Shown: positions 1 to 40,790 of the stretch, one piece after another
How positions within the stretch are numbered: the stretch's first letter is position 1
Layout of the letters: every line of letters begins with the position of its first letter
Assembly: GCA_001275005.1 (NCBI GenBank)
Contig: JWZX01003235.1
Span: forward strand, 1 to 40,790
DNA: 40,790 nt
Reading direction: 5' to 3'
Origin: Chrysochromulina tobinii
Lineage: Eukaryota
The notes under the pieces: generated by a model
Database searches by the model: none
Told to the model about the DNA's origin: nothing
The model's input: only the letters and a program-made list of their open reading frames with translations
Position numbers and translations under genes: made by a program

Positions 1-80
1 AAGATACATCACAATACATCAGGATACGTATCCTGATAACAAACCCCCCCAAACTCGATAACAAACCCCCCCTGACCCCG
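1..80. repeat. End of a repeat, probably a transposon/MITE terminus, cut by the window edge
   Basis: ATACATC occurs twice, followed by a perfect 20-bp palindrome ATCAGGATACGTATCCTGAT (18-37) and two copies of GATAACAAACCCCCCC (35-50, 57-72). Confidence 0.5.
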
Positions 81-323
81 GAAGCACCTGACTACAATGG
101 GGTTTCTGAGGCATTGGGGGGACGTCGTGTTCGTTAACAATACATCCCAACCGAGCCCAACGGACTGTAAACTAGGCTGAAGCTGAGCATTCCAAGGGGC
201 TGGCGAGGTGGCGAGCCCCTTGGTTGGTGCTCAGGCAAGACCTTTCCAAACAGTAACAGAAGAGAGATGGGGCCAGTTGGGAGCTCTTGGAGCCTAATCG
301 CGGGCTTGACGCGATCCGGCTCA

Positions 324-464
324 CACTATGTAGAATAACACCATAGGGTAATTACCTGAGTGTTGAAACCCTCCCCCAAGTTCAAAATCTCGCGCCCCAC
401 TATGTAGAAACACCATAGGGTAATTACCTGAGTGTTGAAACCCTCCCCCAAGGTCAAAATATCG
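324..464. repeat. Tandem direct repeat, two copies, 74-bp period
   Basis: CACTATGTAGAA..CACCATAGGGTAATTACCTGAGTGTTGAAACCCTCCCCCAAG(T/G)TCAAAAT starts at 324 and again at 398; AT-rich compared with its flanks. Confidence 0.85.
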
Positions 465-692
465 CCACTCGCGCCGCGGGCGCGCCCCGCCGGGGGGCCG
501 CCGGCCTACGGCCTTAACGGTTAACGCCGGCCGCCGCCGGCATAACGCCGGCAACGCCCCCCACGTCCTTTTCTTACCACCGAACACATCTTTTGCTGAA
601 CTGCTGATCCGATACTCGTGCAAGACTGCAAACGCACCTGCATGCTGCAGGCTGAGCCGCAAGCGCAACGCACCAGGACGTAACGAAGGTCC

Positions 693-3075
693 TCAACGGT
701 CTACTGCTCTACTCTGCGCTGTTTCTTCCTCTGTCAGCGAGACGACCTCGACAGGCTTCTCGGCGAGGAAGGCGTCCAGAACCTCTCGCCGCCTCTCGAC
801 AAACTCGCTCTGCGTCATCCGGCCGGCGTCCCGCAGCTCGCGCAGCTCTTCCAACCGAAGGTGTGACTTGGGTGGGCCAGGGCTCGGTGGCGGCGGCGTG
901 ACCACGCCACGTGCAGCGAGTGGCGAGCCGGTGCGTTTGGGGCTTGGCGTGCCGCCCCTCGCTGGGCTATGGAGTAGAGGCTTGGTATCGCTACGATGGG
1001 CGCCGGGCGTGGCGGCCAACCCGCGCGGGCTTGCACTGCCACTGCCTCCGCCTGCGCGGCCGCCTCCTCCGCAGCCCCCGTTGGTGGCGGTGGCGAGCGT
1101 GGCGCCGAGGCTGAGGTCCGCTACGATCGCATCCGCAGCAAGGCAGATCTCATGTGCGATGGACTCGATTACTTTGCCGTCGCGCAGCAGGCGCTCAACG
1201 GCAAGGCGCCGATCAGGCTGCGCCGCCAGCGCCCGTAGGTATGCGAGCGTGAGCGGCGCCGGCGGCCGCTCCATCCGCAGAGGCGCTGTCACCGCCGCCG
1301 CGATGACCTCGGCGATGCGCGTCGTCGCGGGCAGCTTCGGGTTCGTGTGGCGAGAGCGATTGGGCCTCTCCCATGGCTTCTCTGGATTGGCCTTGTCTGC
1401 TTTGGGCTCGCCGCCGTGCTCTTGTCCGCGCAGCAGCCAATCTGCCAAAGTCCATTCCACGGGTAGACCGGTAGGCCCAAGCAGACCTCCCACGCCCGCG
1501 GGCGAGCGCGAATACGCGTCAAGCGCGCCCGAGTACGAGTAGCCGTCGCGCGTACCTTCCTCGACCTTGGCGGCGGCCGCGGCGAAGCTCGAGTGCATGG
1601 CCGCCTCCTTTCGAGCCGTGGCGACGGCATTCTTGATCGCGGCCATGGAGATGAGCCCCACCTGACTACGTGTGGCGGCCATCTCCGGCTCCCACACGTC
1701 CTTGAGTGCCCGGGGCGGCGCCCCAAACGAGGACGACGGCCCGCTACGGGAATGTGGAGTCTTGGCTGCACACGTGGCTGCATGCAATCCGTTGGCAGCA
1801 TGGGATCCGGGAAAGCTAGGCGGTGGTGTCGGCGGCGGCGACTGCGCCAGCGCCGGCGAGGTGCCCGTCTTTCCCCGCGATGTGGAACGGGTAGCTTCTC
1901 GGCTCAATCTCGCGCTCTTCGCTTCGGCCGCTTGAGCACGCTCCTCCGCGAGGGTGGCGGCCGCCTCCGCCTCGGCCGCCTCGGCCGCGGCAGCTTGGAC
2001 GAGCCCAGACATGTCGGATGCATGCATATGCATGCATCCAGATCCCGACGTCCGCCGCGCGCGGGCACTCTCGTCGGCCCACGCATGCATCGTCGCCTCT
2101 TGCACACGCAGCCGTGCCGATGGCGACGTGGATATCGCGTCCGCCGCCGCCGCCGCTGCCGCCGCCGCCGCCGCCGCGCTGCTTCGCCTGCTATCAGCAC
2201 GGCTGGGTGAACGCAATGTGGCTGCGTGGCGGCTGCTGGGTGACGACGTGCGCGCAGCGGTGCGGGCGCCAGTGCTGGCGCCAGTGCTGGCGCCGAAGCG
2301 CGGCGAGGGCGAGCTCACATCATCTTCGTGGGCTGAATCCACGTCATCTTCCAGGGCCGCGGCCGCTGCCGCCTCCGTCGCGGAGCCGAAGGCGTTGGTC
2401 TGTGGCGGCGAGGGGGGGCACGGGCGTGCCGTAGGGCGAGGTTGCGCGCGGCGTCGTCGGCGCCGCACGGTACGGCGTAAACGAGTAGCGCGAGAGCACG
2501 ACCGCGTCGCCCTCATACGCGCACTGCACCCACGGACGGAGGCTGTCGGGCAACTGCGAGCCGGGCACGCGCGAATCGACGTCGCCCTCGCCGTCGAGGC
2601 GGAAGGTGAGACGGCGGCGCACGAAGTTGACGCGGACTTCCACCTCGCGACCGACTGCGGTGCGATTCAGGAAGAGGTAGCGCGGACTTCCATCGCTGTA
2701 TGGGTCACTCATTACTGCACTCGGGTGGCCAACTCGAGTTGGGCGTGGGAAGAGTTGGCCGTCCCATGGCCGAATGCCGCAGACGCGAGTGCCGTCCACG
2801 TTGGCCACGCCTACGCGGATCTTGGTTCCCGTCGTCGAGCGGCTCGAAGCGACCGTGAGCGTGAAGCGGTGCACGCCGAGCACGTCCGCCGTCATGACGA
2901 GGCGACCGAGTGCCGCATCACTGCCGCCGAGCAGCGCCACCCGCGTGTGCGTGAGGACCGTGCCCCGCTCGTCGTCGAGGCGGTGCGAGCGAAAATGCGG
3001 CGACGGCAGCCACGATTCGGCATCGCACTGATGACCGGCTTGGTACTGCGGGAAGACGCCGGTGTCTGACGACAT
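693..3075 (-). CDS. Hypothetical protein with an N-terminal SPRY/B30.2-like domain, a low-complexity middle and a C-terminal SHOCT domain; interrupted by a 1-nt frameshift in a C7 run at 2412-2418
   Basis: ATG at 3075 (MSSDTG...) lies in ORF 2344..3732 and gives a SPRY-like pattern (GVHRFTLTV..KIRVGVA..EVRVNFVRRRLTFRLDG..LRPWV). Removing one C from GTG CCCCCCC TCG joins it to ORF 693..2516 (TPVPPSPPQTNAF...), which ends in the SHOCT-like LEELRELRDAGRMTQSEFVERRREVL. Confidence 0.6.
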
Positions 3076-3199
3076 CGCCAAAAATTTCGCAAAGTGTGAA
3101 GTGTTCCGTGAGCGTGAATTTACTGTATTCCAAGAGGTAAACCCCGGTTTTGCCCAGCTGAGACCACGTGCCAAGACGACCAAGACTCTTGCCAAGACC
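3076..3199. promoter_or_regulatory. Short bidirectional promoter region
   Basis: 124-bp, lower-GC gap between divergent ATGs at 3075 (-) and 3200 (+). Confidence 0.45.
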
Positions 3200-4414
3200 A
3201 TGGAGTCAATGGACGAGCCTCCGCCGCCCGCCGCGGGCGGCGCGCTCGCGCCGCCTGCGCAGCGCCAAGCCGCAGTATTGGCACAACGCCGAGCAGGCGT
3301 GCTCGCCGCCTCCGACGCGCACGTGTGCTGCGTGAGTGGTGGCACCCTGCGCTTGCTCTCGACCGCGCCTCCGCACGCAGAGGAGTGTGCGCTCGAGCCA
3401 GCTCTGTTGACGTGCGCGAGCTTCAACGCGGCGGGCACGCGGCTGCTTGCGGCCGGCGGCGAGAAGCAGGTGGCACTCTGGTGGCTGGACGCATTCTCGC
3501 CGTCCTCGGCGCTGGCGGCACCGCTCGCGCCCGCCCTTCGGTGGACGGCAAGCAAAAAGGTTGGCTGTGTTGCCTTCTCGCCGGACGGCGCGATGGCGCT
3601 GTGGGCCGACATGTTTGGCGAGGTGCACGGCGTGGTTCTTGGCGACTGCGAGAACGATACGGCACCCGCGTTGATCCTCGGCCACCTCTCGCCAGTCTCG
3701 CACATCGCCTTCAGCGCCAACGGCGGCGCCATCCTGACATCGGACCGCGAAGGGCACGTGCGGAGTAGCCACTGGCCTCATGCTTTCGTCATTGAGTGCT
3801 ACTACTTGTCTCACATGACGCCGCTGCAGCTGCTGCTACCCCTGCGCCACGCCCCTCTCCTCCTTACCGTCGCTTCCGACGGCGCCGAGGTGTGCTACTG
3901 GCGAGCACACAGCGGCGTACTCCTGGGTACCATGAGCGCTGCCCGCCTTCTCGGGAACGTCGAGGCAGAGGCGGGCATGACGAGCGGTGGCGGCGGCGGC
4001 TGCAGCAGCGAGGGTGTCGACGGCACTGCTCTTGGCGCCAGCGGTGGCACCTGCATCATGAGCGGCTGCGAGGTAGTTGGCTCCGGCCTCATAGCGCTCG
4101 CCTTTGCAGGGCGTTGGGCAGTACATCTCTGTGCAATCGAGTGCGATTGCGATGCGGCGCATGCAAAGCTGGTGCCGCGGCCCGAGCTCACCGTCGCCCT
4201 GGCCGCGCAGCCGATCATCCTCGCCCATTCGAGAGGCTCTGGTCTCCTCTGCGCTCTCCTCGCCTGCGGCGCGGTGGTCCTCATGCCAGCGGCGGCGGAC
4301 GGCACTGTCGGCTTCGATGCCGCCAGGACGCGCACGATCGCGTTGCTGGCCGGTGGAGCCGCCGACGAGCCGGGTTTCGGTGCGGAGCCCGAAGATCAAG
4401 ATGACGATGACTAA
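3200..4414 (+). CDS. TRM82: tRNA (guanine-N7)-methyltransferase non-catalytic WD40 subunit (Trm82/WDR4)
   Basis: WADMFGEV...ILGHLSPVSHIAFSANGGAILTSDREGHVRSSHWPHAFVIECYYLSH matches the Trm82/WDR4 pattern ADKFGDV..LGH..TADRDEKIRVS.YP..IE.FCLGH. First ATG is at 3200. Confidence 0.8.
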   Translation: MESMDEPPPPAAGGALAPPAQRQAAVLAQRRAGVLAASDAHVCCVSGGTLRLLSTAPPHAEECALEPALLTCASFNAAGTRLLAAGGEKQVALWWLDAFSPSSALAAPLAPALRWTASKKVGCVAFSPDGAMALWADMFGEVHGVVLGDCENDTAPALILGHLSPVSHIAFSANGGAILTSDREGHVRSSHWPHAFVIECYYLSHMTPLQLLLPLRHAPLLLTVASDGAEVCYWRAHSGVLLGTMSAARLLGNVEAEAGMTSGGGGGCSSEGVDGTALGASGGTCIMSGCEVVGSGLIALAFAGRWAVHLCAIECDCDAAHAKLVPRPELTVALAAQPIILAHSRGSGLLCALLACGAVVLMPAAADGTVGFDAARTRTIALLAGGAADEPGFGAEPEDQDDDD

Positions 4415-5064
4415 CGCCAAGATCGGAGACTATCCTATTGCACCCAGAGGGAGAGTTCCTTTTGAGTATCATGGCAACGCTAACGGACCCGACGGGGCCA
4501 TTCTTCGCTTCTCTACAGTCCGTTCTTGTCAGGCGTGTGCACACCGGCTTAGGGTTGGCAGTCACCCAGTCCCGTGGGTGTGGCTGTGGGCTGTGGGGCG
4601 GCGCCCTTTTTGAGACCATGAGAAAGTTGTGAGTTAAAAGTAGTCACAGAAGGTGTCGTTCCAGGATCCAGGTCGAGAGGTCGTGCTCTCAGAGTCTGCC
4701 GTGCAGTCCCGAGTCCGCCAGCTCTTCGGCACGACGTTGTACCGTCATGTACCGTTCGCGGGGGCAATGCGCGGGGGGGGGAGGACTGTGTGTCGCGAAG
4801 CTCAAGAATTGAGCTCAAGGCTCAAGCTGTGCGCCCCAAACACTCAGGTCAGGCGCAATTACATTCCTCATCAAGCCCCCCCCCAGGCCGCGCGCTCGTG
4901 TTAACGTTCACACCCTCTCAAAAATTTGACTTGACTTCCAAAACGAGCCTCCAAAACCCGCGGCTGCTCCGCACAATGTCACACAGAAAACCTGTGCTCC
5001 TCATTCTGTACCAGGCGTCAGAGCGTGTGCGTCGTAGCGGTCCCGTGGTGGTTCCGCCGCGCAC

Positions 5065-8052
5065 ATGGATCCCACCGCGCAGCTACTATCGGCGGAGAAG
5101 CAAGGTCTACTAGACCAGCAGCTGTCGGATATTCCTTTCAATGGTGCGTACCCCTTTCGAGCGCCTGGATATCCTATATTGAAGGCTGCCGCACACGAAT
5201 TTGGGGCGCGTGATGAATCATTTACGCCAAGCGGCCCGCCAGTGAGTCCCGGCCAGCAAGCTCGTCAAAAGTGTGGATCTCCTCGAGCTACATGTATGCT
5301 CTCCGGCCGTTCACTTTCGAGTCGAGGCACATCTCCAAGAGCAGCTCGGAGCAACGGCGATTCACCAATCTCCGCATGGCGCCACGAAAGGGCACAAGCT
5401 ATCGTAATGAAGCCTGCGACAACGCGCGCCAACGCGTTGCCTGCAAGCCCTGGCAAACCACCCGCTCCCGCATCGCCGCCGCTGTCGCCAGGCAAGGAGC
5501 CTGTCCCTGCAGTGGCCGGCAACACGACAGGAATCGCCCCGTTCCTTCCGGACACGCCTACGCCCCCCCGCCAGAGGAAGGCGACCGTAACTCAGGATCC
5601 TGGAGCGCAGAAGCTGAGCGGCCCAATGAGGATCGTGTCAAGTATCGTGTCGTCGCAGGACGCCCTAGGGAAGAGGGACGCTCAACCTCAGCGCGCGAAG
5701 CCGCACGTCACGCACCATGTTGCGTTGTTAAGCGGCAATACCGCGGTGCAGACCACCCTCGACACCAGTGGACAGCACTTGCTAACGTGGAACTCCTCGA
5801 TCATGTTGGATGGTGTCACTCTACCAGCGGCCTCGTGCAACCTCTACCAGTTCCCGTTGTGTTCGCTGGTCGCCTCTGGTCCTCAATTCATGCCATCTGG
5901 GACCCAGCTAGAAGCTCTGAAGCAGCTGCTCATCGCACTGGCGACCGATGAGTTGTGCCCATTCTTCACCACACCAGACGAAGTCGGTGCCCTGATCATG
6001 CATGCCTTCGTCGTCGGCAACACAGAGACGTCGTTGGAGCTCGCAGCCGAAATCTACCGCAAAGTCCCAAAGCTGGTCGCGCAGACGCACGCGATGCACC
6101 GAGGCGGCGTTCCATTGTTCGTAGGGGAGTCCTCGCTTCACATCTGCTGCGTCAACCGGCGTGAGGATCTGCTGTGCGAGCTCTTGCAGATCGCTCTCGA
6201 CAACCTCTCGCGTAAGGAGGTGGCAGCGCTGCTCGGCTCGCAAGCCTCGGGCATCTTCTTTCACGAGTCGCCCATGAGATGGTATGGTGGTACGACCCTT
6301 GCCTATGCATGCTGCTTCGGGCTCCGCAAGGCAGTTCACGCCATGCTCGCGAGTGGCATCGTGTCATTTAATGACACATCTAGTTCGTGCAAGCTGACGG
6401 GGATGCTTCCACTCCACATTGTTGCGGCCAATGGACATCGATCGATGTATGACTGGATGACTTTGGAACTACCCGAGGCGTACCGCGCTGACACCACGGT
6501 GCTAGCGCGGGTGGGCTCCTTGGTCAGCTTGGGGCTGTACCGTCTCAACCCGATGCAGGTGGCTGTGCGTTTGGGCGACCACAAGACGGCCAAGCATTTG
6601 CTGCGCAAGCAGTGCTCTGTGCTCTGGAAATGGGGCCCCATCACGCAATACTCAATGTGCTTGAGTGGCGTGGACTCGGCCGGTTCGGGAAGTGGCGACG
6701 TGATGGAGCTTATTGGCCGATTTGATGCGGCGAAGGAGACGACGACGCTGTTGCTCGACTCCTTCTTGCGGGGCTTCATCTATCAACTCTTTCGCCAGAA
6801 GTGGGTCAAGTTTGGTTCCCGGATCCACTATGCGCGCTGCCTCATCGACATTTTAGGTTTGATCTGCCTCATTTACACGGCCATGTGCATGAAGGTCTAT
6901 CCGTCATTGGATTCACAGATGGATCTCCGTCCTTTTGCCATTGCAATCCTGTGCATTACCGCCTTCGGTGTCGAGGAGGAGCTCAGGCGCGCGCGCCTCT
7001 TCTGGAAGAATGAGGCGGGCAAGAAGATGGGAGCAGGGCTAGGCGCTCTGAGCAACTGGACCCTGGCGAAGCAAACGATTAGTTTTGTGCACAACCACGG
7101 CGGGACCACCTTTATGCTTGCGGCCGGGTGGACGACCGTCTCTTGCCTCCTGCTGCTTTTCTTCGACTTCCCCAAAGCTGCCGAAGACGAAAGCGGCGAC
7201 CCTCTGCTGTTCCGAGATCATAAAGGTCATGAGTCAGTGTCATCTTTGAGAGAGGTGCACTCTGAGCCATACGGCGATGGATCAGAGGAGATGCCCGGAT
7301 TGCTGTGGCTGAGTCTCTCGCTCTCCATCTTATTCTGGATGGCGTACATCGCGCACAAGCTCTTCACACCCTTCGAATCGCTCAACATCTTCTTGCTCAT
7401 AACCTACAAGGTGTTGTTCAACGATTTCGTGGTCTTCTTGTACCTCTTCGTGTACATATTCTGCTGTTCCTACTTCACCCTGTTTGTGCTCTTCCCGCGC
7501 ACGACTGGGCCTCTGCCCTTCATGGAGCCCATGAACACTTGGTTCAGTTCATTCGAGCACTTGATGGGGATGGCACTTGTTGGATATCATTTCTCGATAT
7601 CCCTGGACCCCAAGCACTTTGAGTCCATGTCGTATCTGCAGGCCGTCGACTTCGCTGTCTTCTACATCGGCTACTACTTCTATGTGCTGTTCGCCCTCGT
7701 CCTGCTCATGAATCTATTAGTAGCGATGCTCTCATTCACCTTCGTCGAGACGCGCCTGGAGTCCGCCCTCCAAAACCGCACCGCGTTTGCCAAGTTCGTG
7801 CTACAGCTCGAATTGCAGGCGGAAGCCCTTGGCATGGATGTCCATGCTGGCGAGCCCCGTGCCGATGGCAGCAGGGCTTTCGACTTCCGAGCGATCCAGT
7901 GTTTCTCGAGCAAGTCCCGAGGGATCGACAACGATGGGCACTATGGTGCCGGAGTCGTGTCCGAAGGTGGGGATGGTGGCAGCAACGTCTTCGAAGACGT
8001 TTCTTCCGATTTAGTCGTCGCAGACCTGAGCGAGGAGCCCACAAGACACTGA
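5065..8052 (+). CDS. TRPV-like ankyrin-repeat cation channel (995 aa, no introns)
   Basis: Ankyrin repeats (GESSLHICCVN, YGGTTLAYACCFG, GMLPLHIVAANG, LNPMQVAVRLG), the TRPV linker LWKWGPITQY..LSGVD, pre-S1 LFRQKWVKFG, several hydrophobic helices, and S6 motif LLMNLLVAML. Confidence 0.8.
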   Translation: MDPTAQLLSAEKQGLLDQQLSDIPFNGAYPFRAPGYPILKAAAHEFGARDESFTPSGPPVSPGQQARQKCGSPRATCMLSGRSLSSRGTSPRAARSNGDSPISAWRHERAQAIVMKPATTRANALPASPGKPPAPASPPLSPGKEPVPAVAGNTTGIAPFLPDTPTPPRQRKATVTQDPGAQKLSGPMRIVSSIVSSQDALGKRDAQPQRAKPHVTHHVALLSGNTAVQTTLDTSGQHLLTWNSSIMLDGVTLPAASCNLYQFPLCSLVASGPQFMPSGTQLEALKQLLIALATDELCPFFTTPDEVGALIMHAFVVGNTETSLELAAEIYRKVPKLVAQTHAMHRGGVPLFVGESSLHICCVNRREDLLCELLQIALDNLSRKEVAALLGSQASGIFFHESPMRWYGGTTLAYACCFGLRKAVHAMLASGIVSFNDTSSSCKLTGMLPLHIVAANGHRSMYDWMTLELPEAYRADTTVLARVGSLVSLGLYRLNPMQVAVRLGDHKTAKHLLRKQCSVLWKWGPITQYSMCLSGVDSAGSGSGDVMELIGRFDAAKETTTLLLDSFLRGFIYQLFRQKWVKFGSRIHYARCLIDILGLICLIYTAMCMKVYPSLDSQMDLRPFAIAILCITAFGVEEELRRARLFWKNEAGKKMGAGLGALSNWTLAKQTISFVHNHGGTTFMLAAGWTTVSCLLLLFFDFPKAAEDESGDPLLFRDHKGHESVSSLREVHSEPYGDGSEEMPGLLWLSLSLSILFWMAYIAHKLFTPFESLNIFLLITYKVLFNDFVVFLYLFVYIFCCSYFTLFVLFPRTTGPLPFMEPMNTWFSSFEHLMGMALVGYHFSISLDPKHFESMSYLQAVDFAVFYIGYYFYVLFALVLLMNLLVAMLSFTFVETRLESALQNRTAFAKFVLQLELQAEALGMDVHAGEPRADGSRAFDFRAIQCFSSKSRGIDNDGHYGAGVVSEGGDGGSNVFEDVSSDLVVADLSEEPTRH

Positions 8053-8176
8053 ATGACGATGCATGTGCAGATCTAGCAAGTCCAAGTGGGAGCGGCACTG
8101 CTCCCGATTGCTCACGGTCAAATGTTGGGAGCTGAGCTGTTCCCAACTCGCGAAGGTGCACACAAGAGCTGCCAAC

Positions 8177-8511
8177 CCATGGTGTGAAATCCGGTGTCTT
8201 GGGTGTCGAATGATAACCATTGACATGAAATTTGTTTGTGTGTGGTACCGTTTACGTGTTGTGTGTGAACGTTAACCAGTCACGGACCTCGGACGCGACA
8301 ACCGCGGTGTTACGGCACTGTTACTCGACTGGTGCCCGCTAAAGGTGACAATAACAGTGTTCGACAATAAAAGTGTTTGACAATACACACACGTCGAACA
8401 CACATTCTCACAGCCATTGCTTATAACTCGACACCCAAGACACCGGACCGGCGTACATACGTGTGCGGTTACAACTAGCTAGGGGACCCCTGGACCCCCT
8501 TCACACCATGG
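8177..8511. mobile_element. MITE-like element with inverted arms (family A)
   Basis: Termini CCATGGTGTGAA (8177-8188) and TTCACACCATGG (8500-8511). Inner inverted core CCGGTGTCTTGGGTGTCGA / TCGACACCCAAGACACCGG. Internal 16-bp tandem GACAATAA(C/A)AGTGTT at 8347-8385. The same core recurs at 24191 and 29171. Confidence 0.7.
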
Positions 8512-8660
8512 TTTTCATCATGAAGAGCACATAGGTGGAGTTCTTTGTTCTTGTGTGTTTGAGAGAAGGCCGCGCGGAACGCAATGCACGCGACTGCACG
8601 CGACGCGGCACGGCACACTCTTTGCCCCTTTTGTTACTGCCGGCAGTGCCATTCGACTTG

Positions 8661-10454
8661 ATGATGCGGTCCTCCTTCGGGTCGTCACGACTGCAGAAAT
8701 CCGCTATTAGCCTAGCTCACTGTCGAACCACACGCTGCCTCGCGAACATCTCATCCCGTTCGATAACAGCGGAGATCACGAGAGCCTCCTCACCACATCG
8801 GTTGCTTGCCGTCCATCAAGAGCATGCCAAAGCTTTCAACGACATTCACCTAAGCGCGTGTTGGAGTCGTGTATCAAAGCTCGCGAAACAGCATCAGCAG
8901 GACGATGCGCAGCTCCTCACGAGGCTACGGGAGCAGAGCCTCGCAATGATCCGTGAAGGCTGCCTGAGCTCGCGTGCATTGAGCAACATCGCGCATGCGC
9001 TGGCAGTCCGCAGCCCGTTGCCGCCCGAGCCGTGGGGTGAGATGTGGGATGCGATCGCACGCTCAGCGACGCGGCGTGTCGACGATTTCAACGAGCAGGA
9101 GATGTGCAACCTTGCCTGGGCATTTTCGAGCGCGCAGCGAGCCTCTTCGCCAGCCGGGCGTGACCTCTTCAACGCAGTGAGCGAGGCTGGCAGCCGACGC
9201 GCCGCGAGGTTCACGCCACTCGACCTGAGCCTGCTCGCCTGGGCCTTTGCGCGAGCGCAGCAGCCCGCTCCGCACCTCTTCGACGCGCTAGAGGAAGTCG
9301 CCATCCGCAGCGCGACCAAATTCACGCCACTACATCTCTTCAACCTGACTTGGGCCTATTCGACTCTGGGGCACCCTGCGCCTCGGCTGTACGGGGCGCT
9401 GGCGCATGCAGGCGCCGTGATGGCCGCCGATTTCGAGCCGCACCAGGCCGCCCTCACGGCCTGGGCATACGCGAACGCGGGTCACCCTGCGCCAGAGCTC
9501 TTTGATGCCCTCGCCGAGCGCCAGCTGCCAAATAAGGCAACTGCGGACTACGACTCGCTCGCGATCTGGGTGTGGGCATACGCGACCGCGCAGCACCCTT
9601 CCCCGAAGCTGTTTGCGGCGGTGGCGGAGATCGTCGTCGAGACGACCAGCTGCCAAATAAGGGACGGGAAGCTCGCAATGGCGCCCGTGGACGTGGCCAA
9701 CGTGGCCTGGGCGTACGCCGTCACCGACGAGGCAGCACCGCCCGCACTCTTCGACAGCCTGGCGCAGCAGGCACTCGCGCGGCTGGATCGGTTTGAGACG
9801 CGCCCCCTAGCGAAGCTTGCGTGGGCCTGTGCAGCGGTTGAGTACTCCCCATCCGAGGCCTTCGCCTCAAGCCTTGCCGAACGGTTTGAGTCGATGTCGT
9901 GGGAGATCCACCGAGATCGTGAGGAGCTGCGCCAGCTGCACCAGTGGCAGCTTTGGTTCGTGGAGCAGCAGCGTGCCGCGCCGTTCTCCCCTCATCTGAG
10001 CGCGCTCTGCCTTGACTCGTTCGTCCTCGGTGCTTCCGAGCATGGCACTCTCATCCCTGGGGGCACACGTGTCACGCGCTTCCAGCGACAGGTGACTGAC
10101 GGTCTGGCGGCCCTTGGGCTGCGCCCGGAGCCGGAGGTGGTCACCTCGAGTGGCTACACTCTCGACGCCCTCGTCCACTGGAAGGGCGAGCGGGTTGGGG
10201 TTGAGGCGGACGGACCACACCACTTCCGCGCACGTACCCACGTGCCGACGGCCTCGACGCAGCTCAAGCGGCGCCAGGTGCGTGCACTCGGCGAGATCCT
10301 ATGCCCCATCCCGTGGTGGGAGTGGAACGCATGCGGATCGGACGTACAGCAGCAGGGCGAGTATCTGCGCGCTGCGCTCGACCGGACGGTGGCCGAGGCC
10401 GGTGCGAGGAGGGTGGTGCCCCAGTGGCCGTGGGCAACTAAAGAATGTGGATGA
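8661..10454 (+). CDS. RAP-domain protein with helical repeats (FASTK/OPR/HPR-like organellar RNA-binding protein)
   Basis: Repeats of about 36-38 aa (F.P....AWAY/FA...HP.P.LF.A) followed by a C-terminal RAP domain (GYTLDALV..VGVEADGPHHF..STQLKRRQVRALG..PIPWWEW). The Arg/Ser-rich N-terminus from ATG 8661 resembles a transit peptide. Confidence 0.85.
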   Translation: MMRSSFGSSRLQKSAISLAHCRTTRCLANISSRSITAEITRASSPHRLLAVHQEHAKAFNDIHLSACWSRVSKLAKQHQQDDAQLLTRLREQSLAMIREGCLSSRALSNIAHALAVRSPLPPEPWGEMWDAIARSATRRVDDFNEQEMCNLAWAFSSAQRASSPAGRDLFNAVSEAGSRRAARFTPLDLSLLAWAFARAQQPAPHLFDALEEVAIRSATKFTPLHLFNLTWAYSTLGHPAPRLYGALAHAGAVMAADFEPHQAALTAWAYANAGHPAPELFDALAERQLPNKATADYDSLAIWVWAYATAQHPSPKLFAAVAEIVVETTSCQIRDGKLAMAPVDVANVAWAYAVTDEAAPPALFDSLAQQALARLDRFETRPLAKLAWACAAVEYSPSEAFASSLAERFESMSWEIHRDREELRQLHQWQLWFVEQQRAAPFSPHLSALCLDSFVLGASEHGTLIPGGTRVTRFQRQVTDGLAALGLRPEPEVVTSSGYTLDALVHWKGERVGVEADGPHHFRARTHVPTASTQLKRRQVRALGEILCPIPWWEWNACGSDVQQQGEYLRAALDRTVAEAGARRVVPQWPWATKECG

Positions 10455-10636
10455 GAGGGCCTGCTGGGTGACGTGCGGATGGCACAAGGACCGATTAAAG
10501 GACACCGGGGAGTACTCCGGGGGAACCGGAACACACATGAGAAGAGTCCAGTACAGTACCGGTACCGGTAAAAAGACACCGGGGGGAGCCGGGACACACA
10601 CGTGACACCGGCACATAGACGTTCACACGCCTTCAC

Positions 10637-10647
10637 ACCCTAAAATG
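10637..10647 (+). repeat. Left target-site duplication ACCCTAAAATG, containing the ATG that opens the element ORF
   Basis: The identical 11-mer occurs at 17206-17216. Confidence 0.85.
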
Positions 10648-13600
10648 ATCGGAGGCTCACTTGAAACCGTCGAGGCCGCGCTGGGGCCGGCCTCCCGCAA
10701 GGCCGTCAAAGGCGCCCGAAGGTGCCGCACGGCCCCTCGAGTGCAGCTCCACGCCAATGCTGGCGGAATCAAAGAAGCCGCCAACGATGACCTCTCGGCG
10801 CATATCAAGGAAAGGGCAGGCGAAGCGGCCTATGTGACGGGATACGGGGTTCCTCACCCGTGGCCGGCGATGATGGCCGCGGGGCTGGCGACACTCGCCA
10901 ACGGCCTCGCCTCGCCCCAACGGACCCCAGCCACAATCGCCGCACATCTCGGGGTGGCGAGGGTTTTGTGGCTCTTTGGAATTCGAGAGAAGCCATGCGA
11001 AGCCGATATGAGCGCCCTTGTACACGAACTCGACCTCAACTGCCCAATCGAACGGCCCCTGTGGCTGCTCCTCCAACTCAACCATGGGCAAATGTCAATT
11101 CGGGATATCCATTTTGAGGCATGGTCGCCCCTCCGAGAAGAGAGATGGCCAGGGTACCCCGCCTTATGGATCGGCCTGTGGAGAGGGGCGATGGCGGACA
11201 GGCTCCGCCTACGAGGGTTGCGTTTCTGCCGCGCGCTAGCCAGAGCGGGCATTGCCGAGCTCGCCAACTTATGCCATCCTGTGGAACTTCGACTACTAAC
11301 GTTCGAAGAGCTGTCGCAGCGCAACCCGCGAGCCATTGAGCACGGGGTTCGGCCGGCGCGAAAGGAGCACGAGGCGCTCCTCGCCGCCCTCGCCGCCATC
11401 AACGCCGAAGCCGTTCCGGGCCGTGGAGGGTGGTCTCTGATTGACGCGGCGGAGGGATGGTCACCGGCGTACGTCCCGAAGGACTTTGGCTCCCACCAGA
11501 GGCAGTGCGCACGCGAAGCTGAGAGCGCCATCAGGAGCGGAGATGGAGGGCATCAGCTCGCCGCCCACTTAGGAGTGGACATAGAGCCGCCACTGGATAA
11601 GGCGCACGCCGACGACAATGAAGGCGAGTTATCCTCCGCCGAGGAGAAGAATAGCGCCAACGGCGAGGACAAGGCCACGGTGAGGGAGGCGCGCGATAAC
11701 GCCAGCAACCAGCCGGTACGGCGCAAGAGGAGCGGCGCGACCCAACCAGAGCCAGGACCAACGGCAAAGAGAACGAGCCTTCGCGCCCGGGTTGCTCACT
11801 GGCTGCCCGTGCCCGTGTTCATCAAATTTGCGGTTAATGACGAACGTGGTGAAGCGCTGCTGATGGCGTACACGCTCACCCCTTTCCTCGTCTACTGCAT
11901 GCTCCAGAGGTATCCCGAGCTCGAGGAGGTGATCCGCGCCCAGACTCAGAGCTCTGCAGTCCACAGCTGCTTCTGGACCACCAGCGAACGTGCGCGACAC
12001 GCGGTCACGATGGGATCGGCACTCGATCTCACCGGCGAGAATGCGAGGAGCATCGAAGAGGCGAAGGTACTCGGGCTCCAATGGGACGTGTGGGAAAGGC
12101 ACCACCGAGACCAACCGGCGAACCAGGAGCCAGCGGAGAGGAGGCCCCAACAGGCCCTTATCCAAACGGAGCCGGTAGGCGTGAGCCCCCAGCGCCCGGC
12201 TAAGATGCGAACTCGGGCTGCAGCTGCTGCTCGACCCCGGCCTCCTAACACAGCCCAAGTAGCCCCAGCCCAAGCGCGCACCGCACCACCAGTTCCCAGC
12301 GCTGCGGACGAGGATGAGCACGACGAACTCCTTGAGCTCATCCGCCGCAACCGCTGCGCGCGCGACGCGACACGTGCAGACGAGGCACGGTGCGAGGAGG
12401 ATCTACGCGCGCGTATGGACATAGGAATCAATCTGGAGAAGGCTCGACAGTTCCTCGAGGCGATCGCGGGCAAAAAAGAGGCATCGACGGTAGACGGTGA
12501 CGAGCTCCCCGGAGCCCAGCCGACGGTGACGGGGGCTAGACGCCTCGAGGCATGGCAGCTCGAGGAGGAGCTGCCTATCGACCCTTCAGCCCCTCCCCTC
12601 TCCTGTGCCCAACTGCGGCGCGAGGCACTCACCCCCCCACTGGAGACAGACGAGACGTGCCGAGTCATACGAGCAACCGACCCCTTTGGAGTCCTTGCCA
12701 TTGCGCTGCACCCGGACAGACCCCCTCACGACCAAGAAGTTCACAGGGCCTTCGTCGCTGTACGGGACAGGCTAGAGCGAGAACAGGGTCGATGGGACCG
12801 GGGGCCCACGGTGAGGCACCCACGGCGAGCGGCTGCGAGACGAGCAGTCCAAGCAGCGTGGCACGCGACACGTGGACGCGCCTCACGCCTGATCCTGTGG
12901 GGCAGATGGACGGCGTCCATGAGGGGCCCCATCACCACCACACTGCAGAGCCTCGTCGACACCGCCGCTCTGGAGAAGGTTGCAAACTCGACCGATGCAG
13001 CCCAACCCGGCAAGTACCCGGGGCGCACCGTCGGCGGGGAAATCGCAGAGCTCTTAGCGAAGGCTGCACCGGACGGAGAGAACGCGGCGACAGCCCGCGT
13101 CGAAGCTCACTACCGCCACTCTCGGCGTGGCGCTCGCATAGTAGCGGCGGGCTTCGTCAGGTACTCACGAGAGTTTGTGGACGGACCGGACCCCTTCCAG
13201 AGTGCGAGACTGGTCCGCACGGCGGCGTGGGAAGACATCAGCTACGAAGGAGACGACCAGGCCTGTTACCCGACGGCCCAACTGGCACTCTTTGGACAAG
13301 CCGGGGCCCAGATGACGACGTTCGTAACTTACCCCAAGGCGGTCCGCCGCGCGGTAGGCGACCATCTTATCAGGCACGATAAGATGGATTCAGAGGAGAG
13401 GCTGGCTCACGCCAAGACACTCCTCAACGCCCTCGACAATGGCGGTTCGGTCACAACGTGGGCGGTCAAGCTCGGTGACGCCTACCGAACAGGGGCGGTG
13501 GCCGACACGAACCTTCAGCTCGACCTACCCGAACAACGTACCTTCAACGTTGCCAGGTTCGCGGCGGAGGCAGATGCGGGGGCCACGTGGCTGGAAAGGC

Positions 13601-16600
13601 GGCGACCGGCGCTGGTCGAGTTTGTGACCAACACCAACCGGCACATGGGCGACGGAGCGCGCCGCCACGTACTCACGGCGAAATCTTTTGTCCTTCAGGA
13701 CTACGAGGGCGCCTCGAGGGCTGCAAAGACAGAATGGGCGAGGGTGACGGGAGGGGAGATCATCAGCCTACAACACGACGGGGTGCGCATCAGGCTTGGA
13801 GCGAGGTGGCGGGCGGAGAGTGCAGCTAGAGCCCTCACGGAGACGTGCTCGGCCGTGCTGGGGTATAGGCAAACGGTCGCCGTCAAGTCGCTAGCGACAG
13901 CCGAAGAGACCGGAAGACGGACGACCAAACCCCAGCGCATCCCGGCGCCCGTCGTGCAGGTCGAGCAACCTCTCCTCTCTCGCGGCGCCAACCCCCGAAA
14001 TGGCGACGCCCGCGCTGCGCTCGAGCTCGCTATGGCGGCGATGGCGGGAACATCGACCCCCGCAGCCTGTGTCGATCAACATTTGGCAGGCGCTGATCAA
14101 CTGGATCTTGACGGGCGCCGAAGGAGAGCCGTCTACTCCTATGACGGCCAGCCTGAACCGGAGCAACGAGTGTGGCGCACGCGGGTGCAAGGAGGGCACC
14201 ACGTTGAGTGGCGGGGCAGGGGACAAGAGTGGCTCGAGAAGGTCACGAAGGAGTACAAGATCGACGCAGATGGCGCAGTGCAGGGCAACCCGCTAGCACA
14301 GCACGTCCCCCTGGCCGCAAGGTTTTGGTGGGAGTGTCAAAAGCTGTGCAAGGAAAAGAAGGCCAACGCGAAAGAGTGCAGATTTGTATTCGCCCAACTT
14401 CTTCGCATTGAGGCCGAGTACCCGGTCACGCATTTCGTCGCCTCCGACGGCAGCAAGGGCCGAACGGGGCCGGACGAGCAGATGCGGATCGGACGGGCCT
14501 GTATCGTCCTCGACAAGCTCAACGCAAAGGCGACTGAAATTGGCGGCGAGCTCGACATCCAATTCGACAACTTTGAACGACACTCGTACGAGGCGGAACT
14601 TGCGGCGTTTCACGACCATCTCGCGGCCACCGCCGACACCGTCACAGTCTTTATCACCGATTGCCTCAGCGGAGCTCAAGCGGGCCAAGCTTATGAGGCT
14701 CGCACCGACGCAGGGATGAGGGCGTGCTACCGCAGCAAGGAGCTCGACAACCTTGACCGCCTCGAGCAACGGCACCGAGCTGTCATCTACGTCCACGTGC
14801 GCTCCCACAAGGGCATCATCCCGAACGAGGCTGCCGATGTCATCGCGGATAAGATGCGCGAGGGCGGCGCCAAGAGCTACCTCCACCTCGACATCATGCC
14901 TTCCAGGCACGCGCTCTGCACCTTCAAGGGGGTGAAGCGAAGCATTGGTCGCGCCGGGCTCGACTGGTGCAACGCGGCGGTGGTGAATCACCTCCTGGGG
15001 GCCGTAGTCTACACCCTCCTCCCCAACAAGTTCACGTGGGAGCCCTTTCGGAACTCCCCCGTGAAAGGTAGGGTAATGACCGAGGCGACCTATGACGCGC
15101 TGGCCGACTGCCGTGCCAATCGGGGTGGGCTCAACGGAGATCGACGAGAAGATGACCCAGACAAGCCCCCGCCGCCGGTGGATAAGGATCAGGCATGGGC
15201 ACGAATGGAGAGGCGGAGCCGGCGCGGATCCTTTGACCGATGGGCGCAGAACCACGCTCCGTGCCCAGGGTGCTCAGGTTTTGCGTGCGGCGAGTGCACG
15301 GTTGAGGGGCTCTGGAACATGAATGGCCCGGCCCAGACCAGATGGCACGTGCTCACGGAGTGCGCAGACGTGCGGCTCACCGAGCTCCGACTCAAGGCGG
15401 CCGAATGGCTCTCGAACAAGCTCGAACAATTCGGCAGGGAAGCGCAATGGGCGCTGGCCGCCCTTTCGGGCGCAGGGAACCAGCTACGACCCGATCAGAG
15501 AATGGCCGCCCTGCGGTTCATGCTCGGCTTACCCAACGGGGTCGCGCCCGAATGCCGTGATGGCGAGTCCAAGCTTGCAAAAGGCTACGGGAAAGGGTTT
15601 CTCAAGTGGATTGGCGAGATCATCCGCACAGCGGGTAGGACAGCGCAGACGGCCCGCTCGGGGCCGGACCGACCCACCGTACAAGTTCGGTGGCTCCAAA
15701 CCGAAGGCCGTGCCAAGTGGACGTCGACACGAACAAAGTGGATGGCGACGAGAGGGTGGAGGGAGGTACACGAGGGGGCCGGCCAGGTGAGGACGTGCTT
15801 CAGAGCCCTGCGCACATGGGCAGCGGCGGCGGGACCGAACGCCCTACGACAGCACAAACAAGCGCGCCAAGTCCAGAAAGGCGGTGCCGGCTCCTTTTTC
15901 ACCCCGACGCCGGATGAGACCCGATGCGGCAACGCGGCGTACGATGAGTGGTCCACCCTCATCACCCAAAGGGCGGTCGCACCTTGCTTCGCGAAGTGGG
16001 TCGCCCTCGTCACCCAACCGGCTAACGCGGCCGCCCCCCCGAACCCCGGGGGACAGGGCTCCGCAGCCGATAGGGAGGCCGAGCGCCGAGCGCGCGCACG
16101 GCGGGTGTGGCTACGCCACGCCGGCTACGATCCGGACCTCACCAGACGGGTGGACGAGGCAGCCAAAACGGAGAGCGACGCCAAGGAGCAAGTGCGCGCT
16201 GACAGGCGGGATGCTTGCAACCGGAAGCGGGACGCGAGGGCTGCGGGCAAGCGTAACCGCGCGGAGGCACGCACGGCGAGGAACGACGACAAAGCCACAC
16301 AGGCGAAAGTTGCCGACGCCGCCAACGCAGCCCAGTCGGCTGCAGTGGGACGAAGCAAACGAGCCTCACACGCAACCACGAACGCCGCCATCCACGCCGC
16401 CAAAAAAGTCTCCCAGAGGCCGGAAACACAGGACGGGGAGACGAGACCCACTGCCTCGGCAGACCCACTGACACGCCGGTGCGAACGCCCAAAGTGCACC
16501 ATGGGCCATTTCCTCCATCGGTCGAGCGGCGCCGACACCGCCGACTCGATACGGTGTAACGGACCGTGCCAACGGGTCATCCCCAGAGGCGAGGAACGAA

Positions 16601-17112
16601 TCAGCTGCTGCGGCACGGAGTGCGACGTCGACATCTGCATACCGTGCACGGGGGAAGGGACGAGGGAGCGCGACGGGTTCCCCCCACCGACGTGCACAGC
16701 GGGCCATACCCTGACCTTCGCGAGGAGAGGGCCCCCGAGCGGAGATGGGCTGAAGTGCGACGGGGAATGCGGACGCCGCATTCACGAAGGCGTGTGGAGG
16801 TACAGCTGCGAAACCTGTGACGCCGACTGGTGCGCCTCGTGCGAACGCACGAGCCATGAAGAGAGGGCCACCAAGAGAGCGCGGAGGGGGGGTGAGCGGA
16901 CTCCGCCAGCGCAGTTCGGAAAGGAGGTGCCGAAACGAGGGCAGACGGGGGAACCAGCGATGGTGCGCGCGCGGCGCGCGGTACGCAGTACAGAGTCGGC
17001 CCGGCCTAGCGCCGGGACCGACGATGCCAGGGGGCCCTCCAAAAGGGGGCCCCCGACGGCTGAGCCCCCTGAGCCCGCACTTGATCAGAGAGGCTCCCGT
17101 CAACGTGTGTAA
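10645..17112 (+). CDS. 2155-aa retroelement polyprotein: RT-thumb-like remnant, J-like domain, TV-Pol/PolA-like polymerase, RNase H, CCHC knuckle, two Cys-rich zinc fingers
   Basis: PolA-like motifs YEGDDQACYP (13243-13272), AKTLLNALDNGG (13411-13446), SFVLQDYE (13684-13707) and SLQHDG (13765-13782). RNase H motifs ASDGS, EAEL, FITDC and HVRSHKG..NEAAD (14431-14853). CPGC...TRWHVLTEC (15262-15363). Two C.xGH.L..C.G.C..SC..CD.D.C..C repeats (16480-16842). Confidence 0.8.
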   Translation: MIGGSLETVEAALGPASRKAVKGARRCRTAPRVQLHANAGGIKEAANDDLSAHIKERAGEAAYVTGYGVPHPWPAMMAAGLATLANGLASPQRTPATIAAHLGVARVLWLFGIREKPCEADMSALVHELDLNCPIERPLWLLLQLNHGQMSIRDIHFEAWSPLREERWPGYPALWIGLWRGAMADRLRLRGLRFCRALARAGIAELANLCHPVELRLLTFEELSQRNPRAIEHGVRPARKEHEALLAALAAINAEAVPGRGGWSLIDAAEGWSPAYVPKDFGSHQRQCAREAESAIRSGDGGHQLAAHLGVDIEPPLDKAHADDNEGELSSAEEKNSANGEDKATVREARDNASNQPVRRKRSGATQPEPGPTAKRTSLRARVAHWLPVPVFIKFAVNDERGEALLMAYTLTPFLVYCMLQRYPELEEVIRAQTQSSAVHSCFWTTSERARHAVTMGSALDLTGENARSIEEAKVLGLQWDVWERHHRDQPANQEPAERRPQQALIQTEPVGVSPQRPAKMRTRAAAAARPRPPNTAQVAPAQARTAPPVPSAADEDEHDELLELIRRNRCARDATRADEARCEEDLRARMDIGINLEKARQFLEAIAGKKEASTVDGDELPGAQPTVTGARRLEAWQLEEELPIDPSAPPLSCAQLRREALTPPLETDETCRVIRATDPFGVLAIALHPDRPPHDQEVHRAFVAVRDRLEREQGRWDRGPTVRHPRRAAARRAVQAAWHATRGRASRLILWGRWTASMRGPITTTLQSLVDTAALEKVANSTDAAQPGKYPGRTVGGEIAELLAKAAPDGENAATARVEAHYRHSRRGARIVAAGFVRYSREFVDGPDPFQSARLVRTAAWEDISYEGDDQACYPTAQLALFGQAGAQMTTFVTYPKAVRRAVGDHLIRHDKMDSEERLAHAKTLLNALDNGGSVTTWAVKLGDAYRTGAVADTNLQLDLPEQRTFNVARFAAEADAGATWLERRRPALVEFVTNTNRHMGDGARRHVLTAKSFVLQDYEGASRAAKTEWARVTGGEIISLQHDGVRIRLGARWRAESAARALTETCSAVLGYRQTVAVKSLATAEETGRRTTKPQRIPAPVVQVEQPLLSRGANPRNGDARAALELAMAAMAGTSTPAACVDQHLAGADQLDLDGRRRRAVYSYDGQPEPEQRVWRTRVQGGHHVEWRGRGQEWLEKVTKEYKIDADGAVQGNPLAQHVPLAARFWWECQKLCKEKKANAKECRFVFAQLLRIEAEYPVTHFVASDGSKGRTGPDEQMRIGRACIVLDKLNAKATEIGGELDIQFDNFERHSYEAELAAFHDHLAATADTVTVFITDCLSGAQAGQAYEARTDAGMRACYRSKELDNLDRLEQRHRAVIYVHVRSHKGIIPNEAADVIADKMREGGAKSYLHLDIMPSRHALCTFKGVKRSIGRAGLDWCNAAVVNHLLGAVVYTLLPNKFTWEPFRNSPVKGRVMTEATYDALADCRANRGGLNGDRREDDPDKPPPPVDKDQAWARMERRSRRGSFDRWAQNHAPCPGCSGFACGECTVEGLWNMNGPAQTRWHVLTECADVRLTELRLKAAEWLSNKLEQFGREAQWALAALSGAGNQLRPDQRMAALRFMLGLPNGVAPECRDGESKLAKGYGKGFLKWIGEIIRTAGRTAQTARSGPDRPTVQVRWLQTEGRAKWTSTRTKWMATRGWREVHEGAGQVRTCFRALRTWAAAAGPNALRQHKQARQVQKGGAGSFFTPTPDETRCGNAAYDEWSTLITQRAVAPCFAKWVALVTQPANAAAPPNPGGQGSAADREAERRARARRVWLRHAGYDPDLTRRVDEAAKTESDAKEQVRADRRDACNRKRDARAAGKRNRAEARTARNDDKATQAKVADAANAAQSAAVGRSKRASHATTNAAIHAAKKVSQRPETQDGETRPTASADPLTRRCERPKCTMGHFLHRSSGADTADSIRCNGPCQRVIPRGEERISCCGTECDVDICIPCTGEGTRERDGFPPPTCTAGHTLTFARRGPPSGDGLKCDGECGRRIHEGVWRYSCETCDADWCASCERTSHEERATKRARRGGERTPPAQFGKEVPKRGQTGEPAMVRARRAVRSTESARPSAGTDDARGPSKRGPPTAEPPEPALDQRGSRQRV

Positions 17113-17205
17113 AGTGTGTCTGTGTGAGCGCCTCCCACGCACGCCTTTTCGGGGCTTGTGGGTGTGTGTCTGGCCGAGAGGGCCCTGAAACGAACGAACG
17201 AACGA
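10648..17205 (+). mobile_element. 5'-truncated non-LTR (LINE-like) retrotransposon, about 6.56 kb
   Basis: 11-bp TSD, short 3' UTR and an (AACG)4 tail abutting the right TSD. The ORF has RNase H and a LINE-type CCHC knuckle. Its N-terminus resembles the post-RT thumb region. No RT or endonuclease core is visible, consistent with truncation. Confidence 0.8.
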
Positions 17206-17216
17206 ACCCTAAAATG
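17189..17216 (+). repeat. (AACG)4 3' tail of the retroelement plus right TSD ACCCTAAAATG
   Basis: AACGAACGAACGAACG at 17189-17204, then A, then the TSD at 17206-17216. Confidence 0.85.
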
Positions 17217-18269
17217 TCGCGATTGCCTTTCCACCTCTTGTTCTTCATGGGCTTGGCCGCGGGCCCTGTGGTCGTGGACCCCGCAACGGGCATTGTGACG
17301 CCCGATTTCCTGGCGAGCGAGCAGCTCTTCTACGAGCAGCTCGCCAAACCACATTTCAGCTCGCAGCAGATGGAGTATATCGACGGTGCATCCAGCACTG
17401 TGCTCCGGAACCCATATTCAATCTTGCATTCTGGCCTCGATGAGCTCTTCGTGGCGTCGTTCACGCTCAATCATGTCGTGCGGCTTCGTTGGATGACGGG
17501 CAAACGCGCCCAATACAAGGTGTTCGCATCCGGGAAGGAGCTTGACGGGCCGGTGGGCATGGCGCTGCACAGGGGTGCGCTCTTCATTGCATCGTTCACC
17601 AACGACCTCGTGCTGCGCGTGAACGCGACCAGTGGTGAGCTGCTCGGGCGCATAGGCTCCGATGAGACGCTCGACTGCCCCGAAGGCATTGCCATCGGTC
17701 CCGATGGCGTCCTGTACGTGGCCTCTTTCCTACTGCCCCACCTCTCTATGTTTGACCCAGAATCTGGTGCGTACCTGGGCAAATTTGGCGCGTCTGCGGG
17801 CACATCGGTCGCCTTCGCGAGCACCAAGACGCCCGGGCCCTCCTTGCGCGGCGCCGAGGACTTGACATTCGACCTGCTCGGCGATGTTCATGTCACGGCC
17901 TACTACTCGAATGCCATCTTCAAGTTCAACGGCACGAACGGCCAGATCGTGAGCTCGTACGGCAAGGGTTTCGTCAACGGACCGGTAGGCATCACGTGCG
18001 ATCGTGCAAGTGGCCACATTTTCGTCAGCTCGTACAAGGACCACAAGGTCCTCCGCTTCTCTCCTCTCGGCCAGTTCATTGGCGTCGCCGCGGGCGCTCC
18101 GATGGAGCAACAGAGGAAGCTCGGAGACCCAAACGCCCCCATCCGCAACCCAAGCGGACTGGCCTTTGCGGAGGATGGCACGCTCTGGGTCGCATCTTAT
18201 CCGACAGGAGCCATCACAAGGTTCAACAACAGCGCCGCCACCGGCCGCACTTGGAGGGTAGTCGACTAG
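17214..18269 (+). CDS. NHL-repeat / beta-propeller protein, probably secreted
   Basis: Signal-peptide-like start MSRLPFHLLFFMGLAAG. Repeats LDGPVGMAL, LDCPEGIAIGPDGVLYVAS, LRGAEDLTFD, VNGPVGITCD and IRNPSGLAFAEDGTLWVAS. Confidence 0.8.
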   Translation: MSRLPFHLLFFMGLAAGPVVVDPATGIVTPDFLASEQLFYEQLAKPHFSSQQMEYIDGASSTVLRNPYSILHSGLDELFVASFTLNHVVRLRWMTGKRAQYKVFASGKELDGPVGMALHRGALFIASFTNDLVLRVNATSGELLGRIGSDETLDCPEGIAIGPDGVLYVASFLLPHLSMFDPESGAYLGKFGASAGTSVAFASTKTPGPSLRGAEDLTFDLLGDVHVTAYYSNAIFKFNGTNGQIVSSYGKGFVNGPVGITCDRASGHIFVSSYKDHKVLRFSPLGQFIGVAAGAPMEQQRKLGDPNAPIRNPSGLAFAEDGTLWVASYPTGAITRFNNSAATGRTWRVVD

Positions 18270-18550
18270 TAGTAGTGTACGGGGACGAGGGTAGTTGAGC
18301 GAGGCGGCGCTTAGTTATGACTTATGTGCGAATCAGACACTCAGGGAGATTTTGTGTGTGTGTACAACAGCCGTAGCTGAATTCTTTTGTGTGAATCACC
18401 GAGAGTGCATTTAAACAAGTCGACTATATACAAGGGCGCGCAGTGAATTCCGTTCGAGCTGGTCTTCGAGCTTCGACCTCCATTCGATTCAGCAGACCGG
18501 CAGTCCAGCACCGAATAACGTAAACGCGCAGCTCACTGCATGCAGGACCG

Positions 18551-19597
18551 TCATGACGCGCCGTTTTCTCCTGGGACTTCATCTGCTTCTGATGAAAGTT
18601 TGCTGCGCTTCCGATTCGGCTCCTCGCCGGGTATCTCTTCCGGTGTGTCGACGCCCTGATCGCCCGGACGACCTTCCCAAACCTCCTCCCAAACTTGGCG
18701 CACGTTGATGTTGACCCGATGTTCCAAGAGCCATTCGGAGACCAACGCGAGCTCGGGATCGCTCGGCACGCGACTCGGGTGCAGCTCAGGCGCGAGTGAG
18801 CCGGCGAGCACGCGTGGCACCCCGTGCACGAAGCGGCGCGACTCGCCTCCTTGCAAGATCACGTCACCGGAGCGCACGAGAATTGGAATAGGCTCCACAG
18901 CCTTCGTCGAGCCACCGAGCAGATAGATGGCCTCGAGGCCGAGGGAGATGGAGACAATAGGTGCCGACTGGCAAGGTTCAGCATCGTCCAGGTGGCCACC
19001 CATGGTCGAGCTCGGTCCGTACAAGTTGACGATCGCAGCCTCCGGCCGCAGCTCCCAGCCGCACGCAGCAGCCAGATCAGCACTTAGGCGCTCCAAATCG
19101 CGTGGGAATGGGCAGCGCACCTCGGGCACGTACGCGCGCTGCGTCCACTGGTACTGGTATCCGAGGGTCGCCCAGGTCAGGCGCGAGAGCAGTGAGCCAT
19201 CCGGCGCTCGATGATGGCGCTCCCATAGGTTGTCATGTGGGCCCTTTTCGTGGATGACAAGATTAGTTGCCGCGGGCGGCTCGATCCATTCGCGCAGTGA
19301 TCTACGGACGAGACGTAGTTGGTGCTCGTGGTCAAAGGGGCATCGTATGAAGCGAAAGCCGTCCACTCCGCGTATCGAATAGATGCGTGCAGAACGTAGC
19401 CACTCAGGCGCGCCTATGGCCACTTCTTCCACGGTGGCACCTGCGGCTTCAGCACTATCGAAATCGAGGACGCGATCCATGAGCTGTGGGTCCGTCTGCC
19501 GACCGTCTTTGTATGCTTTGAATGCCTTCTCTGCCGCCTTGTACAGGTTGGGCAGTGCACTAGCCTCCGTAGCCTCTACAGCGGACAGCAACTCCAT
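18551..19597 (-). CDS. ALKBH1: AlkB homolog 1-like 2OG-Fe(II) nucleic acid dioxygenase
   Basis: LTWATLGYQYQWTQRAY, PEAAIVNLY..MGGHLDDAE (HxD), PIVSISLG, RSGDV..GGESR..HGVPR and RVNINVRQV. First ATG is at 19597. Confidence 0.88.
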   Translation of the reverse strand: MELLSAVEATEASALPNLYKAAEKAFKAYKDGRQTDPQLMDRVLDFDSAEAAGATVEEVAIGAPEWLRSARIYSIRGVDGFRFIRCPFDHEHQLRLVRRSLREWIEPPAATNLVIHEKGPHDNLWERHHRAPDGSLLSRLTWATLGYQYQWTQRAYVPEVRCPFPRDLERLSADLAAACGWELRPEAAIVNLYGPSSTMGGHLDDAEPCQSAPIVSISLGLEAIYLLGGSTKAVEPIPILVRSGDVILQGGESRRFVHGVPRVLAGSLAPELHPSRVPSDPELALVSEWLLEHRVNINVRQVWEEVWEGRPGDQGVDTPEEIPGEEPNRKRSKLSSEADEVPGENGAS

Positions 19598-19741
19598 GCC
19601 ACTCACAGTTGAAAAGGTCCTGTACGGGTGTGAATTTTTGCATCACTCAGCTCTCCTTCTGCATGTGTCTCATTTCGAAAGTCATTTGTTGCTGTTTACG
19701 TGTTGGTGGTTTACGTGTTGGAGCTCAAGAATTGGTGTGAA
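19598..19741. promoter_or_regulatory. Bidirectional promoter region between ALKBH1 and PhyH
   Basis: 144-bp AT-richer gap between divergent ATGs. Confidence 0.45.
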
Positions 19742-20620
19742 ATGGCGGACACCTTCTCCACCCGCGGCTTCTGCGCCTTCCAGTCCCTGCTCTCCGCGTC
19801 GCAGCTACAGCTGCTGCGCCGCCAGTGCGATGATCGTCGCAAGGCCATCAGCCTCGCAGAGCTCTGCGAGGCGGATTGCGTGCTCGAGGCGCTGCCCGAG
19901 GAGAATTACCCTCCGGAGGCGCACTTGGCCCGCAGCAACTCAGCAGCGTACCTCGAGCTGCGAGCTTCAGAGGAGGCGGATCGAAAATGTCTGGACACGC
20001 TGCTCTTCAGCACGCTGGCCGCCGCCGCCATCGCCCTGCTCGGAGGTGCACCGCCACGCCTCTTCAACGAGCACTTCATCAACAAGCCCGCTAAGCTTGG
20101 GGGTCCATTTCGTTGGCACACGGACGCTGCACACCAACTTGAGGCGCTCTTCTCGCTGGCTGCCCCCGAGCGCTGCGATGAGCACGAGTACCTCTCGCTA
20201 TGGGTCGCGCTTGACGACATACAGGACGAGAACGGGCCCTTACTGCTCTTGCCTCTTGATGCTCCCCAGCCCCCTCAGACGCCGTGGTACCAGGTAGCCG
20301 ACGAGGCGACAGAGGCGTGGCTTGAGTCCCATACGGCGCATCTCGTGACGACAAGCGGCTTGCGCGCGGGCGATGCGGTTGCCTTCTCGTCGCGCGTGTG
20401 GCACCGCTCGCAGCCCAATACCAGCCACAGCGATCGGCGTGTCTTCTACGCACAGTACTCGCGCACGGTCCTTGGGATGGCAGAGGACAGTCCTCTCGCG
20501 CTCGCCATCCCCACGTGCCCTGACGCCAGTGCGAGCACTCGAGCTATGGGCCGCGCGATTTGCTTCCTGCCGCAGCTTGTCAGCGCTCCGAGCATGACTT
20601 CACGAGAGGCAGAGGAGTGA
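19742..20620 (+). CDS. Phytanoyl-CoA dioxygenase (PhyH) family 2OG-Fe(II) oxygenase
   Basis: FSTRGF, NKPAKLGGPFRWHTD (HxD), SLWVALDD..ENGPLLLLP and LRAGDAVAFSSRVWHRSQPNTSHSDRR. Confidence 0.85.
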   Translation: MADTFSTRGFCAFQSLLSASQLQLLRRQCDDRRKAISLAELCEADCVLEALPEENYPPEAHLARSNSAAYLELRASEEADRKCLDTLLFSTLAAAAIALLGGAPPRLFNEHFINKPAKLGGPFRWHTDAAHQLEALFSLAAPERCDEHEYLSLWVALDDIQDENGPLLLLPLDAPQPPQTPWYQVADEATEAWLESHTAHLVTTSGLRAGDAVAFSSRVWHRSQPNTSHSDRRVFYAQYSRTVLGMAEDSPLALAIPTCPDASASTRAMGRAICFLPQLVSAPSMTSREAEE

Positions 20621-21042
20621 GCTGTGCCGGGCGGGTACTCATACAGGCTAGGAGGCTACAACCTTCAGCTGTAGCTGTTACTGCACGCTGTGGGTTTTTC
20701 TTGAAGCGGCCGGACGTGAGGTGACAGAGGAACCTGTTAAAATCGTCAAAATTGAGAAGTTTAAGACCGGTGCAACGTGCATTGGAAGCAACGCAACATC
20801 GAATATATGAATATTGAATACGGCGGCTTGGCACTGTCGGACGGGACGTGTTAGGAGCGAGGAGGCTGGAGGGCGTTGCTGCCAGGCTGGGCGACGAAGT
20901 CGGTGAGTCGAAAGCACGGCAGTGGCACGCCGGAGTCACGAGTCACCCCGGTCCGGGGTCCCGCCGCGTGTGCGTCTCTCGGCTGCATGCTCGGCGGGCT
21001 CTCCAGGCAGTGGGCCACGGTGTCTCTGCCGCGGCCAACCGT

Positions 21043-22174
21043 TCACATCGCTCGTCCGTTGTCACGCACCTTGGCTGGCGGCTTCATGAAAGGCGTGATG
21101 ACCCGCGCCAGCCCTCCACTACCCACCGAGAGGTCGCTGCACTCGATCCCATTCACCCGATCGAAGTGGCGGCGCACAAGGTCGCCTGCGACGATCTTCT
21201 CAACGCCGCGACTGCGCAGCACCCACCGAGCAAAGTACGGATGAATCCGTACGTCGAGCCGGTTACGCAATGGGATGGGATCCTCGTAGTTGCGCCGCGA
21301 CTGGAGCAGCATCCAGGGCAGCCACATGAGCGCATCCACCTCAAGCGCGTCCGCCTTCGCGAGCCAAATGGTCTCCGCGCGGCTCTCATCAGGACTGCCA
21401 CTCGCCATGTGGATCCCCTGCTCCTCGCACCTGATGAGAGACGGAATCAGAGGGTCATCAGTGCTTCTCAGACGCAATCGGCATGATGGAGGGCGCCTCG
21501 CACCATGCCGCCGCGCCGCCCGACTTTTTGAGCACCTCGCGGCTTGTGGGCAGGCGCTCGTAGAGCATGTTCGCGAAGCGCGAGAGCAGCAGCGGCCCAC
21601 CACCGTGCTCGTCGAGCACCGAGCGGCCCACAGCGAGGGTGGCAGCTCGAGCGTCGTACTGGGCGCCGTCGACGGTCAAGTTCCCATCCTCTTGCGTTGG
21701 TATGGAGCGACGAAGCGGTAGCGGCTCGCCCGTCGGGAGCCGAGCGAGGACGTCGCTAATGCCGCGCACGGCCGCATCGCCTGGCTGCTCAACCTCGGCC
21801 AGGTAGATGGCGTACGACCCCACCGGCTGCCAGAGCACGGCTGGTTTCTGAGCCATCAAGACCGTCAGCCACTCCACGCTCACATGACCCATGCTCTCCT
21901 CGTACGCCTCGCGTGCAGCCGTGCCGATGGAACTTGTCTCGTCCTTATCACGTTTGCCACCGATGAAGGACCACGTGCCTGCGCGCCCTCGGCCCTGGCG
22001 CAGCGACTGCCGGCCGAGGAGCACCTCGACGCCCCCGGTGCTCCTCCGGAACGCCAGCAGGCCAGCCGCTGCGTAGCCCTTCTCCTCCGGTTCTCTCAAA
22101 TGAGTATCAAGATACACGGTGCCCTGCACTCCAACGGGCAGCACCATGCCTTGGCAACTACCCACCGCCAGCAT
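21043..22174 (-). CDS. Nudix hydrolase, 2 exons (22174-21504, 21430-21043), with a probable small helical (LOTUS/OST-HTH-like) insert
   Basis: Nudix box GGKRDKDETSSIGTAAREAYEES. A GT-AG intron at 21431-21503 joins ORFs 21458..22174 and 21043..21603 in frame (AAAW|CEEQG). Alternative start at 22147. Confidence 0.75.
21431..21503 (-). other. 73-nt spliceosomal intron with a boundary direct repeat
   Basis: G|GTGCGAGG...CTGAT...CTCATCAG|GTGCGAGG; splicing restores the reading frame. Confidence 0.75.
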
Positions 22175-22870
22175 GGGTAGTTGCCGCCGCCGCTATGATG
22201 ATGTGAGAGGCGTGGGCGAGCACCCTTGTGCCTGCTGTTCAACACAACGCGGCGGCGCAAACACTCCGGACCCCCAAGCACGAGGGCCTCTGTCGCTATG
22301 GACGGAGGTGTGGCCTTCGCGCGGGTGGCCAATACGGCGCTCATCTCGATCTGTGGGGAGTTACAGTGGAGTTACGAACTCTTGCGATCTCTTTGTGCGT
22401 CGACGCGTCGCGACGCTCATTACCGGTACCTCAATTGCTTGCTCAATTGCAGGGGCAAGGCCGTCTTAGCCCGAGGCCGGCGTTACCGGGTACATGTACA
22501 CATGTACACATGTACTGTATGCGCATGGCGTTTTACCCAGACGTTATCGCCACAGCGTGTTGGCTATGTCTCGACCGGACCCTGGTTTGAATCCCATCAC
22601 CAACGACCAGACCCCAGTGGTTCCGTTCTGTTATCGTATAATGTTAAACTGTGGAACTGAACGCCACGGTGAGTCCGGAGTGCACAGAGCCTCAGCAGTA
22701 TTTTCGCTCGCACGGTCGCGTCACAAAGACTACAGTCCACACAAACAATGCAATGCAACAATGACGTCGGGTGTTGATCGGGTGCCGTCAATTTGTACGT
22801 GGAATGGTCACCGCTCCTTTGCCCCCTCGGGCCTCCGGCCAAAAAAGCAACTCGGCGACTCTGCAGCATC

Positions 22871-24145
22871 TCATGGGCTGCAGCGGAGCAGCCCCTGATA
22901 CTCGTAGTCCGGCTCCCCAGCGGCCGCTCGCAGACGATCGGCGGCGGGGTGCGCTCCGGCCAGGTCGAAAAACTGCGACGCAGGGCGTGCCGGGATCCTT
23001 CCGCGTGGCGGCCACCAGCCCATCGCCATCGCGGCGCTGGCAGCTCCCACTGCGACGCCAACACCTAGCAAACCACCTACAGCCAAGGAGGGCAAGTGCC
23101 ACCCACTCAGCCAGGAGTGGGCGCGGTGCACCGACGAGCCACCGCCACGGCGCCGCGCCGAGATGGGCATCAGCTCGCTCGTCGACGCGTTAGGCGCATG
23201 CCAGCCGGCGGCTGCGCGCTGACCACCTACTCGAGGGACATCACTCCCGATGAACGCCTCCTTCACAGCTCGACCTGTGAACTCAACGGGCGCGCCCAGG
23301 CCGAGCGCGTGCAGGAGCGTGGGGGCACTGTCCATGATGGAGACGGGCCACGTGATGCGGTGCCCCGGTCGAACGCCCGGACCCACGAGCAGCCATTGCA
23401 CAGCGAGCTCCTCCGTCGTGAAGCCACCGTGCTCCCTTCCTGTCGCCACCTCACGTCCGTGATCACTCATCACGATCAGCGTGGTCTTGTCGGACATGCC
23501 CGCCACCTGCAGCGCCTCAAGTACTCGGCCCACCCATGCGTCCGCTGTCTGCACCAGCTGCAGGTAACCCGCAGAGTCGCCTCCGCGGGCGTGCCCGCAC
23601 TCATCAAGCATGTCTATGTACAGCCACGAGAGTGCGTATCGGGAGCGGCGCAGCCCGTTGGCGAAGCTGGAGACGAGCCGCGCCTCGACCACGAGGCATT
23701 CGTCACAGCCCTTGCAAGCGTGCAGCGTGGAGGCGTTGAGCGATCGGGGCGGCAGCAGCTGCGCCAGAGGTGGCCATGAGTAGAAGGCTCCGGTGGATAG
23801 GCCAGGGCGTTGCGCACGAGCCGCGGTGAACATGTTAGGCCAAACTGCACCGCGGTCGAACGTGGCAGGTCGCACGTCGTCATCCAGGGCGGCCGTGTGC
23901 ACCCCGTGAAACTCGGGCGGTGCTGAGAACAGGGTGGACGCCCAATTGGGAAGCGATATGGATGGCATTGTGCAGCGTGCATCGTCCGTGTAGGCGCCGC
24001 GTTCTCGCAGCGCCTTGAGGTTGGGTGCAAGACCTGCATTTATGGCACGGTGGAGCGCCCGCACTGAGAGGCCGTCGAGACCTATGAGCACGGCGTGCCG
24101 CGCCGAGGCGAAGCCGGCGTCGTGTCCCATGTCGTCGTTCAACAT
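22871..24145 (-). CDS. Type I phosphodiesterase / nucleotide pyrophosphatase (alkaline phosphatase superfamily) with a C-terminal TM helix
   Basis: HAVLIGLDGL, MPSISLPNWAS..PEFHGV, YIDMLDECGH, IVMSDHG, HGG and SIMDSAPT; hydrophobic LAVGGLLGVGVAVGAASAAMAMGWW near the C-terminus. Confidence 0.85.
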   Translation of the reverse strand: MLNDDMGHDAGFASARHAVLIGLDGLSVRALHRAINAGLAPNLKALRERGAYTDDARCTMPSISLPNWASTLFSAPPEFHGVHTAALDDDVRPATFDRGAVWPNMFTAARAQRPGLSTGAFYSWPPLAQLLPPRSLNASTLHACKGCDECLVVEARLVSSFANGLRRSRYALSWLYIDMLDECGHARGGDSAGYLQLVQTADAWVGRVLEALQVAGMSDKTTLIVMSDHGREVATGREHGGFTTEELAVQWLLVGPGVRPGHRITWPVSIMDSAPTLLHALGLGAPVEFTGRAVKEAFIGSDVPRVGGQRAAAGWHAPNASTSELMPISARRRGGGSSVHRAHSWLSGWHLPSLAVGGLLGVGVAVGAASAAMAMGWWPPRGRIPARPASQFFDLAGAHPAADRLRAAAGEPDYEYQGLLRCSP

Positions 24146-24190
24146 CAGACGCGGTTTTAGTCAGTTTCGTCGCGGTCCACCCGCGCTCAC

Positions 24191-24245
24191 TCACAGCCAA
24201 TGTTTAGAATTCGACACCCAAGACACCGGACCGGCACTCACACCG
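24191..24245. repeat. Partial copy of repeat family A
   Basis: TCACAGCCAATGTTTAGAATTCGACACCCAAGACACCGGACCGGC (24191-24235) is near-identical to 8408-8452. Confidence 0.75.
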
Positions 24246-24249
24246 TAAG

Positions 24250-24316
24250 CAAGCAAGCAAGCAAGCACTTTTAGGTACTTGTGTTGTTTCGACTAAGTAG
24301 CTTGCTTGCTTGCTTG
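24250..24316. mobile_element. 67-bp mini inverted-repeat element with (CAAG)n TIRs and a 9-bp TSD
   Basis: Perfect 17-bp TIRs CAAGCAAGCAAGCAAGC / GCTTGCTTGCTTGCTTG, flanked by CACCGTAAG at 24241-24249 and 24317-24325. Confidence 0.7.
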
Positions 24317-24489
24317 CACCGTAAGGACGGCTCCGCCGCACCCCTCGGTCAACACAAGTACTGAGATGTGAGAACTTGCTCTCTCGGGTCACTCAATTAT
24401 GCTAGTGAGGTCGGTCTCTCGCCTCGCGTGTTCGCGCCGGACGCGCGGACGGATGTAACCACTGGGAGCGCTCCGCTGGCAATGATTCG

Positions 24490-24580
24490 CAATGTCCGCT
24501 GGATTCGAACGCGGGCGACGGGCTCGGCTTATGCGCTTGAGCGCTTCTCGGTGCCTTACCGGCCTAGAGCATTCACAGCA
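24490..24580 (-). pseudogene. Degenerate tRNA-like sequence (tRNA pseudogene or SINE head)
   Basis: The minus strand has an A-box/D-loop-like TGCTCTAGGCCGGTAAGGCAC and a B-box GTTCGAATCC, but the T-stem and acceptor stem pair imperfectly. Confidence 0.3.
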
Positions 24581-24915
24581 TGCTCATCCCCCCCCGGGTA
24601 CCCCCCCGCTCGGCTAGCTCTCGCGGATACGAATCAAGCCGAACCGCCGTTTTCGCAGCGTCTCGCACTTCATCTCGCACTTCAGCATCGGCGGCCGGCA
24701 AGGCGTGCGCGTGGGGACTCCCCCACGCCCGCTCTAGAAACCCCTCTCTCGCTTTGCTCATAGACCCATTCGCGTGGTGCGTGTGTGTGTGCATCTCATG
24801 GCATGTGTGCCCCGCTGCTGCCATCGGCAGCCACTCTAACCCTGACGCATCGCGGCTATCGCGCGGCCACCAAGGCCTTAAACGGCGTTACGGGGCATTA
24901 CGCTTACCATAGGCC

Positions 24916-26472
24916 TTACGTCATCGCGGGCCTCTCGGCAGTGCCCGGAGCGTGGGGCGGATGCACGTCGTAGAATTTGTCCATCGTCTGGCTGTCGTAG
25001 AATCTCACCATCGTTTGTTTAGGCGAATGAGCCAGCGGCTGCCTCCAGGGGGACGGGGGCGCATTTGGTGCCACCGGCGAGAAGCTTGGCAGCGGCTGCA
25101 GGTGCGCAAAGGAGCGCTCTGGCCGCATGGGGGACCCTGGACTCGAGAGCCCACGGGGTTGCATCGGCGAGGAGGGCGGCGAGCCAGAGAGTGATACGAG
25201 CGGTGCGCCGCTGGCGCCGTGTGTGAATGGCAGGCTGTAAAGCGGTGGCAAAGGTCGACGTGGCGGCGAGGGAGTGAGCGGGAGGGCGGCGAGCGGGTGG
25301 AGAACGGCATTGGGCGGGAGGTTCCCAAAGGTTCCCGGAGTAGGGCTCCCGGAGAGGGGGCGTGGCGATAAGGTGGAGAATGGCCGCGGCGGCGAGTCAC
25401 CCGAGGGCGAGAGTGGCTTGCGACTCGACGGCGACGCCGTGGATGGCTCGAGTCGCGAGGAGCGGTAGGGCTGCGTGGAGCGGTATGAGGAGTGGAGCTG
25501 CCGGAGGAACGCAGGCGAGTGCGTCTCGTACTTTGCCGTCGAGTGCAGTTGCTCCAAGGGCAGATACCTTGCACCCTCCTTAGCCAGCTGAAGTCGCGCG
25601 CCCGAGTTCAAGTGCTTGTCGAAGCGCTCGTCGACAACGAGATCGTAGGCCGCACGCGCAACCGCCGTCCGCTCGACGTATGCGGGCTGATGGTCGAGCG
25701 AGTTTTCGAAGAATGCCGCGTTGGTGGCGTTCCACGGCGACATCAGGTACTGCTTCGAGAGCGCGCCGCGCAGGCGCGAGCTCGACTTCGTGCGCTTGAC
25801 GACGGTGTCGGGCGAGTCGGCGCCGCTCTTCCGTCGACGCGTAAATTTGCCCATGCCCACTCCGCAGCGCAGGTTCTTATGCAGCTCGTGCAGCGTGAGC
25901 GTGCCCGAGCCGTCGACATCCATTGCATCGAAGACGTCGTCGATCTCGTTCGAGTGCGCGAGCAGCTCCATTTCGTGACTCGTGCTGTCGTTACCGCTGC
26001 CGCCACCGTGCAGCGCCACGACCGCCCGCCGAAACTCGTGCTTGTCGATCGTGCCGTCACCTGACGCGTCGGCCTGCATGAAGAAGTTGCGGAAACTCGT
26101 CGCTTTGCGGCGAAGGCTGTCTCTAAGCACGTAGCTGAAGTACTCCTTGTACGAGATCTCTCCCGAGCCGTCGCTGTCGAACTCTGCAAACAACTCATCA
26201 TAAATGTGCGTCGGGAAGCGAAAGCCATCGCCGAGCGTTGCCATGCAGTCACGGAACTCACACAGGGAGATCATCCCATTGCGGTCCACGTCCATGACCT
26301 CAAAGAGCGAGCTCACCGTGCTGATATGTTTCGAGAGCAGGTCGCGCAGCTTCTTATGCTGATCGTGGCGCTTCTTCTCGAATTCCTGCATCTTCTTCAG
26401 CGCACTTGTTGCTTCTTTGCGGGCGTCCTTCAGCGAGCCGAGCGAGCCAATTCCGACGCAGCAGACGGGCAT
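24916..26472 (-). CDS. EF-hand calcium-binding protein (four EF-hands) with a Pro/Ser-rich tail
   Basis: EF loops DVDRNGMISLCE, DSDGSGEISYKE, DASGDGTIDKHE and DVDGSGTLTLHE. Confidence 0.85.
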   Translation of the reverse strand: MPVCCVGIGSLGSLKDARKEATSALKKMQEFEKKRHDQHKKLRDLLSKHISTVSSLFEVMDVDRNGMISLCEFRDCMATLGDGFRFPTHIYDELFAEFDSDGSGEISYKEYFSYVLRDSLRRKATSFRNFFMQADASGDGTIDKHEFRRAVVALHGGGSGNDSTSHEMELLAHSNEIDDVFDAMDVDGSGTLTLHELHKNLRCGVGMGKFTRRRKSGADSPDTVVKRTKSSSRLRGALSKQYLMSPWNATNAAFFENSLDHQPAYVERTAVARAAYDLVVDERFDKHLNSGARLQLAKEGARYLPLEQLHSTAKYETHSPAFLRQLHSSYRSTQPYRSSRLEPSTASPSSRKPLSPSGDSPPRPFSTLSPRPLSGSPTPGTFGNLPPNAVLHPLAALPLTPSPPRRPLPPLYSLPFTHGASGAPLVSLSGSPPSSPMQPRGLSSPGSPMRPERSFAHLQPLPSFSPVAPNAPPSPWRQPLAHSPKQTMVRFYDSQTMDKFYDVHPPHAPGTAERPAMT

Positions 26473-26625
26473 GGCGCTGGTTACCTCAGGTCGGTTCCAC
26501 TCCTCTCTCTTGCTGCACGAAGCAACTTTCGACTCTTTTTGTGAAGTTTACGCAAGTTTACCGGTACCGTTCAGTGACGCGCGATGCGCATTTATCAATT
26601 TACATGTTCGTCTCCTCCTCTTCAG

Positions 26626-27048
26626 ATGTTCTGTGAATGGTGGGACCTCCTCTGTGTCGGCCGTGTGTCGGCAGAGGTTATCGATACCCGGAGGCGGACG
26701 GTGAGCGGACGACCGTCTCGTTGCTTCATGCTCACCAGCCCTCTGAACAGTGCGAGAGGGCGTCCGGCTGCGCCCGTGGGCGGCGATCCTCTGCTTCATC
26801 CCAAGGGCGGAGTGGTTAAGCTGGAGATGATGCAGAAGCAGCTGCTGCGCGCTGAGGCTGCAGCGGAGATGGAGTCAGCGGTGTGCCGCGGCGACCTTGC
26901 AGCCTTTGAGACGCGGCTGGACCATTGGCGTGGGGTGCGACCACAGATGACGATGTCATCGCGTCGCAGCATCATGTTGTCTATGCCAGACCCTGACGTT
27001 ACGCGGCCGGCAAGAATCGTGCCGATCATGTTTAGTGCGAGCCGATGA
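26626..27048 (+). CDS. Small hypothetical protein (start uncertain: 26626 or 26728)
   Basis: Open frame filling the gap between the EF-hand and JmjC genes, with protein-like composition; no recognisable motif. Confidence 0.35.
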   Translation: MFCEWWDLLCVGRVSAEVIDTRRRTVSGRPSRCFMLTSPLNSARGRPAAPVGGDPLLHPKGGVVKLEMMQKQLLRAEAAAEMESAVCRGDLAAFETRLDHWRGVRPQMTMSSRRSIMLSMPDPDVTRPARIVPIMFSASR

Positions 27049-27127
27049 GTTGCTTTGATGCGAGAATTTAGAGCGGGGTCCGCGTTTGTAAGTATAAGCA
27101 GAGCCGAGGAATTTGATCTGAACGACA

Positions 27128-29060
27128 TTATAATCTCATCTCAAGGGAGAGGCCTCCGGGCACCTCATCAAATTCGGACGTGGTCGCAAGGATGCGCAGG
27201 AGCCGCCACGCGCCGTCGGCCCCGCACGCCCATCCAAAGAGCTCCTCGGTGAAGTCCGCAACGAGCTCGGCTGCTACGGCGCGCTCAAAGGTGCGCCCCT
27301 CAAAGGAGGTTCCGACGGCCGCATCGGGCTCGAGCACGATCGAAGCCACCGCCTCGGCGTACGCGGTGAGGCGCCGCAGGAGGGCAGGGTCACGCTCGGG
27401 TGCATGCGCAGGCAGCTCCCTTAGCGCCGCTGTGCCGAGGCAGTCAGCGATGGCGCCCATGCCTGCGGCGGCGCCCTCGTGAAGCGCGCCGTACAGTGGT
27501 GCGTAGCGCGAGGCCCACAGGTGGGCGAGGAACTCTCGCGGCGATTGGGAGAGTACTTTGGCGGCGCACGCATGCAATAGGGACGCGGCGACCATGGCTG
27601 CGGCGCGCGCCTTGGAGCACACACCTCCGACCGCGAAGCGGCCGAGCGGCGCGGCGAGCCAGCCCGAGCGCTGCCACGTCGCCTGCTCCCATGAGGTCGA
27701 GAAGGCGGCCAGCGCGATCGACGGCTCTGGAGAGTAGACGGCGTGTGCCCAATAAGGCGGGATGTAGAGCAAATCTCCGACGCCCAGATCGACGCGACGT
27801 GCGCCACGTGAGCCGAGGAGCGCGGGCGCATCAACAAGCGGGTAGGCGCCCACGGCGCCCGGCAGCGTGGCCCCCTGTACGCCGCCCGCCTCCACGGATG
27901 CCCGGACAGCCTCGAGGCGATGCAGAGGCACTTGAGACTGGCGGTGGGCGGCGTGGATCGCGGGGTACAAGTGCAAGCTCGGCAACTCCGAGGGCGGCCA
28001 TAGCAGCACGCGCTTGCGCCCGCGGAGGATGCAGAGCAAGTTGTGACTCTTGTCATAGTGCGTACCTGTGCGGAAGGAACGGCGCCGTGGTGAGCACTTG
28101 GATGCACACGTGGACGCGTGGACGCGTGGGCAGCGCTGTCTGGAGCGTACGTGCGAGCACATCCGCACTCGTGAGCCACAAGCGCAGCGACGTGCGGTTG
28201 AGGGGCAGAGTGCGACCTCTTCCGCCCGCCGCCTCAGGCTCGGCCGGTGTCGTGCCGGGCTCGAGCGGCGGCACGTCCTTCAGCTTCATCGCCTCCGCTG
28301 GCTCCAAATCGGCGAGGAGCGACGTCGTGCGCCAATGGGACGTCGTGGACTCGCCCAGCGAGCCCGAGTAATAGAAGCGCCACTTGGGCGCGGCGCCGTC
28401 GCGCGGTGTAAGGAGGACGTCGGCCACGCTCACGTTCCGCGTCTCCGGCCACAGGGGCTCCCATGACGGTGCACCCTGCAGCAGAGGCGCCGATCCGCCA
28501 CGCTCGGGTGCGGTGAGCACAAACTCAGAGCCCTGCTGCACACGCGCCACGAGCCAGGGCACATCCGCACCTAGGCCTGAGATATCCCACCGGAGTGCGC
28601 GCCAACTGCGCGCAAACGAGCGCGGCCAGCAGACGGGCTCGCGCGCGCTTGCAGCGGCTGCGATGCTCGCAGCTGAAGCCTCAGATTGCTCGCACTTCAG
28701 CGAAGGGCCCTGTGCAAAGGTTAGGTCAAACGGCGAAGAAGACGAGATGGCTGACACCACCACAGGGACATCCACAACTTCGGAGGCCCCGTTCCGCCGC
28801 CATTCAGAGACTATTTGCGAAGCAGCGGCCAGTGAGGCGCCGATCGCGCAGGTGCCGATCGCTATGTGGATGCGTGAAGAGCGCTTGGCACTGAGCAATT
28901 CGTCCTGGCGTATCGACTGCGGTGGCAGCCTTGATGCTAGTGGTGTGATTGGCTTTGGCTTCTCTGCAGCGGAGGCGGAGCTGCCCTTGAGCCGGCGGCG
29001 AGGGCTCGCCGGCGGCGTGCTTCCGCTTGTCGATCGGCTTGATGGGCTTGTCGCCGCCAT
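27128..29060 (-). CDS. JmjC / cupin-8 2OG-Fe(II) oxygenase (FIH/JMJD5-like), 2 exons (29060-28151, 28065-27128), with an N-terminal hydrophobic segment
   Basis: Spliced sequence LWLTSADVLAR|THYDKSHNLLCILRGRKRVLLWPP (HxD) ... LGVGDLLYIPPYWAHAV. A GT-AG intron at 28066-28150 restores the frame, giving 615 aa. Confidence 0.82.
28066..28150 (-). other. 85-nt spliceosomal intron with a boundary direct repeat
   Basis: C|GTACGC...CCTTCCGCACAG|GTACGC; internal CCACG(C/T)GT three times. Confidence 0.78.
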
Positions 29061-29080
29061 CGAAACCTCGTGTGAAGAGT

Positions 29081-29215
29081 GTGTGAAGAAAACTTGAACT
29101 TGAACTTGAACTTGAACTTGAAGAAAGGTGTTCAGGGGTCCCGAGCTAGTGGTAACCGCATCCGTTGTACGCCGGTCCGGTGTCTTGGGTGTCGAATTAT
29201 AACCATTGGCTGTGA
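29081..29215. repeat. Arm of repeat family A interrupted by (AACTTG)5
   Basis: 29127-29215 is an imperfect reverse complement of 8408-8500. (AACTTG)5 at 29091-29120 is flanked by TGAAGAAA at 29084-29091 and 29119-29126. Confidence 0.75.
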
Positions 29216-29437
29216 AGACTCTTCGAGACGTGAAACATGGAGAAGACTCGCCACGTTCACGTTAATTCGCCATTTTGGCAAGACGCACAACCGCCGGTCC
29301 CGTGGAGACACAGACCGTGGAAGGCGCAGAAGAAAGACTCGCCAGTAAATTTTTGGTACCGGTGGAGTGAGGAGTCCCGACGAAAATTCAAAATAAACCG
29401 AAAATGCGCGAAAAGCCCAAGGTGTCATCTGACACAC

Positions 29438-30316
29438 TCACCAGACGAGCGGGATCAGGCGCTTGCGCCCCTGGGGGTACTTGTCGCCGAAATAGGAAAC
29501 GCTCCACTCATGCGTTGCGATCGCTCGCGTGCCGATGCCCATCACATTGAAGGCCGCAAAGGCGGCGGGCGCCGAAACGAAGCCCGTCGCGGTCGCAAAG
29601 CCAATCCACTCGATGATCTCACCCACAAAGTGAGCCCCCGACACGTACTCGAACAGGCCACCACGCGGGATCTTGTATGCCGTCTCGCCTGGCTGGCGCA
29701 GCGTACGCAGAATGTAGTCCGAGTGGATGTTGGCCGCCATGCCAAAGGCGAAGAGCGCATAGCCGAGAATCGCGTTCGGAGCATACAGCACGCTCAGCGG
29801 AGCGTCCCGCATGCTGCCGTAGAGGAGCTCATTGGCCTGCGCGGTCCCGTTCGCCGCGCAGAAGAGGAGGGCCATCGACCACGCATGCAGTGGATAGGGC
29901 TGGCCCCGGGAGAGCCACGGGTAGATGTACGCGCGCTGCAAGTAGTGCGTCGCGAACATGCAGACGAAGACGACTCCAGGATGGAAGCGTTCCCCACTGT
30001 CGAAGAAGACGAGGAGTGATACGACGGACACGAGGAAGGCAGGTTGCTCCATCGTCCACCACGCGAGGCCGACTGGGAGACCGACTGGAATTGCGAATGC
30101 ACCCTTCGCGAACTTGCCCGTCGGCGCCGCGCCCAGACCCGTGAAATGCATCGTCACTTGCATCAGGCCAGTGCCGAGGATGGAGTAGATTATCGTACGC
30201 ACAAGCGAGGGATCGTGCCCCGTCATCACCACAGGCACAATTTTGAAGAGGAAGAAGGCGAACGCACAGTTGCACGCGAGGAAGACCGTGGCCGTGAAGG
30301 TCTTGCCGAGATCCAT
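29438..30316 (-). CDS. DET2: 3-oxo-5-alpha-steroid 4-dehydrogenase (steroid 5-alpha reductase, SRD5A/DET2 family)
   Basis: AWWTMEQP, HYLQRAYIYP, NIHSDYILRTLR..YKIPRGGLFEYVSGAHFVGEIIEWIGFA and YP.GRKRLIP. Likely ATG at 30316. Confidence 0.85.
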   Translation of the reverse strand: MDLGKTFTATVFLACNCAFAFFLFKIVPVVMTGHDPSLVRTIIYSILGTGLMQVTMHFTGLGAAPTGKFAKGAFAIPVGLPVGLAWWTMEQPAFLVSVVSLLVFFDSGERFHPGVVFVCMFATHYLQRAYIYPWLSRGQPYPLHAWSMALLFCAANGTAQANELLYGSMRDAPLSVLYAPNAILGYALFAFGMAANIHSDYILRTLRQPGETAYKIPRGGLFEYVSGAHFVGEIIEWIGFATATGFVSAPAAFAAFNVMGIGTRAIATHEWSVSYFGDKYPQGRKRLIPLVW

Positions 30317-30574
30317 GCCCTCTTGGGCCGTGAAGGTCAGCGTGGCCCTCGTCTCCGCGCGGTTTTTCCGATGCGCGAAGTGGGCCCCTGTTGCGTGGGG
30401 TCCTTCTGTTGGCTGATGCCACGTGGTTCGGGAGCACAACAAGGCGATGTGCTGAAACAACCGACGGAATGTTCGTACGACACAGCGCCCTATGTTAACA
30501 CTGCTTAACAAACTTTCCTCGTCACTAATTTGACGTCTCCCATTTCCTTATTTGGTCTCAAGAAACACAGCCAA

Positions 30575-32503
30575 ATGGGGATGCACGTTCTGGTGGCGCT
30601 GTGCCTGGTGGCGCTGTGCGCTGCGCTCGCGCTTGAGCCAGCTAAAACAGCTAAAACTTCGGCGATCGAGACCATGGCTCTCGGCTCAGAGCTCTCGGTT
30701 GCGTCTCAAGGAGGCGGACTATCGCCGAACTTCTGCACCCCACTCACCAACAATGATGGCATCGTGTACACGACCTACGTTGGGATCGGCAGTCCCCCCC
30801 AGCACATCTCCGTCGTACCCGACACAGGCTCATATGTGCTCGCGGTGACCTCAACAAACTGCGGAGATGAGGCATGCCGGGCACACAACCGCTTTGCGCC
30901 AGAGAAGTCGTCCACCGACATTAAGGTCGAGTCCAACGTGTTTTTGCTGCAGTATGGACAGGGTGCCATCACCGTTCGCGACACGATGGAGAAGGTGAGC
31001 TTCTTTGGCGCAAAGTCTTCGACGGATACCATAAACGATCCCGAGGTGGTGAGCCTCGCGCTCATCCAGAACGAGACATTGATCGGCTTCGAGTACGTGC
31101 CGTACGACGGCATCATGGGCCTGGGCAAGCGCAAGAAGACAGAGCTCAAGGACACGGCTTTCCTCCAGGACATGAAGATCGAAAGCTTCACGCTCTGCAT
31201 GGGCGATGCGAAGCTCACGGGCGATGGCATCGGCGGCCGGCTCGACATGCAGAGCATGCTTGCCGTGGGCAACGAGTATAAGCCCCTTGAGACGATCGGA
31301 GAGCATGTGTGGGGGGCTGTTCTCGACCACGTGGGTGTGCCCGGCCAGCCCGGCGCGCGGCTGTGCTCCGGACCCTCCGCAGCTGGCACGGGCATGCCGT
31401 GCGCGACGATCATCGACTCCGGCACGACGCTGCTTACGTTCCCCAAAGAGGTCGTCGACACCCTCTATCACTCGATCGAAGCCGGCTGCGCCGAGCACGA
31501 CTGCCTCATGACGCTGCAGAAGCAGGAGACGTGCTCGGGACCGCACTTCGACGCGCTGCCCAACCTCGAGCTGCGCGTGGGCGGTCAGGACATCGTGCTC
31601 CCGCCGCGGGTGTACATGGGTGAGATGGAGGTCGATATTCCAACGGCCGATAAGATCAAGATGGGAATGTTCGACGTGTACATGCCCGAGTACACGCACG
31701 GCATCCGCTGTGTGCCGTTGTTCTCCGCGCTCGACGAGATGACGATGGCCGGGCCGATGTCCATCTTGGGGATGCCCTTTCTGCGCCAGTATGCCGTGTT
31801 CTTCAACCGGGAGAGCTGGGAAATGTCCGTCGCCCAAATCCAAGCAGGGTCTCATGTGTGCACGCGCTGCGGAGCGCCCCTCAGTGACGCTGAGGTCACG
31901 AAGGTCATGATGGCTGCCGCCGAAGAGCATGCCGCCGCCGCCGCCGCTGCCGCCGCCGACACCAGCAGCTCTGCTACACAGGAGCATCTGGCCGCCAGGT
32001 CTGCACTGCTGCCCAGTGCACTGCTGGCCGGTCAACTGCTGCCCGGGGCCGGTGCACTGCTGCCCGCTCTCCCAGCGTGGGCGACGGGGGTGGGCATGTC
32101 CACGGGAGATCCCGAGATCAGACCCGCCGCCGCTGCCGTCGCCGACATCACCGCCGCCGACATCAGCGGCTCCGCTGACACGGCGACCAGCAAGGGGCAT
32201 CTGACGGAAGCGTCTGCATTGCAGCCAGGTGCTCTGCTGCCCGAGACCGGCAACGAGCTTTCACTGCTGCCCGCTCTGCCCTCAGCTGTGGGGACCTCCA
32301 CCGATGGTCCGGAGATGAGGCGCGCCGCGCCGATGAAGATGAGCCAGCTGCGCGGGCCGAGCCTACATGGCGTGCCCACGATGATGATGCCCATCCTGCC
32401 CAGGGATGCTTTTGAGAATGGGATTCCACCGGAGCTCTTCAAGATGAAGAAGATGATGGTCAGCGATGACTCGGCCAACTTCACGAAGGTGTGGATCATC
32501 TGA
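30575..32503 (+). CDS. Pepsin-like (A1) aspartic protease with a signal peptide and a low-complexity C-terminal extension
   Basis: Catalytic VVPDTGS and IIDSGTT, flap YGQG, YDGIMGLG and ILGMPFLRQY; hydrophobic N-terminus from ATG 30575. Confidence 0.9.
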   Translation: MGMHVLVALCLVALCAALALEPAKTAKTSAIETMALGSELSVASQGGGLSPNFCTPLTNNDGIVYTTYVGIGSPPQHISVVPDTGSYVLAVTSTNCGDEACRAHNRFAPEKSSTDIKVESNVFLLQYGQGAITVRDTMEKVSFFGAKSSTDTINDPEVVSLALIQNETLIGFEYVPYDGIMGLGKRKKTELKDTAFLQDMKIESFTLCMGDAKLTGDGIGGRLDMQSMLAVGNEYKPLETIGEHVWGAVLDHVGVPGQPGARLCSGPSAAGTGMPCATIIDSGTTLLTFPKEVVDTLYHSIEAGCAEHDCLMTLQKQETCSGPHFDALPNLELRVGGQDIVLPPRVYMGEMEVDIPTADKIKMGMFDVYMPEYTHGIRCVPLFSALDEMTMAGPMSILGMPFLRQYAVFFNRESWEMSVAQIQAGSHVCTRCGAPLSDAEVTKVMMAAAEEHAAAAAAAAADTSSSATQEHLAARSALLPSALLAGQLLPGAGALLPALPAWATGVGMSTGDPEIRPAAAAVADITAADISGSADTATSKGHLTEASALQPGALLPETGNELSLLPALPSAVGTSTDGPEMRRAAPMKMSQLRGPSLHGVPTMMMPILPRDAFENGIPPELFKMKKMMVSDDSANFTKVWII

Positions 32504-32652
32504 ACTGATTGTGACGGCTACGCTTCGGGGACGAGGGAGCCGGGAAGGCCGCGTGGGAAAGGCATGCAAGACTGCATATGATTCTCGGACTAGAATTCTG
32601 AACTGGCGACCGAAATCCGAAGAGCCATTCGTCCGGTCGTTGCCATGGTTTT

Positions 32653-32680
32653 GGTTAGGGTTAGGGTTAGGGTTAGGGTT
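32653..32680 (+). repeat. Interstitial telomeric repeat (TTAGGG)4
   Basis: GG(TTAGGG)4TT. Confidence 0.85.
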
Positions 32681-33057
32681 CCGAAGTGCATGTCCATATT
32701 TGTGAGCCGTGTGAGTACGTCGCTGTGTGTACAGTATGCGGGCGATAAGAGAACGTTAGGCAATTGCTTGCTTTTTAATATGAGTGCCAGCGGAGCGCGG
32801 GCCAGGCCCCAGGGACGGCGCGACTCCCTTAGACCCTTACCCTTTGAAAGGCCTCTTTGAGCTTTGTTACTACGAAAGTTGTATTCTCCGGTCGGATTAG
32901 TTGTGTCTCCGTACGTAATGTATGTGTGAAGGCAGAGGTTTTTTGGACCAAGAAGTGCTTGTAATTGGCGCACCGCTGGGCATGCATCTGCTGAGTGGCC
33001 GTTGCGTGTTTGAATTTTCTTGAAAATCGAGAGAAAAAACGAGACGTGGACGGCGAA

Positions 33058-33868
33058 ATGTCGGACCTCAAGGAACCCGAGTCGCCAAAGAGTCCCAAGA
33101 CGCCAGACATCGGTAAGGAAATCGGGAAAACGCTCTCGAGTGTGTTCGTCGAGTCGCCGGTCGCGCTCTTCAAAACCATAACAAAAGCAGGGGCCGACGA
33201 GGCTGCTTTTCTCGAAGCCAAAAAGAAGGCAGCGGATGAGGAGCTCGCACGAGCCAACGAGGAGCGGGCGAGTGCCGAGGAGGAGCGGGCTCGCGTCGAG
33301 CCGGAGGCGGAGACGGCTCGCATAGCTGACGCGCACAGCCGATGCTGCTGATGGCACCCCGGGCCCCGCAGGGGTAAACCTTCCTACGCTCTCATCGCCA
33401 GACATTGGGAAGGAGATTCAGAAGGTGCTATCGAGTGTATTCGTGGAAGCGCCAAGGGCACTCTTCAACTCCAGCGCCGAGTTCATTGATGGCATTGCCA
33501 ACCCAGCCAAGAATAAGGCGGCCAAGGAGGAGACGGAACGCGCACGTGACGAAACTGGTCCACTTGTCGACGCCAAGGCGAGAGCGAACTCGGAGGAGTC
33601 GAAGCCGGAGTCCCTCTTTGAGCAAGACGCAGCCGCAAAATCATCCGTACTTGCCAAGGGGCAGAAGGACACCCATTCGGAGGCTGTCAGCAGCGGCATG
33701 TTGCTCGTGGTTTCGTTTATGGCAGCGCTAGTGGGGATGCTGGCCGTGGTTGCGGCGAACGATCCGGGCGTCGAGTATGGCGTCGCCGGTAACAATCTGT
33801 GGTTGCTGCGCGATCAGGCGCGCGGTTGGGTTCGAGGCGTGCTCGGCTACAGCCAAAATTTAGACTGA
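33058..33868 (+). CDS. Hypothetical protein with an internal repeat and a C-terminal TM helix; frame break near 33272-33350 (intron or indel)
   Basis: PDIGKEIGKTLSSVFVESP (frame of 32995..33351) repeats as PDIGKEIQKVLSSVFVEAP (frame of 33425..33868). A GT..AG intron at 33272-33338 or a 1-nt indel would join the two frames. Confidence 0.5.
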
Positions 33869-34367
33869 TGCGCGAAGAAGATGGCCAGGAACGGTCGTCA
33901 AACGGCCATCAGCGTGTCATCACGCGTTACTGCTCTCCGGTCGAGTTGTGCAGACCTTGTTCCAATACTCTTCCTCCCCGATTGTGCGAGTGTGGGGTGC
34001 AATGGTGCAACGGCGTCTGCATACTCTACTCTACTACGAAGTAATTCTTCTGGGTGCGCGTAGGGTGCGCGTGAGTTGACGACTTTTGTGTGACGCCCTG
34101 AGCGCATTACTTTATACTTAGCGCATCGACCCCCGTCCACTTTGCTCGCGACCGTCACCGTGCTCGAGTCCGTCCGCGTCCGCTTGTTACAACGTTTCGA
34201 GGTAGAATCTGTGTACACGTAAAGGCTAAAACGTATTGTTGACGCCCTCCACCCCACATAATTCACACGGACAATTCACATTCACGACCAACGGCATTCA
34301 CATCGGAACGCGAGCATAACCAAAAGAAACCCAATGGCGTTTAGCTAGCGCGACACGCGAGAGGCAG

Positions 34368-35486
34368 ATGGGAGTTGACTTGGTCGTGGTCGTGAAGGGG
34401 CCACTACTGCGCTTCACGAGGGAGGTGCTGAAATTCTACACGAGCCGCGGGCTGCACACGGTGTACAGTGGCCGACGGGATGGCTGCCTCTCCCCATCAG
34501 ACCTCGCATTTATCGATGCCCTCGATACGGCCAACCACAGCATATTTGCGCACGTTCTTAGCGAACAGCCCCCACGTGACGGCTACGCCTACCGCAATTC
34601 ACAGCGCGAAGCTGCGCATGCGGGCATTGCTCTGGCCGTGCAACGCTGGGCAGCACGGCTCGTCTTGGTCCACCGTTCGGATGCAGCATTCCAGGGCGAG
34701 ACGGCTGCACGCGCATTTAGTGTATTGTACGACGCTCAAGCCAAGCTCCTCGCCCTCGTGCGCCCAGCTGGTGCATGGGGACCGCTCGGGTTGTCGCCCT
34801 TTCAAACCCAGTTCACGGACTATTTTGGCCGTTACCACCTCTGTGACCACGTGTTGCTCGGTGAGGCGGGCGAGTTGCTCCGCTTCTTCAGCACCCACAA
34901 CCCCTACTACGACTCGAATCGCTCGGCGTCCACCACTTTTGACGATGGTGTTCCGCACAACCAGAAGTGCCCCGTGCCTGGACCGGAGTCTGAGAATGGC
35001 ATGCTGTGGATGCAGTGGGAAGCCGCCGTTCGCGGCACGCAGATGCCCAGAGGCGTGCTCGACCTATTACGCGAAGGCCGCGTCTTTTTTCTGAATCCGC
35101 ATGCGCCTGTGTTTGACTACGTGTCAAGCTACTCCCACGCGATCCAGGGCTCGCTACCTCTCAAGGGTAGCTCGATCTTGGCTCAGCACAGGTTCAAGGT
35201 CCCTGGCACCCATTTATTAAAGAAGGAGCCGCTTGGCGCCATGTCGCTCTGCACGCCCAAAGACCTCACGTACGAGTGCTCTCACCTCTTTGGCGACCAC
35301 GCGTCCACTGGGATCGTCCGCGCGCGGTTTAAAGGACTAGACTGGCCCTGTCCCTTGCCCGCAAGGGACCGAGAGCTCTCGGAGACTGTGCGTAAGTCGG
35401 GCGACTTGATGGAAGTGCGACGGCCGGGCGACACGTCGGGGCATTCGTGCAACGTGGTCCATGGCGGCGGCCGGGCTGAACGGTAA
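34368..35486 (+). CDS. Hypothetical protein, weakly WavE / glycosyltransferase-like
   Basis: 372-aa ORF. DLVVVVKGP, NSQR..GI..VHRSD, YHLCDHVLLG..LLRFF and PES resemble the WavE motif order, by eye only. Confidence 0.5.
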   Translation: MGVDLVVVVKGPLLRFTREVLKFYTSRGLHTVYSGRRDGCLSPSDLAFIDALDTANHSIFAHVLSEQPPRDGYAYRNSQREAAHAGIALAVQRWAARLVLVHRSDAAFQGETAARAFSVLYDAQAKLLALVRPAGAWGPLGLSPFQTQFTDYFGRYHLCDHVLLGEAGELLRFFSTHNPYYDSNRSASTTFDDGVPHNQKCPVPGPESENGMLWMQWEAAVRGTQMPRGVLDLLREGRVFFLNPHAPVFDYVSSYSHAIQGSLPLKGSSILAQHRFKVPGTHLLKKEPLGAMSLCTPKDLTYECSHLFGDHASTGIVRARFKGLDWPCPLPARDRELSETVRKSGDLMEVRRPGDTSGHSCNVVHGGGRAER

Positions 35487-35947
35487 GGTTACCTTGACGA
35501 ATGGACGAGGAGGGAGTGTACCATGGAGTGTACGCTTTGATCGGATGTTTGTCGATCGTCTCGTCTCACGCAATTATGCTCGATGAACCGGCCGTCGCAT
35601 GGCGTCGCTTGCCCGGCCAATGAAGGTACGGTCAGAGTCCGCAAACCATGCCGCAAGCCGAGCGGAAGGTTCGCAACACATGCGCGATACGCTGTAACCA
35701 TTAAACGTTACAGCTGTCATGACACACGTGAACGTGAGACATCCCGGCCCTGACATGACACTGAGGGACAGCTGTCGGGGTCTACGGACGGGCGAATCGG
35801 GACGAACCGCGCCACCCGACCCGCCCGCCGGCAATCGCGGGCTACTCGTATCTCCTCGGTCCGGTCATGCTGTAACAGAGAGCAATCCGAAATGTCCCGT
35901 CGCGTATCGTACGAGTATGTCCAAAGTTTGCGCTTTGCCATCGCGCG

Positions 35948-38900
35948 CTACCAGTCATCGTCATCTTCCTCGTCTTGGTCCGAGCGCGCTGCCATGGCAT
36001 TACGTCGCGATGCGAGCACCGCTGCGAGCTGCTTCGTGAGGCTCGAGGCATCTGCAGCGGCCGGCGCTGACGAGGGCAGCTCGCGGCTCGAGACTGGCTT
36101 AAGAGAGAAGTTGCCTGAAGCAATGGCTGCGAGCGCCGCGCCTCGGCTTTCCAAATCCGGCGTCCGAGACGCTGGCATCGTTGCTGCCCGAGGCCGGGGC
36201 ACTGGTGTCGTCGCAGCCGACGGCTCGGGAGGCGGCGGCGCCGGAGGTGGTACTGTGCGGACTATCGGCGGGGTCAGCAGGGGCGGCAGAGGCGGCGCAT
36301 GCGGTGGAAGTGATCTGCTGACTATCGGCGGGGCCAGCAAGGGCGGCGGAGGCGGCGCGTGCGGTGGAGGTGGTACTGTGCTGACTATCGGCGGGGGCAG
36401 CAGCGGCGGCGGGGTGAGCAGCGGCGGCGGAGGCGGCGCGTGCGGTGGAGGTGATCTGCTGACTATCGGCGGGGCCAGCAGGGGCGGCGGAGGCGGCGCG
36501 TGCGGTGGAGGTGCTTCTGACCGTGCACGCAGCACCGGGCTCGCAGCCGTCAGTGGCTCCGAGGGCGGGGGCTTATGGGGAGGAGAGAATGAAGCTCTTG
36601 CGTTCGCCGCTGCCGCCTCGGCGGCAGCCATTGCCGCCGCCTTGATCTCCAACGCCCAAGCCGCTGCCTCGATCTCCGCCTCGATCTCCGCCTCAGCCTG
36701 CTCAACTTCGTGAGATGGCGCCGCTGGCTTCGCACGGGTGCCCGCTGCCTGCGGATTCGTGCTTGCTACCGTCGGATAAGTCTCTGTGCTCTTCGGGTTG
36801 CCGGAGGAGGACACGCGCGTCACCGTGCGCCGCCAAAGGTCACCTGCGTCGGCCGCGTCCGCCGCAGGCGCAGTCCCGGCGGAGACGTCAAGCTTGGGCT
36901 TCGGCTGCACCGAAGCCGCCGCCGAGGTCGGCACCTCAGGCACCAGGACCGGTAGCTCCGCCTCGAAGAATCCGCCCGGGACGACACCGTCAGGTACTTC
37001 CACTTGATACAGGTTGCCATCGGGTCCTGAAATGGCAAGAAAGTGGCCCGGTCCGGCGAACGTTGGGCACTGGACCACCGCCACAAAAAAGGAGAGAGCC
37101 GGCTCTGCGCCCTCCACGGGCGGGGCGCCCAACACGGCGTTCGGCGCCACGGCACTCTCCGGCTGACTCACCGCCTTAGTGCCAGTGCGTGCTTGGCAGG
37201 GTGCAGCTTCCCTCGTGGGTGGCGCGAGGGTGGGAGCCGCTGGGACGGCTGGGGCGGGTGTGGCCGCCGCCCCGCCGGCGGCGGTGGCAGCGCTGGTAGC
37301 TTTTATGGCTGTGGTGCCGACGACGGCGGCCGGCAGCGACGCGCCGGAGGAGACGGCGGCCGGTGGCGAGGCAGAGGCGAGCACGAGGCGCACAGGGATC
37401 CCAGCCGACTCGATGAGCACACTCGTGCCATCCCTACCCCATCCGCACACGTTCACCTCGTTCACCGAGACTACAACGTCGCCAGCTCGCACGCCCATCG
37501 CCTGCGCCATCGAGCCCACGGACACCGCGTCGACCACCGTCCTGCCGCACCGCCCGTTGGCCAGCGACAGCCCAAAAAGGGAGTGACCGTTGGGATCCGG
37601 AGATTCAATCTTGAGCTCCCACTCAGCGAGCTCCACTCGCTCGCCAAAGGCGTTCATATCAGTCAGAGTGCCCTCATCGGCGGCGGCGGCGGGCGGCGCG
37701 TCGGCGGCGGGCGGTGCAACCCGGACCGGCGACGCGCTCGTAGTGCGAGGCGTGCCCGCGGTGCGCGGTGGGCCCGCGGCGGATGGCGCGCCAGCGGTGC
37801 GCGGCGTGCCTGCGGTGGAGGCGCCGGCCGTCGGTGCCGTGCGACGAGAGCTCGCAGCAAGCCCAGCGATCGCCTGCCCAATGCCTGGGATGAGCGGCAT
37901 GCTCGCAAGGCGCCCCTCGATCATATTCTCCGCGATGAGCGTCACGATCACGCGCGCCGTCTCGGGGTCGATCAGGTCGCTCCTCCGCACACCGGCCGCC
38001 TTGAAGATCTGCTTCCACTCATCAGGAATGTTGCGTAACTCAAAGCCCTGTTGGGGCGTCCAGCCCACGTGCGTCACATGCGTCACATTCGTGGGTGCGC
38101 TGATCGTCGACTTGGGCTGCGAAGAGAACATGCTTCTCCACGCGATGGGACGCGAGGAGACGGACTTGGTTCGCACGAGGGCCACCTTGGACACGACTGG
38201 TGCGACTGGTTGGTCTGGCCCAATGGAGCGCATCCCGATGCATGCTGGACTGGGCGATACTGGTTCGGGCGTGCCACGAAAGCCCGCATGGCGCACCACC
38301 GTCGTGATGGGCTTCACAGGCTGCTCCTCTGGCTGGGAAGACGCGCAGCCCATCCTCCAGTGTGCTGTGCTCTCCACACACAGTCCGATTTTGGAAGGCG
38401 ACACGGCGGCCGGTACTGGAGGCTCGCGCGACCTCGAGCGCGCGTGCGAGGAAGGCAGGCAGCACTGTGTGAGCTCGACCCTTGCATGCGGGCCGTGCAG
38501 CCGACCCGCCACGGAAGCAGGCACAGTCTGATTGGGGTCTAATTGTCTGATGGTCTGTCTGATGGGGGGCACAGTCTGATTCGGTGCCCCGCCCTCGGCA
38601 CACGTCGCGTGAACATGAGCGTGGGCGTCCTCCTCCTTCTCCGCCTCCGCGCCCACCTCCACCGTGCTCGCCCACCGCAGCGAGGCCACGAGCCGCACGG
38701 CCGCCTCAAGGGTGGCGAGGCCAAAGCCGAGCACACCCAATAAGAGCCCGGGCTGTGAATGTGAACTCATCAAGTAGCCCTCTACGAGGGCGAGGAGTGA
38801 TGCGAGCCGCTCGGGACGCGCGCGCACGAGCACGTACGCCATCAGCGGGATGAGCTCGTCCGCGCCCACGGCGACGCCGCGCCCGCTGCCCGTGGGCGCC

Positions 38901-39691
38901 TCCAGATCGTTCGGTTCGCCTCCAATGCCTCCTTCTGTGCAGCGCGCGGCCGCCGCGCATGCTTCTACAAAAGTACGGAGAGCCGCGACGGGCGAGGCGC
39001 AGCCGCTCAGCCGACGCGCGAGGGCGATGGAGGGCGCGTAGGGCAGCGCCTCATCGTCGTATCTCCCGCACGCCGCCTCGTAGGTGTCCAGCCAGAAGCG
39101 CGCGTCAATCCCAAGGTGGCGTGGCAGCAGCCCTCGCAGCTCGTCGAGGCGCGCGGCCACGGCTGCGTCCTCGTTTGCATGTGCCGCGTGAAGCAGCGGC
39201 TGCAGAGTGCCGGCGCATAAGCCAAAGAGCGCATCGCAGCACACCTCGGCGGCCTCAGCACCGGCGGTACCGTCGTTGAGCACGGGCAACACCTCCCCAA
39301 CGAGGGCTTGCAGCCTGGAGCTCCCGTGCGACATGGCCGCAAGCGCGTCCTCGACTTGGCCGTGCGGTGCGTGCGCAGCGATGCGCGCGGCAAAACTGGC
39401 GGCCACGCTCCCCAACGGCGTTGTCCGGTCCGTCAGCGTTGCGAGCAGACGCTCACGGACGAGGGCCCTGTCGTCCGGGCTGCTGGCGATGGCGGCCATC
39501 CACTCGGCGGTGCCGGTCGAGTAGGAGAGCGTGATGGATAGCGCCGTGCGACTGATGCGGTCCACACTGGCACTGCACACGAGCGGCGCGGGCGGCTCGT
39601 CTTCGAACGCAGTGTCGAACACGTCGTCGACGGCCGCACACAGCAGCGACACCATTGGACGCCGTTTGGTGCTCGCCAGGACGCGGTACAT
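35948..39691 (-). CDS. WASP-like Arp2/3 activator with VPS9 - CRIB/GBD - PDZ - polyproline - WH2/C/A architecture
   Basis: VPS9 GADELIPLMAYVLVRA. CRIB/GBD ISAPTNVTHVTHVGW..GF..RNIPDEWKQIFKAAGV. PDZ FGLSL..VDAVSVGSMA..GVRAGDVVVSVNE. WH2 RGAALAAIASGNFSLKPV, C-helix LTKQLAAVLASRRNAM and acidic end DEEDDDDW. Alternative start at 39655. Confidence 0.82.
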   Translation of the reverse strand: MYRVLASTKRRPMVSLLCAAVDDVFDTAFEDEPPAPLVCSASVDRISRTALSITLSYSTGTAEWMAAIASSPDDRALVRERLLATLTDRTTPLGSVAASFAARIAAHAPHGQVEDALAAMSHGSSRLQALVGEVLPVLNDGTAGAEAAEVCCDALFGLCAGTLQPLLHAAHANEDAAVAARLDELRGLLPRHLGIDARFWLDTYEAACGRYDDEALPYAPSIALARRLSGCASPVAALRTFVEACAAAARCTEGGIGGEPNDLEAPTGSGRGVAVGADELIPLMAYVLVRARPERLASLLALVEGYLMSSHSQPGLLLGVLGFGLATLEAAVRLVASLRWASTVEVGAEAEKEEDAHAHVHATCAEGGAPNQTVPPIRQTIRQLDPNQTVPASVAGRLHGPHARVELTQCCLPSSHARSRSREPPVPAAVSPSKIGLCVESTAHWRMGCASSQPEEQPVKPITTVVRHAGFRGTPEPVSPSPACIGMRSIGPDQPVAPVVSKVALVRTKSVSSRPIAWRSMFSSQPKSTISAPTNVTHVTHVGWTPQQGFELRNIPDEWKQIFKAAGVRRSDLIDPETARVIVTLIAENMIEGRLASMPLIPGIGQAIAGLAASSRRTAPTAGASTAGTPRTAGAPSAAGPPRTAGTPRTTSASPVRVAPPAADAPPAAAADEGTLTDMNAFGERVELAEWELKIESPDPNGHSLFGLSLANGRCGRTVVDAVSVGSMAQAMGVRAGDVVVSVNEVNVCGWGRDGTSVLIESAGIPVRLVLASASPPAAVSSGASLPAAVVGTTAIKATSAATAAGGAAATPAPAVPAAPTLAPPTREAAPCQARTGTKAVSQPESAVAPNAVLGAPPVEGAEPALSFFVAVVQCPTFAGPGHFLAISGPDGNLYQVEVPDGVVPGGFFEAELPVLVPEVPTSAAASVQPKPKLDVSAGTAPAADAADAGDLWRRTVTRVSSSGNPKSTETYPTVASTNPQAAGTRAKPAAPSHEVEQAEAEIEAEIEAAAWALEIKAAAMAAAEAAAANARASFSPPHKPPPSEPLTAASPVLRARSEAPPPHAPPPPPLLAPPIVSRSPPPHAPPPPPLLTPPPLLPPPIVSTVPPPPHAPPPPPLLAPPIVSRSLPPHAPPLPPLLTPPIVRTVPPPAPPPPEPSAATTPVPRPRAATMPASRTPDLESRGAALAAIASGNFSLKPVSSRELPSSAPAAADASSLTKQLAAVLASRRNAMAARSDQDEEDDDDW

Positions 39692-40034
39692 TACGTACTC
39701 TTGAAACTTACGTTTAGTCAGTTACACCGTCACTTTCTTCTCGGTCCCCCCGCGCTCACCAACAGGACGGCTCCGCTCCCCTCGAAGTTTACGGTAGCCC
39801 CACATGAACCCGCCGCGGGCTGACCACGTCTCGAGTGATGGGCGAGCGCCTCAAACAGAACAAACAGCTCGCGGGTACGTTGAGTTCCCGACTTCTGGCT
39901 GGAACCGTTCAACTTTCTCAACCTAGAACCTTAGGCTACGTTCTATTGGCTACACGTTACAGCTTTCCCGTCACGACTCACGGTGTGTGTGTTTACCGAC
40001 GAGCATGTCCAAATTTGCGCTTTGTCATCGCGCG

Positions 40035-40790
40035 CTACCAGTCATCCTCATCTTCCTCGCCTTGGTCCGAGCGCGCTGCCATGGCGTTGCGTCGCGATTC
40101 GAGCACCGCCGCGAGTTGCTTCGTGAGGCTCGAGGCGTCTGCAGCGGCCGGCGCTGACGAGGGCAGCTCGCGGCTCGAGACTGGCTTCAGAGAGAAGTTG
40201 ACTGAAGCAATGGCTACGAGCGCCGCGCCTCGGCTTTCCAAATCCGGCGTAGCAGAAGCTGGCGTCCGAGACGCTGACATCTTCGCTGCCCGAGGCCGGG
40301 GCACTGGTGTCGACGCAGCCGACGGCTCGGGAGGCGGCGGCGCCGGAGGTGGTATTGAGCTGACTATCGGCGGGGTCAGCAGGGGCGGCAAGGGCGGCGC
40401 ATGCGGTGGAGGTGCTTCTGACCGTACATGCAGCACCGGGCTCGCAGCCGTCGATGGCTCCGAGGGCGGGGGCTTCGGGGGAGGAGAGAATGAAGCTCTT
40501 GCGTTCGCCGCTGCCGCCTCGGCGGCAGCCATTGCCGCCGCCTTGATCTCCAACGCCCAAGCCGCTGCCTCGATCTCCGCCTCGATCTCCGCCTCAGCCT
40601 GCTCAACTTCGTGAGATGGCGCCGCTGGCTTCGCACGGGTGCCCACTGCCTGCGGATTCGTGCTTGCTACCGTCGGATAGGTCTCTGTGCTCTTCGGGTT
40701 GCCGGAGGAGGACACGCGCGTCACCGTGCGCCGCCAAAGGTCACCTGCGTCGGCCGCGTCCGCCGCAGGCGCAGTCCCGGCGGAGACGTC
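40035..40790 (-). CDS. 3' end of a tandem paralog of the WASP-like gene (VCA module); continues beyond the window
   Basis: 39999-40790 aligns with 35911-36889 at high identity and ends in the same WH2-C-A with terminal Trp. Confidence 0.75.
   Translation of the reverse strand, partial: DVSAGTAPAADAADAGDLWRRTVTRVSSSGNPKSTETYPTVASTNPQAVGTRAKPAAPSHEVEQAEAEIEAEIEAAAWALEIKAAAMAAAEAAAANARASFSPPPKPPPSEPSTAASPVLHVRSEAPPPHAPPLPPLLTPPIVSSIPPPAPPPPEPSAASTPVPRPRAAKMSASRTPASATPDLESRGAALVAIASVNFSLKPVSSRELPSSAPAAADASSLTKQLAAVLESRRNAMAARSDQGEEDEDDW

Follow-up and report, generated by a model that had tools for sequence, protein, structure and literature searches.

Related polymerases and retroelements

Family A DNA polymerases of the TV-Pol type, e.g., Sputnik V13 and the PLV protein TVpol-S3H, have a minimal PolA core without exonuclease that carries a hairpin Arg, two Asp and a motif-B Lys, and according to Iyer, Abhiman and Aravind (2008) they are never fused to nucleases (PMC2579912). 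CcPol, reportedly the one TV-Pol characterised catalytically, belongs to the CcPol-MP/PolA-SSB primases of SCCmec, which are PolA cores of bacterial DNA elements with a required OB-fold SSB and an adjacent helicase (PMC10061031). Among retroelements, the Dualen/RandI LINEs are algal and encode APE, RT, RNase H, a CCHC finger and accessory domains in one very long ORF; they are defined by an added restriction-like endonuclease, and the available portions of their accounts list no PolA domain (PMC5029228, PMC8557442). Accessory domains (PHD, SAP) are known within the RT of Penelope-like elements, although a PolA insert is undescribed in Chlamys and Naiad, the word 'polymerase' being absent from the main text (PMC8557442). 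RT and DNA polymerase A do share one ORF in Group D retroelements, which are prokaryotic and, in the part of their description that we compare, are not presented as TPRT transposons (PMC5029228).

The window analysed here is a stretch of 40,790 nucleotides from Chrysochromulina tobinii. It contains a 5'-truncated LINE copy with a polymerase module that resembles TV-Pols in its minimal core, hairpin Arg, two Asp and motif-B Lys. Unlike TV-Pols, the module has no D5/SF3 helicase, bears an N-terminal J-like unit, has the Arg of the RxxxK motif replaced, is part of a fusion with RT, APE and RNase H, and at 12% identity shows no sequence-level link to them. Neither the SSB nor the helicase of the CcPol system was seen in the LINE. 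A restriction-like endonuclease was also not found, either as a Pfam match or as a PD-(D/E)xK motif by eye, the search being made without a dedicated profile. A literature search, to which Repbase reports were out of reach, returned no published account of such a PolA-bearing retrotransposon.

Structure of the LINE copy

The element displays the hallmarks of APE-type non-LTR retrotransposons, i.e. a TSD, a simple-repeat tail, 5' truncation and no LTR (Table 1). A previous sequence-only reading of this DNA had described the TSD and microsatellite tail, and both are confirmed: ACCCTAAAATG occurs in the window only at 10637 and 17206, and the tail repeat (AACG)4.8 lies at 17189-17207. The polymerase motifs named in that reading were all found in the order given, in one stop-free frame of 2168 codons (10606-17112). 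The copy is truncated about 55 codons past the RT domain; its ORF begins at aa 506 of P0154.

Table 1. Features of the LINE copy and its insertion site in the window.
Feature	Position	Strand	Basis or remark
5' TSD copy (11 bp, ACCCTAAAATG)	10637..10647	+	Gives the truncated ORF an in-frame ATG at 10645
5'-truncated LINE copy	10649..17205	+	One extra A at 10648
Single ORF, 2155 aa counted from ATG	10645..17112	+	P0154 99% identical across most segments
Conserved post-RT region	10648..11547	+	Common to sister LINEs without the polymerase module
J-domain-like helical unit, without canonical HPD	12646..12909	+	Predicted structure; directly upstream of polymerase core
Family A (TV-Pol-like) polymerase core	12928..13890	+	Predicted fold, motifs; without exonuclease or helicase
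Hairpin Arg	13168	+	
Motif A Asp	13252	+	
Motif B Lys	13414	+	
Motif C His-Asp	13774-13779	+	
RNase H domain	14419..14850	+	Pfam RNase_H E 6e-5, under curated cut-off; 58-62% identity with sister families
Cys/His zinc-knuckle-like stretch after RNase H	15256..15363	+	Sequence and alignment
Two C1-like zinc fingers	16477..16845	+	Pfam C1_2 E 6.5e-5
3' UTR and (AACG)n tail	17113..17205	+	
3' TSD copy	17206..17216	+	Includes host-gene start codon
Host NHL/SMP-30-like gene	17214..18269	+	Pfam SGL, NHL; start codon is the insertion site

The zinc-knuckle-like stretch we take to be of the LINE-type CCHC class, a label that does not come from a library match. Longer copies with RT and endonuclease in the same ORF, as the sequence-only reading anticipated, do exist: P0154, P0195 and P0201 are 99% identical to the window ORF and have the RT in frame. 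According to our own profiles, P0195 (3209 aa) combines in one frame an endonuclease of the APE type and an RT bearing VFVDD, and its RT matches that of R2 (E 2e-5). A Pfam scan of P0195 gave no match at all; in P0155, P0173 and P0232 Pfam detected both APE and RT. These 99%-identical relatives rule out a stand-alone element without RT.

The element has been mobile recently. The empty site is represented by a contig from run X8, which links 10647 directly to 17234. In run X6, the window junction is found on one contig, while another extends 2644 nt upstream into RT-side sequence; as junction and longer copy lie on separate contigs and the layout is kept in independent proteins, a chimeric assembly was ruled out. 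Contig depth is higher over the LINE copy than over its flanks (this is not a copy number), and contigs from RNA runs span the polymerase module, coverage that cannot show transcription. In run X8, two thirds of which were read, cover over the module is sparse.

Fold of the polymerase module

The module is a family A polymerase with a predicted PolA fold, and its nearest viral structures are virophage replication proteins. Its motifs lie at 13099 (VEAHY), 13165 (SREF), 13246 (EGDDQACYP), 13411 (AKTLLNALDNGG), 13684 (SFVLQDYE), 13765 (SLQHDG) and 13876 (VAVKS). Counted from 10606, the key residues are D883/884, K937 and D1058, corresponding to D870/871, K924 and D1045 in a numbering that starts with the ATG (10645). 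A pattern built from three motifs had a single match across all six frames of the window and none in 2000 shuffles of the ORF, which is a weak control given that the pattern was derived from the same motifs.

The J-like unit and core together take up 12646-13890. Their AlphaFold model has a pLDDT of 94 and displays the palm/fingers/thumb fold of family A polymerases, matching Pol theta (Z 14.5, rmsd 4.0, 288 aligned) and Klenow (Z 13.4). The PolA match runs from model residue 96 to 421 and the first 95 residues are J-like, which leaves no exonuclease domain. Against the PDB, the top Foldseek matches listed were all family A polymerases (E 1e-5), with 90 matches at E<=0.001. The best viral match, in BFVD, was the replication protein of the Zamilon virophage (E 3e-11, TM 0.57), and Atlas features of the module point to unnamed viral clusters. 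The hairpin Arg, R855, sits on a predicted strand. The correspondence to the catalytic residues of Pol I was assigned from the order of the motifs and the secondary structure rather than from a superposition of residues.

The expected resemblance to DNA_pol_A, TV-Pol and Sputnik V13 was thus borne out by structure (PolA, Zamilon) but not by sequence libraries, since the domain was undetected by sequence in Pfam, PHROGs, NCBIfam and PDB sequences. Structural rank, rather than sequence, suggests the link to TV-Pol. Assignment to that family holds for the minimal core and hairpin Arg, but not for the replaced RxxxK Arg, the missing D5-like helicase or resolvase/integrase partner or the nuclease fusion. 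The reported absence of a helicase extends to every module protein examined, none of which has a Walker A motif. A nested DNA transposon or virophage fragment was ruled out, as the module is in frame, has no helicase and keeps the same position across families that are 44% alike.

Directly upstream, the sequence-only reading had overlooked the J-domain-like unit. Its model has a pLDDT of 90.5; J-domain proteins lead the Foldseek matches (E 0.2 and worse) and make up nearly all of the first 17 in the VIA list (best Z 8.5, rmsd 3.2, 78 aligned), modest scores for a small helical fold. The HPD motif, which J-domain proteins have between helices II and III, was found after helix I in 0 of 41 module proteins. 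The unit travels with the polymerase, being present in 65 of the 71 module proteins that have room for it.

Conservation and selection

The catalytic residues proved to be kept across relatives. Among 75 non-redundant modules, D883 and K937 are each present in 74, D1058 in 70 of the 72 covered and R855 in 65 of the 66 covered; within the window's LINE lineage, both metal-binding Asp, the Lys, the His and the hairpin Arg occur in 9 of 9 modules. The RxxxK position is more variable, with 48 Arg and 5 Lys among the 75 modules and Arg in one of the 9 from the window's lineage; RxxxK is intact, for example, in the relative L023. The window itself has LxxxK, an Arg sitting one residue earlier, and nucleotide binding in this lineage may therefore be weakened.

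Between sister families, identity is 44-46% in the module versus 16-31% in the flanking linkers; RT (61-63%) and RNase H (57-61%) are better conserved than the module. The module is under purifying selection, as the proposed dN/dS analysis revealed: the ratio was 0-0.37 in all 80 unsaturated pairs (from 101 filtered pairs, of 595 examined), which were drawn mostly from the other LINE lineage. The window's own pairs are saturated in dS, and one of them gave 0.56. The module is dispensable, because 3 of 10 long RT relatives are without it, and it is broken in copies L001 and L002.

Spread among retroelements

A LINE context was correctly recognised in the sequence-only reading, but its scope was understated, as the module is common to at least three retroelement lineages. 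It occupies at least five positions across two LINE lineages and Penelope-like elements. The latter include P0014, P0019, P0024, P0187 and P0072, which share with Chlamys/Naiad RT motifs of the PLE type and a GIY-YIG-like region at the N terminus. Of the 75 modules, 32 have RT, RNase H, APE or GIY-YIG as neighbours, and all assigned contexts are retroelements, the other 43 being unassigned. The module tree mixes retroelement backbones, and the module appears to have passed repeatedly between different retroelement lineages. The trees (FastTree, local support) have midpoint or single-outgroup roots and thus do not give the direction of transfer.

Proposed function and alternatives

Which enzyme makes the second strand in non-LTR insertion, the element's RT or those of the host, has been an open question. 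Second-strand synthesis by R2 was reportedly first observed in vitro in 2026 and was carried out by the R2 RT itself, which counts against the need for a separate polymerase (PMC13000458).

Polymerase activity of the module is likely. We put it slightly above even that the polyprotein represented by this truncated copy has an active TV-Pol-type polymerase serving second-strand or 5'-junction gap-filling synthesis from an existing 3' end. The polyprotein comprises APE endonuclease, RT, J-like unit, family A polymerase core, RNase H and zinc fingers. After target-primed reverse transcription, RNase H would strip the RNA and the PolA core might extend the nicked top target strand across the cDNA. 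The J-like unit might be a structural or DNA-binding partner.

Alternatively, the module could act as primase as well as polymerase, starting the second strand de novo on the cDNA with no second nick. A prim-pol function has been predicted for TV-Pols (PMC2579912), the nearest viral fold is a virophage TV-Pol, and acquisition of the module by LINEs as well as Penelope-like elements points to a need independent of endonuclease type. In the established model of TPRT, a staggered second nick provides a 3' OH, and the 11-bp TSD implies such a nick. CcPol reportedly primes together with its partner MP and without the OB-fold SSB only extends primers (PMC10061031); the partner in the module is all-helical and J-like, and no SSB is evident in the element. 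We consider this alternative unlikely. Since CcPol primes only with its SSB partner, priming is less well supported than synthesis in the mechanism of the sequence-only reading (second-strand priming or synthesis), a mechanism that as a whole we infer. The best reading is that a TV-Pol-type enzyme was captured and retained to make the second strand or fill gaps in a primer-dependent way; de novo priming is less likely.

Loss of the RxxxK Arg in 8 of 9 modules might instead mean that the domain has little or no catalytic activity in the window's lineage and persists as an accessory for nucleic-acid binding or scaffolding, comparable to the chromo, SET, GNAT and PHD domains found in other algal elements. 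Sister LINEs have a chromodomain or nothing at the module position, and placement in the polyprotein is free, even within the RT. This is rather unlikely given the retention of both Asp, Lys, His and hairpin Arg throughout that lineage and nearly everywhere else. A polymerase that is active outside integration, in extrachromosomal amplification of element DNA or during giant-virus or virophage infection, would fit relatives that are viral by fold and features; one report also describes retrotransposons nested in virophages and PLVs (PMC12220804). Such a role has no direct support, no module protein has a helicase motif, and no relatives were found in phage records or viral contigs (0 of 54 pattern matches), making it quite improbable. 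The number of insertion positions, one of them inside the RT, and the mixed backbones would also be expected of a selfish, intein-like in-frame insert that spreads without benefit to its hosts. This we regard as very improbable: in the window's lineage the module has one stable position and a long vertical descent, no nuclease or splicing motif was seen by eye, and the polymerase residues are under strong selection.

We give roughly even chances to a wider form of the second-strand proposal, in which the J-like and TV-Pol module, of viral origin, would be an exchangeable second-strand enzyme repeatedly acquired by algal LINEs and Penelope-like elements. These would be two-polymerase eukaryotic retrotransposons, in which RT makes the first strand and a PolA that may prime itself makes the second, and the module would be a portable part for completing RT-based gene insertion. 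The module would connect virophage/Polinton-like replication proteins with retroelements, and TV-Pol would gain a helicase-free context. With a separate, mutable PolA domain, the second-strand step becomes testable by a single point mutation, and sister families without the domain provide a natural comparison set. The module could also serve as a compact second-strand part in retrotransposon-based gene insertion.

Target site and tail

The sequence ACCCTAA at the target site looks like a telomere repeat, at this one site. The pre-tail motif of the LINE copy is similar to that of its relative L001, whose own tail is (AACGTG)3.

Fold and conservation of the polymerase module

The polymerase domain is undetected in sequence searches against Pfam, PHROGs, NCBIfam and PDB sequences. 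An Atlas feature search finds unnamed viral clusters at 0.94-0.96; the nearest named cluster stands at 0.85, with DNA_pol_A in 44% of its members. The AlphaFold model of residues 680-1100 (92 aligned sequences; pLDDT 94.3, pTM 0.92) has the PolA fold, with virophage-type matches, that the sequence-only reading expected. Among the top matches listed in a PDB structure search, all are family A polymerases; VIA gives Z 14.5 for Pol theta (rmsd 4.0, 288 residues) and Z 13.4 for Klenow. Viral models are led by the DNA replication protein of Zamilon (778 aa; E 3e-11, TM 0.57), with an identity of only 12%, and a virophage helicase/primase/polymerase ranks seventh; we take these to be of the Sputnik V13 type. 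Model residues 1-95 form a separate fold with a modest match to J-domains (best Z 8.5). This J-like unit lies upstream of the polymerase in 65 of the 71 proteins with enough room, and the HPD motif is absent from it in all 41 sequences checked.

Passages of Iyer et al. (PMC2579912) name a thumb, a hairpin Arg, two Asp and RxxxK as TV-Pol hallmarks. Residues, numbered here from 10606 (the earlier numbers plus 13), were compared in 75 modules, i.e. 109 of sufficient length minus 34 at ≥93% identity. The hairpin Arg R855 is present in 65 of the 66 modules that cover it, the motif A Asp D883 and motif B Lys K937 in 74/75 each, and H1057 and D1058 in 70/72; these include the two Asp and the Lys picked out from the sequence alone. 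The RxxxK Arg is found in 48/75 modules overall and in just 1/9 in the window's lineage, the window having Leu at this position and Arg one place earlier. The dN/dS check proposed earlier (Nei-Gojobori on module DNA; 595 pairs examined, 101 past filters, 21 of those saturated) gives 0-0.37 in all 80 unsaturated pairs, which are non-independent and mostly from a second LINE lineage; the window compared with the relative copy L002 (45% identity) gives 0.56. The module is real, intact, under selection and widespread among algal retroelements, with a predicted function.

The insertion and its full-length relatives

The window element is a real, polymorphic, 5'-truncated insertion, since it is bounded by an 11-base repeat and ends in (AACG)4.8, as the TSD and microsatellite tail had been described; a contig of run X8 links 10647 directly to 17234 (the empty site); and run X6 has the 5' junction on one contig and a second contig extending 2644 bases further upstream from 10649. 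The single frame holds all polymerase motifs where they had been placed. Within the repeat lies the ATG at which a host NHL/SMP-30-like gene starts. Its duplicate reads into the truncated ORF in frame, so that expression from the host promoter could yield a protein of 2155 aa that has PolA and RNase H and lacks RT.

Positions of features in the window and in relative DNA copies (L numbers)
Feature	Position	Remark
RAP/FAST-domain helical repeat protein	8535-10454	Upstream of insertion; ordinary
Short repeat upstream of element	10562-10608	Draws very many contigs; likely a high-copy family
Stop-free frame	10606-17112	2168 codons
11-base direct repeat	10637 and 17206	Only occurrences
Insertion site	10637-10650	Exactly at host gene start codon
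LINE copy	10649-17205 (+)	
Gap	10703	15 bases (5 codons) missing relative to contigs of runs X1, X2, X6 and to protein P0154; private deletion or assembly slip
J-like unit	12646-12909	
Polymerase core	12928-13890	
3' UTR	17116-17205	Draws very many contigs; likely a high-copy family; perhaps the tail of a SINE or LINE, shared with this element
Long minus-strand ORF and nearby duplication	35948-39721 and 40035-40790	Proline-rich 3' end duplicated nearby
L002	7309-8166	Part of module inverted relative to rest of element, like a twin-priming inversion
L033	1-3033	One frame encodes RNase H, the PolA module, a GNAT acetyltransferase and a SET domain
L034	1-3876	As L033

The relative proteins P0154 (2663 aa), P0201 and P0195 (3209 aa) share 97-100% mutual identity over the stretch between RT and RNase H inclusive. 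Aligned with P0154, the window ORF shows 98-100% identity starting at aa 506 of that protein. Longer copies with RT and endonuclease in the same ORF, sought since the sequence-only reading, thus exist: P0195 reads APE, RT (VFVDD), post-RT region, J-like unit, PolA, RNase H, Cys/His knuckle and C1-like fingers. Its RT matches R2; Pfam scores nothing on P0195 itself and finds APE and RT in its sister families. These families (3140-4516 aa) hold the module at the same place with 44-46% identity, the values elsewhere being 61-63% (RT), 57-61% (RNase H) and 16-31% (linkers). Two relatives come from Chrysochromulina parva, according to their source records; the host of the window is probably a haptophyte. 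Twelve RT relatives comprise 7 with the module, 3 without it and 2 whose sequence ends too early. Families that carry the module at this position group together as a single clade in the RNase H tree (support 0.98), consistent with a single gain; the RT tree gives no clear grouping.

In P0234, a sister LINE protein, a chromodomain takes the place that the module occupies in the window's family. The N-terminus of the protein P0160 (residues 1-160) shows a Gln..Cys and His-Trp pattern, without a Pfam hit, that resembles papain-type proteases (Josephin or C48) such as those of Dualen elements.

Distribution among retroelements

A representative search returned 301 matches, and the module is matched by 106 of the best 150 listed. 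Five contexts occur: (a) the window's layout; (b) the module after RNase H (P0238, same broad lineage); (c) a second LINE type, with APE, RT, RNase H and module in this order within a single frame of 2588 codons (L023), of which 14 further members show only RNase H upstream of the module (one also APE); (d) proteins P0014 and P0024, with a GIY-YIG-like region, module and RT; and (e) P0019, P0187 and P0072, whose RT is interrupted by the module between its motifs ADK and KTHK. We take (d) and (e) to be Penelope-like from motifs and from profiles of our own, Pfam giving no such match. The remaining 43/75 modules, mostly fragments, have no assigned context. Group (d) clusters with the window's lineage in the tree of modules (0.99), and group (e) lies among members of the second LINE type; this mixing suggests exchange between retroelement classes, and the tree gives no direction. 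The Walker A motif is absent from all module proteins, in keeping with the claim that no helicase accompanies the polymerase, and the module was not found in viral contigs. P0020 and P0026, where it stands at the C-terminus, after ~400 aa that have Cys/His motifs and no assignment, are possibly another carrier type.

Classification and possible role

Among the papers listed by literature searches, including those consulted in passages (PMC12220804, PMC10201439, PMC5029228, PMC8632793, PMC6431247 and PMC8557442), none deals with a PolA domain in a retrotransposon of eukaryotes; this agrees with the view that a LINE with a second, PolA-type polymerase is undescribed, and Repbase and subscription papers, outside the search, could hold a description. 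A prokaryotic RT-PolA ORF (Group D) is mentioned in a passage of PMC5029228. The proposed TV-Pol-like assignment holds for the PolA fold, the virophage match and the hairpin Arg, Asp and Lys. The module is predicted to work like a TV-Pol core, but it departs from the family in RxxxK and in the helicase context, and we therefore class it as TV-Pol-like, within a new variant of LINE.

In TPRT, APE nicks the target, RT copies RNA from the nick, and RNase H can remove the RNA. We lean towards a role in which the PolA core would start from the second nick in the target and extend it over the cDNA, or would fill the 5' junction. Priming de novo, as a primase-polymerase, seems unlikely, because the characterised TV-Pol CcPol primes only with its SSB partner (a passage of PMC10061031) and because the TSD implies a second nick. 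Slightly less probable again is a weak or dead accessory domain, for which the loss of the RxxxK Arg in the window's lineage and the sister families that do without the module would speak. According to a passage of PMC13000458, R2 RT alone can make the second strand in vitro.
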